A DNA stretch of 45,947 bases from Candidatus Thorarchaeota archaeon (GTDB taxonomy: Archaea > Asgardarchaeota > Thorarchaeia > Thorarchaeales > Thorarchaeaceae). The position numbers and the translations under genes were made by a program. The stretch lies in assembly GCA_048884965.1 (NCBI GenBank), contig JBHLQH010000029.1, forward strand, positions 1-45,947, in the 5' to 3' direction. Of the stretch, positions 1 through 45,947 are shown piece after piece. Each line of letters starts with the position of its first letter. Within the stretch, counting starts at the first letter, position 1. The notes under the pieces are model-generated. The model was not told the origin of the DNA and did no database searches. It saw only the letters and a program-made list of their open reading frames with translations.

Positions 1-123
1 ACAAATAATGACCCCCTGACAACTGGAAAAATCGCACTGGCACATCTCAAAGAATTTCCCGACTACTATGATAGATTGGACAAGCTTGAGGAAGAAGCGA
101 AAGCATATTGGAATAGCCAGTAG
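1..123 (+). CDS. 3' end of a DUF5661-like small protein (truncated by window start)
   Basis: Frame +1 reads TNNDPLTTGKIALAHLKEFPDYYDRLDKLEEEAKAYWNSQ* (TAG 121-123). 'KIALAHLxEFPDYY' is the pattern I recall for DUF5661. Not in the ORF track. Confidence 0.7.
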   Translation, partial: TNNDPLTTGKIALAHLKEFPDYYDRLDKLEEEAKAYWNSQ

Positions 124-185
124 TTGAGCTAAGTAGATACAAGTTCAGATACTGTTTGGAAAATCATTGTGTTTCATTTTGCTTC

Positions 186-878
186 TCAAAGGGCATTTGC
201 TGCATAAGAAGAAAGTAGATCCCTAGAAACCTCTCCCAACATACCTAGGTCCTCAGAGAGAATGAATAGTACTACATGGATCTCTTCTAAGGTGCAGATC
301 TTGCTTGCATCATTCATAAGAAAGTGAAGATATCGTCGTAATCTCTCTTCAATCACATCTCTAGCGGTGATATTCTGCATCTTATCTGGGTCAAATGTCG
401 CAATGGTCCCACCATGGCTTGCTATTCTGCTCAAGTTCTCAAGGGTTCTTGGAGTATCTATTATCTGTGCCAAACGAGGGTCTTGGGAGTCGATGAGTCT
501 TCTATAAAGTGCGATATCCCTCCATTTTCCGGTCCAATTCATCTGGACTCTTGTTCTCTCGGCATATGTATGTGGTCTATCTCGACGAGCTTCTCCCAGA
601 AAGAAGAATATTACCATCAGCAATCCTATCTCATCTGGTAGAATCAGCACCGCAAGAAAGAAACCGGATAGGAGCCACAGAAACATGTAAGTCATACCCC
701 AGACGAACCGATTTCGCAAGAAGAAACGAAAGGAGAGAGTGGTTTCGGATGGCCTCTTGTAGGTGCTTCTCATCTGTTTCGCTCCAGACGTCAATCTGCG
801 TATCATCAGCTCGGAGGTCAATAGACATAGAAAGAACGCTCCAGCTTGAACCACTATATCAATGGATACCTGCATCAA
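186..878 (-). CDS. Hypothetical membrane protein
   Basis: 230-aa ORF with about three N-terminal hydrophobic segments and a soluble C-terminal part. No family recognised. Confidence 0.6.
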   Translation of the reverse strand: MMQVSIDIVVQAGAFFLCLLTSELMIRRLTSGAKQMRSTYKRPSETTLSFRFFLRNRFVWGMTYMFLWLLSGFFLAVLILPDEIGLLMVIFFFLGEARRDRPHTYAERTRVQMNWTGKWRDIALYRRLIDSQDPRLAQIIDTPRTLENLSRIASHGGTIATFDPDKMQNITARDVIEERLRRYLHFLMNDASKICTLEEIHVVLFILSEDLGMLGEVSRDLLSSYAANAL

Positions 879-933
879 TTACCGACATCCCCACTAGCAA
901 CTACAAGTACTAGTCAATATATCTTTCTTCAAA

Positions 934-1212
934 TCACCAACCCATTTGTCGTCGTTTCGACATGGCATCTGCATATTCTTGGGATTCGCCGTCAAAATAC
1001 ATATTCTCTTCAACGATAGCATGATGTATCTTGTCAGAGATACTCTCCCTTTCGACCTTGTACGAAGGATGAGTTGCATGTTCCGTTCTTCTATCCCGAC
1101 TTAGATAGACGGATAGGAGGATTACCCCGCCAAATAGAGCAAACAGATAGATACCTAGCATTTCGGCCCTCTCTGGATAGGATACCACTTGAAACCTTAT
1201 GGTCTTTTGCAC
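934..1212 (-). CDS. Small membrane-anchored hypothetical protein (start may be ATG 1161)
   Basis: One hydrophobic segment (LGIYLFALFGGVILLSVYL). Fits the run of closely packed minus-strand genes. Confidence 0.5.
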   Translation of the reverse strand: MQKTIRFQVVSYPERAEMLGIYLFALFGGVILLSVYLSRDRRTEHATHPSYKVERESISDKIHHAIVEENMYFDGESQEYADAMSKRRQMGW

Positions 1213-1222
1213 CGACTTACAG

Positions 1223-1708
1223 CTATTCTGCTCCTACCCAATCGGAAGAGAGCCTAAGTCCACAAACAGCATCGACACCATGTGTATATTGCTTGTCAGA
1301 ATCAAGATATGTCTGAATCTTCTCGATAAAGACTCTCAAGGTACTTGGATTGATATTGATGTTCACCACGAAGTCTTCGAGGATGAAGGGCTCGTTGTCC
1401 ATAGCATCAAAGCCAAGTCGCACTACGAGTTGGTCCAGCCATCGAATGGTCACTCCATTCTCCTTGCCAAAGGATACAGGATCGAAATCCGAAGGCGGGT
1501 TACATTTGTATATTCTTGTTCCCTTGCCATAGGTCTGAAAGACATCTAGGAGGCCTTGAAGACTGTCCTTGATGATTCCTAATGCTTCGTCAGTCCCAAT
1601 AATGTATACCTGCTCCCTCCATTTTCCACTCTGCTCATCCTTAATGAGCCAGATTTGGAAATTCAGGTTCTCAAACATCTTTTGATCGCGAATAGAACTC
1701 ATCACCAT
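1223..1708 (-). CDS. Hypothetical protein
   Basis: 161-aa ORF with AGGAG SD-like motif just upstream of the ATG. No family recognised. Confidence 0.65.
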   Translation of the reverse strand: MVMSSIRDQKMFENLNFQIWLIKDEQSGKWREQVYIIGTDEALGIIKDSLQGLLDVFQTYGKGTRIYKCNPPSDFDPVSFGKENGVTIRWLDQLVVRLGFDAMDNEPFILEDFVVNININPSTLRVFIEKIQTYLDSDKQYTHGVDAVCGLRLSSDWVGAE

Positions 1709-1770
1709 TTCTCCTAGATGCTTTGGCTTTCGTTACAAGTATAAAAGCATCTTAAGGTCTTTCTTATCCT

Positions 1771-2088
1771 CTATCGGTCTTCAATCTTCTCAATCTTGAA
1801 GACCACTGGGTTCACTCCATCACCGCATGGCTGATAGGTAGCACCATGTGATGGGAACTCATAATCGCCTCCATGATGATAGACCAGTATTGTAGCATAG
1901 AGATCATGCCAAGCGCGCTCACAGAACCCTTCTGGAATCTGATACTGATTTGTCACAATGAACTCCTCGCCTTCTTCATGGTCGCACGGAATGAATGGTT
2001 TGCCATTTCTTGTCATTCCGTGATCTGGTCCAAAGACATCCTCTGGACTGAATTTTTTTACGACTGTGATTCTCAGACTTGCTTTCAA
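1771..2088 (-). CDS. TIGR04076-family Cys-motif protein, paralog 2
   Basis: PC...EGEEFIV...PEGFCxxAWxD...CGDGxxPVVFKIEKI. Start refined to TTG 2088, preceded by GGTGA and matching the paralog's N-terminus. Confidence 0.8.
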   Translation of the reverse strand: MKASLRITVVKKFSPEDVFGPDHGMTRNGKPFIPCDHEEGEEFIVTNQYQIPEGFCERAWHDLYATILVYHHGGDYEFPSHGATYQPCGDGVNPVVFKIEKIEDR

Positions 2089-2208
2089 GCTATAGTCACC
2101 TCGAAATAGTGACTTTGAATCTAATCTTCGCTTTTTGCTAGTTCTGCACAACGCAAAGAATGTCCTAATCCTCTAGCACGAATTGGTACAGAATCTCAAT
2201 CTCTCTAT

Positions 2209-2535
2209 CTACATCTTCTCAATCTTGAAGATAACCGGTTTGAGTCCATCCCCACAAGGCTGGTACGTGATACCCGGCTCAGGATACTCATAGTCTCCTC
2301 CAAAGAAGTAGATCATCAATGTGCCATAGAGATCCTGCCAAGCTCTGCCACAGAGTCCTTCGGGCTTGTTGAGATGATGATCAACGATGAACTCTTCCCC
2401 CTCTTTATGTCCGCAAGGCGGAATCGGCTCCCCATTCCAAGTCATGTCGTGATTAGGTCCAAACACGTCCTCAGGAGTGAACTTCTTGAAAACGGTAACT
2501 CTTACATTTGAGCTCATTGCTATCATTTCCATCAT
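2209..2535 (-). CDS. TIGR04076-family Cys-motif protein, paralog 1
   Basis: Same motif set (PPC..KEGEEFIV, PEGLCGRAWQD, PCGDGLKPVIFKIEK). Tandem duplicate of 1771..2088. Confidence 0.8.
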   Translation of the reverse strand: MMEMIAMSSNVRVTVFKKFTPEDVFGPNHDMTWNGEPIPPCGHKEGEEFIVDHHLNKPEGLCGRAWQDLYGTLMIYFFGGDYEYPEPGITYQPCGDGLKPVIFKIEKM

Positions 2536-2598
2536 ACAGATGGAGTCATCAATCCAATCTTGGTTTTAGCCGTTTTCCACTCAGCAATATTATAGCCC

Positions 2599-2982
2599 TT
2601 ACTCACGCAGGAGTCCGTTATCCCTCAGAAGACACTCGGTGTCGACGCACGCATCTCGACGTAGAGCAGCGTTTCTTCTCAGATCTCCAAGCGCATCTAT
2701 GACAAGATATCCGCCTACCAAGGATAGGCCGATGATTCCCAAGACCAATCCTACAATAAAGCTCAGTACTTGATCGACCATATAGTACTCGGATGTTGCG
2801 ATGAGAATGGTCAACAATGACATTGGGATGGTGAGTATACCGATACCAGTTCGCAATTCAGCTAAATGTGTTCTCTTCTCTGCTTCAATAGTCCGTATCA
2901 CCGCAAGCGTAGTCGATAGGTCTCCGGCAGACTTTGAAGCTTCGGCAATCTTGATTAGTCCTTCATCCGACAAATTGTTCAC
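2599..2982 (-). CDS. Two-TM membrane protein, DUF202/YidH-like
   Basis: EAEKRTHLAELRTG followed by two hydrophobic helices resembles the 'LAxERTxLAwxRT' DUF202 pattern. Confidence 0.55.
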   Translation of the reverse strand: MNNLSDEGLIKIAEASKSAGDLSTTLAVIRTIEAEKRTHLAELRTGIGILTIPMSLLTILIATSEYYMVDQVLSFIVGLVLGIIGLSLVGGYLVIDALGDLRRNAALRRDACVDTECLLRDNGLLRE

Positions 2983-2985
2983 CAG

Positions 2986-3219
2986 CTAGAACTCATCTAG
3001 AAGCGAGTCCTTTGGCTCCCCTTTTCTCTTTTTCTTTGACATAAGCCGTCTTGCTTCCTCAGGACCAACTAAGTCTGTCAAGTGATCAAAGGCTTCCGCA
3101 TCATCTCGATCCAGCCATCTCTCTATCTGCTTGTATACCTCTGGTGACAGATCCTTTGCGAGTTTCTTCTTCCTTTCTTTCTTACTTAGGTCAAAATCAT
3201 CTGGTCCGAGGAGGCTCAT
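2986..3219 (-). CDS. Small charged hypothetical protein
   Basis: 77-aa ORF with GGTGAG SD upstream. Its stop lies 3 nt before the next gene's start. Confidence 0.65.
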   Translation of the reverse strand: MSLLGPDDFDLSKKERKKKLAKDLSPEVYKQIERWLDRDDAEAFDHLTDLVGPEEARRLMSKKKRKGEPKDSLLDEF

Positions 3220-3322
3220 GAGGGCTCACCAAGTACCCATTCCATCTCAGAGGTTATGACCTTTCCCATTAGTGAGAAATATCAAAAGGAGGTTAGTCCA
3301 CTCCTTTCAAGAGGAATCACAT

Positions 3323-5032
3323 ATGGCCGCTCAAGACCCTCACCATCTGCCTTGGTGGAAGAAGACCACTGTCTACCAAATCTACCCTAGAAGCTTCAAG
3401 GATAGTACGAACAACGGCATTGGTGATATTCCTGGTATCATCTCCAAGTTGGACTACTTACACGACCTAGGAATCGAAACGATCTGGTTCTCACCTTTCT
3501 TTGCTAGCCCTCAAGCTGATCACGGATACGACATCAGTGACTATCGCAGTATAGCTCCAGAGTACGGAACAATGGCTGATTGCGAGCAGCTCATACGAGA
3601 GGTCCACGATCATGAGATGTATGTGGTTCTCGATATGGTCTTGAATCACTCCTCAAATCAGCATCCCTGGTTCCTAGAGTCAAGGTCCAGTCGTGATAAT
3701 CCCAAGAGGGACTGGTACATCTGGCGGGACGGTAAGAAACCTGGTGGCAGGAAGCCACCGAATAACTGGACCTCGATGATTGGAGGATCTGGCTGGCATT
3801 ATGACAAGCTGACAGATCAATGGTATTGGGCACAATTCCTACCCTTTCAACCTGACCTCAACTATCGCAATCCTGACGTCAAACAAGAGATGTTCGACAC
3901 AGTTCGCTTCTGGCTGGACAAAGGCGTTGATGGGTTTCGTTTGGATATCATTGATACGGTGTACGAAGATGAGCAATTCAGGGACAATCCGTTCACGTTG
4001 CAATACTTCCCGTCCGAGGAAGGCGCGAAGAGATTCTTCCATGACTGTATTCATACTATTCACCACCCTGATAATTTCGAGTTCGTTAAGCAACTTCGGG
4101 AGGTAGTGAACGAATTCTCAGACCCTGAACGCTTTCTGGTGGGCGAGGTTGGCGCATCTCTTGATACGCATAAGCGATACTGCGGTGAGGTCACAAATTG
4201 TACCAGAACAGATGGACTACATATGACCTTCCAATTCCAAAGTCTCAATGCGGACTTGGATGCACCTACCTTTCGCAATCTAATGTCAGAGTTCGAAAGA
4301 TGGTTCCCTGATCCCTATATCCCTACGTGGGTCTTCTCGAATCATGACCAAACACGCAGGATTAGCAAACTGGGTGATGATATCGCCAGGGCGAAGCTCA
4401 ATGTACTCCTTCAATTGACTGGTAGAGGTGTTCCTTTCATCTATATGGGTGAGGAGATTGGAATGCGTAGTCCCAAGATGCCTCTGAAAGGAGCAGAGGA
4501 TCCTGTTGCCAAGAAGTTTAGCTGGCTTCCGTCGTTCCTTGCTAACTTCTTGACCCGCGATGGAAAAATCTGCCTAAATCGCGATTGTTGCAGGACACCT
4601 ATTCAGTGGGACCCATCAGATAACGCAGGCTTCTCAAAGAGTGGAGTCCATACTTGGCTTCCTTTGGAGCCTCATTACAGAGAGGTCAATGTCGAGGCAC
4701 AAGAGAAAGATCCCACATCGATGCTGAACTGCTACAAGGAGCTCCTTACGATTCGAAGAAACCACCCCGCACTACACTCGGGATCTGTCCAATTCAAGGA
4801 TTTAGGGAAGGAGTACAAGAACTCACTGCTCGCCTATGAGCGGCTGTTCTATAGTCCTGATTTCCAGCAGATTGTACAGGTAGTCGTGAACCTCTCCAAT
4901 GAGTCATATCAGGTCAAAGGATTCGAGGGAAAGAAGACATTGCTATTCTCTACTATTTCAGATTCCGCGCCTATTGATGGTAGCATCATTCACCTGCACC
5001 CCCTAGAAGGAATTATCATGAAAATTCAATGA
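3323..5032 (+). CDS. GH13 alpha-glucosidase / oligo-1,6-glucosidase
   Basis: WWKKTTVYQIYPRSFKDS, DHGYDISDY, DMVLNHSS, GVDGFRLD (nucleophile), VGE (acid/base), NHD. Start refined to ATG 3323 after GAGGA. Confidence 0.93.
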   Translation: MAAQDPHHLPWWKKTTVYQIYPRSFKDSTNNGIGDIPGIISKLDYLHDLGIETIWFSPFFASPQADHGYDISDYRSIAPEYGTMADCEQLIREVHDHEMYVVLDMVLNHSSNQHPWFLESRSSRDNPKRDWYIWRDGKKPGGRKPPNNWTSMIGGSGWHYDKLTDQWYWAQFLPFQPDLNYRNPDVKQEMFDTVRFWLDKGVDGFRLDIIDTVYEDEQFRDNPFTLQYFPSEEGAKRFFHDCIHTIHHPDNFEFVKQLREVVNEFSDPERFLVGEVGASLDTHKRYCGEVTNCTRTDGLHMTFQFQSLNADLDAPTFRNLMSEFERWFPDPYIPTWVFSNHDQTRRISKLGDDIARAKLNVLLQLTGRGVPFIYMGEEIGMRSPKMPLKGAEDPVAKKFSWLPSFLANFLTRDGKICLNRDCCRTPIQWDPSDNAGFSKSGVHTWLPLEPHYREVNVEAQEKDPTSMLNCYKELLTIRRNHPALHSGSVQFKDLGKEYKNSLLAYERLFYSPDFQQIVQVVVNLSNESYQVKGFEGKKTLLFSTISDSAPIDGSIIHLHPLEGIIMKIQ

Positions 5033-5050
5033 GATGAACCCTCCGTTATT

Positions 5051-5058
5051 CTTATAAC
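5051..5058 (+). promoter_or_regulatory. Probable TATA box of tRNA-Pro
   Basis: CTTATAAC about 30 nt upstream of the mature tRNA 5' end. Confidence 0.5.
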
Positions 5059-5085
5059 CGGAGAAGACCGACGAGAGCATCGCAT

Positions 5086-5194
5086 GGGTCGGTGGTCTAG
5101 CTTGGCTATGATTCTTGGTTTGGGTTCCTAGCAGCTTAGGTTCCTAGGTCAAGACTCCAAGGGATCCCCGGTTCAAATCCGGGCCGGCCCACCA
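5086..5194 (+). tRNA. tRNA-Pro(UGG) with 31-nt intron at canonical 37/38 (5125..5155), CCA encoded
   Basis: Acceptor GGGTCGG/CCGGCCC; anticodon stem CTTGG/CCAAG with TGG at 5121-5123; T arm CCCGG-TTCAAAT-CCGGG; A-CCA at 5191-5194. BHB central helix TTTG/CAAG. Confidence 0.93.
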
Positions 5195-5283
5195 CATTTT
5201 TCTTCTTGATGTTCCTAAAGCAACTTCTGCACATTGACTCTGGAACATATCAATCATTCAGAATATTTCTGCTACAACTATAA

Positions 5284-5691
5284 TCAAAGTTTCTTTCCTG
5301 GTACAACTACAACTTGACCAAGTAAATCGCCTTTGCTTACATGAGATTTTATCCTTGATTGGAACATAGCGAGATTTGCGGTACGGTCTTCAGTATATTT
5401 CTTCATCTCCATGCATCCGATGCAACAAAGATGGCCCATTCCGTTGACCCCATAGAAGGACAGAAAGACAAGTGAGTTTTCAGGTACTTTTATCGGACGA
5501 ATAGGTACGATTTTGATATCTCCTTCTTCGAATGCGACTCTATCCTCAGCAACAACTGGGGCGATCTCGATTTCAGACCAATCCAGCGACATTTTTGCCT
5601 TTTCCATGCCTTCGGTAGCTGTTCTCATTTTATCTAACCCAATTGAAGCTAGTTCAACCGAGCAACTTACAGTATAGATTTTTTCAGCCAT
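5284..5691 (-). CDS. DUF22-like archaeal protein
   Basis: PVVAEDRV..EGDIKIVPIRPIKVPENS and C-terminal KGDLLGQVVV resemble the DUF22 family as I recall it. Start refined to ATG 5691 after GAGGTG. Confidence 0.65.
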   Translation of the reverse strand: MAEKIYTVSCSVELASIGLDKMRTATEGMEKAKMSLDWSEIEIAPVVAEDRVAFEEGDIKIVPIRPIKVPENSLVFLSFYGVNGMGHLCCIGCMEMKKYTEDRTANLAMFQSRIKSHVSKGDLLGQVVVVPGKKL

Positions 5692-5904
5692 TCTCAAACA
5701 CCTCAATTATTGAATAAGAGTATCATCGGAGGTTCCTAGAGTCCAGTTCTCTATGTTTATTTACATTATGGAATCAACCAAGTAAATAAATTTACACGAC
5801 ATTGCTTTAGTATCATATTGCTCAGTTAACGAGTTACAGGATACAACTTATTGCATCTGACCTCTAGATGAAACAATTACATCCAATTGAGGTCGAATAG
5901 GCAT

Positions 5905-5951
5905 TCGGCAATAGTCGTAATGTTTATCATCTATTGTTCGACTAATGCCGA
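5905..5951. promoter_or_regulatory. Inverted operator-like sites flanking the promoter of the HTH regulator
   Basis: TCGGCAATAGTCG (5905-5917) and CGACTAATGCCGA (5939-5951) are 12/13 inverted repeats around TTTATC (5923). Confidence 0.55.
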
Positions 5952-5957
5952 CCAGCC

Positions 5958-6683
5958 ATGTCAGTACAATCTTCCGTGAGAGAGCGGCTCGCAAGGCGTA
6001 TTGCTGGTGAGATTGCTCTATCCGACCAACCTGGTCATATCATGCGAGTGTGGAGAGAGAGATTTAGGCTACCCCAGATCGTTCTGGCTGACTATCTTGG
6101 GATAAGTCCCAGTGTAATTAGTGACTATGAATCAGGAAGGAGAAAATCTCCTGGCACATCAACCATACGCCGTTTCGTCATGGCATTGTTATCTCTGGAT
6201 GAGCGAAATGGAGGTCAAGTGGTTTCAGCGTTCGTACGACTCATGGATGTGAGCCTAGTCGACCTTAACATCGTTCTTGCAATGAGTGATTTTACTATGA
6301 GCATGTCCAGTCGGAAGTTCTGCGAGATCCTCAAGTGCACGGTGAAGAGTGGCGAAGAGTACTTGGATAAGGAGATTTATGGGTATACTCTCGTAGATGT
6401 GGAACGAGCAGTACGAGAGCTTGACAGTGAGGCATTTTTGAAGTTGTTCGGAGCAACTACCGAACGCTGCCTGATCTTTACTAATGTGAGTACTGGGCGC
6501 GCACCGATGATTGCCATCAAGTCACAGGAGTTCAAGCCTACGCTTGTGGTCCTGCATGGTGTGGGAAAGATTGACCGGCTTGCGCTTGAGCTGTCGGAGC
6601 AGATGAGAATTCCCCTAGCAGTGAGCAAAGCGGGGTCTATTGATACATTGATTCGAGAGCTTCGTTCAATTGAGCCTGTTTAG
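5958..6683 (+). CDS. XRE-family HTH transcriptional regulator, COG1709-like (HTH + DRTGG-like domain)
   Basis: RIAGEIALSDQPG..MRVWRERF..Q..LA.YLGISPSVISDYESGRRKSPG; C-terminal FTNVSTGRAPMIAIK. Confidence 0.88.
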   Translation: MSVQSSVRERLARRIAGEIALSDQPGHIMRVWRERFRLPQIVLADYLGISPSVISDYESGRRKSPGTSTIRRFVMALLSLDERNGGQVVSAFVRLMDVSLVDLNIVLAMSDFTMSMSSRKFCEILKCTVKSGEEYLDKEIYGYTLVDVERAVRELDSEAFLKLFGATTERCLIFTNVSTGRAPMIAIKSQEFKPTLVVLHGVGKIDRLALELSEQMRIPLAVSKAGSIDTLIRELRSIEPV

Positions 6684-7597
6684 TCGAAGATCATCTTTAG
6701 GATTGCCATTCTAGTTACTACACCGCTGTATACTTGGTCGAAGTATTTCGCTTGAGGTGTCTTGTCTACAGCTGGGTCGATTTCGTCAACTCTTGGCAGT
6801 GGATGCAGTATGATCGCATCATCCTTCATTCGTGCAGCATCTTTCACATCAATGCGGAACTGTCCCTTCACCTTATCGTATTCTCGCTCATCTCCAAAGC
6901 GTTCCTTCTGGATTCTTGTTTGATAAACGACATCAACATTCCCAGTGACCGCCTCTTCTATCGTATCTACCTGAGTGACACTGACACCTGCTTTCTGGAT
7001 TTCTTCAACGATAGCTGGCTTCATTCTGAGCGATGGCGGTGCAGCAAGCACAATATTGACATCATAGTGAGAGAGTGCCATTCCGAGTGAATGAGCTGTT
7101 CGTCCGTACTTCAAGTCACCACATAGTGCTATCGTCAAGCCATCAAGGGTTCCTTTCATCTTCTTTATCGAATATAGATCCAAGAGCGCTTGGGTTGGAT
7201 GCTCTTCCGCACCACTGCCTGCATTGATGACTGGTACCGAAGAGAACTCTGCTGCTACTCGTGCTGACCCATCGAGTGGATGACGAATGACAATGACATC
7301 CGCATACCTTTCTACGGTACGAATGGTATCTGCAAGGGTTTCACCCTTCATTCCAGCACTAGTCGAAGTGACATCAGAAAAGCCAAGAACTCCTCCACCA
7401 AGTCTAAGCATTGCGCTTTCAAAGGAGAGTCTTGTACGCGTCGAAGCCTCAAAGAACAGGACCGCCATAATCTTCCCGCGGAGTAGGTCAGTTCGATCGA
7501 TAGCTACCTTCTCCATCTTAGAAGCCATTCCTAAGATCTCATCAATCCCTCCACGATCGAGGTCTTGAATACTAATCAGATTTCTTAATTTTCCCAC
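6680..7597 (-). CDS. pyrB: Aspartate carbamoyltransferase catalytic subunit
   Basis: FFEASTRTRLSFE, NAGSGAEEHPTQALLD, GDLKYGRTAHS, TRIQKER, HPLPR. Start refined to GTG 7597, which removes the overlap with the upstream gene. Confidence 0.96.
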   Translation of the reverse strand: MGKLRNLISIQDLDRGGIDEILGMASKMEKVAIDRTDLLRGKIMAVLFFEASTRTRLSFESAMLRLGGGVLGFSDVTSTSAGMKGETLADTIRTVERYADVIVIRHPLDGSARVAAEFSSVPVINAGSGAEEHPTQALLDLYSIKKMKGTLDGLTIALCGDLKYGRTAHSLGMALSHYDVNIVLAAPPSLRMKPAIVEEIQKAGVSVTQVDTIEEAVTGNVDVVYQTRIQKERFGDEREYDKVKGQFRIDVKDAARMKDDAIILHPLPRVDEIDPAVDKTPQAKYFDQVYSGVVTRMAILKMIFD

Positions 7598-7673
7598 ACT
7601 GCTTCGCCTCTTAACAGTCTGGGATGATAGGCACCGTTGGTTTCTCTTTAAACTTTGCCGAAGAGCACTCCTT

Positions 7674-8150
7674 TCAAGTTCCATTCAAACCGTGCTTTCT
7701 ATTGATTTCTACTTGTCGTAGAATCAGATTTGATTGTTCTACAAGCTCAATGGCAAGCTTGTCTTGATAGTTCTCCATGTAGATGACCTCGGTGATTCCC
7801 GCGTTGATGATCATCTTGATACAGATGCTACAGGGCCTTGTCGTACAATACATCTTTGCATCCTTGACACTGACGCCATGATACGCTGCTTGAATGATGG
7901 CATTCTGTTCAGCATGCAGACCTCTGCAAAGCTCGTGATGAGTTCCAGATTGCACTCCTAGTTTCTCTCTCATACAACCTCCAAGCTCATCACAGTGTGG
8001 AAGTCCTTTTGGCGCTCCGTTATATCCGGTTGAGAGAATCTGACCATCTTTGACGATAACTGCTCCTACATGATTTCTCGAACAGGTGCTGCGAGTACTA
8101 ACAAGATCTGCAATCTCCGAGAAATAGACGTCTTTGCTCTTTCGATTCAT
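7674..8150 (-). CDS. dCMP deaminase (ComEB-type Zn deaminase)
   Basis: RSTC..VGAVIV..STGYNG, HAEQNAI, PCxxC. Confidence 0.92.
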
Positions 8151-8328
8151 CTAGGAACGCTCCTTGGTTTTCCTCTCAGGTTCTCTCCCTCTTATGAAGT
8201 TCTTGATATATCCAGCCGTTCATTGCAAGACGATTGACAGTAAGTTGCAGATCTACAAGGGTCGCTTGCTTTGGATTGCTGGTTCTATTGCAATCGTACC
8301 AAAGAGACTGTCTGTCTACAAGCGCTTG

Positions 8329-8385
8329 AGAAATAGAAGAGAAAGAGTGACTGAGTTTCTGAGGAAACCCCTCGCCACTCTCTCG
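8329..8385 (-). terminator. Hairpin plus pyrimidine tract after the S8 protease
   Basis: Minus strand GAGAGTGGCGAG...CTCAGTCACTCT (imperfect stem) followed by TTCTCTTCTATTTC. Confidence 0.5.
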
Positions 8386-8417
8386 TAATTTATACTAGAT
8401 CGATTTCGGTCTTACCA

Positions 8418-11366
8418 CTAAGCCACTGTTATAGTGACTGTGATGGTATAGGTCCCCGAACCACTGTAGGCATAACAGCTTACCAGCCAATCACCAAACG
8501 AGGCAACAGAATCCACTGTGACCCATTCAGGACTTGCTGAATATCCAGAGTATGCGCTGTTGGCGATCTGATAGCTAGTCGAAGAGGACGAGCTAGTCCA
8601 TCCACCGGTTCGTAGATTACCCGCATCCCAAACAGACAGATCAAAGTCCGCTCCAGAGGGCATCGACAAGGTAATCTCAATACTCACAGCGTTACTCGGT
8701 ACCGCGAACGAATGGCTAGTGCTGTCATAACCTTGGCTGACTGATCCCGTGAATGTGTAGGTTATTGGCTCACCGCCGCCAGAGTTATCCACGGTTACGG
8801 TTATCGTCGCATAGCCGGTGTTGCCGCTCGGATCGGTCGCCTCACAGCGGATGGTATGAGAGCCATCTGTGTATGCTGTGGTATCCCAGCTGTAGGAAGA
8901 TGCTGTTGACACCTGAGTACCGTCTATCAGGATCCTTCGGGAGCTGATGCCGTTCGCATCACTCGCACTGAAGCTGATGGTTGTTGTACCACTGACGGTC
9001 GCACCATTTGTCGGACTATTGATAGTCACTGTAGGCGCTGTCGTGTCATCCTCAGGATAGGTGATAGTCACAGTCAAGGAATATGCTCCAGTTCCGCTAT
9101 AGGAACGAACCATGATATACCAAGTTCCTGCACCAGGGTTGTTAAAGGTAACCTCTTCACCGCCTCCAGTGTAACCTCTCCAGTCATAGACGGAGGTTGT
9201 AGGTTCAGCACCGAGTCGACCGTAGAGGTCAAAGTCAACTGAGCCACAGGTCAGGACCGAGTACATGCTCTCTGCATCGCTATCAACCTGAATGGTCCAC
9301 ATCTCAGTAGCATACTGAGCTGCGAGAGAACTCGTCACAGTGACTCCATTTTCGAGAACATTATCACCGCCAGAGTTATCCACAGTCACTGAAATTTGGG
9401 AGTATCCAGTGTTGCCACTTGGGTCAGTTGCTTCACATCTAATGGTGTGAGAACCATCTGTGTATGCTGTGGTATCCCAGCTGTAGGAAGATGCTGTTGA
9501 CACCTGAGTGCCATCTATCAGGATCCTTCGGGAGCTTATACCGTTCGCATCACTCGCACTGAAGCTGATGGTTGTTGTACCGCTGACTGTTGCACCATTT
9601 GAGGGACTGCTGATAGAAACTGTGGGTGCAGTCGTGTCATCATCAGGATAGGTGATGGTCACGGTAAGGGAGTATGCTCCAGTTCCGCTATAGGAACGGA
9701 CCATAATGTACCAAGTACCAGCACCTGGATTGTTGAAGGTGACTTCCTCTCCACCGCTCGTGTAGCCTCTCCAGTCGTAGGTACTTGTTGTAGGAGCAGC
9801 ACCAAGACGACCATAGAGGTCAAAGTCTGCACTTCCACAGGTTAGGACCGAGTACATGCTCTCTGCATCGCTATCAACCTGAATGGTCCACATCTCAGTA
9901 GCATACTGAGCTGCGAGAGAACTCGTCACAGTGACACCATTCTCAAGAATGTTCTCAGTGTTGTCTACTGTCACAGATATTGTAGCATAGCCAGTGTTGC
10001 CGCTTGGGTCAGTAGCCTCACATCGAATAGTGTGGCTGCCATCTGCATATGCAGTAGTATCCCAGCTGTAGGAAGATGCTGTTGACACCTGAGTGCCATC
10101 TATCAGGATCCTTCGGGAGCTTATACCATTGGCATCTGATGCGGAAAAGCTGATCGTCACTGTACCAGTGACTGTTGCACCACTTGCAGGACTTGTTATA
10201 CTGACGGTAGGAGCTGTGATATCATCTCCGCCGCCAGCTGCTGCGACTGCAGCAGGAACATTGACCAGTCCATATCCATAGTAGATATCAAATCCAGAGC
10301 TACCAAGGTCAGTAGATGTTGTATGTAGGATCTCTACCACTTCACTTGGACTGAGCGATGGATTGGCACACAGAATCATCGCAACCACACCAGCGACCAT
10401 TGGAGTCGCCATGGATGTCCCACTCATGGTGGTATATCCTCCATTGTTGTATGTGCTATAGATACTGACACCGGGAGCAACTACATCCATTGCTGATCCG
10501 TAGTTGCTAAATGACGCTCTGTTATGACTGGAGTCGGTAGCTCCAACACAAATAGTGCTGGAATATGCACCAGGATAGCTAATGGCACCGCCATCATTTC
10601 CAGCGGCCGCAACTACAATGACTCCTGCATTGTATGCATTCAGACAGGCTTGTTGCAAGGCAGTGGATCCACTTGAAGCACCCAAACTCATGGATGCAAC
10701 ATCCATGCCGTTACTAACTGCCCAATTGATACCAGCAACGACATCGTCAAAGGAGCCACTACCGCTTGAGTCTAGGACTTTGCATGCATAGAGGTCTACA
10801 TTTGGTGCGACACCAATCACGCCTGCCTCATTGTCCTCGGCTCCTATAATTCCTGCACAGTGAGTACCGTGTCCATTGTCATCATTCGGATTCGAATCAT
10901 CGTTGACGAAGTCATAACCGCCCATGTAATTGGCATCCAAATCGGTGTGATCTACATCGATTCCTGTATCAATGACACAAACTTTGACTCCACTACCATC
11001 GATGTTACCTGAAACAACATCTACGGCATTTTCAGCACCGCCCCATACTTGCTCTGCATTGATATCATCCACACCCCAATCAAGGGTGTCTTCGAGCATG
11101 TGTACAAGTCCATTTTCACTAATCACAACGCCTGGTCGACTCTTCAACCAGTTGAATACGGATTTAGACATTTTCGCTGAGAATCCATTTATCGCATCGT
11201 ATTCCCGTAGGTACTGGATATTTCCCATTTTATCAAGACTGTATCCAGGCTTTAGTACGACAATCGCATCAACTGTTGTATCTGCATCGACGTTGTTTGG
11301 CATAGCCGCAAGTATCATGAATGCTAACAAGATACTCGCAAAAATTATTGTTTTATTCTTCTTCAT
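8418..11366 (-). CDS. Secreted subtilisin-family (S8) serine protease: signal peptide, I9-like propeptide, catalytic domain, then alternating Ig-like (Big) and PPC domains
   Basis: Triad VIDTG / HGTHCAG / GTSMATP. Three repeats of 'TAPTV.I.SP..GATV.GT.TISFSASDANGI...YSWDTTAY.DGSHTIRCEATD' and two of 'LENGVTVTSS...DFDLY...PGAGTWYIMVRSY', plus a divergent PPC-like last domain. Confidence 0.95.
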   Translation of the reverse strand: MKKNKTIIFASILLAFMILAAMPNNVDADTTVDAIVVLKPGYSLDKMGNIQYLREYDAINGFSAKMSKSVFNWLKSRPGVVISENGLVHMLEDTLDWGVDDINAEQVWGGAENAVDVVSGNIDGSGVKVCVIDTGIDVDHTDLDANYMGGYDFVNDDSNPNDDNGHGTHCAGIIGAEDNEAGVIGVAPNVDLYACKVLDSSGSGSFDDVVAGINWAVSNGMDVASMSLGASSGSTALQQACLNAYNAGVIVVAAAGNDGGAISYPGAYSSTICVGATDSSHNRASFSNYGSAMDVVAPGVSIYSTYNNGGYTTMSGTSMATPMVAGVVAMILCANPSLSPSEVVEILHTTSTDLGSSGFDIYYGYGLVNVPAAVAAAGGGDDITAPTVSITSPASGATVTGTVTISFSASDANGISSRRILIDGTQVSTASSYSWDTTAYADGSHTIRCEATDPSGNTGYATISVTVDNTENILENGVTVTSSLAAQYATEMWTIQVDSDAESMYSVLTCGSADFDLYGRLGAAPTTSTYDWRGYTSGGEEVTFNNPGAGTWYIMVRSYSGTGAYSLTVTITYPDDDTTAPTVSISSPSNGATVSGTTTISFSASDANGISSRRILIDGTQVSTASSYSWDTTAYTDGSHTIRCEATDPSGNTGYSQISVTVDNSGGDNVLENGVTVTSSLAAQYATEMWTIQVDSDAESMYSVLTCGSVDFDLYGRLGAEPTTSVYDWRGYTGGGEEVTFNNPGAGTWYIMVRSYSGTGAYSLTVTITYPEDDTTAPTVTINSPTNGATVSGTTTISFSASDANGISSRRILIDGTQVSTASSYSWDTTAYTDGSHTIRCEATDPSGNTGYATITVTVDNSGGGEPITYTFTGSVSQGYDSTSHSFAVPSNAVSIEITLSMPSGADFDLSVWDAGNLRTGGWTSSSSSTSYQIANSAYSGYSASPEWVTVDSVASFGDWLVSCYAYSGSGTYTITVTITVA
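8785..10225 (-). repeat. Intragenic tandem duplication of Big-PPC modules (~600-nt period)
   Basis: Nearly identical DNA blocks, e.g. gtatcccagctgtaggaagatgctgttgacacctgagt near 8881, 9472 and 10058; the PPC block recurs near 9254 and 9844. Confidence 0.9.
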
Positions 11367-11549
11367 TCTTCTCTCCCCAAGTATTTCGTGGTCCCTGAAC
11401 GCTCAGACCAGCGCGTTTCTGGCATCTACGGAAGGATCTATCCTATCACCCACGCGAAGAATGTGACAGGCATTGGCACACGAAGTCCGATTTATGGTTA
11501 GGTTCTATGATACTGGGGTCCACGAACGAATCTTCTTCGTTTTTGGGAT

Positions 11550-11600
11550 AGTAGTAATCAAATACTACTGATTGCAGAATTTGCAATCTACTATATATAT
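11550..11600 (-). promoter_or_regulatory. Protease promoter region: TATA-like TATATATA plus two adjacent palindromes
   Basis: AGTAGTA-N6-TACTACT (11550-11569) and GATTGCA-N5-TGCAATC (11570-11588) lie immediately downstream, on the minus strand, of TATATATA (11592-11599). Confidence 0.5.
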
Positions 11601-11793
11601 CTTAGCAGGAAAAACTGCATAGCCCCAATTCCAATATCTTACGGACACTATGAATTACCTGCTTGAGTAACATTCATCAAATGTCCAATTTCATCGAGGA
11701 ACAAGTGGTGTCACAGCACCTCGAAAGCAAAGATAAAAAGGAATCAGAAACGAATGCACATGAGTAACTAGTAAACTGGAGCGCCTCTACAAT

Positions 11794-12165
11794 ATGAGAC
11801 AACGAAAAGGAGCACTAATCATCTGGCCCGCATATCTTGACTCGAAGCTGAGTCGCTCAGAAGGCAGAAGAATTCCAGCTAATCTTGGTGCGCCTGATGT
11901 TACGGTTGACATGCTCAAGCAAGCAGCGGATATGAGAAAACTCGATTCTGAGATTGAGCCTGGGAAGCGATATCCCCGGCAAGGCGTTGATAGAGGAGGA
12001 TACCTTGTCATAGAGAATCCAGAGGGGCATAAGAAACAGCGACTCCTTCTGATGTTGGCAAAGGGAGTCCGCAGGATCGTCGCTGAGCGTCTATCTAGGC
12101 AGCAGGAAGCTGAACAGAAGAAAAAGGCCAAAGGATACAAGAAGAAGAGGCGTCAAAAAAGATAG
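11794..12165 (+). CDS. srp19: Signal recognition particle 19 kDa protein
   Basis: IIWPAYLDSKLSRSEGRRIP, KRYPR and a basic C-terminal tail. Confidence 0.95.
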   Translation: MRQRKGALIIWPAYLDSKLSRSEGRRIPANLGAPDVTVDMLKQAADMRKLDSEIEPGKRYPRQGVDRGGYLVIENPEGHKKQRLLLMLAKGVRRIVAERLSRQQEAEQKKKAKGYKKKRRQKR

Positions 12166-12191
12166 ACTGCTGTAGATGGAGGTTATGACAA

Positions 12192-12422
12192 ATGAGACGT
12201 CTGGGCACTGTAATGCATGTCACCAAGCGAGGAGCGGTCATAGTCCAGACTGACAAGAGTCCTCCCATGGGTGCAAAGGTCGTTGATAAGAGGGCACAGT
12301 TCATAGGAAAGATACAGGATGTCTTTGGCCCAGTCAAGAGTCCCTATGTCGCTATCCGTGCAAAGGACAAGGATACTGCCACGAAGTTGGTCGGACAACC
12401 TGTCTATCTAGATAGCCGGTGA
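12192..12422 (+). CDS. gar1: H/ACA RNP protein Gar1
   Basis: MRRLGTVMH...VVDK...IGKIQDVFGPVKSPYVAI; directly follows srp19. Confidence 0.93.
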   Translation: MRRLGTVMHVTKRGAVIVQTDKSPPMGAKVVDKRAQFIGKIQDVFGPVKSPYVAIRAKDKDTATKLVGQPVYLDSR

Positions 12423-12563
12423 GCGTACAATTATATACATCAGTGTATAATAATCTCCGACAATTAGCGACAATGGATAGTAAGAATGTAGCAGTAATCG
12501 TTGAGTTTATGTGCTGCCATGTAATTTGTCCTATCTTGTTGTCATGTGTCTAGCTCTTGCTAA

Positions 12564-12923
12564 GTGGTCATGTCAATGAATGAAGTTACTAACCAGATAA
12601 TGAGCGTTCTTCGCTCGGCAGGTGGAAAAGGACTTCTAATTGATGAGATTACCACTAGTCTTGAAATTGACTTAGCAACTGCTTCAAATGCAATCGATCA
12701 ACTAATCAAGGAGAAACAAGTCATGGAAAAGTCCGATGCAAATGAATCCCGGTATTTCGCACGGGGCATTATGGGCGAAGAGGCAGAGCAGGGGACACTA
12801 GGCGACCTGAACGGTTGTCCGTGTTTCCATTGTTTAAGAATAGGTCGTTGTGGAGTGAGGCAACCAGACTCACCCGTTGCTTGCAGAGAGCTAGAGGATT
12901 GGATGGTAACTTCAGACGCATAG
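12564..12923 (+). CDS. tfeB: RPC34-like protein / transcription factor E beta subunit (wHTH + 4Fe-4S cluster domain)
   Basis: N-terminal winged-helix-like region and C-terminal PCFHCLRIGRCGVRQPDSPVACRELEDW, matching the PCxxCx5Cx7PxxCxxLxxW motif of RPC34/TFE-beta. Confidence 0.82.
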   Translation: MVMSMNEVTNQIMSVLRSAGGKGLLIDEITTSLEIDLATASNAIDQLIKEKQVMEKSDANESRYFARGIMGEEAEQGTLGDLNGCPCFHCLRIGRCGVRQPDSPVACRELEDWMVTSDA

Positions 12924-12931
12924 AATGATAG

Positions 12932-13540
12932 CTATGTGGGCCCCTTCTTATGGGGTCCAATAGCTAACAGATATATCTCAGCACTAGTTTTTCGTGAAGC
13001 ATCAGGTTTGATCAGCTTCACGCTTGAGAATCTTGTTTTTGTACGTGTCATGAACTCTTCAAACTCAGGACCTTGGAAGACTTTTGCAAGGACCTTCCCA
13101 TTTGGGCTGAGGAGTCTGACTCCGAGGTCAAGGGTCGCCTCAGCGAGGAAGAGCTGTCGGGAAACATCGAGTTGCCAGTTGCCGGTCACCTTGGGTGAGC
13201 AATCCGAGATGACGAGATCGGCTGCTCCTCTGGAGAGACGTTCTACCTCCGCAATCGTTTCCTCTTTCGTAATATCGCCTTGAACGAATCTCACATTCTC
13301 GATCGGTGCCATAGGATCTAAATCTACTGCAATTATCTCAAGGCTATAGTCCATTTCACGAAGGACCTGCGTCCAACCCCCTGGACTGCTACACAACTCT
13401 ACAACGATATGGACTCCTTTGAGTAACCCGTATTTCTTGGCTATTTGCTTGAGCTTGAAAGCAGACCTTGCACGATAACCCTGTTTCTTTGCTTCCTTGT
13501 AATAATGTTCCTTCTTGGGGTTGCCTTTTGGTCTTCCCAC
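12932..13540 (-). CDS. rlmE: 23S rRNA Um2552 2'-O-methyltransferase (RlmE/FtsJ)
   Basis: YYKEAKKQGYRARSAFKL, SPGGWTQV, VISDCSP, KVFQG, KPDASRKTSAEIY. Confidence 0.95.
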   Translation of the reverse strand: MGRPKGNPKKEHYYKEAKKQGYRARSAFKLKQIAKKYGLLKGVHIVVELCSSPGGWTQVLREMDYSLEIIAVDLDPMAPIENVRFVQGDITKEETIAEVERLSRGAADLVISDCSPKVTGNWQLDVSRQLFLAEATLDLGVRLLSPNGKVLAKVFQGPEFEEFMTRTKTRFSSVKLIKPDASRKTSAEIYLLAIGPHKKGPT

Positions 13541-13541
13541 T

Positions 13542-14744
13542 CTATTCAGCTCCAGTCAAGTTCCTGATGATCTTCACGACTTCACTATTAGGTGCATCAG
13601 TCCTAATCGCCGTAGGTTGAAAGTGCGTTTGAACTGCACGATAGCCCTCAGCGATTAGTGCATTGATGACAGCATCTCTCCTAGGGGGTGTCAAGTTATA
13701 CATATCGCAAAGGATGTGCAGATCTGTATACGGATACTTTACCAATCCTTGCTCCATTTCCATGAGTTCAAGCAGGATCTTGATACGTTTATGGTATGAT
13801 TCTGAATCCTTCTCATACAGTCTGATTACCGCTTGGATGTGCTTGGAATCATATAGATCACCAATCCAAAGAGGTCCCGCCATACTTGGGCTTCCCTTGC
13901 ACCCCTCTTTCTCGTGTACGAACCGTATATCCGCTGACTTGCTTAAGGGTATAGAATCATAGGCATAACACTTCTGACATACACGAATCCTTCCAATAGA
14001 ATCAATCTGTCTATTCGCCTGAGTACGGTCTGTCTTGATGTGTATCCAGGCACGAATATAATGGTCGGTACTCAGTACTCCGAGTGGCCTGATTGCGCAA
14101 TCGTTCATTGCAGCAATATCATAGACTCGACCAAGAAGCAATCGCACAGCAATCTCATGCACGAATGGAGCTCGAGTAGAGAGTCCTCCATACTTCCTGA
14201 GGGAAACATGAGGATACACTCCGCAGAGAGCTGGCATATCCGTAGCAGTCACTCCAAGCAATGCACCTCTTGGATTGAGTGACTGTATCGCAGCATTGAG
14301 GTATGGCACGGGTGTGCCGAACGGGTCGATATCCACGAAATCGAATCTCTTGCCTCTTGATTCAGTTAGTAAGAGGACCTTTGCGTCCTCCCTAATGACC
14401 TTCCCTCTTTCAGAGAATTCATGTTTCTCAAGGTTCTTCTTGGCAGTGTCAATGGCAGTTGGATTGACATCCCCCAGAATCGCCTGGAAGTCGCCTGGTA
14501 TCTCGTTCAAGTATCGCAAGGTACGAACTCCCGAACCTGCCAGAGGTTCGCACATGAGCTCTACTTTATTATGTTCCATATAGGCCGCAAGGAATAGCAC
14601 CGAAAGATCTCTATTGATACGCATCCTCGGATTATAGAATACAGGCATGTCCATTGTGGGCTGTTTCTTCTCAGTCGTATACTGCTCTATGTCTGCTGTC
14701 AGGAACGTTGTCCTGCCCTCGGTGTATTCCTTGAGAGATGTCAT
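13542..14744 (-). CDS. trm1: tRNA (guanine26-N2)-dimethyltransferase
   Basis: PVFYNPRMRINRDLSV, LAGSGVR, FDFVDIDPFGTP, VTATD, AGPLWIG, THF..TAIRTDAP. Confidence 0.95.
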   Translation of the reverse strand: MTSLKEYTEGRTTFLTADIEQYTTEKKQPTMDMPVFYNPRMRINRDLSVLFLAAYMEHNKVELMCEPLAGSGVRTLRYLNEIPGDFQAILGDVNPTAIDTAKKNLEKHEFSERGKVIREDAKVLLLTESRGKRFDFVDIDPFGTPVPYLNAAIQSLNPRGALLGVTATDMPALCGVYPHVSLRKYGGLSTRAPFVHEIAVRLLLGRVYDIAAMNDCAIRPLGVLSTDHYIRAWIHIKTDRTQANRQIDSIGRIRVCQKCYAYDSIPLSKSADIRFVHEKEGCKGSPSMAGPLWIGDLYDSKHIQAVIRLYEKDSESYHKRIKILLELMEMEQGLVKYPYTDLHILCDMYNLTPPRRDAVINALIAEGYRAVQTHFQPTAIRTDAPNSEVVKIIRNLTGAE

Positions 14745-14847
14745 GCGAACAAGTTGGCTCTGAATTGTCTGCTAATAAGCCGATAGGATTGCTCATTTTG
14801 TCCTTCTCCGTAAGTTCTAAGAGGGAATACTAGGGCCATTCCAGATA

Positions 14848-15348
14848 TTGGTGATAGTTGTGGCGACAAGAGTAAGGATGGAAACAACTCGCGGAACTCT
14901 CATGATCGAGATGTTCAATGATGATGCGATCAATACTGTCAAGAACTTCGTGACACTTGCTCAGAAGGGCTACTATGATGGTCTGAAGTTCCACCGTGTC
15001 ATTCCACAATTCGTGGTGCAGGGTGGTGATCCTACAGGCACTGGCTCTGGTGGTCCGGGATATGCGATAGCCTGTGAAACGAGAGGTCATAGGCAGAAGC
15101 ACGATGTTGGTGCACTGTCGATGGCGCATGCAGGCAGGGATACTGGGGGAAGTCAATTCTTCATAGTCCTCAGCAGAGAGCAGACGAAGCATCTTGATGG
15201 AAAGCATACCGTCTTCGGGCAGGTCACTGAAGGGATTGATATTCTCCCACAAATCAAAGGTGGGGACCAAATGCTGAAGGTTGAGGTCATTGAAGTCGAT
15301 CCAGCAATTGAAGCCCATGGGCTTAAGACAATGAAATCCTGGCGATAG
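14848..15348 (+). CDS. Cyclophilin-type peptidyl-prolyl cis-trans isomerase
   Basis: YYDGLKFHRVIPQFVVQGGDP.GTGSGGPGY, GALSMAHAGRDTGGSQFFI, HLDGKHTVFG. Confidence 0.95.
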   Translation: MVIVVATRVRMETTRGTLMIEMFNDDAINTVKNFVTLAQKGYYDGLKFHRVIPQFVVQGGDPTGTGSGGPGYAIACETRGHRQKHDVGALSMAHAGRDTGGSQFFIVLSREQTKHLDGKHTVFGQVTEGIDILPQIKGGDQMLKVEVIEVDPAIEAHGLKTMKSWR

Positions 15349-15361
15349 GACCGACTAGTCC

Positions 15362-15400
15362 TCTGTGTCCTTAATCGGACACAGAACTATTCTTTTTTTC
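15362..15400 (+). terminator. Hairpin + T-tract terminator
   Basis: TCTGTGTCC-ttaatc-GGACACAGA (15362-15385), then ACTATTCTTTTTTTC. Confidence 0.7.
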
Positions 15401-15459
15401 AAAAACGGACAAAGCGTAAGCTCTATAATACCGATTTCTGACATAGGCTAGATTCAACA

Positions 15460-17589
15460 ATGTCAGATATCCTATTTCTATCAGTGGGCTTTTTGTCAGG
15501 ACTGCTTGCTATCATCGTTGCACTGTTCACATATCGAACGGTCTTACAGGCGGACGAAGGAAATGAACGGATGCGAGAGGTCAGTCATCTGATACAAAAC
15601 GGTGCAAACTCTTTCATTAAGGTACAATATCGGATACTTACAGCATTTACCATGGGATTGGCTGTAGTAATTGCCCTCGTGTTCGGGGACCTAGGAATCC
15701 CCATTGCGGTATCTTACATTCTCGGTTCTCTAGCCAGTATGGGAGCTGGATACATCGGGCTCGCTGTAGCGACACGGGCAAACCGTCGTACAGCAGCAGC
15801 AGCAGCTGAAGGAGGACTCAATCCAGCATTCTTGGTTGCCTTTCGCGCAGGGTCCGTAATGGGTCTAATGATAGCAGGCATCGCTTTAGTAGGGATTTCA
15901 AGTCTTTACAGCATGTGGGGTCTAGTATTCCCAACCTTAGAAGGACCCTTGTTATGGGAGATCATAACTGGCTTTTCATTCGGTGCAAGCACCGTCGCGC
16001 TCTTCGCAAAGGCTGGTGGGGGTATCTATACCAAGACTGCTGATATGTCTGCAGACATTGTTGGGAAGATTGAGCAGCATATCCCTGAGGATGACCCACG
16101 AAATCCTGCTGCTGTAGCTGATGCAGTAGGTGACAATGTTGGGGATGTAGCGGGAACGGGTGCGGATATCTTTGATAGTAATGTCGCAGCGATCCTTGCA
16201 GCAGCCCTTCTTGGAGCTGGCATTGACGCTCTTTTCTCACCCCCTATTATTTATGGACTACTTCCATTGCTAATCGCTGGACTTGGTACAATTGCGTCTG
16301 TGATTGGTGTCTATCTAGTCCGACCTAACCACCAAGAGGACCCTGGTCCTGCTCTCAATAATGGCACCTATATCACTACAATCATGTTTGCAGTCTTTGT
16401 CGTGGTAGTATTGCCTCTTCTCAGCATTGATGTTGTAATTGCTGTGTCTGCGGTCTTTGGTCTGATGGCAGGTGTCTTCATTGGGTTCACGTCTGACGTC
16501 TTCACCAATGATAAGGGTTTCTTAGGTTTCACGCCTGTGGCAAATATGGTTGATAATGCTGAGAAGAGCGCTGCGAATCTGATTCTCTCTGGATATTCCT
16601 ACGGATTGCTTAGTGCAGTGCCTTCCGTTCTTGGAGTGGTAGCTGCCTTGGTAGCCTCGTTTATCCTAGGCTCTTCCTCAACATCTCTTGGACTTGGTGG
16701 ATGGGAAGGAGGTATCTATGCAGTGGCTATTGCCGCGGTTGGTCTTCTTGCAACAAATGGCCTTACCATGTCAAGCGACTCCTATGGTCCTATAGTCGAC
16801 AATGCTCGAGGCGTGATCGAACAAGCAAACGCACCTCATGAGGCGATAGTTGCCTGTGACAAGTTAGACGCAGCCGGGAATACTGCGAAGGCGATAACTA
16901 AAGGCTTTGCCATCGGCTCTGCTGCGATATCGGTTCTAGCACTCTTCGCGGCGTTCATTGAAGCATCTGAGGTTATACTTGGGACAGAATTAGTCGTTGT
17001 CAATATAGCAGACCCTTTCATCCTTGCAGGAGCATTCATTGGCGCATTGGTTCCAATCACCTTTACTGCTATGCTTATCCTTGGAGTGGATAAGAATGCT
17101 GGACGAATGATTACCGAGATTCGAAGGCAATTTCAAGAGGATCCAGGCATTCTTGAGGGGACTTCTAAACCCGATTATGATAGATGCATCACCATCGCGA
17201 CCTCAGGAGCAATTCGTGAGCTTATGCCCTCGACGATAATGGCCATTGGCATCACTATCCTCACAGGAGTACTCTTCGGACTTGAGGCATTAGGTGGCTA
17301 CCTTGGAGGTGCAGTCATAGTTGGTTTCACTAGGGCACTTCTGATGAGTAACTCAGGTGGAGCTTGGGACAATGCCAAGAAGATGATAGAATCTCCAGAG
17401 TATGATCATAATCACCCTCGATATGATGAGATCCATGCAAATAGTGTCCTAGGCGACATGGTCGGGGACCCATTCAAGGATACAGCAGGCCCTTCAATCA
17501 ACACACTGCTTGTCGTCATGTCACTAACTGCTACCCTGTTTCTTCCAGTGATTGCACAGCTTCACCTATGGTTATGGTCTCTATTCTAA
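15460..17589 (+). CDS. hppA: Membrane-bound ion-translocating pyrophosphatase (probably K+-independent H+-PPase)
   Basis: GGGIYTKTADMSADIVGKIE..IPEDDPRNP, DAVGDNVGDVAG, YGPIVDNA, GNTAKA, GGAWDNAKK, GDPFKDTAGP. Confidence 0.95.
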   Translation: MSDILFLSVGFLSGLLAIIVALFTYRTVLQADEGNERMREVSHLIQNGANSFIKVQYRILTAFTMGLAVVIALVFGDLGIPIAVSYILGSLASMGAGYIGLAVATRANRRTAAAAAEGGLNPAFLVAFRAGSVMGLMIAGIALVGISSLYSMWGLVFPTLEGPLLWEIITGFSFGASTVALFAKAGGGIYTKTADMSADIVGKIEQHIPEDDPRNPAAVADAVGDNVGDVAGTGADIFDSNVAAILAAALLGAGIDALFSPPIIYGLLPLLIAGLGTIASVIGVYLVRPNHQEDPGPALNNGTYITTIMFAVFVVVVLPLLSIDVVIAVSAVFGLMAGVFIGFTSDVFTNDKGFLGFTPVANMVDNAEKSAANLILSGYSYGLLSAVPSVLGVVAALVASFILGSSSTSLGLGGWEGGIYAVAIAAVGLLATNGLTMSSDSYGPIVDNARGVIEQANAPHEAIVACDKLDAAGNTAKAITKGFAIGSAAISVLALFAAFIEASEVILGTELVVVNIADPFILAGAFIGALVPITFTAMLILGVDKNAGRMITEIRRQFQEDPGILEGTSKPDYDRCITIATSGAIRELMPSTIMAIGITILTGVLFGLEALGGYLGGAVIVGFTRALLMSNSGGAWDNAKKMIESPEYDHNHPRYDEIHANSVLGDMVGDPFKDTAGPSINTLLVVMSLTATLFLPVIAQLHLWLWSLF

Positions 17590-17662
17590 TGGAATAGGCA
17601 CACCTCACAAGATATAATGGAAGGTTTGAGAGAGTGGATAATAGAAAGGAGACTTTGCACAG

Positions 17663-18553
17663 ATGCACTTCGGAATCACAGCACTTGAGTTTGGCCCACT
17701 TAGTAAGGACCTCATCGCAGGTGGAATGGCCAGTTTCACCAATTTTGATACCGTCAAGCACATAGAAAGGATGCTTGAGATTGATCATATTTCCGTGCTG
17801 GAACTATCCTTCGATGTGTTGCATATCATTCCCAACGCATTCTCAGATCAGGTTCTTGATCGTCTAGTGCGGATGAAGGATGAGCTGGGTATCTCATATA
17901 CGATTCATCTTCCACTCTGGTCAATTGAGCTTGCAACTTTCAATGAACCTGTTAGAAAAGGAGGAGTCGAGAGTATTGTCAATTCCATCAATGTTGCAGA
18001 GCCGTTGGAGCCTGAAGCGTATGTCCTGCACACGACAGGCGCCCTAGCAACAGAGTTCTCGAAGTTGACATTCTCTCCAAATATCGTGAATATAATATGC
18101 ACACTGATGTCCAGTTTTGCTGCAACAAGTGTGGAGGAGATACTAGCTCAGACCAACATCGACTCACGAAAATTGGCTATCGAGAACCTAGAATTCCCCT
18201 TCGATATCACTAGGAGTGTGGTTGATGAATATGATACAGGCATCTGCTTTGATACAGGCCATCTTCTTGCACAGATGTGTGGTACCGAGTCGGTCATTGA
18301 ATTCTATCACAAGCACAAAGATAGGATCATCGAACTTCATCTGCATGATGGCAGTGCGATGAAGACCGACGTAGGTTCTGGATTTATCGACCACAGAGCA
18401 TTGGGTACTCAAGATCTACCTGTTCGAGAGTTCCTCAAGGAACTCATGCATGACAGATTCGATGGTCCCATCATCTTCGAGCTCACTGCTGATGAGGCAC
18501 GTCAATCACTAGATCATATCAAGCAAGTAGTTCCTGAGGCGATCGATTCCTAG
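17663..18553 (+). CDS. Xylose-isomerase/AP-endonuclease-2 TIM-barrel protein (possibly CbiR-like)
   Basis: YTIHLP, YVLH, LAIENL, CFDTGHL, ELHLHDG, DHRALG, IIFEL metal-ligand pattern. Confidence 0.8.
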   Translation: MHFGITALEFGPLSKDLIAGGMASFTNFDTVKHIERMLEIDHISVLELSFDVLHIIPNAFSDQVLDRLVRMKDELGISYTIHLPLWSIELATFNEPVRKGGVESIVNSINVAEPLEPEAYVLHTTGALATEFSKLTFSPNIVNIICTLMSSFAATSVEEILAQTNIDSRKLAIENLEFPFDITRSVVDEYDTGICFDTGHLLAQMCGTESVIEFYHKHKDRIIELHLHDGSAMKTDVGSGFIDHRALGTQDLPVREFLKELMHDRFDGPIIFELTADEARQSLDHIKQVVPEAIDS

Positions 18554-18695
18554 ATAACTGCGATTCTACTATGAACTGCGCGCCATATGTTAATCAATCG
18601 TCGAAGCGCCATTCGGCAATACGCTACTTTTATATCGTTAAATGCTTCACACTATTGTTACAAATTAGCGTATCGTACGCTAAGGAAGTGTGCAT

Positions 18696-19526
18696 ATGTC
18701 AGAGGAGATTGGTTTCAAAGATCTAATACTCTATCTCGCTGCTGTTGCGTTAGTACTATTTTACTTGGTATACATGCCCTGGGCGGCTATGTCATCAGTG
18801 ACTATCACCCTGAATACAGGCGTGATGTTATGGGTGTACTACTTTGCTCTTGTCCTAGGTTTGCTATTCCCCTTGTACTATGCAATTGGCAAAGAGAATA
18901 TGGCCTGGATGCTTCTAGGCCTGTCAATAATGCTGAACTCAGTGATACTCATCCTTGAGATGGGAACATGGTTATTGCCTGGGCTCTTCACTCTACTACT
19001 GGGTCTGTTCTTCCTCTTGCCTCCATTTATGGAAACAAGGATGGGCGACAAGTGGGACATGTGGAAGAACATCTTCCATATCCTGAGGGGCTTGATGATC
19101 ATCCTTGCAGTTGCATTCTATGCTAACTGGAACCTTGATGCGTTCATTGGGACGACAAGCTTCAACCATGCGATGCCTCAATTCCTGTTCATCGGTGGTG
19201 GGTTGTTCATTGCATTTGGTATAATCCTATTCATGTACGGCCTATTGAAGCTCCTGGCGGGTATGATGGGTGAGAAGATGGGCGGCTACTTCAAGGACCT
19301 CGCAAGCATCTTCTACATTCTCATGGTGATTGTATTCCTGCTTGGAATCACCTACAATGTGTTCTTCTATCCCGGTGGTGGGTATTGGGGTGCATTGGTA
19401 ACATCGTCATCAATCGCATTCTTCTCACAGATGTTCCTCATTGGACTCTCCAATTTGGGTGCAATCCTGTTGATCATCATCTACATCTACGGTATGATGA
19501 AGATCGTCGAGAAGAACAAACAATAA
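18696..19526 (+). CDS. Polytopic membrane protein (~8 TM), unknown function
   Basis: Alternating hydrophobic segments, C/G-ending codon bias, own TATA-like box (TTTTATAT ~18628) and terminator. Confidence 0.75.
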   Translation: MSEEIGFKDLILYLAAVALVLFYLVYMPWAAMSSVTITLNTGVMLWVYYFALVLGLLFPLYYAIGKENMAWMLLGLSIMLNSVILILEMGTWLLPGLFTLLLGLFFLLPPFMETRMGDKWDMWKNIFHILRGLMIILAVAFYANWNLDAFIGTTSFNHAMPQFLFIGGGLFIAFGIILFMYGLLKLLAGMMGEKMGGYFKDLASIFYILMVIVFLLGITYNVFFYPGGGYWGALVTSSSIAFFSQMFLIGLSNLGAILLIIIYIYGMMKIVEKNKQ

Positions 19527-19540
19527 TCCACAGGACTTTC

Positions 19541-19580
19541 AGAGAGAGGGTACTCCTCTCTCTTGCTTTTCTTTTTCATT
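19541..19580 (+). terminator. Hairpin + pyrimidine tract terminator
   Basis: AGAGAGAGG-gtact-CCTCTCTCT (19541-19563), then TGCTTTTCTTTTTC. Confidence 0.7.
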
Positions 19581-19656
19581 CATTTCAGCTGACTACACTA
19601 TCGAAATAATATTGTACTGATTTGCATATAGATTGGCAATCGAATAGAACATCAAC

Positions 19657-21396
19657 ATGAGAGTGTGTTTATCTTTGGTAAACTTCCTTCATCGAGCACT
19701 GAGTGTCACCGATTTGAATCCAGAAGCTAAGCGATTCATCTCCAGAGCTACGAGTGTTATGCTTGTATACGGGTTCGCTGTTATGCTGACGAACACATTC
19801 CTGATTCTTCATGCACTAGAGTATGTTTCAATCACGGAGCTTTCGCTGATATTGGCTGTTCAGTTCGCCATTCAAGCAGTAACTAGCTACCCTGCAGGTG
19901 CATTTGGTGACTGGATTGGACAAAGGTGGGTCATTTTCGTAGCTGCACTATCATATGGAATTGGGTTCATCTTTCTCTCACAAGCTTTTGATTTTCTAAC
20001 TATTTTACTGGCCTTTGTTTTCGTTGCATTTGCTCTAAGTCTAGAGTCTGGTACCTACATTGCATGGTTTGATAACAACTACAAGCTGTACGCCACGGAA
20101 GATGAAGATCGACGCATATATTCACAATTCTATGGCAAGTTCACAATGTTCAATGAGATTCTAACTGCGATATCCTTCATTTTAGGTGGATTCTTCCTTG
20201 CCTTTATTGAACGCAGATTCATGTTTCTCCTTCAGGGAATTCTTCTGCTCTTAGTTTCTGGTTCACTGCTTTTCTTCATCAGGGACCATAAAGATCTGAA
20301 GCGAGGCAAGGTAAGCATCAGAGCTTATTTTCGATATCTTGGAGGCGGGGTGACTACAGTCATCCAAAATAGCACTCTAAGGTTGATGGTTCTAGGTTTG
20401 ATGATTTCAGGAGCTGGTTGGGCGATATGGAGCGGGTTGCTACTCTTCCCATTCTACGCATCATACGCAACTACAGATGCATTGACAGCAATCCTACGCG
20501 CCAGCATCTTCATACTTGGAGCCTTTGGAGTTGGAGTTGCAGGGATGATATCAAAGCGAATCAGGAAGCTGCAGAAGTGGCTTGCATTGGCAGTCCTGCT
20601 AACTGATGTCATGTTCTTCTTAGGGATCTATGTGATACTAGGTATCAATCCCGCACAATCAACATTTGCTCTAGCATCCGTCGTTCTTATGGTCCTCACT
20701 TTTGCACTATCTTTTAGTCCCAGATACCTAGCAGATGTATTGAGACCCCGATTCTACTTGGATGTGATTCCGAACGAGAATCGGAATGCGGTATACTCCC
20801 TCTTGCCTACTCTTGTCATGGTTGCAAGCATCTTTGTGGTTCCTATAGGTGGCATATTGATAGAAACCCTTGGCATCGAAACAACGATTCTTGTACTTGC
20901 TCTAAACGGTCTACTCGGATCAAGTATCACAGCTCTTGCAATATACAGACACAAGTCAGTGAGAGAAATTAGTGCTGAGGCCATTGAAATCTGCTGTCCC
21001 GTTTTCCCGAGCAAAGTAATGGACACACAATCAATAGTCCCACTGAGTCTACCATGTTGCTGGTCATTCGATCCAATTACGGAGTATATTTGGAGTCAGT
21101 TACGAGAAACTGCATTGGAGGATGGGGTGATAACAAAAGAGGAAGGAGTACTAATTGATAGAATCGTGCTTGACATTAGAGCATATGGCAAGCTGGTAGA
21201 AAAAGCACTTGAAGATGGACAGATTGACCATAGCGAACAACACTCGATTCTCAGAGCTCGCGAAAGGATCTGGATAGAAGCTCATAACAATGCTGCCACC
21301 TCTGATATCTTGAGTGATGATGCCAAGCAAATTCTCATCACTTTGACCAAACTTCTTGAAAACATCGATACTCGACGTATGTTTGATGTTTCTTGA
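19657..21396 (+). CDS. MFS transporter with extra C-terminal soluble domain
   Basis: MFS motif A (YPAGAFGDWIGQR), about 12 TM, followed by ~145 aa with CC pairs and two ALEDGxI repeats. Confidence 0.85.
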   Translation: MRVCLSLVNFLHRALSVTDLNPEAKRFISRATSVMLVYGFAVMLTNTFLILHALEYVSITELSLILAVQFAIQAVTSYPAGAFGDWIGQRWVIFVAALSYGIGFIFLSQAFDFLTILLAFVFVAFALSLESGTYIAWFDNNYKLYATEDEDRRIYSQFYGKFTMFNEILTAISFILGGFFLAFIERRFMFLLQGILLLLVSGSLLFFIRDHKDLKRGKVSIRAYFRYLGGGVTTVIQNSTLRLMVLGLMISGAGWAIWSGLLLFPFYASYATTDALTAILRASIFILGAFGVGVAGMISKRIRKLQKWLALAVLLTDVMFFLGIYVILGINPAQSTFALASVVLMVLTFALSFSPRYLADVLRPRFYLDVIPNENRNAVYSLLPTLVMVASIFVVPIGGILIETLGIETTILVLALNGLLGSSITALAIYRHKSVREISAEAIEICCPVFPSKVMDTQSIVPLSLPCCWSFDPITEYIWSQLRETALEDGVITKEEGVLIDRIVLDIRAYGKLVEKALEDGQIDHSEQHSILRARERIWIEAHNNAATSDILSDDAKQILITLTKLLENIDTRRMFDVS

Positions 21397-21438
21397 GAGT
21401 TGAAAACAAGTCTTAGCGAGTTCTGACAAGTTCCTTCT

Positions 21439-22089
21439 TCAAGGATAGCAGAGTTCCCATGTAGGATGAAAGTTGTGAATTAGGTTCATTATCTCATTGT
21501 AGTCTGCTTCGCCCATTACCCGCCTTGGACAAATCGCCTCATCATTCAGATATACACCAAAGTGAACATGATCAAATTCACCCACTCTAAGAAATCTACC
21601 CATCCCATCCCCTTTTGATACCCAATCACCTACTTCTATACCTAACATTGCTGCTTGTTGAGCTCTATTGGATGTATCATTTGCAAACCCTTCAAATCCA
21701 TATTCTATCCAGACAGACTCGTTGAATCTTATTTGGACCCCCACTTTATAGTAATCAGTTCCTTCCAGATAACGAAGTTCTATTGACTGAACAACACCCG
21801 GCGCTGCAGCAATCACAACTGAGTCGTTGTGGAAGAAATAGTCAATCCCATTGTGGATGAATCCCCACGGACAGCTGTCGCTCTCGCTGTATCCATCATT
21901 GAAGTAAGTAATGTTGGATTGATCAGAATATATCACGCCCATGTTGTTGAGTATGGTTGAATCGTATCTCCCACCATTATCAAAGACATCGTTATCTGGT
22001 TCATATGAACCCATTAGAAAAAGAGCTCCGACTCCAGCTACCAAGATGAGTATGATTAAGACGACGCAGATTCTTCTATTCATATACAC
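21439..22089 (-). CDS. Membrane-anchored M23 (LytM-like) metallopeptidase
   Basis: N-terminal TM anchor; HNGIDY (HxxxD), VIAAAPGVV, VGDWVSKG, HVHFGV (HxH). Confidence 0.8.
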   Translation of the reverse strand: MYMNRRICVVLIILILVAGVGALFLMGSYEPDNDVFDNGGRYDSTILNNMGVIYSDQSNITYFNDGYSESDSCPWGFIHNGIDYFFHNDSVVIAAAPGVVQSIELRYLEGTDYYKVGVQIRFNESVWIEYGFEGFANDTSNRAQQAAMLGIEVGDWVSKGDGMGRFLRVGEFDHVHFGVYLNDEAICPRRVMGEADYNEIMNLIHNFHPTWELCYP

Positions 22090-22217
22090 CTAGGACCAAA
22101 TGCAAATCTAAAGTGTTTTGGCTAGTCCGATTAGAGTTGACCAAGTCTTCAAATAGCTCAACGTCACAACCTTTTTATCAGATTCACGTGCAAGACGATT
22201 CCACGAACACATGCCTT

Positions 22218-22325
22218 GGGCCCGTGGCATAGACTGGTTATTGCGCCGCTCTGATAAGGCGGATGTCGCGTGTTCAAATGGTGCCGTGATTTCCACGACA
22301 TCTGAGAGTCACGTCGGGCCCACCA
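22218..22325 (+). tRNA. tRNA-Ile(GAU) with 30-nt non-canonical intron at 59/60 (22279..22308), CCA encoded
   Basis: Acceptor GGGCCCG/CGGGCCC; anticodon arm CCGCT-CT-GAT-AA-GGCGG (GAT 22253-22255); T stem GCGTG/CACGT; removing the intron restores T-loop TTCAAAT; A-CCA at 22322-22325; TTTTTAT upstream at ~22172. Confidence 0.93.
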
Positions 22326-22366
22326 TGCTCATTCTATTTATTACCCCCCATGCCATAGCTTACACT

Positions 22367-22918
22367 ATGAGAGCCCTAGTCGTCTACTTCTCCCAAACTG
22401 GAAATACACGGATACTAGCAGAGAAGATACATGATGTGATTTCAACTCAACTAGAGGCAGATATTGGTATTGTGAGATCTATTGGATTGGATAGGCTAGA
22501 CCAGTACAATGTACTCTTTGTTGGCACACCCTGCCATGATAGCGATTTAGCTCCACCAGTGAAGGGTTTTCTTGATAGACTTCCAGAATCTCCTCGATTC
22601 AAGGTCGCAGGATTCTTCACCCATGCGACCACCATGCCTGATAGTGATCGAAATAAGGAATTGTATGATCAATGGGCAGGTAGATGCATTCCATCCTTTG
22701 AGAATGCATGCAGCCGCAAGAATATCGAGTACTTGGGAACCTTTCACTGTCAAGGAAAAGCAAGTGAACCAATTGAACAATTTATTCATCAGCAAATCAT
22801 AACTGATGAGGATGAGTGGAATCAATATCTTGCGGACCTTCGAACGCATCCAACTGCCAGTGAGATAGAGCATGCTGAGAGATTTGCTTTAGACATCATA
22901 GGCAGGCTGCAACAATGA
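22367..22918 (+). CDS. Flavodoxin-family protein
   Basis: MRALVVYFSQTGNTRILAE FMN-phosphate loop, LFVGTP, FFTH, FHCQG. Start refined because the upstream ORF extension is the tRNA. Confidence 0.9.
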   Translation: MRALVVYFSQTGNTRILAEKIHDVISTQLEADIGIVRSIGLDRLDQYNVLFVGTPCHDSDLAPPVKGFLDRLPESPRFKVAGFFTHATTMPDSDRNKELYDQWAGRCIPSFENACSRKNIEYLGTFHCQGKASEPIEQFIHQQIITDEDEWNQYLADLRTHPTASEIEHAERFALDIIGRLQQ

Positions 22919-22979
22919 TGGTGTCCTTTCACGGCAAATTTTTAACTTGAATAGCGATGCCACATTTGAGGGAATTCGC

Positions 22980-23363
22980 ATGCCAAAAAAGAAGAAGAGT
23001 TCGAATTCAAAGCTACCAGTTGCCGTGCTTGTAGTTGCTTTGGTTGCCTGTGCTATCATCATTCTTCATGATGGTCTAGTTGGTGTAACCCCAATAGAGG
23101 ATATTCTTGAGTTTGACATTATTGATGGCTTTGACATGGATGATGGAACAGTTGTCACTGTCAAGGGTACGATAACATCAATTACTGGGGACTGGGTAGT
23201 TATCAATGATGGAACAGGATCGATAGGTTTCGAATGGGACGCTGCAGATGATTTGACAGAAGATACAGTCGTCGTTGTAAGAGGTGTCGTAGACACCACC
23301 TTACTCGTTGTTCGGATACTTTCTGATGTTTCATCAGTACAACCAATTTGGCTATTTGCGTAA
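22980..23363 (+). CDS. Membrane-anchored OB-fold-like protein
   Basis: Basic N-terminus, one TM, then VTVKGTIT..INDGTGSI..VVVVRGVV. Confidence 0.7.
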   Translation: MPKKKKSSNSKLPVAVLVVALVACAIIILHDGLVGVTPIEDILEFDIIDGFDMDDGTVVTVKGTITSITGDWVVINDGTGSIGFEWDAADDLTEDTVVVVRGVVDTTLLVVRILSDVSSVQPIWLFA

Positions 23364-23390
23364 GCAATCGGTCAAAAGAAAATAGCCATT

Positions 23391-23416
23391 TTCTATGGGG
23401 GAATCCCCCCATAGAA
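23391..23416. terminator. Perfect 11-bp hairpin between convergent genes
   Basis: TTCTATGGGGG-aatc-CCCCCATAGAA. Confidence 0.6.
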
Positions 23417-23546
23417 GGCGGCGCTCTTTCCTATTAGATTTCGATTATAGGATGAATACAAGCTCACTGCAAAGAGCATCATTTGTATAGACATCTTCGC
23501 AGGGGAGTCGGTTTCATAGTAGATTTCTCCCCTCTTCAAACACACT

Positions 23547-24746
23547 CTACTTCCTTTTCCTCATCTGTATTGCAACCAAAACGATTACCACCGACGCAAT
23601 TGCGCCTCCCAGAATAAGTGGTGTCAAGTCTATCGGATTGGGTATAGACGGCCCCTCTATGGCAGCAGGGATGATATATTCTCGCAGAGCATGCAGCCAC
23701 TGGTTCCTAAGGAAATCTCCCGTGCTATCATACCCTGTTACAATCGCTACGATGTTGTACTCGGGGATAATCGAAACAGCCCGTGCAGTGAAACCTACAG
23801 CATTATAGATACCCGCACCTCTATAGATCCACCAGAGATAGCCATAGTCCTTAATCGTGTTGACGTTGATATGGGACGAGCTCGACTGGATGATCCATGA
23901 CTGCGGAACGATCTGTGCTCCATCCCACGATCCATTGTTCAGATACAAATACCCGAACTTGGCTATATCGCGTAGAGATAGTTCCAATCCTCCGCCACCA
24001 TCATATATCCCCTGTGGATCTGCACCCCAGTCATATTCAGTGATACCCAGTGGCTCAAAGAGCATAGTTTCAGCAAACTCCAAGGTTGTCATCCCAGTTA
24101 CATTCTCCAATATGGCAGAAAGGATGTGAGCAAGTCCGGAGTTGTACTCGAAGAATGTTCCCGGCTCATGAATCATGGTCTTATCCAGTACATATTGGAC
24201 CCAATCATCTTGCACGCGCATGGATATAGGGTCAGTATTCTCCTCCCAGCTAAGACCTGCTGTGTTCGTCAATAAATGTTCAATAGTGATTGACTCCTTT
24301 CTGGCATCGTAATTATCGATCTCTAGATCTGGAAAGAACTCTAGTATGGGGTCGTCAATCCCAAGTATGTCTTGGTCAAGCGCTATGCCTACCAAGGCTG
24401 ATATGATGCTTGAAGTACAGGAAAGGATGTCAAGTGTCCTATTTTCCCCCAATGTTGTGCTAAGATATTCCTCAAGGACTATGTACCCGTTTCGAACAAC
24501 TAGGACTCCTGTAGGATGAAGAGCGCTCTCATTATCGAGGTAATCCATCAATTCCACAAGCTTTGTGGCATTCATCCCTTGTTCGTCCGGTGTTGAGGAA
24601 CTCCATGATGTGGTAGGCCAATAGTTTGAGCCATCCTGAGCAAGATTCTGACCAGCTGCAATCTTACCTATTCCCAGTATCAGAAACAGCATCATGAGTG
24701 CCATTACAAAGTTAGTGAACCCCTTAGATCTCATAATTCGCTTCAA
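23547..24746 (-). CDS. Beta-lactamase/PBP-fold serine hydrolase (AmpC/NylB-like), secreted with C-terminal TM anchor; SxxK motif altered
   Basis: LVVRNGYIVLE, ITIEHLLTNTAGL, PGTFFEYNSG, LFEPLGI, AKFGYLYLNNGSW, YGYLWW; SCTS at the SxxK position. Confidence 0.88.
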   Translation of the reverse strand: MKRIMRSKGFTNFVMALMMLFLILGIGKIAAGQNLAQDGSNYWPTTSWSSSTPDEQGMNATKLVELMDYLDNESALHPTGVLVVRNGYIVLEEYLSTTLGENRTLDILSCTSSIISALVGIALDQDILGIDDPILEFFPDLEIDNYDARKESITIEHLLTNTAGLSWEENTDPISMRVQDDWVQYVLDKTMIHEPGTFFEYNSGLAHILSAILENVTGMTTLEFAETMLFEPLGITEYDWGADPQGIYDGGGGLELSLRDIAKFGYLYLNNGSWDGAQIVPQSWIIQSSSSHINVNTIKDYGYLWWIYRGAGIYNAVGFTARAVSIIPEYNIVAIVTGYDSTGDFLRNQWLHALREYIIPAAIEGPSIPNPIDLTPLILGGAIASVVIVLVAIQMRKRK

Positions 24747-24868
24747 CTTACGATTTGTAATTTAAACGAAGCATATGGCGCAATGAATGAGCTTATACTT
24801 GCATCCAATCCTCTGTTGGCTTGAATCGGTAATAACTATCTGTGCGTTTGTCACAATCATAGTCAATC

Positions 24869-26764
24869 TTATAGCTTGAGAGTGAAGATATACTCCTCAT
24901 CAGCCATGCTCATCTTGCTCTCAACAACCTTGCCGGTCTTGTGGATGAATCTGATCATGTGATGATTTTGGGGGTGTACATAGGCGATGAAGGCATCAAC
25001 GCCCTTGCTCTTTGCGATTCTCATGAGCTGGTTCAGAAGGAATGTACCGACACCTCTTCCCTGATAGTCGTCCTGAACGAGGAGTCCGAACTCTGCTTGG
25101 TTGGTATTCCTGTTCAAGAGGTACCTACCAGCACCTATTATTCTCTCAACGTCAGTTTCTTTGTCTAGTCGGATAGTTGCGACGATAGAGATGTCTGCAT
25201 CTTGGTCAACGTTGTAGAAATCCTGTAAGGTCTGTCTTCTCAAGCTCTTCAGAGGGGTCAGGAATCTGAAATAGATGCTTTCTTCTGACAGGTCGTAGAA
25301 CAGCTCCTTTATTCGATCTGAGTCATCGGGTCTGATCAGCCTGAATTGCACATCGATTGGTCCATCTGGTCCCTTGAAGGTTTCTCTTGTTTCATACTCA
25401 CTAGCAAAGTATGTTCCTTGCACTTGGAACGGTACTTGGTCCTCGAAGACATAATGCATATTCTTTGCAGCTTCAAGTAATTGATTCCTAAACTTCGGAT
25501 GTGCGATAGCGATCAGTGAAAGCACACGTTCTCTGATGGTCTTTCCATGAAGATTCGCCAAGCCATACTCAGTGATGATGACGTCAACATCTCCTCGTGT
25601 TGTGACCACTCCTGCTCCTTCGCTCAATCTTGGGACAATCCTTGATACTTGGTCGTCCATTGCAGTCGACTGAATGCAGATGACCGCTTTTCCTCCAGGT
25701 GAGCGAGATGCGCCTCGGATGAAGTCGACCTGTCCTCCAATACCACTGTAGAACTTGTGCCCGATTGAATCCGCACAGACCTGCCCCGTTAAGTCAATCT
25801 CCAGAGCTGAATTGATAGCTATCATCTTCTTGTTCTGTCCGATGACATAGGGATCATTGACATACTCACTTGGATGGAAATGGAACATCGGATTTCCATC
25901 AATATAATCGTAAAGCTTCTTGGTACCCATGGCAAAGCTCGCGATGACCTTGCCACGATGCAATGTCTTTGCGCGATTGGTTATGATACCTCCTTCAATG
26001 AGGGGAATGAGACTATCGCTAAACATCTCAGTGTGTATACCAAGGTCTCTTACCCCTGTTTCCAAGAGGTTATTGCACACCGCTTGAGGGAGGGCACCAA
26101 TTCCCAGCTCAAGGGTTGACTCATTCTCAATGAGCCTCGCGACATAGGACCCGATCAGTGAGATGGTTTCATCCCCTTCGCCTGACTCGAACTCTCGTAG
26201 GGGTTCCGTGAATGGTACCAGATAGTCGATGTCCTTGATGTTGATGAAGGAGTCTCCATGAGTGACAGGCATATTCTCATTGACCTGTGCGATGACGATA
26301 TCTGCACTCTCCGCACCTGCCTTAGTGATGTCCACAGAAATCCCAAGGGAGCAATACCCATGTTCATCGGGAGGACTGACCTGAATCATAGCGACATCAA
26401 GGGGCATACGTTTAGACCGAAAGAGACGCGGGATATCTGAAAGCATGATTGGAGAATAGTCAGCTCGTCCATCAGCAACCGCAGCCCGTATATTCTCTGA
26501 AACGAAGAAGGTGTTATGTCTGAACTGTGACTGGAACTTCAAGTCTGCGGAGGGAGTATCTCCAAGGGTCAGAAGATGGACGATTTCATTGTCAGACATT
26601 CTATCAGCAAGCTTTGCTAGTTCCTGTACGAGATGATATGGCACGCCACATCCTGTTCCTAGGAAGATTCGGGAGCCTCGTTTTATCTTCTTGATGGCAG
26701 CATTTGCAGTCAATACTTTGCTCTTGTACTTCTCAGTCCATTTTGGCCCGACCACTGGATTCAC
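24869..26764 (-). CDS. Acetyl-CoA hydrolase/transferase (4-hydroxybutyrate CoA-transferase-like) fused to a C-terminal GNAT acetyltransferase
   Basis: QVSPPDEHGYCSLG, LGIGALP, GIHTEMFSD (catalytic Glu), SGIGGQVDFIRGA, IAHPKFR; GNAT part IRPDD..F.DLSEESIYFRF, AEFGLLVQDDYQGRGVGT. Confidence 0.92.
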   Translation of the reverse strand: MNPVVGPKWTEKYKSKVLTANAAIKKIKRGSRIFLGTGCGVPYHLVQELAKLADRMSDNEIVHLLTLGDTPSADLKFQSQFRHNTFFVSENIRAAVADGRADYSPIMLSDIPRLFRSKRMPLDVAMIQVSPPDEHGYCSLGISVDITKAGAESADIVIAQVNENMPVTHGDSFINIKDIDYLVPFTEPLREFESGEGDETISLIGSYVARLIENESTLELGIGALPQAVCNNLLETGVRDLGIHTEMFSDSLIPLIEGGIITNRAKTLHRGKVIASFAMGTKKLYDYIDGNPMFHFHPSEYVNDPYVIGQNKKMIAINSALEIDLTGQVCADSIGHKFYSGIGGQVDFIRGASRSPGGKAVICIQSTAMDDQVSRIVPRLSEGAGVVTTRGDVDVIITEYGLANLHGKTIRERVLSLIAIAHPKFRNQLLEAAKNMHYVFEDQVPFQVQGTYFASEYETRETFKGPDGPIDVQFRLIRPDDSDRIKELFYDLSEESIYFRFLTPLKSLRRQTLQDFYNVDQDADISIVATIRLDKETDVERIIGAGRYLLNRNTNQAEFGLLVQDDYQGRGVGTFLLNQLMRIAKSKGVDAFIAYVHPQNHHMIRFIHKTGKVVESKMSMADEEYIFTLKL

Positions 26765-26913
26765 CTCGATTCGTTATTCCATGCTCGACTTCGCCTTCCT
26801 ATATTCATTTCCTAAGGGCTCTTTTTTTTCCTCTCAATTTGACAATCTGAGCTGTAGGAAGGCTTTTAGTCAGGTTATTTTGGCTGGACGTTCAAGATTC
26901 GACAGTCTTCCAG

Positions 26914-28197
26914 GTGAAGATAATCATGTCAGAAAGTATTGGTAATCGTTATCTCGTCATTGTAGGTGCGCTTTTGGTGCAGCTATGTCTGGGCTCGATC
27001 TATGCTTGGTCGTTCTTCCAGACCGCTCTAAATGGAGGAAGCCCGCCTGTAGGTGTTTACCTATGGCCTTCTCTCTATTCCCAGCTACCATTTGCAGCTG
27101 GGTTGGCATCATTTGCAGTCTTTATGATATTTGCAGGAAGATGGCAAGACCGTATTGGCCCACGAAAGGTATCTACCGTTGGTGGTATCCTTCTTGGTCT
27201 CGGATACATACTAGCATGGCTTACCGATATCGTTGCAGGAACAGACGCCGTAATTGGCACAGTCTGGCTCATCATCTCATACGGTATCGTGGGCGGTGCA
27301 GGTATTGGTTTTGCCTATGTTTGTCCCATAGCCGCTTTAGTCAAATGGTTCCCTGATAAAAAGGGTGCAATAACCGGCATCGCGGTCGCTGGCTTTGGAG
27401 CTGGTGCACTCGTTTTCGGCTATGTTGAGCAGTTCCTGTTGGGCTTCTTCAATGTGCCCACTACTGCAGCAATCGGTCAACCATTCTTTATTCTCGGCAT
27501 TGTATACCTCGTACTTGTCGTACTTGGCTCCCAGCTGTTGACCAATCCCCCAGAGGGATGGCTTCCAGAGGGATTCACTCCTCCTCCAGCTACCGCTGAT
27601 GGTGCTGGTACAGGTGTGATGCCCGGCGAGATGATTCGCACTTCCACCTTCTGGCTCCTCTGGCTCATGTTCGTCTTCGCAGCAACTGCTGGTCTGATGA
27701 CCCTTGGCAATGTCAAAAGTGCCGCTGTGGCAATTGATCCAGTCGCTGATGCAGTCATCATCGTTGGTGTCATGAGTCTCTTGAACGCAGCAGGAAGGAT
27801 AGTCTGGGGTGCAGTTTCAGACAAACTTGGCCGTGAGAACACCATGATCACGATGTTCATCATCCTTGCCCTTGGCATGTTTGCCTTTGCATGGATGTCC
27901 ACCATTACCATCAGCTGGGTCGCAGTGATGGGTATTGCATCATTGATCGGATTCTGCTTTGGTGGTAACTTTGCACTCTTCCCCTCCGCAACTGCTGACT
28001 TCTTTGGCAGCAAGAACGTAGGTAAGAACTACGGTGTGATGTTCACCGCATACGGCATAGCTGGTATCACAGGTGCACTCGTTGCTGGACCAATTGTCGA
28101 TGCGACAGGCTCATACTTCTTGGCCTTCATCATCACTGGTGTCCTTGCAATCATAGCAGTATTCTTCACATTCTTATTGAAGCTGAAGAGAAAATAG
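26914..28197 (+). CDS. OFA/monocarboxylate-type MFS transporter
   Basis: QLCLGSIYAWS, GRWQDRIGPR, KWFPDKKGAITGIAVAGFGAG, GRIVWGAVSDKLGR, FGSKNVGKNYG. Confidence 0.92.
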   Translation: MKIIMSESIGNRYLVIVGALLVQLCLGSIYAWSFFQTALNGGSPPVGVYLWPSLYSQLPFAAGLASFAVFMIFAGRWQDRIGPRKVSTVGGILLGLGYILAWLTDIVAGTDAVIGTVWLIISYGIVGGAGIGFAYVCPIAALVKWFPDKKGAITGIAVAGFGAGALVFGYVEQFLLGFFNVPTTAAIGQPFFILGIVYLVLVVLGSQLLTNPPEGWLPEGFTPPPATADGAGTGVMPGEMIRTSTFWLLWLMFVFAATAGLMTLGNVKSAAVAIDPVADAVIIVGVMSLLNAAGRIVWGAVSDKLGRENTMITMFIILALGMFAFAWMSTITISWVAVMGIASLIGFCFGGNFALFPSATADFFGSKNVGKNYGVMFTAYGIAGITGALVAGPIVDATGSYFLAFIITGVLAIIAVFFTFLLKLKRK

Positions 28198-28206
28198 GAT
28201 TCCATT

Positions 28207-28250
28207 GAGGTCTGGGTTACTTTCCTAGACCTCCCTCCTTCTTTTTTCAT
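28207..28250 (+). terminator. Hairpin + pyrimidine tract terminator
   Basis: GAGGTCTGGG-ttacttt-CCTAGACCTC (28207-28233, one G-U), then CCTCCTTCTTTTTT. Confidence 0.65.
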
Positions 28251-28377
28251 CAATATCGTCGTACTTGACATCGACAATATTCCTATTCATGCTCGAATTT
28301 TCGTATTAATAGACAAGCTTTATTTACACCCATTTTTCCGCGGACCCAGAGTTTCACTAACATTCAGGTGATTACTG

Positions 28378-30381
28378 TTGTCCGATGAAAAGAAGATTCA
28401 AGTTACAAGCCAAGAAGAGAGGCGGTTCCCTCCTGTCAAGAGCTTCGTCGACAAGGCCTATATCAAGAGCCATGAAGAGAGAATGAAGATCTGGAAGGAG
28501 TCTGTAGAGAATCCCGACAAGTTCTGGCTAGATGTCGCGAACAGCGACATGTTCTATTGGAAGAAAGCGCCAACACAAGGTTTCCACTGGGAAGACATGA
28601 GCAAGATCAAGTTCTCCTGGTTCAAGGACGGTGTAACTAACATGGCTTACAACTGTCTTGACAAGTGGGTCGAGAAGGGTAAGGGCGACCAGATGGCTTT
28701 GATCTGGCAGGGTGATCCCCTCGATGAGTACAAGACCTACACATTCAGCGAGCTGACAACTGAGGTCAAGAAGGCTGCGAATGTCCTGAAGAACCTCGGT
28801 ATTGGCAAAGGCTCCACAGTCACTATCTACTTGCCAATGATTCCTGAGCTCGTCATTCTCATGCTTGCCTGTGTGCGTATCGGTGCAATCCACAGCATTG
28901 TGTTTGGTGGATTCACTGCTGACTCCCTCAAGGACAGAATTGAGGACTGTCAGAGCAAGCTACTCATTACCGCTGACGGCTACTATCGTAACGGTAAGAA
29001 CATTACTCAGAAGATGAACGCGGATGGCGTTCTCGAGGACGTACCACTCATTGAGAAGGTCCTTGTCGTCAACAGAATGGAAGGCAAGGTCGAATGTCCA
29101 ATGAAGGAAGGTCGTGATGTCTGGTTCCATGAGGAGCTCACAAAGGTCGATGACGACTGCGAGCCTGAGTGGATGAACGCTGAGGACCCACTCTTTATCC
29201 TCTACACATCTGGCTCAACTGGTAAGCCAAAGGGTGTTCTCCACACCACTGGTGGATACATGGTCTACACCGCTCACACATTCAAGCAAATCTTCGATTA
29301 TCACGAAGGTGATGTCTACTGGTGTACTGCTGATATTGGCTGGATTACTGGTCACAGCTACATAACCTACGGTCCTCTTGCCGCTGGTGCAACAACTATC
29401 AGCTTCGAGGGCACACCCACAGCTGGTGTCGACAACGCTGCACGATTCTGGTATGAGGTTCAGCGTTGGAAGGTTACACAGTTCTACACCGCTCCAACGG
29501 CTATCCGTGCTATCATGAAGTTCGGTGATGCGCCTGTCAAAGAATACGACATGTCCACACTCAATCTGCTTGGTACTGTTGGTGAGCCCATCAATCCTCA
29601 AGCATGGATGTGGTACCACGAGGTCGTCGGCAAGGAGAAGTGTCCCATCGTCGACACCTACTGGCAGACTGAAACCGGCGGTGTCATCATGACCCCACTC
29701 CCCGGTGCTACTCCAACCATTCCTGGCTCTTGCACCTTCCCATACTTTGGTGTCGACCCCATCATCCTCTCTGAGGATGGCAAGGCTGTTGGCGCTAACG
29801 AAGGTGGTTACTTCTGCATGAGGAAGCCCTGGCCTGGCCTGATGAGGACAGTCTACGGTGACCACAAGCGATTCCAGGACACCTACTGGGTACAGTTCAA
29901 GGATCCCAAGACCGGTGACCCCATCTACTACACTGGAGATGGTGCCCGACGCAATGAGGACGGCTATCACTTCGTCATGGGTCGTCTTGATGACGTCTTG
30001 AAGGTATCCGGTCACAGACTTGGTACAGCCGAGATCGAGTCTGCACTCGTCAAGCACCCAGCTGTCGCAGAGGCTGCAGTTGTCGGCTTCCCACACGAGA
30101 TCAAGGGTGAGGACATCTACTGTTTCGTCACGCTCAAGCTTGGCGTCGAGAAGACTGATGACCTACGACAGGAGCTCAAGATGCACGTAAGAGGTGAGAT
30201 TGGTCCAATCGCCACTCCCGCCAAGGTGCAGTTCGCTGACGCTCTGCCAAAGACCCGAAGTGGTAAGATCATGAGGCGTATCCTCAAGAAGATCGCAGCT
30301 GGCGATATCGAGAACCTCGGTGACACCACCACTCTGGCTGACCCAGACGTCGTAGACCAGCTTGTCGCTGACAGACAGTAA
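28378..30381 (+). CDS. acs: AMP-forming acetyl-CoA synthetase
   Basis: FILYTSGSTGKPKG, WCTADIGWITGHSY, DTYWQTETG, LPKTRSGKIMRR. TTG start after AGGTGA. Confidence 0.96.
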   Translation: MSDEKKIQVTSQEERRFPPVKSFVDKAYIKSHEERMKIWKESVENPDKFWLDVANSDMFYWKKAPTQGFHWEDMSKIKFSWFKDGVTNMAYNCLDKWVEKGKGDQMALIWQGDPLDEYKTYTFSELTTEVKKAANVLKNLGIGKGSTVTIYLPMIPELVILMLACVRIGAIHSIVFGGFTADSLKDRIEDCQSKLLITADGYYRNGKNITQKMNADGVLEDVPLIEKVLVVNRMEGKVECPMKEGRDVWFHEELTKVDDDCEPEWMNAEDPLFILYTSGSTGKPKGVLHTTGGYMVYTAHTFKQIFDYHEGDVYWCTADIGWITGHSYITYGPLAAGATTISFEGTPTAGVDNAARFWYEVQRWKVTQFYTAPTAIRAIMKFGDAPVKEYDMSTLNLLGTVGEPINPQAWMWYHEVVGKEKCPIVDTYWQTETGGVIMTPLPGATPTIPGSCTFPYFGVDPIILSEDGKAVGANEGGYFCMRKPWPGLMRTVYGDHKRFQDTYWVQFKDPKTGDPIYYTGDGARRNEDGYHFVMGRLDDVLKVSGHRLGTAEIESALVKHPAVAEAAVVGFPHEIKGEDIYCFVTLKLGVEKTDDLRQELKMHVRGEIGPIATPAKVQFADALPKTRSGKIMRRILKKIAAGDIENLGDTTTLADPDVVDQLVADRQ

Positions 30382-30391
30382 ACCTAGTATC

Positions 30392-30432
30392 TGAGAGTGG
30401 GCGCTTGCCCCTCTCAACCTCCTTCTTTTTCA
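30392..30432 (+). terminator. Hairpin + pyrimidine tract terminator
   Basis: TGAGAG-t-GGGC-gctt-GCCC-CTCTCA (30392-30416), then ACCTCCTTCTTTTT. Confidence 0.65.
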
Positions 30433-30501
30433 TTATGTGCTATCTTACACCAATAGATTCTTACTACAGAAATACTAGGAACTAGGTCAGAGGGTATTGA
30501 T

Positions 30502-31392
30502 TTGACTAGGAAAAGCGGGATGTTTCTTATTCTTCTACTCGTTTGCATCGGCAATGTTCCAAGAACGCAGGCCAATCCCGTTGCAATAACTCAATCTCCC
30601 ATGGGTGGCCTATTCTCATCCAATAATACCTTGCAGATGCCAGAAGCACATGTGGAGATCAGTATCCAACCAAATCGTATCAATGACACGACATTCCAAC
30701 AGAATGTCCTGATTTATGGCAACTATTCCATCTTCAGTCCTATCACGGCCAATACGACCATTGCATTCGCTTATCCGACTGTCTGGGACTACCCGTTCTA
30801 TGGCAGTACTCCAGAGATTCTGAATCACGAATTGAATCTTCTGTTGAATGGTACGGAGATATCATACGAGCTGCATTCGTTATATGATCTTATGGTGAAC
30901 ACTTCACTATATTTGGAAGAAGATTACGAATGGCTAGAATTTGAACAAGGAGCTCTTACCTTTGCCACATTTAATGCCACTGTGTCTGCAAACACCACTC
31001 TATTCCTCGAGGTTCAGGGAGCTATAGAATCTATCGTTCGCACAGATGTGTTCGAATTCTCTTATTGTGTAGGCACCGGCCGCACTTGGAGCGGAAATAC
31101 ACACGAAACCGTTCAAATCACTGTAGAGGAGTATACACAATACTTGCACATTATGTTTCTTCCAAACTCGTCCTTGATTGAATCTCGAAATGATGATATT
31201 GCTAGAGGAATGTGGACATTGAATCTATCTGATTTTCAGGAAAACTATGTCTGTGTTCAATGTACGCAATACTCTTGGGTGGGTCCGAATCTGCCTACGG
31301 ACCGGTTTACTGGTATACTAATTCCCGCAATACTAGTAGTTGCTTTAGTTGGAACCATTATAATTTTCAAGATCATGATTAGACGATCTTGA
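30502..31392 (+). CDS. Secreted/surface protein with C-terminal TM anchor
   Basis: Signal-like N-terminus, many N-x-S/T sequons, FSYCVGTGRTWSG, C-terminal TM and basic tail. Confidence 0.7.
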   Translation: MTRKSGMFLILLLVCIGNVPRTQANPVAITQSPMGGLFSSNNTLQMPEAHVEISIQPNRINDTTFQQNVLIYGNYSIFSPITANTTIAFAYPTVWDYPFYGSTPEILNHELNLLLNGTEISYELHSLYDLMVNTSLYLEEDYEWLEFEQGALTFATFNATVSANTTLFLEVQGAIESIVRTDVFEFSYCVGTGRTWSGNTHETVQITVEEYTQYLHIMFLPNSSLIESRNDDIARGMWTLNLSDFQENYVCVQCTQYSWVGPNLPTDRFTGILIPAILVVALVGTIIIFKIMIRRS

Positions 31393-31414
31393 AAACAGGA
31401 AATACGTGCCTCTC

Positions 31415-31801
31415 TCACTCTTTTTCTTTTTGCATCTCATTCTCAACCAGTAATTTCATCTCATCAGTAAATTTCCTATGAAGTAGTATAGAGCTAATCA
31501 GGATGCCTATGACAATGATAGCTGCTGGTACCGAACTTTTCCAAAGAGCCGAGCTAAGCTGACTGGGAAGAAACAGGAAAGTTACGATAATAGCTACAGC
31601 ATAACCTAAACACATTGCAAAGCCTAGCATTAGCGGAAGAAGTTTGATTCTAGTGACAGGATTCTCGGGCTTTTCAAATACGAACCAGATTAGTATGAGT
31701 ATTATCAATCCGACTGCTAATCCAAAACCTTGCCATAATCCAAAGAAGAGGTCGAAACTCTGCATCACAATGTCCCCTCCAACCGGTGAACCCAGGTTCA
31801 T
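31415..31801 (-). CDS. Hypothetical membrane protein (3 TM)
   Basis: Hydrophobic ORF; likely start at MQSFDL after GGAGGGG. Confidence 0.6.
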   Translation of the reverse strand: MNLGSPVGGDIVMQSFDLFFGLWQGFGLAVGLIILILIWFVFEKPENPVTRIKLLPLMLGFAMCLGYAVAIIVTFLFLPSQLSSALWKSSVPAAIIVIGILISSILLHRKFTDEMKLLVENEMQKEKE

Positions 31802-31848
31802 ATCTAATATCTCTTTTCGCAGGCATTATTGTATATGGGAGTGGAAAT

Positions 31849-33534
31849 CTACCACTCTCTTCTACTTCTTTTTGAAATTCTTGTAGATTCTTTCATCCAT
31901 ATAATGGAGAAAAATGCTAGGGGGATTGATATTCCTCCGAAGAGGATAACGATAAGCCAAGGCAATATGACCCCCTCTTTGATGACCACAATCCCTGAAA
32001 GGGGGATGATTATGTTTTTCGACTCGTATATGTTATAGCAGTATGATAATTGAATACCAACGTGTGTAGTTCCTAATATTGTGTTTAAAACAGCAAATCC
32101 ATGAGAACAGTGTGACATCGAGATGCCGGTTCTGAAATTGGATATGACATTATTGATGATCTTAGAATGATTAGATGAATATACAGCAATTCCTTTGTTA
32201 TAGTCTGGAGCTGGAGAGAACAGTGGGTCATAATCTTGATTGATGTCGTCCTTGGCAATAATGAAATCTCGATTACTTTCTGCGTCCGAACTCATTGAGT
32301 TTGATAATAGTTCAAGATTTACCGAAACAGAAGACCTTTCACAAATGAAATATGGAGTATCAAAAACTGTGATGCCATCACTAAAGAAAGATTGAGTGCC
32401 AATCTGAATCTCACAATTGATGAAAGAAACACCACAAGAGCTTCTAACATAAGCTCCGTCTTCAACCGCATCAACCTTACATTCTTTCAACGTAATATTT
32501 TCGGATTGCTGTATCTTGATTCCCATATCACATAGCTTCACTTGGAAGCCTTCTATCCAGCAAGTATTCGAGTTGAGTATCGAGATGCCCAAGTTTCCAT
32601 TCCATACTTCTCCTACTTGTAGCGTAAGATTGCTACATTCAGCAATAATCAATTGGCCATATATTCCATCTTGTATCTCTAAATCTTTGTATGAGAAGAA
32701 ATAAGCTATCTCTCTCCCTCCATTTGTATTTCCCAAGATTTGATTCTCAAAATATCCCTCATTATCGTCCTCAAATGTGAAACTACCATTTTCCAATTCA
32801 TTGTCAATAAAATGACAATCCCTAGAAAATCCAACATGGATTCCTGTTTCAGAGCAAACACCGAATTGATTTGAGATAGCAGATATCATCATCGAATTTA
32901 GTACAGTCATTCCTTTCATACAATCGCCTATCCGAGTGTTAGTAACATCACAAAATTGACTGTATGCAACATCTATTCCATAGCCCATCTCTTGGAATTC
33001 AGAGTCTTCGATTGTGCAGTATCTCGATCCATCAAGCAATACTGCTCTGCTGAAAGAACGAATCACACAATGTTGGATATATCCATTTGTCACATTAGAA
33101 AGTCTGATTCCATACCCATTCACAGGATAGAGAAATCCGCTTCCATACCCCCAATATGCTATGCCAGTACCTTCTATGGTACAATTCCTTATGACAAAGT
33201 ACGCACTTGTCATTGAAATCGTAATGTAGTTGCCATCTTGAAGGTAAAGATTCTCAATTATGTAAGGATTAGCAGAAGTTCCGTTTCCACTAGTTGAGTA
33301 GAGTGGAAACTCTGAGTTTTGACCTATATAGATGGACTCCTCGTCTTGAGAGCTTGGTTGTTGCTGTACACAATCATTTACAATGACGAAGTGCTCCCTG
33401 ATGGGATGAAAACCCTGGGTTGAGATGCCTGCTAATGAAACTATGAGCAAGAAAATCATGATTACCGAATCAAACTTCGTTGACACTCGTAAATTCCCCA
33501 ATATAACTTCCATTTGATGAATAGCATCATTCAT
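31849..33534 (-). CDS. NosD/CASH-type parallel beta-helix surface protein
   Basis: GNGTSANPYIIENL, AYFVIRNC, repeated GIxlxxSxNxxIxxN units, C-terminal TM. Confidence 0.85.
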   Translation of the reverse strand: MNDAIHQMEVILGNLRVSTKFDSVIMIFLLIVSLAGISTQGFHPIREHFVIVNDCVQQQPSSQDEESIYIGQNSEFPLYSTSGNGTSANPYIIENLYLQDGNYITISMTSAYFVIRNCTIEGTGIAYWGYGSGFLYPVNGYGIRLSNVTNGYIQHCVIRSFSRAVLLDGSRYCTIEDSEFQEMGYGIDVAYSQFCDVTNTRIGDCMKGMTVLNSMMISAISNQFGVCSETGIHVGFSRDCHFIDNELENGSFTFEDDNEGYFENQILGNTNGGREIAYFFSYKDLEIQDGIYGQLIIAECSNLTLQVGEVWNGNLGISILNSNTCWIEGFQVKLCDMGIKIQQSENITLKECKVDAVEDGAYVRSSCGVSFINCEIQIGTQSFFSDGITVFDTPYFICERSSVSVNLELLSNSMSSDAESNRDFIIAKDDINQDYDPLFSPAPDYNKGIAVYSSNHSKIINNVISNFRTGISMSHCSHGFAVLNTILGTTHVGIQLSYCYNIYESKNIIIPLSGIVVIKEGVILPWLIVILFGGISIPLAFFSIIWMKESTRISKRSRREW

Positions 33535-33710
33535 GCAATATTCTAACTATAGAACTAGATACAATAATCACATTGCAACAAATTTCCTTTTGTGTTTAGA
33601 GAAACAAATGATAGCGAGAATAGACTACCACTATTAGTATCTGCGAGTAAGTCCCTACCCTTTTCATATACTTCTCTTCTTGGTTTCAAAATAATATGAG
33701 CCAGCTTTCA

Positions 33711-34157
33711 CTAGCCAAGAATGGCTACAGCAAATACTGAGACAATGTAGCCTAGAGTTCCACCAATCAAAATAGGTAAAGTCGTAGTACGATTCGCTGA
33801 TTCCTTCATATATGATGCAAGAACTAGAGATATCATCAAACACAGAGTTGGCAGAGCAACAAGAGCGATTATCACTTCCCAGAAACCCAGAACACGGAGA
33901 TTTCCGAAAATACCCACAATATAGAAATTGGTCATTAATGTTATCGATAGATTGAAACTGCCAAGTTTCAGAGGGAACTCCCAGTCACCTCCTTTGAGGT
34001 TTCCGAATGCCCAGAATGACAGAACATACATGAAGACGATAATCTCCGCGATAGGCACATTATCACTCCTCCAGAGAATATCAAATGAGAGAGCAACCAC
34101 GATGAGTACCATTTGAAACACCTCATCAAATCGCTCTTCACGGCTCTTTTCCTTCAA
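33711..34157 (-). CDS. Hypothetical membrane protein (~5 TM)
   Basis: 148-aa hydrophobic ORF; TTG start after GGAGTGG. Confidence 0.65.
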   Translation of the reverse strand: MKEKSREERFDEVFQMVLIVVALSFDILWRSDNVPIAEIIVFMYVLSFWAFGNLKGGDWEFPLKLGSFNLSITLMTNFYIVGIFGNLRVLGFWEVIIALVALPTLCLMISLVLASYMKESANRTTTLPILIGGTLGYIVSVFAVAILG

Positions 34158-34226
34158 ATCTGAATTCCACTCCAGGCGAGAAGAAACTCTCTCGGCTACA
34201 ATAAACTATCGACAGGCTCCAAATGA

Positions 34227-34508
34227 GTGATCTGGTCACCCTCAGAAAAAGGAGATGCTATACCATTCCATGTATGTTTTGAAAATCGCCACTGTTTAGA
34301 GATTAAAATAGAAGAAATCAGAAAGGATCTAGCATCTGAAGGTCTCTCTCCAAAGAAAGTAGTAATTCTTGTCCTATATGCAATCGCATTAGCGATGGGG
34401 GTTGTTACCATAATACTACCCCTTGTTGGTCAACCAGTTGATCAATCTCTAGCTGGGGTGGCTCTTGCCAGTTTGGGTATTGCTGGTCTTAGTCAAATTA
34501 CAGATTAG
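34227..34508 (+). CDS. Small two-TM protein (true start uncertain)
   Basis: VILVLYAIALAMGVVTIIL and LAGVALASLGIAGL hairpin; the N-terminal part of the ORF looks doubtful. Confidence 0.45.
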   Translation: MIWSPSEKGDAIPFHVCFENRHCLEIKIEEIRKDLASEGLSPKKVVILVLYAIALAMGVVTIILPLVGQPVDQSLAGVALASLGIAGLSQITD

Positions 34509-34630
34509 TAGCTAGAACCCGTACACTTGGTACGGGTTCCCATTTTTTCTACTATCAATATTGCTTCTCTCTACTTTCTCAAGCATCTGATTACTTTTAT
34601 ACGCTGGAACAATGAATGTCTTGAATAAGT

Positions 34631-35536
34631 ATGAGCGAATCACTACGGAATAAGATTGCACTGGTAACAGGTGCAAGCAGAGGTGCAGGAAGGGGGATTG
34701 CAATTGAGCTAGCCCTCGCAGGATGTAAGGTCTACATCACAGGCAGGAGCAGGAGTGGAAAATCGATAACCCAGTATCCTGATTTGACCCTTGACGAAAC
34801 TAAGAATCTTGTTGAAGCCACAGGGGGAGAATGTGAGATATTGGAATGCGACCATTCGAATGAGGATGAAATCGCATCGATTTTTTCGAAGATAGCTCAG
34901 AATGAGAAAAGACTTGATATCCTAGTCAATAACGTGTGGGCTGGGTATACTGACAACAATTTCCAGCTTGATATCGAAACACATAATTTCACGGCAAAGT
35001 TCTGGGAGCAACCACTCTGGCGCTGGGACCATATGTTTCAGATTAGCCTTAGGTCTCATTTCATCTGTAGCCAAGAGGCAGCCAAGCTGATGATTCCCAA
35101 CAAGTCGGGACTTATCGTCACAACTGGTTTCTGGGATGATAACAAGTATCTTCACCAAGTTCCGTATGATTTGGTCAAACATGCTAAGGCAAGAATGGCA
35201 TATGACATGGCGATTGACTTGTTAGAATATGGCATCACATCTGTATACGTATCTATGGGCTGGATTCGTACCGAGCATCTGATGCGAACCTCTCAGGGAG
35301 GACAATTGAATGACGAGAACTATGTGAACATGGAAGGCTATGAGAAAACAGAATCCACGAGATATGTCGGTCGTGCCATAGTAGCATTGGCGACAGATGC
35401 CGATGTTTTCGAGAAGACAGGGAAGACCTTGACCACCGGTGAACTGGCACGAGAGTATGCTTTTACTGATTTGGATGGACTGCAACCAGAGCGCTTCATT
35501 ATTTCAGACCACTCGAAGGGATTAACTCAGAGATAG
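34631..35536 (+). CDS. SDR oxidoreductase (DHRS1-like)
   Basis: IALVTGASRGAGRGIA, LDILVNNVW, YDLVK (YxxxK), ESTRYVGRAIVALATD, ELAREYAFTDLDG. Confidence 0.92.
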   Translation: MSESLRNKIALVTGASRGAGRGIAIELALAGCKVYITGRSRSGKSITQYPDLTLDETKNLVEATGGECEILECDHSNEDEIASIFSKIAQNEKRLDILVNNVWAGYTDNNFQLDIETHNFTAKFWEQPLWRWDHMFQISLRSHFICSQEAAKLMIPNKSGLIVTTGFWDDNKYLHQVPYDLVKHAKARMAYDMAIDLLEYGITSVYVSMGWIRTEHLMRTSQGGQLNDENYVNMEGYEKTESTRYVGRAIVALATDADVFEKTGKTLTTGELAREYAFTDLDGLQPERFIISDHSKGLTQR

Positions 35537-35563
35537 GTAGTTCCTGATTCGCACAATCCGAGT

Positions 35564-36472
35564 TCATTTTCGTACTATTTTCCTTGAGAGCTCTAGAGAA
35601 GGTTGTTCAGGTTCATCATGAATATGCCGATCCCATCGAAGCTCATCACAGAAGTCTGCTGTAAAGAGTGTCTGGGTTCTTCTCATCGAGATATTCTCAT
35701 GGGTGTATTCAAGCAATCGCTCGCCTGGATAGCATACCGCATAGTATGCGAGTTCTTGATCATCTACGTGTTTCATGGATTCATGTGATACACATCTGTC
35801 AAATTTTGCGAGGAACGTTGCATCGTTTACATCTAGAACTCCAAACTCCATTGCATTACCTTGTTTCCAAGCATTCACTCGGTTCTCACGAACTTGCCCG
35901 ATTGTATGTGTTCCCTTTGGTTTCTTAGAAAGCACCTCTCCCCAGAACTCAACGAACTCCTTGAAGACATCTATTCCATCTTCTCTTCCGAGGACTTCAA
36001 CAAGTGAAGTGATCTGATGATAGAGTAGCGTATACTTGGCACGACAGTAGTCAATCCATCTAACGGATTCCTTTTCTTCACTTAGTACATAGCCATCTCT
36101 CAACGGAATGTACTTCAGAACGATTCGTAATCCTAAGTCCTTGATATGGGGATACGGACCAAGGAGTGTCTGGTCGGTAGCAATCATATCAAAACCTACA
36201 TCACTCAGGATAAATGATGTCCTCTCTAATTCATTCTCATATCTAGACTCAACAGCTCGTAAAAGAACATCTAGTATCTCTGGTTTTTCCTTCGCGATGA
36301 AGTCAAACATCAGCTCTGTTGTCAACAGCCAATCCCGTATCTGTCCATTTAGGTCGATTTCACCCTTAGCAGCATCCTCATCATACGTTCCGTAGTATTC
36401 ATACTCTGGAGTCATAGAATCAATCTTGGTTAGGTTTGATATAAGCAGGCCATTCAACGCAAAGAACTTCAT
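35564..36472 (-). CDS. ATC-hydrolase-like (L-2-amino-thiazoline-4-carboxylate hydrolase family) domain protein
   Basis: C-terminal FDRC..HE, YYAVCYPG, MRRTQTL..ADFCD Cys pattern. Confidence 0.65.
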   Translation of the reverse strand: MKFFALNGLLISNLTKIDSMTPEYEYYGTYDEDAAKGEIDLNGQIRDWLLTTELMFDFIAKEKPEILDVLLRAVESRYENELERTSFILSDVGFDMIATDQTLLGPYPHIKDLGLRIVLKYIPLRDGYVLSEEKESVRWIDYCRAKYTLLYHQITSLVEVLGREDGIDVFKEFVEFWGEVLSKKPKGTHTIGQVRENRVNAWKQGNAMEFGVLDVNDATFLAKFDRCVSHESMKHVDDQELAYYAVCYPGERLLEYTHENISMRRTQTLFTADFCDELRWDRHIHDEPEQPSLELSRKIVRK

Positions 36473-36523
36473 CTAGAGTATCTTAATAACCCGCAACGAC
36501 TGAGAGGTTGGCTTGATGTACCC

Positions 36524-37015
36524 ATGGACGAAGTAGCTATCCACTATAAGACACACGATTCTGAAGCGAACGAGAGTCGTTATGGATTAGATACCGACGA
36601 GATTCGCCTTCGCAATCGGGGAATCACTGAGATTGACCTGACCTCCGTGAGCCTTCTTCCTGAGCTTAGAGTCATTGATCTTGTCGGTAACGCGATACGT
36701 CATCTCAACCTAAGCCCTCTTGGCCACTGCACACACTTGAGGTCTTTACTACTAGAGAGAAACGAGATTGAATCTCTTGATATCTCTCCTTTGAGCTCTT
36801 TGACCAGATTCGATTTCCTTACCTTAGAGCAGAACAAGCTCGAGGAGATAAATCTCTCTCCACTTTATCGGATTCCCCATATCAACCTCGTTGTCACCTA
36901 TGATGAGGATGTATATATCATACTAGACGATGAGATTCTTCAATGGGAGCCGTACGATTTTAGTCTGAAGATCTCCATGATTCTGCGGGAGATTCTTGCG
37001 AAGTATCGGCGGTGA
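36524..37015 (+). CDS. Leucine-rich repeat protein
   Basis: About four 22-aa LxxLxLxxNxIxxLDLSPL units. Confidence 0.85.
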   Translation: MDEVAIHYKTHDSEANESRYGLDTDEIRLRNRGITEIDLTSVSLLPELRVIDLVGNAIRHLNLSPLGHCTHLRSLLLERNEIESLDISPLSSLTRFDFLTLEQNKLEEINLSPLYRIPHINLVVTYDEDVYIILDDEILQWEPYDFSLKISMILREILAKYRR

Positions 37016-38240
37016 CATTTCCAAGTTTTCGAATCCCATACATGAAGAGGAACACCCCGATCAGGTTCATTACAGCTTTCATGAAGAAGGGCATCGCATC
37101 ACCGAACAATAAAGTGAATGACATGAGCGCTGGACCAATGATGCTCCCCAGTTCCACAGCTGTTGAGAATGTTCCCAATGCTGTAGCCCGTGCTTCTTTT
37201 GGATATCTCTCTTCGAACACCAGTGGTGGGATTGACACATCCATCATATCAAGCCCTGTCCAGATTGCATAGAGAACTAATACCCATAGTGGGTCATGAA
37301 AAAGGGGAAATATCCCTACGGTGAGTGCGAGCAATCCCCATCCAACTGCAAGAGCAGCTTTTGTTCCAAGTCTGTCCACGACCTCCCCTGCTCCTAATGC
37401 GGCAATGGCAATGATGAGGGTCGAAATCGAGGTCATATAACCATAGAGTTTCTCATCTATTGATCGAACTGCAATTGATACATACCAACTGAGCCCACTG
37501 CTCGATAAAGCATCAAGTGAGAATGTGACCACCATTATCAAGAAGAAGCCGGTATGCATCTTCCAGGTGTTCGTGTGACTCTTGGGGTGCGCATCACTAG
37601 GAATCGATAGAAGGCTTTCCTGTAATAGAATGCCAAAGACCGCAACTACTGCGATTAGTCCTTCAAATCCAATTATCAATGCTAGCGAGAAGTATCCAGT
37701 GAGCAGGGTCGTACCCGAGAAATAAAGCTCGCTACCAATCAACACAAGGATTGCAGCAGGGATTGATGGAATAACACGTGTCGCTATCATATAGGACCGA
37801 CCTTTCTTCTGTTTCTGGCTGCTCTCTACAAGCAACATTGATGCTGCTGGTCTTACGAACCCCCTTGCAGCCATCATAGTAGTATATCCAACGATCGAAA
37901 CAGCTATCGCAAGAATCAGTGACTGGCGTGCGAATAACAATGAGATTAGAATGACGAATGGGCCAGTTGAGTAGATAGCATACCCTCCAATCATTGTAGA
38001 TTTACGACCAAATCTATCCGCCGATCGACCTCCAAAAAATGAGCTTGCTGCACTTGCTCCAGCAAAAATAGTATAGAACACGCCAATGGTAACTGTATCA
38101 AGTCCAATGTCTGAGAAGAAATAGGGCATGAACATAATCCAAAGAGAGTTCACTGACACAATTGCTGTATTTCCAATTGTCATCACTGTTACATTTCTTT
38201 TGAGCTTATCATACTCTTCGTCCAACTCTCCTGCCCACAA
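36960..38240 (-). CDS. MFS transporter
   Basis: GGRSADRFGRK and GEVVDRLGTK motifs, about 12 TM. Confidence 0.88.
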   Translation of the reverse strand: MWAGELDEEYDKLKRNVTVMTIGNTAIVSVNSLWIMFMPYFFSDIGLDTVTIGVFYTIFAGASAASSFFGGRSADRFGRKSTMIGGYAIYSTGPFVILISLLFARQSLILAIAVSIVGYTTMMAARGFVRPAASMLLVESSQKQKKGRSYMIATRVIPSIPAAILVLIGSELYFSGTTLLTGYFSLALIIGFEGLIAVVAVFGILLQESLLSIPSDAHPKSHTNTWKMHTGFFLIMVVTFSLDALSSSGLSWYVSIAVRSIDEKLYGYMTSISTLIIAIAALGAGEVVDRLGTKAALAVGWGLLALTVGIFPLFHDPLWVLVLYAIWTGLDMMDVSIPPLVFEERYPKEARATALGTFSTAVELGSIIGPALMSFTLLFGDAMPFFMKAVMNLIGVFLFMYGIRKLGNVTADTSQESPAESWRSSD

Positions 38241-38416
38241 TTAATTGGAATTCATCTACGATTTTTATCTTTGTATCACTTAACACATCACTCAGTTATC
38301 ATCTCACTCTCTGTGTATTAGGACGTGAACGACAGTCAGCAAACATGCAGTGATTTGCGTCATAAAGTCTAAAACGTCGCGAAACATATCACCAGTATTG
38401 TGATGAGGGTTAGTTC

Positions 38417-39691
38417 GTGCCAATAAACCTGGACTTTGACCAAGCTGCTGCATATAAGACCATGAAAGACCTATGCAAGATCGGTCCTCGAGTGAGTGGT
38501 TCAGAGGCTGAGATTCGGGCGGTCCTATTGATAGAGGACAGACTCAGGAGTGCAGGACTATCCACGATACAAATCCTTGGGCATGAGCACACGTTCTATG
38601 AAGCCAAGAGTGCAACCTTGGGATTACCTGATGATAGTATAGTGATATTCGGAGTCCCCTGTTGGATGAGCGCACCAACAATTCTCGGAGGAATCGAGTC
38701 TGAGGCGACCTACATCGGTTCTTTTGAGATGGTTGAGAATCTGGGGGAAAAGGATGTCAAGAATAAGATAATCATTACAATATTCGATGATCGGCAGAAA
38801 GAAACGACAGAGTCTTGGAAGAAGCTCTATGCATTGAATCCGGATGGTGTTGTGTTCCTCGACATGGAACGAGATGCCTCACCACGGGATTTCCTGAACA
38901 AGGAGTTGATTCCATCATTCTCAAGAATTCCATCTGTGGTCGTGTCTGCCTCACAGACGAGAATCCTGCATGAAAAGATGTTCGGCTCACGTTTGAAGAT
39001 AGTTGTCAAAGGCTCTAAGCGATCTGGGAACATACAAAGTATTCAATGCAAATTGAAAGGCAAATCATCGCAAACCGTGCTATTATGTGCTCACCATGAT
39101 ACACATTCATTATCCCCGGGGGCGACTGACAATGCTTCTGGTGTAGCGATAATACTAGAGCTCGCTCGCATTTTGGCACAGAGAAAGCCCAATCTGAGCT
39201 ATCACTTCGTTTCCTTTGGAGGTGAGGAACTTGGTCTGAAAGGCTCATGGGCATATGCATCTAAGGTGAATCTAGATGATGTTAGATTATGTATCAATCT
39301 CGACAGCATTGGTGAGCTCCCTGGCATGCTACTGGCATTATCTGCTGGGAATAAAGAGATGATTGATTGGGTTTCCGAGATAGCAAAGAAGAACCCCTAC
39401 CCCGCACATTGTAGGCGCAATTCCACTTCTGGTGGCGATAACATAGTATTTGCAGCAAATGGGATACCTACCATTCATCTAGCGAGCTATGGTACCACTA
39501 CTGGGAAGGTCAGTCATAGTCAAATCGACACCGTGGACCTCCTTACGCCATTCACCTTGGGCACACTAGGAAAATTCGCCTATTCAATTGTTGAGAGCTT
39601 GGAGATTGACAAAAACGTACCTTTTCCGCGAGAGGTACCTAACGATTTACTTCAAGCGGCAAAGCAACGAGTCATTGAGAGTCTATCTTGA
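38417..39691 (+). CDS. M28 aminopeptidase with PA-like insert
   Basis: IGPRVSGSEAE, CAHHDT, PGATDNASG, GGEELGLKGS, NLDSIG, terminal HSQID. Confidence 0.9.
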   Translation: MPINLDFDQAAAYKTMKDLCKIGPRVSGSEAEIRAVLLIEDRLRSAGLSTIQILGHEHTFYEAKSATLGLPDDSIVIFGVPCWMSAPTILGGIESEATYIGSFEMVENLGEKDVKNKIIITIFDDRQKETTESWKKLYALNPDGVVFLDMERDASPRDFLNKELIPSFSRIPSVVVSASQTRILHEKMFGSRLKIVVKGSKRSGNIQSIQCKLKGKSSQTVLLCAHHDTHSLSPGATDNASGVAIILELARILAQRKPNLSYHFVSFGGEELGLKGSWAYASKVNLDDVRLCINLDSIGELPGMLLALSAGNKEMIDWVSEIAKKNPYPAHCRRNSTSGGDNIVFAANGIPTIHLASYGTTTGKVSHSQIDTVDLLTPFTLGTLGKFAYSIVESLEIDKNVPFPREVPNDLLQAAKQRVIESLS

Positions 39692-40301
39692 ACCCGTCAT
39701 CATCTACCTGCTTTCTTAGTAATGGTAGAAATCTTCCTGTCCCTTTCATATACTCCCTATAGTCATCGCCAAATTGGTCTATCAGCATCGCCTCCTCTTT
39801 TCTTGCTAGCCAGGGAAAAGGCAGTGCCACAAGAAAGGCAAAGATGATGAGTAGCAGGTTTGAGGACATTATAGCCACTGCTATCGAGAAAGCATTCATA
39901 CTTGTATACATCGGATGGCGTACATGACTATAGATCCCTTCTGAGATGATGACATGCTCTTTCTGGATCTCGCGTTTCGCAGAATACTGTGCTCCTAGTG
40001 TCTTATGTGTCAAAAGAGTCAATCCTGTGCCTATCAATGCCAATCCAAACCCAAACCATCTGATCATAGTGGGCAGGCCAATGTAGGTCCAAGAGATGAA
40101 GTCCGGAAGAAGCACATAGATGATCACGAGAGCTAGATATCCGAGAATTGCGATGGAGAGGAAGACTGTGCTCTTGTCCATTACTTCGTAATCTTTCTCA
40201 CTCTCCCTGCCGATGGTCTTTCCTCTGTAATAGATCCTTACTCCCGCAAAGAGGGCATACGAAGCGACAAAGAGGACTCGAAAGAGGAGCTCATCGTCCA
40301 T
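39672..40301 (-). CDS. Isoprenylcysteine carboxyl methyltransferase (ICMT/Ste14)-family membrane protein
   Basis: GIYSHVRHPMY, EEAMLIDQFGDDYREYMKGTGRFLP. Start refined to ATG 40301 after GGTGGT. Confidence 0.9.
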   Translation of the reverse strand: MDDELLFRVLFVASYALFAGVRIYYRGKTIGRESEKDYEVMDKSTVFLSIAILGYLALVIIYVLLPDFISWTYIGLPTMIRWFGFGLALIGTGLTLLTHKTLGAQYSAKREIQKEHVIISEGIYSHVRHPMYTSMNAFSIAVAIMSSNLLLIIFAFLVALPFPWLARKEEAMLIDQFGDDYREYMKGTGRFLPLLRKQVDDDGFKIDSQ

Positions 40302-40323
40302 ATTAGACCACCACCAATAAAAA

Positions 40324-40365
40324 TGACCCATAGGTCAGTATTATTACTGCCCAGTCATTTATAAA
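40324..40365. promoter_or_regulatory. Two TetR-type operator palindromes plus a TTTATAAA box in the divergent promoter
   Basis: TGACC-CATA-GGTCA (40324-40337), TTACT-GCCC-AGTCA (40344-40357), TTTATAAA (40358-40365). Confidence 0.65.
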
Positions 40366-40400
40366 TATGCATCTACCTACGTATCTTCAGGTATCCAATA

Positions 40401-40994
40401 ATGCCAAAGGTAGTACCCGAGTACAAAGAAGCCGCTAGAAAGAGAATAGTAGAGCATGCAACTCGTCTCTTTTCACACAAAGGCTATCATCGAACAAAGA
40501 TGATTGACATTGCAAAGAGTGTTGGGGTAAGTAAAGGTGCACTCTATCAGTACTTCAATAGCAAGACAGATCTACTTCTTGCAGTGTTTGAAGCAAATGC
40601 GCAAATGAGAGAACAGGAAGTCAGCAAGTTCCTGAATGCAGAAGGCTTTAGATCTGTCGCGACTGAGGAATTCTTTGACCGGATGGCTGAGATGAGGATG
40701 ACCGGGACCATCATCACTCCAAGTTTAGCTCGAGAATTATCAGAAAATATGGCTGTAACAGAATGGATTCAGAGTGGCAGTGATAGGTGGGTGAGATCTC
40801 TTGCTGAGGTGATTGAGAAGATTATGGAAGAGAACTCACACTCAATCGATATCTCTTCAGAGTCCTTCGCACGAGGAATCATTGCATTAAGGGATGGCTT
40901 GTATAATTCTCTTCTCTACGGTAGTGATATTGTAAAGGTTCGAAAAGCCTGGGTTGAAATAATGAGCCTATTGATTCGACAAATAGTGCAGTGA
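40401..40994 (+). CDS. TetR/AcrR-family transcriptional regulator
   Basis: atgccaaaggtagtacccgag at 40401 on + encodes MPKVVPE; HTH KGYHRTKMIDIAKSVGVSKGALYQYFNSK; TGA at 40992-40994. The supplied track's '-' is wrong. Confidence 0.93.
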   Translation: MPKVVPEYKEAARKRIVEHATRLFSHKGYHRTKMIDIAKSVGVSKGALYQYFNSKTDLLLAVFEANAQMREQEVSKFLNAEGFRSVATEEFFDRMAEMRMTGTIITPSLARELSENMAVTEWIQSGSDRWVRSLAEVIEKIMEENSHSIDISSESFARGIIALRDGLYNSLLYGSDIVKVRKAWVEIMSLLIRQIVQ

Positions 40995-40999
40995 GACAA

Positions 41000-41446
41000 T
41001 CAGATGGAATAATGCTCTATCAAGCTCCGGCAGGCAATCCTAAGTCTATCCGGAATATTCGAATCTTCAAGCCACAATGGCATCATGCTTAGCCGCTTCT
41101 TTATCCAAGCCTTGTCATTATACTTTAAGGCCATCTTCAGCTCAACTGCTGTAGCCGCAAAATGTGCCTCCAGGACATCTACAAATCTCTCCCAGACAAC
41201 TTCACGTGTGATCTCTATCCCTTTCAGCTTCAGATGCTTTAGCTCCGTCACCTCGTGAAGCAGAAGCCAGCGGTTTGCAATCACATCATCAAGTGTGGTC
41301 ACATCTCCAGTAGGTGTGTCCCCAGCAAAGTACTCAATCAGCTCCCCAGGTAACACCTCTCCTTTCTCGATTCCTGCTTCTAGAAATAGTGCTGCATGCT
41401 CCTCGAATGCTTCCAGTATCTCTTGGATGGTCCTAGGCGTTCTCAT
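41000..41446 (-). CDS. Hypothetical protein with HExxE...H motif
   Basis: GDTPTGD, WLLLHEVTELKHLK, EAH. Confidence 0.7.
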   Translation of the reverse strand: MRTPRTIQEILEAFEEHAALFLEAGIEKGEVLPGELIEYFAGDTPTGDVTTLDDVIANRWLLLHEVTELKHLKLKGIEITREVVWERFVDVLEAHFAATAVELKMALKYNDKAWIKKRLSMMPLWLEDSNIPDRLRIACRSLIEHYSI

Positions 41447-41641
41447 TTCTGTTCCTTTCCCTGACTATTTCGATCCAATCGCCTGATCTTTTGAAACCTC
41501 AAGCTTCTCCATAGAACTGAATCAACTTGCGACTTTTTGCTGTCCATGCCTAAGGAACCGTGCAAAGTCCATTTCATTCTTGCGAACAGTTCGAACCGGA
41601 GGGTATTTCCCCTACCGTTCATACATCGAATTGCTTAGCGG

Positions 41642-43066
41642 GTGCTGAACATGCGAATACTCGAGCTAGTGATTATCGGACTATTATGTGTCTTAGGCAT
41701 TCAATTCTTCCTACCTGAGAGAATCGCAAATCGGGCAAGGAGGGAACTGATGGGCTGGTTTGGGGTCTTGGATCTACTCCTAATCTTGGCACATGCATTC
41801 ATTGAAGGTTCACGGTGGCAGATGATCCCAGTATACCTCTTATCAAGCGTAGTGTTCGTTTACAGCGTATTCCAACTCAAGGATCATTATAAACCATCGA
41901 CTCCTGACATGCCTTCACTATCTGGTAAGACCCGGAAACTGGCTTTCACTTCTTTGGCACTTTTGGTCATCGTAGTCGGAACAACGGTGTCTCTAGATCT
42001 TATCTTTCCAGTCTTCACTCTTCCTAACCCCACAGGGGTCTATACCGTTGGCACTGCAACTTTCGAATTGACTGACGATGGCAGAGAGGAGGTCTTCACG
42101 GCATTATCAGGTGACCATCGTCGCATACTAGTCCAAGCATGGTATCCTGCAGATGCTGTCACTGATTTAGATCCAGTACCCTATATCGAGAATCCTCAGC
42201 TCTTTGGAATGGGTATCGAATATTCCTTCGGATTCCCTTCGTTCATGGTGAGTCATCTTCCGCTGATCAAGACTCATTCGTATCGTGGGGTACCCTTATC
42301 GACACAGGCCACCAACTACCCAGTAGTCCTGTTCTCTCATGGCTATGGTGGACTTATCATGCAAAATACTATTCTGATGGAAGAGATGGCTAGCCATGGA
42401 TATATCGTCTTCAGCATCAATCATCCCTATGAGTCAGCCGTTTCGATTTTTCCAGATGGCTCAGTTATTTTCGAGCTCCCTCCCCCATCAGGACATCAGA
42501 TTAACGACAGCCTTGCAGTCTGGGCTGATGATTCCCAGTTCTTACTTGATCAGCTAGCAATTTCAAACAACGACAATATACCAGATATCTTCTGGAGTGG
42601 TCTTGATTTCGATCGGATTGGGGCCATGGGTCATTCCTTTGGAGGAACCACAGCAGAAGAACTATGTTTGATAGACGCTCGGGTCAAGACCGGAATAAGC
42701 TTTGATAGTCCTCACTTTGGGCTGTCCCTTGAGCAAAACATGACAAAGCCTTTCATGCTCCTATTCGGTCCCGACTATGGCAATCCTGCTCTCAATGACA
42801 CGGTCTATTTGCGAGCCGAGAACACCTGCTATGGGCTCTATGTCAATGGAACAAGACACTACAATTTTGCTGATGTGTGTATTTGGTCCCCTGTGCTACA
42901 GAGTATTGGATTGACAGGTAATATCGATGGCTATCGAATGATAGAGTTGCAGAACAACTATGTTCGGGCGTTCTTCGATGCGCAATTCAAGAGCATAGAC
43001 TCCCCCCTGCTCACCGAGTCATCAACTCAGTATCCAGAGGTCATGTTCTATTGGAATGGTCTTTAG
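41642..43066 (+). CDS. Membrane-anchored alpha/beta hydrolase (PAF-acetylhydrolase-like esterase/lipase)
   Basis: About four N-terminal TM; LPNPTGVYTVG, VQAWYP, PVVLFSHG, GHSFGG nucleophile elbow, HYNFAD. Confidence 0.9.
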   Translation: MLNMRILELVIIGLLCVLGIQFFLPERIANRARRELMGWFGVLDLLLILAHAFIEGSRWQMIPVYLLSSVVFVYSVFQLKDHYKPSTPDMPSLSGKTRKLAFTSLALLVIVVGTTVSLDLIFPVFTLPNPTGVYTVGTATFELTDDGREEVFTALSGDHRRILVQAWYPADAVTDLDPVPYIENPQLFGMGIEYSFGFPSFMVSHLPLIKTHSYRGVPLSTQATNYPVVLFSHGYGGLIMQNTILMEEMASHGYIVFSINHPYESAVSIFPDGSVIFELPPPSGHQINDSLAVWADDSQFLLDQLAISNNDNIPDIFWSGLDFDRIGAMGHSFGGTTAEELCLIDARVKTGISFDSPHFGLSLEQNMTKPFMLLFGPDYGNPALNDTVYLRAENTCYGLYVNGTRHYNFADVCIWSPVLQSIGLTGNIDGYRMIELQNNYVRAFFDAQFKSIDSPLLTESSTQYPEVMFYWNGL

Positions 43067-43070
43067 GCAT

Positions 43071-44153
43071 TCAGAAGAATGGTGAGATTTCTTTCAGGAT
43101 TTTATTCAGGATTCTCGCATTCTTCTTGACAATGTCCTCATCTATCATGCGTTCTTCCTGATCCTCCAGCATGGGAAGTGGGTTCCCTCTTAGACCTTCA
43201 AGGGTCGCTCGAACACAGGGTCCCAATACCAATGGATTGTAGCCTCCTTCAAGAACCCAGAATGACCCCTTCAAGCCAAGTGATCTGACTAGGTCATTGA
43301 TTGTATTGGCTATGAACCAATAGGTCGTCGAATCGACTGCCATATCTCCAATCGGGTCAGTATAGTGTGCGTCATACCCTGCAGAAACTGCAATCACATC
43401 CGGTTGGAAGTTCTCAATTGCTGGAACCACAATCTTAGATATCGCAGACTGATAGGAAGCATCAGGAGCTCCTTCATGCAACGGGATATTGATATTCATG
43501 CCTTTCCCTTCTCCGCGTCCTATCTCTTTGAAATGTCCTAGACCGAAGCTTGCGTAATTATACTCATGAAGGGAAATGAATTGGACATTAGGGTCGTCAT
43601 AGAAAATCTCTGCCGTTCCATTCCCAAAGTGGTCATCGATATCCAGTATTGTGACCCTCTTCACATCGTCTTCCTTTAGAATGGTGCGAGCGGCAATGGC
43701 CACATTGTTGAAGAAACAGAGTCCCATGGATGCAGAACTCGTTGCATGATGTCCTGGAGGCCGAATTAAGGCAAAGGTATGGTCTGTAGAGTCAGAAAGG
43801 ACCAGCTCTGCAGCAATTAGTGCGCCACCAAGAGCATAGAGGGTGGATGACAGTAGATTCTCACTGGCATAGGCTGACTCGCCAAGTTGCCCACTGCCTA
43901 GCTCTGACATCAATTGGACCGAGTGGACCAAGTATGGTGAGTGAACGATCATAGCTTCTTCACAATGGGCTCGTGGCGTCTTCAGTGTCAAAATGTCATT
44001 GAGAGCATTATTCTCCTCTAGGTACTGAAGTGTCATCTTTATACGATCAGGATTCTCGAATCCTTCCATATGGGGCTTGGGAAATGGGGCAACGTGCTGA
44101 TCAAGCCCGGTCTGCTCAATGAGGGTTATAGCACCTCGTGACATATCTGACAC
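43071..44153 (-). CDS. Zn-dependent histone-deacetylase-family protein (HDAC/AcuC superfamily)
   Basis: RPPGHHA, GLCFFNNVAIAA, DIDDHFGNGT, SLHE, SAGYDAH..DPIG, LEGGY. Confidence 0.93.
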   Translation of the reverse strand: MSDMSRGAITLIEQTGLDQHVAPFPKPHMEGFENPDRIKMTLQYLEENNALNDILTLKTPRAHCEEAMIVHSPYLVHSVQLMSELGSGQLGESAYASENLLSSTLYALGGALIAAELVLSDSTDHTFALIRPPGHHATSSASMGLCFFNNVAIAARTILKEDDVKRVTILDIDDHFGNGTAEIFYDDPNVQFISLHEYNYASFGLGHFKEIGRGEGKGMNINIPLHEGAPDASYQSAISKIVVPAIENFQPDVIAVSAGYDAHYTDPIGDMAVDSTTYWFIANTINDLVRSLGLKGSFWVLEGGYNPLVLGPCVRATLEGLRGNPLPMLEDQEERMIDEDIVKKNARILNKILKEISPFF

Positions 44154-44242
44154 CTCTAGGAATTGGATTTTTTTTCCTTATACTCTTTCAGCAGATGAAT
44201 TCCCTTCCGAAAACCCTTGTAATACGGGGCGAATTACAAAAC

Positions 44243-44289
44243 CTTATAAATATCGGAACCGATATCGGTATTGATATCGGAAGCGATAT
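44243..44289 (+). promoter_or_regulatory. TATA box followed by three tandem 12-bp palindromic operator units
   Basis: CTTATAAA, then ATATCGGAACCG / ATATCGGTATTG / ATATCGGAAGCG / ATAT (44250-44289). Confidence 0.75.
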
Positions 44290-44342
44290 AACTTGTCCTT
44301 TCCGTTATCATCAGAAGATAAAGACAATTTGAGGAAACGACA

Positions 44343-44915
44343 ATGCATTACAGAAAAAAAACACCTTGCTATGGGCATCATGGTCCTGGTGGCCACAGTC
44401 CTTGGAGACGAAGAATGGCAAAGGTCCCAAAGGGATTCCTGCGCCATTATGTTCTGAAACTGCTCGATGAACAACCTCGATCGGGCTCAGAGATAATGAG
44501 TGCGATTGCAGAACGCACAGAACAACGATGGGAACCAAGTCCAGGTTCAGTGTATCCATTGCTTTCTTGGCTTCATGATTCCGGATATACTAGGATCGCT
44601 GATGATCAAGAATCGGGAATAAAACGATATGAATTGACAGAGTCAGGGAAGGAGTTCCTAAAGGAACATGATGACATGCATCCTGAGTTTGATGAAACCG
44701 TGGAAGATGTTGGTCCTCGTTTCAGAGGAGGCAAGAAACTACCCGATGAGGCTCGGGAATTGTTCAGGAGCTTTCGCAAGATACGAAAGACTAGTTGGAA
44801 GATTTTCGATACCCTACGACAGGACTATTCAGAAAATCTCGTGAAAGAAACCAAAGCAGCAGTGGACGAGTTCATAGCGAAGCTAGAGATACTTGCAGAG
44901 AAGAAGGAAGCGTGA
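44343..44915 (+). CDS. PadR-family transcriptional regulator with His-rich N-terminus
   Basis: PKGFLRHYVLKLL..PRSGSEIM..WEPSPGSVYPLL..KRYELTESG. Confidence 0.92.
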   Translation: MHYRKKTPCYGHHGPGGHSPWRRRMAKVPKGFLRHYVLKLLDEQPRSGSEIMSAIAERTEQRWEPSPGSVYPLLSWLHDSGYTRIADDQESGIKRYELTESGKEFLKEHDDMHPEFDETVEDVGPRFRGGKKLPDEARELFRSFRKIRKTSWKIFDTLRQDYSENLVKETKAAVDEFIAKLEILAEKKEA

Positions 44916-44976
44916 ACCTAATTCAGGACTAAATAGTCCTTGGAGAAGGCATTATCGTCTTCTCACCAGTTATTTT

Positions 44977-45729
44977 TCATACTTCAGATTCAAGCTCCTG
45001 TGTCTCTGATAATTGGACTATATGAGATGGAAGTACGCGCAGCACCTGATAGCCAATAGTCACCATCATTATCACTGCCAGCAGTACTTTGATGGGCGTT
45101 ATGATTCCTGCACCAAGCCATAATAGCTGAAGATCCTCTGGGGTGAACCCGTAGAAAATCCAATATGTCTGGCCAGGAACGAGTAGGAATACTCTGGTGA
45201 GAATATCACTCTCTAGACCTATCACAGTGCAGAATATCAGTCGCAATAGGTCCTTCTCTCTGCTCATCTCATTCCACCATTGTCGATTCACAAGCACAGA
45301 GAAAAGCACAACAAATCCAAAACCCACCAAGATGTCCCAAATACCAAATAGCGGGAGTGTCCATGAAACCGGATATAGGAAATACCCCGCAAGTAATCCG
45401 GAATAGATGATGAGAACTGGCTTCCATCTCCGTTGATATACTAATCCTGCCATTGCTGCTCCTATGGGTGCTCCAATCATATACAGAAGCTCGAACACAT
45501 CACGAAAGAACAGGATATGTCCAATCAGACTACCAATACCAATTGCAGCAAATCCACCAATCGGTCCAAGCAAGACGCCAACTATGGGGCTTAGAAGGAA
45601 TATCCATGAATCCCAGATTCCACTAGAGAAGCCTGGTGTAAGGATAAGGTCAAGGGCTGCAGCCATTGCAGCGAAAATAGCTGAAAAGGCAATGAAGTGA
45701 CTTTTCGATGATTCGATAGGGATGGCCAT
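44977..45729 (-). CDS. Probable ECF transporter S-component
   Basis: FSAIFAAMAAAL (AxxxA helix), LSPIVGVLLGPIGGFAAIGIG, 6-7 TM. Confidence 0.7.
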   Translation of the reverse strand: MAIPIESSKSHFIAFSAIFAAMAAALDLILTPGFSSGIWDSWIFLLSPIVGVLLGPIGGFAAIGIGSLIGHILFFRDVFELLYMIGAPIGAAMAGLVYQRRWKPVLIIYSGLLAGYFLYPVSWTLPLFGIWDILVGFGFVVLFSVLVNRQWWNEMSREKDLLRLIFCTVIGLESDILTRVFLLVPGQTYWIFYGFTPEDLQLLWLGAGIITPIKVLLAVIMMVTIGYQVLRVLPSHIVQLSETQELESEV

Positions 45730-45769
45730 AATTTGCTGTTACAATACAATCGACCTTATACTCCTACCG

Positions 45770-45813
45770 GAAAATAGGAAAAGGAGAAAGAGCAGACGCT
45801 AAATCTAGCGTCT
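45770..45813 (-). terminator. Hairpin + pyrimidine tract after the 26-aa ORF
   Basis: Minus strand AGACGCTA-gatt-TAGCGTCT (+ coordinates 45794-45813), then GCTCTTTCTCCTTTTCCTATTTTCC. Confidence 0.65.
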
Positions 45814-45885
45814 GAAGTAGGCTTGAGTGATAGCCTTGGTAGAGATCTGGGTCTTGGGTGACTTGGATACTTTCGCGAGTGCCAT
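45805..45885 (-). CDS. 26-aa small protein MALAKVSKSPKTQISTKAITQAYFRR
   Basis: ATG at 45885 with GAGGT SD upstream, TAG 45805-45807, codon choice like acs, terminator downstream, similar to the upstream frame. Confidence 0.65.
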   Translation of the reverse strand: MALAKVSKSPKTQISTKAITQAYFRR

Positions 45886-45890
45886 GTTGA

Positions 45891-45947
45891 TTACCTCACA
45901 ACAGTTGCGTAAGCGTAGCCTACAGCCTTGGTCGAAGCGACCTGTTT
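45891..45947 (-). CDS. 3' end of an ORF ...KQVASTKAVGYAYATVVR* (truncated by window end)
   Basis: Open frame from 45947 to TAA at 45891-45893; shares STKAxxxAY with the 26-aa ORF. Confidence 0.55.
   Translation of the reverse strand, partial: KQVASTKAVGYAYATVVR

Follow-up and report, generated by a model that had tools for sequence, protein, structure and literature searches.

Evidence for a strict BHB intron at position 59/60 of the tRNA-Ile(GAU) gene in a Thorarchaeota genome

Within the window, by which we mean the whole 45,947-nt stretch of Thorarchaeota DNA that was analysed, an ORF track's extended flavodoxin overlies a region that reads as a tRNA-Ile(GAU) gene interrupted in its T-loop. 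The locus raises the question of whether this region is a working tRNA gene with a removable intron and, if so, where exactly the intron begins and ends. We conclude that 22218–22325 (+) is very probably a functional, apparently sole tRNA-Ile(GAU) gene with a strict BHB intron at 59/60, which is predicted to be removed by EndA and RtcB.

Parsing of the sequence yields a gene of 108 nt before splicing (Table 1). The full cloverleaf that an earlier note had proposed here was recovered in all its elements. The sole non-pair of the D stem is U13–U22, as judged from the ARAGORN cloverleaf of the spliced 78 nt, and the two strands of the T stem are separated by 37 nt in the gene, compared with the 7 nt expected. 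The GAU anticodon, A37, and A73 are the sole grounds on which charging with isoleucine and decoding of AUU and AUC are predicted. Upstream of the gene, AACCTTTTTATC is near-invariant in six genomes of the same genus, with diverging sequence on its flanks, and fits an archaeal BRE/TATA promoter, which we predict to be its function.

Table 1 Coordinates of the tRNA-Ile(GAU) gene, its intron and associated features (window positions unless a genome and contig are named; a slash within a bulge marks the predicted cut).
Feature	Position	Strand	Description
Candidate BRE/TATA-like promoter	22168–22179	+	AACCTTTTTATC, ~40 nt 5' of tRNA position 1
tRNA-Ile(GAU) gene	22218–22325	+	108 nt unspliced
5' exon, nucleotides 1–59	22218–22278	+	acceptor 5' strand through T-loop TTCAAA; 100% identical to positions 1–59 of L005:1485–1562(-)
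Acceptor stem	22218–22224 with 22315–22321	+	7 of 7 Watson-Crick pairs
D arm, then anticodon arm, then 5-nt variable loop	between acceptor and T stem	+	
Anticodon GAT (GAU)	22253–22255	+	in the 7-nt loop CTGATAA
Complete hBHBh' motif	22268–22314	+	T stem (h), 4-bp H, two bulges, intron hairpin (h')
T stem	22268–22272 with 22310–22314	+	GCGTG with CACGT, 5 bp
Central helix H	22273–22276 with 22303–22306	+	TTCA with TGAG, 4 bp, one G-U
3-nt bulges	22277–22279 and 22307–22309	+	AA/T and AG/T, on opposite strands
BHB intron at 59/60	22279–22308	+	30 nt: third base of bulge 1, hairpin, TGAG, first two bases of bulge 2
Outer (intron) hairpin h'	22280–22288 with 22294–22302	+	8 of 9 paired, one C-A mismatch
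Hairpin loop	22289–22293	+	ATTTC
3' exon	22309–22325	+	U60, T stem 3' strand, acceptor 3' strand, A73, CCA
Discriminator A73; encoded CCA	22322; 22323–22325	+	
Flavodoxin gene	22367–22918	+	Pfam Flavodoxin_3; separate from the tRNA
Hairpin apex examples	G005:C14:54015–54049; G069:C331:3568–3602; G113:C60:19204–19238; G176:C44:23726–23761		

Simple tools miss this gene or assign it a wrong 3' boundary. Run with default settings, ARAGORN reported no tRNA anywhere in the window, nor did it recognise one in the 108-nt precursor; after removal of the 30 nt in silico, it returned a full cloverleaf, called tRNA-Ile(gat). The Rfam tRNA model matched 22218–22292 at 29.9 bits, against a gathering score of 29, with a good alignment at positions 1–59 (posterior probabilities ~1) and with the 3' strands of the T and acceptor stems forced onto the intron. 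The expectation that tRNA finders can overlook genes of this type thus holds for this one as far as these simple tools are concerned.

The 30-nt insert and the T arm form the BHB motif, and the helices and bulges that had been put forward for a strict intron at 59/60 parse exactly. Both bulges lie 3' of their own strand of the 4-bp helix; this is the arrangement canonical for archaea, except that the T arm stands in for the anticodon arm. There are two opposite 3-nt bulges, a 4-bp helix between them, and flanking helices of at least 2 bp, as in a strict BHB. Cutting after the second base of each bulge yields the T-loop TTCAAAT, the exact sequence of the orthologue, as had been predicted. A T (U) stands at both junctions, so cuts at 59/60 and at 60/61 give one and the same product; 59/60 is preferred on the BHB rule that the cut follows the second bulge base.

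No single observation speaks more strongly for the intron, and for its precise limits, than the match to an intronless gene of a relative. The 78-nt product spliced in silico is 100% identical, over all 78 nt, to an uninterrupted gene of G003, a genome of the same genus (L005:1485–1562(-)). It is also 85–99% identical to the uninterrupted genes of 29 family genomes, with 97–99% for intronless genes from other genera. The insert is missing from the orthologous gene in G003, G002, and 27 other family genomes, and a homologous 30-nt insert occupies 59/60 in G004, G006, and G005, all of the same genus. G005 has a further insert at 20/21 beside the one at 59/60, and G001, again of the same genus, has inserts at 20/21 and 37/38 and a T-loop with no insert. 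Four states are therefore found within one genus: no intron, 59/60 only, 20/21 plus 59/60, and 20/21 plus 37/38.

A tRNA-Ile(GAU) gene is present in each of the 86 genomes of the family comparison set and is uninterrupted in about 29 of them. The match ends at position 61/62, owing to a T-loop insert, in about 14 of the 86 genomes and at position 60 in three; about 13 have the D-loop split at 20/21, some of them with a T-loop insert as well, and others have splits near positions 13, 37/38, or 46. At least seven insertion sites in this one gene are represented across the family. Two classes can be told apart among the T-loop inserts: a strict 59/60 class, in which UUCA is paired and the bulges are AA/N and NN/U (12 inserts from three genera), and a 58/59 class, which has an enlarged 3' bulge and a central helix formed by G53–C56. 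A closed Thorarchaeota chromosome (G094, CP070658.1) carries two tRNA-Ile(GAU) genes, at C1:454850–454927 and C1:2257084–2257144, one uninterrupted and one with a T-loop insert of the 58/59 type. Partial 3' duplicates of tRNA-Ile(GAU) were also observed, one on L005 (G003:C16) at 1330–1368 (positions 40–78, 100%, 116 nt downstream of the intact gene) and one on L023 (G030:C1) at 2406–2448 (positions 36–78, 91%, ~850 nt downstream of the intact gene); these may be leftover attachment sites of integrated elements.

An alignment of the T arm and intron of the 12 strict 59/60 inserts was used to follow the pairing across genera. In this alignment, 91.2% of cells are paired, compared with 33–48% when the 3' partner is slid by one to three columns, both sides have changed in 10 of the 18 pairs (three in the T stem and seven in the hairpin), and the covariation score was reached by none of 500 shuffles; since the aligned sequences are kin and the source of the structure, these figures overstate independence, and the contrast with the slid control is still large. 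As judged from these sequences, the geometry of the BHB motif covaries in the related introns of all three genera, as expected of a motif maintained by selection. Together with the identity to the G003 gene, this covariation puts the observation well past what chance would give.

Thermodynamics alone does not select the BHB conformer, and this is to be counted against it, together with the G-U pair in the central helix and the C-A mismatch in the hairpin. A fold of the whole precursor gave neither the cloverleaf nor the BHB and was no better than shuffles (z = -1.5); for tRNA precursors, such folding is not expected to be informative. A hairpin variant from a sediment RNA library has the C of its lone C-A mismatch replaced by U, giving a U-A pair. 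Two other features of the intron were considered and rejected. The presence of GUGAU and CUGA might point to a box C/D guide RNA, but 30 nt is too short and the CUGA is largely forced by the pairing with UUCA; the resemblance of the inner stem CGTG/CACG to the T stem was not seen in relatives and is a coincidence.

The best-surviving alternative, which we nonetheless regard as very improbable, is that the intron is real and is cut at another site or in another register, either through a shifted UUC/GAG pairing or through a relaxed 58/59 motif as in other genera. The minimum free energy structure of the T arm plus intron does use a shifted register, on the GAGAG run, at -15.3 kcal/mol against -13.4 kcal/mol for the BHB conformer (lower by 1.9), the 58/59 class of inserts provides a precedent among relatives, and the T at both junctions makes 59/60 and 60/61 equivalent in product. 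However, the TTCAAAT of all intronless orthologues is restored only by a cut at 59/60 (or the equivalent 60/61), the shifted pairing lacks two 3-nt bulges 4 bp apart, and relatives without the GAGAG repeat, which have TGAA, TGAT, or TGGA instead, support only the 59/60 register.

A slightly less probable alternative is that the gene is a tRNA pseudogene, in which the insertion is not removed and AUU/AUC codons are read by another tRNA that escaped detection. The source genome is a MAG of 99 contigs, 95.7% complete and with an estimated contamination of 7.2%. The earlier note had asked for a check on other tRNA-Ile(GAU) genes, and no second tRNA with a GAU anticodon was found in this genome by Rfam (54 matches), by ARAGORN with introns allowed (65 calls), or by BLAST with tRNA-Ile genes of the family. 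Ile(GAU) is likewise missing from the tRNA arrays on C4 and C9, and the sole other Ile-like call, C35:4377–4483, has the anticodon CAU. A permissive scan for GAU stem-loops with any closing 7-mer gave 81 matches, essentially noise, and was replaced by the cross-check of Rfam and ARAGORN together with a stricter scan for T arms. Given the 99 contigs and the contamination estimate, a second copy could still lie on unassembled DNA, and the incompleteness of the MAG speaks to that extent for a pseudogene.

RNA data bear on the same alternative. The sole RNA run with any of this stretch, X20, yielded two short contigs from a related strain, of which one stops at 22279 and the other crosses the intron with two substitutions; there is no spliced joint among them, which would suit a pseudogene, although contigs of this kind cannot show that splicing is absent. 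The DNA runs containing the window sequence are sediment metagenomes by their labels, and some of their contigs match up to 22278/22279 and then continue into an intronless allele or a different T-loop insert. Intronless alleles of the gene thus share the same sediments, which also counts in favour of a pseudogene. Against it stand exons that are 100% identical to a functional-looking intronless orthologue, an insert placed exactly within a strict BHB whose helices covary across genera, the failure of the searches of this genome to find another GAU tRNA, the conserved promoter-like element, and comparable inserts in the apparently single-copy Phe(GAA) and Thr(CGU) tRNAs of the same genome. With no other tRNA-Ile(GAU) detectable, the gene is probably essential, and its intron would then have to be removed.

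It is scarcely credible that the stretch is instead coding, as an N-terminal extension of the flavodoxin ORF 22211–22918: an uninterrupted frame of 235 aa does run from ATG 22211 across the whole tRNA, but the Pfam Flavodoxin_3 domain covers ORF residues 56–225, beginning at profile position 1 three residues past the internal Met at 22367, the 52-residue extension coincides exactly with the tRNA, the DNA is kept in relatives as exons of a tRNA whose introns differ by indels, and the two genes of G005 face opposite ways. Because the domain begins only at residue 56, the extension from 22211 is spurious and ATG 22367 is likely the true start, in agreement with the suggestion that an overextended flavodoxin masks the tRNA. 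In G005 of the same genus (L010, G005:C26), the tRNA-Ile gene adjoins the flavodoxin gene in the opposite orientation, indicating a local inversion of the tRNA gene. A search of genome contigs with the flavodoxin as query confirmed no relative.

The preferred reading remains a functional gene with a strict BHB intron at 59/60, for which we propose the following course of maturation. Transcription would give a precursor of 108 nt plus a leader, with the 30-nt intron between nucleotides 59 and 60. In this precursor, the T-loop bases 54–57 (UUCA) would pair with UGAG at the 3' end of the intron, and the resulting helix would stack between the T stem and the 9-bp intron hairpin, leaving two opposite 3-nt bulges. 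The predicted cuts, each following the second base of a bulge, would be made by EndA, which consists of the catalytic alpha subunit together with another paralogue whose role is probably structural. RtcB would then join the exons, ...GTTCAAA being joined to TCACGTCGGG... at the predicted junction, to produce a normal 75-nt tRNA plus CCA, and would probably circularise the intron.

The genome encodes the machinery that this course calls for. Two proteins, encoded at L031:1219–1779 and L032:1180–1812, contain both EndA Pfam domains (PF01974 and PF02778). The one of 187 aa has its closest match in the heterotetrameric enzyme of Aeropyrum pernix, namely in the catalytic alpha subunit (PDB 3P1Z_B, E = 1.9e-44), and keeps the His of GKDHAPF, which is aligned to an Ala of the variant chain 3AJV_B. 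The paralogue of 211 aa gives a weaker match and, in the one alignment shown, has Thr opposite the His of the M. kandleri chain; from these residues, it is probably the structural (beta-type) subunit. In the N-terminal KP-rich segment of the 187-aa protein, RKPKSPEFD aligns without gaps to A. pernix EKPRGADFE, a segment that may be the L1/CSL with Lys44 reported by Hirata et al. 2011. An RtcB ligase is also encoded (585 bits). According to PMC5829648, Asgard archaea have an (alpha-beta)2 EndA with an L1 loop, and EndA of any type should accept a strict hBHBh' motif. Since one strand of the central helix, the 5' one, is provided by the T-loop, the motif here is strict and broad-specificity cleavage would be unnecessary.

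The gene is not the only one of its kind in this genome. The T-arm scan revealed a tRNA-Phe(GAA) gene at C8:87–192 (+) with a 29-nt strict BHB intron at 59/60, which was missed by Rfam (E <= 0.001) and by ARAGORN -i; apart from it, Phe(GAA) is encoded only in the C9 array. This hidden gene bears out, for this genome, the idea, raised before the present analysis, that apparently missing tRNAs of the lineage may be genes with hidden introns. Inserts of 30 nt at 59/60 were further found in tRNA-Thr(CGU), at C8:51991–52096 (+), whose GAUUUCC loop is the same as that of the Ile intron, and in tRNA-Leu(UAA), at C7:121034–121151 (-). Other interrupted or clustered tRNA genes were observed along the way. 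The window itself contains at 5086–5194 (+) a tRNA-Pro(UGG) gene with a ~31-nt intron near 37/38, called by ARAGORN in intron mode only and unreported by default ARAGORN and by Rfam at the gathering score. A tRNA(CAU) at C7:~115445–115620 (-), with the acceptor stem GCCGCAG/CTGCGGC, has two or more inserts, including one in the T-loop (28.3 bits with the covariance model R1, described below). The tRNA arrays at C4:160883–163299 (~20 genes) and C9:108216–108648 (~6) are mostly intron-free, and the scattered genes are intron-rich.

To survey the phylum, as the earlier note had recommended for Asgard genomes, we used R1, a covariance model of the T arm with the 59/60 BHB that re-finds the window motif at 63.3 bits. 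With 40 candidates scored per genome, R1 matched in at least 33 of the 151 sampled phylum genomes, from at least eight families besides that of the window. Seven of the 11 matches that were fetched have UUCA-AAN...UGAA-ANU inside tRNAs with closing acceptor stems, among them Gly(CCC), Leu(UAG), and Ser(GCU). This census argues that T-loop introns at 59/60 are common in Asgard archaea.

The T-loop introns of Ile, Thr, Ser, Gly, and other tRNAs have in common a hairpin apex, UG-N-UUUCC-A (examples in Table 1). A search of 400 phylum genomes for GTTCRAA-N8-TGNTTTCCA-N7,8-TGRR gave 18 matches in 17 genomes versus one for the reversed control, a count biased by the design of the pattern from observed cases; the matches come from two families and have unrelated self-complementary stems. 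When the apex was left free, a manual count gave ~13 exact and ~10 one-off apices among ~35 hairpin-like matches in the family. The TTTCC core is absent from the 37/38-region introns called by ARAGORN in this genome. GATTTCC occurs three times in the tRNA genes of this genome versus 0.84 expected, which is weak on its own, and the lead rests on the phylum-wide count of 18 versus one, not on this enrichment. It is possible, if rather doubtful, that the 59/60 intron is one of a set of Asgard T-loop introns of ~29–31 nt that are related in sequence, have a 9-bp hairpin and the apex UG-N-UUUCC-A, and are spread over many tRNA genes in at least two families. A loop conserved over diverged stems suggests either that the loop is under selection or that the introns have a common origin of which only the loop is left.

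Introns of this kind are known, and the position 59/60 is explicitly listed among the archaeal non-canonical intron sites (PMC4090602). The non-canonical introns of Crenarchaeota and Thermoproteales (Sugahara et al. 2008; Marck & Grosjean 2003; reviewed in PMC4090602 and PMC4033280) share with the present one the 59/60 site, the strict hBHBh' motif, the length of ~30 nt, a reliance, predicted for the present case, on EndA of the (alpha-beta)2 lineage, and the variation in presence and absence among close relatives. The host, in contrast, is here a mesophilic sediment Thorarchaeota MAG and not a hyperthermophilic crenarchaeon. Thermoproteales are the classic case of tRNAs with several introns and of related introns shared by different tRNAs (PMC4033280). 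In the intron transposition described there (Fujishima et al. 2010, via PMC4033280 and PMC4090602), introns at one position share sequence across tRNA species, as they do here. Unlike in that case, the loop alone is conserved in the Asgard introns, and the stems differ and covary, a pattern no less in keeping with a selected loop than with recent copying.

Novelty, which the earlier note had implied by speaking of uncatalogued introns, does not stand, since non-canonical tRNA introns, T-arm introns, and introns missed by annotators have already been published for Asgard archaea (PMC5829648; PMC11291895; 10.64898/2026.10.13.758758). The note's own proviso, that earlier cataloguing would lower the novelty, applies in large part. 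A survey of four Asgard genomes, including Thorarchaeota SMTZ1-83, reported incomplete tRNA sets and suggested unidentified disrupted genes (PMC5829648). In Atabeyarchaeia and Freyarchaeia, 92–95% of tRNA genes bear introns, often at non-canonical sites (PMC11291895, 2024). Most recently, tRNAscan-SE was found to miss 30% of the inserts in the focal families, T-arm inserts of Asgard archaea were found mostly at canonical BHB motifs with repeated gains, and no general route of copying between tRNA genes was reported (Goswami et al., October 2026 preprint, 10.64898/2026.10.13.758758); Thorarchaeia are not mentioned in its main text. The introns of these three sources and ours agree in the phylum, in non-canonical and multiple introns, in T-arm insertion at canonical BHB motifs, in being missed by annotators, in repeated gain and loss, and in an (alpha-beta)2 EndA with an L1 loop, which for the present genome is a candidate assignment. 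The sources differ in focus, which is on Atabeyarchaeia, Freyarchaeia (Freyrarchaeaceae in the preprint), and Jordiarchaeia, and their text does not describe this gene. The gene is thus a well-supported new instance, in Thorarchaeia, of a known kind of intron, and its novelty is low.

What is known of the mechanism is left unchanged by this finding. For annotation, the gene matters because no other decoder of AUU and AUC could be detected in the genome. Taken together, tRNA-Ile(GAU) and the hidden tRNA-Phe(GAA) argue that the 'missing' tRNAs of Thorarchaeota MAGs are partly artefacts of detection. If the apex family is real, introns would have spread between the T-loops of different tRNAs or the loop would be under selection; a selected loop might, for example, make a protein or RNA contact during pre-tRNA maturation and would not be a mere spacer. 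The well-resolved presence and absence of introns in one essential tRNA gene offers material on how archaeal tRNA introns arrive and are lost.

What the first reader, a model, noticed from the sequence alone, without database searches (positions are those of the whole stretch)
45770..45947. Unannotated tandem micro-peptide genes with a shared STKAxxxAY motif (possible end of a peptide array)
Seen on minus: ...KQVASTKAVGYAYATVVR* followed 5 nt later by MALAKVSKSPKTQISTKAITQAYFRR*. The second ORF's SD (GAGGT) overlaps the end of the first. Both share Q..STKA[VI]xxAY and a terminal Arg, with ACCAAGGCT repeated 92 nt apart. Codons resemble those of acs, and a hairpin terminator closes the unit. 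Inference: a translationally coupled cassette of paralogous cationic Ser/Thr/Lys-rich peptides, such as RiPP precursors, antimicrobial or signalling peptides, or nucleic-acid binders. An ECF-type S-component follows on the same strand. The rest lies beyond the window.
Basis: partly seen in the sequence, partly recalled or inferred. Interest (0 to 1): 0.72.

Follow-up and report, generated by a model that had tools for sequence, protein, structure and literature searches.

The report
Thorarchaeal twin microprotein operon copy
The two tiny genes at the end of this contig are real: they are one copy of an unnamed family of about 30-residue basic proteins that Thor/Hermod-type Asgard archaea keep in many copies behind one fixed promoter. 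The membrane-protein gene next to them is only a chance neighbour, and what the tiny proteins do is still untested.

Summary
The minus strand holds the last 18 codons of a 33-aa ORF1 and a complete 26-aa ORF2. ORF2 has an SD built from ORF1's last codons, and a hairpin plus T tract lies over its stop.

- **Not an array end.** The contig breaks inside a repeat. The missing promoter and ORF1 start lie on contig C40, which overlaps the window end by 77 identical bases.
- **Multi-copy.** This genome has at least 8 such cassettes.
- **Lineage-specific.** A profile of the peptides hits 40 of 43 genomes of one Thor/Hermodarchaeota family and 0 of 157 genomes from 26 other families of the phylum.
- **Coding.** Window ORF2 differs from its paralogue on C11 at 10 bases, all synonymous. 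Family-wide pN/pS is 0.3-0.5, against 1 or more in shifted frames.
- **Shared control region.** 41 copies carry the same operator, TATA box and initiator in a fixed register.
- **Neighbour is incidental.** The S-component-like gene has the cassette upstream in only 2 of 24 genomes and keeps its own promoter. One MFS exporter has it in 22 of 22 orthologues.
- **RiPP unlikely.** No radical-SAM gene lies on the same contig within about 60 kb of a cassette (contigs are short), and no YcaO gene was detected in the assembly.

No known family, structure or paper matches. This scan met the family at least eight times before on other DNA. Function is unknown; my best guess is trans-acting microproteins.

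The parts
45891..45947 (-). 3' part of ORF1 (last 18 codons plus TAA) of a 33-aa microprotein, MALATNTRTEFVKMKKQVASTKAVGYAYATVVR. The first 15 codons and the promoter lie outside the window, on contig C40:1-213.
   Evidence: profile E = 1.2e-14 for the C40 copy. Against the C81 copy, 4 of 5 differing codons are synonymous.
45893..45897 (-). Shine-Dalgarno-like GAGGT for ORF2, formed by ORF1's last Arg codon and stop, 7 nt before the ATG.
   Evidence: the same arrangement in about 40 copies. SD-like motifs stand before 24% of long ORFs in this genome, against 3-5% at control positions.
45805..45885 (-). ORF2, a 26-aa microprotein MALAKVSKSPKTQISTKAITQAYFRR plus TAG (pI 11.2, net charge +6).
   Evidence: 10 nt differences from the C11 paralogue, all synonymous.
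45793..45814 (-). Hairpin (9-bp stem, 4-nt loop) that contains the last two Arg codons and the stop codon of ORF2.
   Evidence: The cassette in the same position in G005 has a hairpin of different sequence at the same place (ACGTTGA-TTGTTC-TCAACGT plus TTTTCC).
45769..45792 (-). T-rich tract after the hairpin. With the hairpin it is the likely 3' end of the cassette transcript.
   Evidence: Archaeal termination at oligo-T is from own knowledge; the 3' end was not mapped.
45754..45761 (-). GTATAAGG, a TATA-like box about 30 nt before the ATG of the next gene. It is that gene's own promoter, not part of the cassette.
   Evidence: The same box at the same distance stands before the orthologues in G001 and G004, which have no cassette.
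44977..45729 (-). Neighbour, not a partner: a 250-aa multi-pass membrane protein that resembles ECF S-components only weakly.
   Evidence: PF12822 at 23 bits, below the cut-off of 30.7; TIGR04518 at 10 bits. The cassette stands upstream in 2 of 24 genomes with the gene.

Best explanation
The finding is the 3' two-thirds of one copy of a multi-copy, self-contained microprotein operon specific to one Thor/Hermodarchaeota (Asgard) family.

How it is expressed. The elements below are read from sequence; their roles are inferred.
- A fixed-register control region (on C40 for this copy) holds the palindrome TAGTCACA-N3-TGTGAC at about -88..-72 and TGTGACCC at about -64..-57.
- It continues with GTGGCT at about -50, the TATA box TATATATACT at -40..-31, and CTTGTGAAATATC directly before the ATG.
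- This layout would give an mRNA with a 5' leader of only about 8-10 nt.
- ORF1 (33 aa) is read first. ORF2 (26 aa) is translationally coupled through an SD made of ORF1's terminal Arg codon and stop.
- The transcript most likely ends at the hairpin plus T tract that overlaps the ORF2 stop.
- This copy is a two-ORF version. Most other copies add a third, poorly conserved ORF whose end is itself a conserved terminator hairpin.

What it does (inferred, untested). ORF1 and ORF2 are paralogous, basic proteins of about 3-3.6 kDa, predicted at moderate confidence to be helical. They are made together and most likely act in trans inside the cell as small binding proteins of an envelope/efflux regulon. 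The same promoter type drives MFS exporters and a bactofilin-like gene. Small proteins such as MntS act this way on the exporter MntP.

The S-component-like gene downstream is an independent transcription unit. The cassette was inserted, or carried by recombination, next to it.
For: - **Real and coding.** Third codon positions vary most, and pN/pS is 0.49 (ORF1) and 0.30 (ORF2), against 0.9-5 in shifted frames. Window ORF2 against C11 ORF2 shows 10 of 10 synonymous differences. The terminal Arg-Arg is kept here with non-SD codons (AGA CGC), so it is selected at the residue level. The frame is open, at 26-38 aa, in about 250 matches, with one in-frame stop among the 150 listed.
- **Multi-copy.** At least 8 cassettes lie in this genome. 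Summed contig depth rises from 10-16 to 50-220 inside the repeat in three DNA runs.
- **Lineage-specific.** 40 of 43 genomes of the family have it, and 0 of 157 genomes from 26 other families. Only 46 clusters match among 1.84 billion proteins, all tiny apart from one spurious repeat protein, and none of the ten I looked up carries a functional name.
- **Fixed promoter.** 41 copies stack without gaps. The 52-nt core is 98-100% identical among this genome's copies, while ORF1 is 76-98%.
- **Autonomous unit.** Many copies end at a hairpin and T tract with unrelated genes beyond. The family occurs in 14 of 16 genera, while the linked MFS-A occurs in 6.
- **Link to efflux and envelope genes.** 22 of 22 MFS-A orthologues have family ORFs directly upstream. 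Promoters of the same type stand before an MFS-B paralogue (E = 1.4e-6) and, more weakly, a bactofilin-like gene.
- **Neighbour incidental.**
- **C40-C29 join.** The 77-nt overlap is identical, and G005 and G001 show matching synteny.
- **Fold.** AlphaFold2 predicts two short helices, with mean pLDDT 70.
Against: - No expression data exist. No RNA run holds the stretch, and no transcription start, 3' end or peptide has been observed.
- No binding partner is known. The trans-acting role is inferred only from autonomy and co-regulation.
- The invariant link of an ORF2-type gene to MFS-A (22 of 22) fits a leader-peptide or exported-peptide role equally well.
- The physico-chemical values (pI 10-11, GRAVY -0.0 to -0.4) overlap those tabulated for leaderless bacteriocins.
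- The hairpin over the ORF stop resembles the speFL arrangement.
- The structure model has only moderate confidence.
- The promoter of this particular copy is on another contig, joined through a repeat.
Confidence: 0.45

Rival explanations
1. Cis-acting sensor (leader or arrest) peptides. The nascent ORF1 or ORF2 chain stalls the ribosome at its stop codon in response to a metabolite or a translation inhibitor. The stall changes termination at the overlapping hairpin, or the coupled initiation of the next cistron (MFS pumps), as SpeFL and TnaC do in bacteria.
For: - An ORF2-type gene stands immediately before the MFS-A start in 22 of 22 orthologues, with the SD inside its last codons.
- The C-terminal Arg is invariant, there is a conserved aromatic-containing C-terminal segment, and all three stop codons are used.
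- The hairpin includes the ORF's 3' end, as described for speFL, which is 34 aa, ends in Arg and precedes a transporter operon.
Against: - Most cassettes, this one included, end at a terminator with no regulated gene. Here the next gene has its own conserved promoter, and the association holds in 2 of 24 genomes.
- The family is found in 14 of 16 genera, but MFS-A in only 6.
- The distance from the ST.A motif to the stop varies between 8 and 10 residues among members, which is unusual for geometry that depends on the exit tunnel.
- The N-terminal MALA.N is conserved in both ORFs, and there are always two tandem paralogues.
- Between ORF1 and ORF2 (a 5-nt gap) there is no hairpin that could mask an SD.
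Confidence: 0.2
2. Exported leaderless peptides, either archaeocin-like antimicrobials or signals. They would be made as tandem paralogues and pumped out by the linked MFS transporters, which would also protect the producer.
For: - The peptides are tandem paralogous cationic peptides of 26-36 aa without a leader, in several loci per genome.
- Their size, pI, charge and GRAVY fall within the range tabulated for leaderless bacteriocins (enterocin Q: 34 aa, +4, GRAVY -0.36). A multidrug-type transporter serves LsbB secretion and immunity.
- The link to an MFS_3 'secretion effector' type pump is strict.
Against: - The family is present in 40 of 43 genomes of a family-level clade, under purifying selection with near-identical ORF2 across genera. 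Bacteriocins are usually patchy and fast-evolving (own knowledge).
- Most cassettes and most genera lack the MFS-A partner.
- A 3-kDa peptide is an unusual substrate for an MFS carrier (own knowledge).
- The peptides have no Trp and little hydrophobic surface.
- No immunity or ABC genes are seen next to this genome's copies, but neighbours were read only as ORFs, with Pfam run on five proteins.
Confidence: 0.15
3. RiPP precursors: the peptides are modified by dedicated enzymes encoded nearby.
For: The peptides are Ser/Thr/Lys-rich small peptides in tandem, with conserved ends and a variable middle.
Against: - None of the 32 radical-SAM matches lies on the same contig within about 60 kb of any cassette (contigs are short).
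- No YcaO gene was detected in the 96%-complete assembly.
- No Cys is present.
- The neighbours of the eight copies are unrelated to each other. LanM/LanC, peptidase and ABC families were not searched.
- The cassettes are closed by their own terminators.
Confidence: 0.03
4. Not protein-coding: a repeated promoter-proximal RNA or DNA element whose open frames are incidental.
For: - The promoter core is more conserved than the ORFs.
- The element is repeated and breaks the assembly.
- No peptide has been detected.
Against: - Substitutions follow codon periodicity, and pN/pS is below 0.5 only in the annotated frame.
- 10 of 10 differences between window ORF2 and C11 ORF2 are synonymous.
- The frames stay open across some 250 matches despite 30-60% amino-acid divergence.
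- There is no Rfam match.
Confidence: 0.04

Closest known systems
Small-protein regulators of transporters, e.g. E. coli MntS, which binds and inhibits the exporter MntP (bioRxiv 10.1101/2023.06.02.543501; PMC4361602)
   Same: Proteins under 50 aa, co-regulated with a transporter, that act by binding a larger protein. The family here is strictly linked to one MFS exporter (22 of 22) and shares its promoter type with other pumps.
   Different: - No sequence relation, and no binding has been shown.
- Here there are two paralogous proteins per operon and 8 or more operons per genome.
- Most operons stand alone.
- The family is archaeal and lineage-specific.
SpeFL, the 34-aa ornithine-sensing arrest peptide before speF-potE (bioRxiv 10.1101/604074), and TnaC
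   Same: About 33 aa with a C-terminal Arg before the stop. An mRNA hairpin includes the ORF's 3' end. It precedes transporter genes in a subset of loci. Any stop codon is used.
   Different: - No homology.
- Two tandem ORFs.
- Most copies regulate nothing downstream.
- The motif-to-stop spacing is not fixed.
- Archaea lack Rho.
- Stalling is untested.
Multi-peptide leaderless bacteriocin operons such as aureocin A70 and enterocin L50 or 7A/7B (review PMC6131525)
   Same: Tandem paralogous cationic peptides of 26-44 aa made without a leader or modification. Similar pI, charge and GRAVY. Efflux-type transporter genes lie in some loci.
   Different: - Near-universal and conserved within a family-level clade, instead of strain-variable.
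- 8 or more loci per genome behind one promoter.
- No Trp.
- No immunity or ABC genes seen next to this genome's copies (not searched by family model).
- Activity is untested.
Reused or 'mobile' promoters in prokaryotes (PMC3575422)
   Same: A near-identical promoter segment (98-100% over 52 nt) recurs at many loci before different genes. The cassette is present beside the S-component-like gene in 2 of 24 genomes and absent from the same site in G001.
   Different: The reused unit here carries two protein-coding micro-genes and an operator. It is conserved across at least 14 genera in a fixed register, and no transposase or terminal repeats were seen.

Membership tests
Thor/Hermodarchaeota 'MALA' microprotein family (undescribed; defined here by alignment A1) | ORF of 26-38 aa that starts M-A-L-A, holds [ST]-T-x-A-[ILV]-x-x-A-[YF], and ends in Arg | tested here: met
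   Window ORF2 and the ORF1 tail align over their full length. Profile E = 3.9e-8 for ORF2 and 6.1e-14 for ORF1 on C40.
Thor/Hermodarchaeota 'MALA' microprotein family (undescribed; defined here by alignment A1) | An ORF1-type and an ORF2-type gene in tandem, coupled by an SD made of the terminal Arg codon and stop | tested here: met
   GTGAGGTAATCAAC-ATG in the window. The same arrangement occurs in about 40 copies.
Thor/Hermodarchaeota 'MALA' microprotein family (undescribed; defined here by alignment A1) | Fixed-register operator, TATA box and initiator region upstream of ORF1 | tested here: met
   It lies outside the window, on C40:100-213, joined by a 77-nt identical overlap and supported by synteny with G005 and G001. 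The join runs through a repeat, so it is probable rather than proven.
RiPP precursor peptides | A maturation enzyme gene (radical SAM, YcaO, LanM/LanC type and similar) in the same locus | tested here: not met
   No radical-SAM gene lies on the same contig within about 60 kb of any of the 8 cassettes. No YcaO was detected in the assembly. Neighbours differ between copies. LanM/LanC were not searched.
Leaderless multi-peptide bacteriocins | Tandem cationic peptides of 30-45 aa without a leader | tested here: met
Leaderless multi-peptide bacteriocins | A dedicated exporter or immunity gene in the locus, and antimicrobial activity | tested here: inconclusive
   This copy has no conserved partner. 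Other copies carry an MFS pump. Activity is not testable with these tools.
Ribosome arrest or leader peptides (SpeFL/TnaC type) | A short ORF on the same transcript directly before the gene it controls | tested here: not met
   In the window a hairpin and T tract, then a separate conserved TATA box, lie between ORF2 and the next gene. The association holds in 2 of 24 genomes. The feature is met in the MFS-A copies elsewhere.
Ribosome arrest or leader peptides (SpeFL/TnaC type) | Programmed stalling at a defined codon | not testable with these tools
   This needs toeprinting or ribosome profiling.
ECF transporter S component (PF12822), for the downstream gene | A score above the family's curated cut-off | tested here: not met
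   23.0 bits against a cut-off of 30.7. TIGR04518 gives 10 bits against 60. It is best called 'S-component-like'.

The most novel reading that the evidence does not exclude
ORF1 and ORF2 are nascent-peptide sensors. The ribosome stalls at their Arg-stop end in response to a small molecule or a translation inhibitor. The stall governs termination at the stop-embedded hairpin and the coupled translation of efflux pumps. I know of no archaeal ribosome-arrest peptide system; this would be one, spread as a multi-copy cassette in Asgard archaea.
Probability: 0.2. Interest if true: 0.85.

Novelty: new variant of a known kind. Interest (0 to 1): 0.5.

Why it matters
Asgard archaea are the closest known prokaryotic relatives of eukaryotes, and most of their lineage-specific genes are uncharacterised. 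These genes are mostly missing from annotation: ORF2 is shorter than the 90-nt minimum of common gene callers (own knowledge). Yet they are among the most repeated and best conserved coding units in one Thor/Hermodarchaeota family. They sit behind a strictly fixed promoter and operator, and they are invariably fused to one efflux pump. That gives three things: a defined regulon, a DNA site for an unknown regulator, and a testable case of microprotein biology in a group with very few cultured members. In practical terms, the cassette is a repeat that breaks assemblies (this contig ends in it). Its copies may also drive rearrangements, since a 24-kb contig here is flanked by inverted copies.

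Tried and rejected
- **Rfam:** nothing on a complete copy.
- **Known families and structures:** no Pfam, NCBIfam or PDB-sequence match for ORF1, ORF2 or ORF3. The only hit was a meaningless 14-bit CreS_N match.
- **ESM Atlas:** no usable hit.
- **RNA evidence:** no RNA holder was listed for the stretch, so there is no evidence on expression either way.
- **Anti-SD check:** the MAG holds no 16S rRNA, so the anti-SD could not be read. I used genome-wide SD enrichment instead.
- **P0002:** this 797-aa protein with 8 'matches' is a low-complexity repeat protein, not a relative.
- **ORF3 selection test:** its N-terminal part is too divergent between copies, leaving only one usable pair.
- **'Too hydrophilic for a bacteriocin':** I dropped this argument after reading the values tabulated in PMC6131525.
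- **Operator search in this genome:** apart from the cassettes it gave only one clear extra site (MFS-B, C8) and several weak ones, so the regulon is only sketched.
- **Papers:** searches on Thorarchaeota or Asgard with small proteins or microproteins found nothing on this family.

Full report
**1. What is in the window**

On the minus strand the window ends with ...KQVASTKAVGYAYATVVR plus TAA (45947..45891). Five bases later comes ATG...MALAKVSKSPKTQISTKAITQAYFRR plus TAG (45885..45805).
- GAGGT (45897..45893) lies in ORF1's last codons, 7 nt before the ORF2 start.
- ACCAAGGCT occurs twice, exactly 92 nt apart.
- A 9-bp hairpin (45814..45793) contains ORF2's two Arg codons and its stop and is followed by a T-rich tract. 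Its energy is -20.2 kcal/mol with z = -3.5, and it is the only terminator-like site in the last kilobase.

**2. What lies beyond the window**

The window is the whole of contig C29, and the contig stops inside a repeat. Other copies lie on C81 (complete), C1, C11 (start), both ends of C40, and the end of C5.
- C40:1-77 is identical to window 45871-45947. Read onward, C40 supplies the missing start: ORF1 is only 33 aa (MALATNTRTEFVKMKKQVASTKAVGYAYATVVR) and is preceded by a promoter, not by more peptide genes.
- Synteny supports the join. In G005 (same genus) a small divergent membrane-protein gene like the one on C40 is followed by the cassette and then the same 250-aa gene. In G001 the C40-like genes abut the 250-aa gene without any cassette.
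- The join still runs through a repeat, so it is probable rather than proven.
- In three DNA runs, long contigs match 45000-45853 without a difference and then break. Summed contig depth rises from 10-16 to 50-220 in the repeat, and the loose ends are the flanks of the C11, C81 and C1 copies.

**3. The ORFs are coding**

- Across about 45 cassette copies from more than 20 genomes, both frames stay open at 26-38 aa while the amino-acid sequence diverges to 30-60% identity.
- Differences concentrate at third codon positions. pN/pS is 0.49 (ORF1 type) and 0.30 (ORF2 type), against 0.9-5.3 when the same alignments are read in shifted frames. The pairs are not independent, so this is a qualitative result.
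- Within this genome, window ORF2 and C11 ORF2 differ at 10 nucleotides in 7 codons, and all are synonymous. ORF1 on C40/C29 and on C81 differ in 5 codons, 4 of them synonymous.
- In most copies the terminal Arg-Arg is encoded by AGG AGG, which doubles as the next cistron's SD. Here no coupled cistron follows, the codons are AGA CGC, and the residues are still kept.
- SD-like motifs stand before 24% of long ORFs in this genome, against 3-5% at control offsets.

**4. The family**

ORF1 and ORF2 are paralogues: M-A-L-A-x-N ... [ST]-T-x-A-[ILV]-x-x-A-[YF]-x(1-4)-R (alignment A1).
- This genome holds at least 8 cassettes, each with one ORF1-type and one ORF2-type gene. They lie on C1, C11, C81, C40+C29, C9, C53 and C32, with a cut copy at the end of C5.
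- The profile hits 40 of 43 sampled genomes of one family and 0 of 157 genomes from 26 other families of the phylum.
- Public records of relatives are titled Candidatus Thorarchaeota and Candidatus Hermodarchaeota.
- Among 1.84 billion representative proteins only 46 clusters match. All are about 30-aa proteins, some with a mis-called N-terminal extension, apart from one spurious repeat protein. Of ten looked up, nine have no name and one is called 'hypothetical protein'.
- Pfam, NCBIfam, PDB sequences, the ESM Atlas and Rfam give nothing, and no paper was found.
- AlphaFold2 with the family alignment predicts two short helices (residues 7-14 and 21-30) at mean pLDDT 70.
- The window peptides have pI 10.3 and 11.2 and net charge +5 and +6.

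**5. The control region**

Forty-one copies from at least 14 genera stack without gaps. From upstream to the start codon they carry:
- TAGT[CA]ACA-N3-TGTGAC;
- TGTGACCC;
- GTGGCT;
- TATATATACT at -40..-31;
- CTTGTGAAAtATc, directly followed by ATGGCT.

Among this genome's copies the 52 nt before the ATG are 98-100% identical, while ORF1 is 76-98% identical. I infer a TATA box with a very short 5' leader, and an unknown regulator that binds the repeated TGTGAC boxes. None of this has been mapped.

A model of the operator and TATA part finds one further clear site, before an MFS-B paralogue on C8. It also finds weaker sites before a bactofilin-like gene (C2) and an ABC permease (C18).

**6. Cassette endings**

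Most copies carry a third ORF of 30-40 aa that can barely be aligned except for its end, (D/E)VLALEAT-stop. Those last codons are a hairpin followed by a T tract. The hairpin shows compensatory changes that involve the stop codon itself: CTT/TAA changes to CTC/TGA, and GTG/CAC to GTA/TAC.

The window copy lacks ORF3 and has its own hairpin over the ORF2 stop. The G005 copy at the same genomic position has a different hairpin sequence at the same place. The recurring design is therefore a last stop codon embedded in a terminator hairpin.

**7. The neighbour**

The 250-aa membrane protein resembles ECF S-components only below threshold (23 bits against 30.7). Of the 24 genomes that hold the gene (23 of 60 relatives plus this one), only this genome and G005 have the cassette upstream. 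Orthologues in G001 and G004, which lack the cassette, keep the same GTATAAGG box about 30 nt before the ATG. The gene is therefore an independent unit, and the adjacency is a lineage-specific juxtaposition.

As a positive control for this test, all 22 orthologues of the MFS exporter next to the C1 copy (MFS_1/MFS_3) have family ORFs directly upstream, while three distant paralogues do not. That exporter occurs in only 6 of 16 genera, whereas the microprotein family occurs in 14 of 16.

**8. Mechanism**

What is read from sequence: a repeated, self-contained, coding two-gene operon with a fixed promoter, SD coupling and a stop-embedded hairpin and T tract.

What is inferred:
- **Trans-acting microproteins (about 0.45).** The products act in trans as small basic helical proteins tied to an efflux/envelope regulon. 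Three points favour this. Most cassettes are closed units with nothing to regulate downstream. The family is wider than any one partner gene. The whole peptide, including the N terminus, is under selection in both paralogues.
- **Arrest or leader peptides (about 0.2).** The model draws on the 22 of 22 link to MFS-A, the invariant Arg-stop and the hairpin over the ORF end, which parallel speFL. Stand-alone copies and variable motif-to-stop spacing (8-10 residues) weigh against it.
- **Exported leaderless peptides (about 0.15).** The model fits the physico-chemistry and the tandem paralogues. It does not fit the near-universal, conserved distribution.
- **RiPP precursors (about 0.03).** No radical-SAM gene lies on the same contig within about 60 kb of a cassette, and no YcaO gene was detected in the assembly.

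**9. Earlier notes of this scan**

By sequence look-up, the scan had already met this family at least eight times: twice in this genome on other contigs and six times in three other genomes. Those notes reached the same description, an undescribed family of roughly 30-aa basic microproteins with a shared promoter, often before MFS pumps, of unknown function. I re-derived these points independently here.

- the contrast between 2 of 24 (S-component-like gene) and 22 of 22 (MFS-A);
- the 40 of 43 against 0 of 157 distribution;
- the all-synonymous paralogue comparison;
- the fixed-register promoter stack;
- the stop-codon covariation in the ORF3 hairpin.

**10. Verdict**

This is an ordinary copy, cut by the contig end, of a family that is itself undescribed and of moderate interest.

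Noticed in passing
G000 contig C40:1-213 and C40:24074-24168 (outside the window): The 24-kb contig C40 carries outward-facing cassette promoters at both ends, as inverted copies. In G004 the polX-like gene at C40's right end lies directly before the S-component-like gene. In G005 and G001 the gene at C40's left end does. This suggests recombination or inversion between cassette copies.
   Followed up: partly
L006 (G000:C81) 1668-1710 and 17 other loci: The third micro-ORF of most cassettes ends in (D/E)VLALEAT-stop. These codons form a conserved terminator hairpin in which the stop codon's middle base covaries with the third base of a Leu codon (CTT/TAA against CTC/TGA). Coding and RNA structure constrain the same bases.
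   Followed up: partly
G000:C1:228143-228332 (L005 1647-1836): The MFS-A frame is open from just after the ORF2 stop region and encodes a conserved N-terminal segment (FSTILHRPDYLRLW...). It has no ATG, GTG or TTG before the first Met, 63 codons in. This points to a non-canonical start (CTG or ATT after AGGAGGT) or to coupling to ORF2 in another frame.
   Followed up: no
G000:C8:55971-56028, C2:49032-49076, C18:46315-46359: Promoters of the same operator and TATA type, without micro-ORFs, stand before an MFS-B paralogue (E = 1.4e-6). Weaker matches stand before a 424-aa bactofilin-like gene and an ABC permease/ATPase pair. These may be further members of the same regulon.
   Followed up: partly
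G000:C11:249-375 (L003): The apparent third ORF of the C11 copy is packed with GGTCAC/GTGACC half-sites. It looks like a second operator and promoter before the MFS-B gene rather than a peptide gene. The same holds in g6 genomes between ORF1 and ORF2.
   Followed up: partly
window 44343-44915 (+) and 43071-44153 (-): A PadR-family regulator gene (55 bits) converges on the S-component-like gene, and a class I/II histone-deacetylase-domain gene (252 bits) lies beyond it. Whether PadR controls the membrane protein was not examined.
   Followed up: no
window 44250-44289: A short tandem repeat (12-nt unit ATATCGGAACCG, 3.3 copies) lies in the gap between the deacetylase-like gene and the PadR gene.
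   Followed up: no
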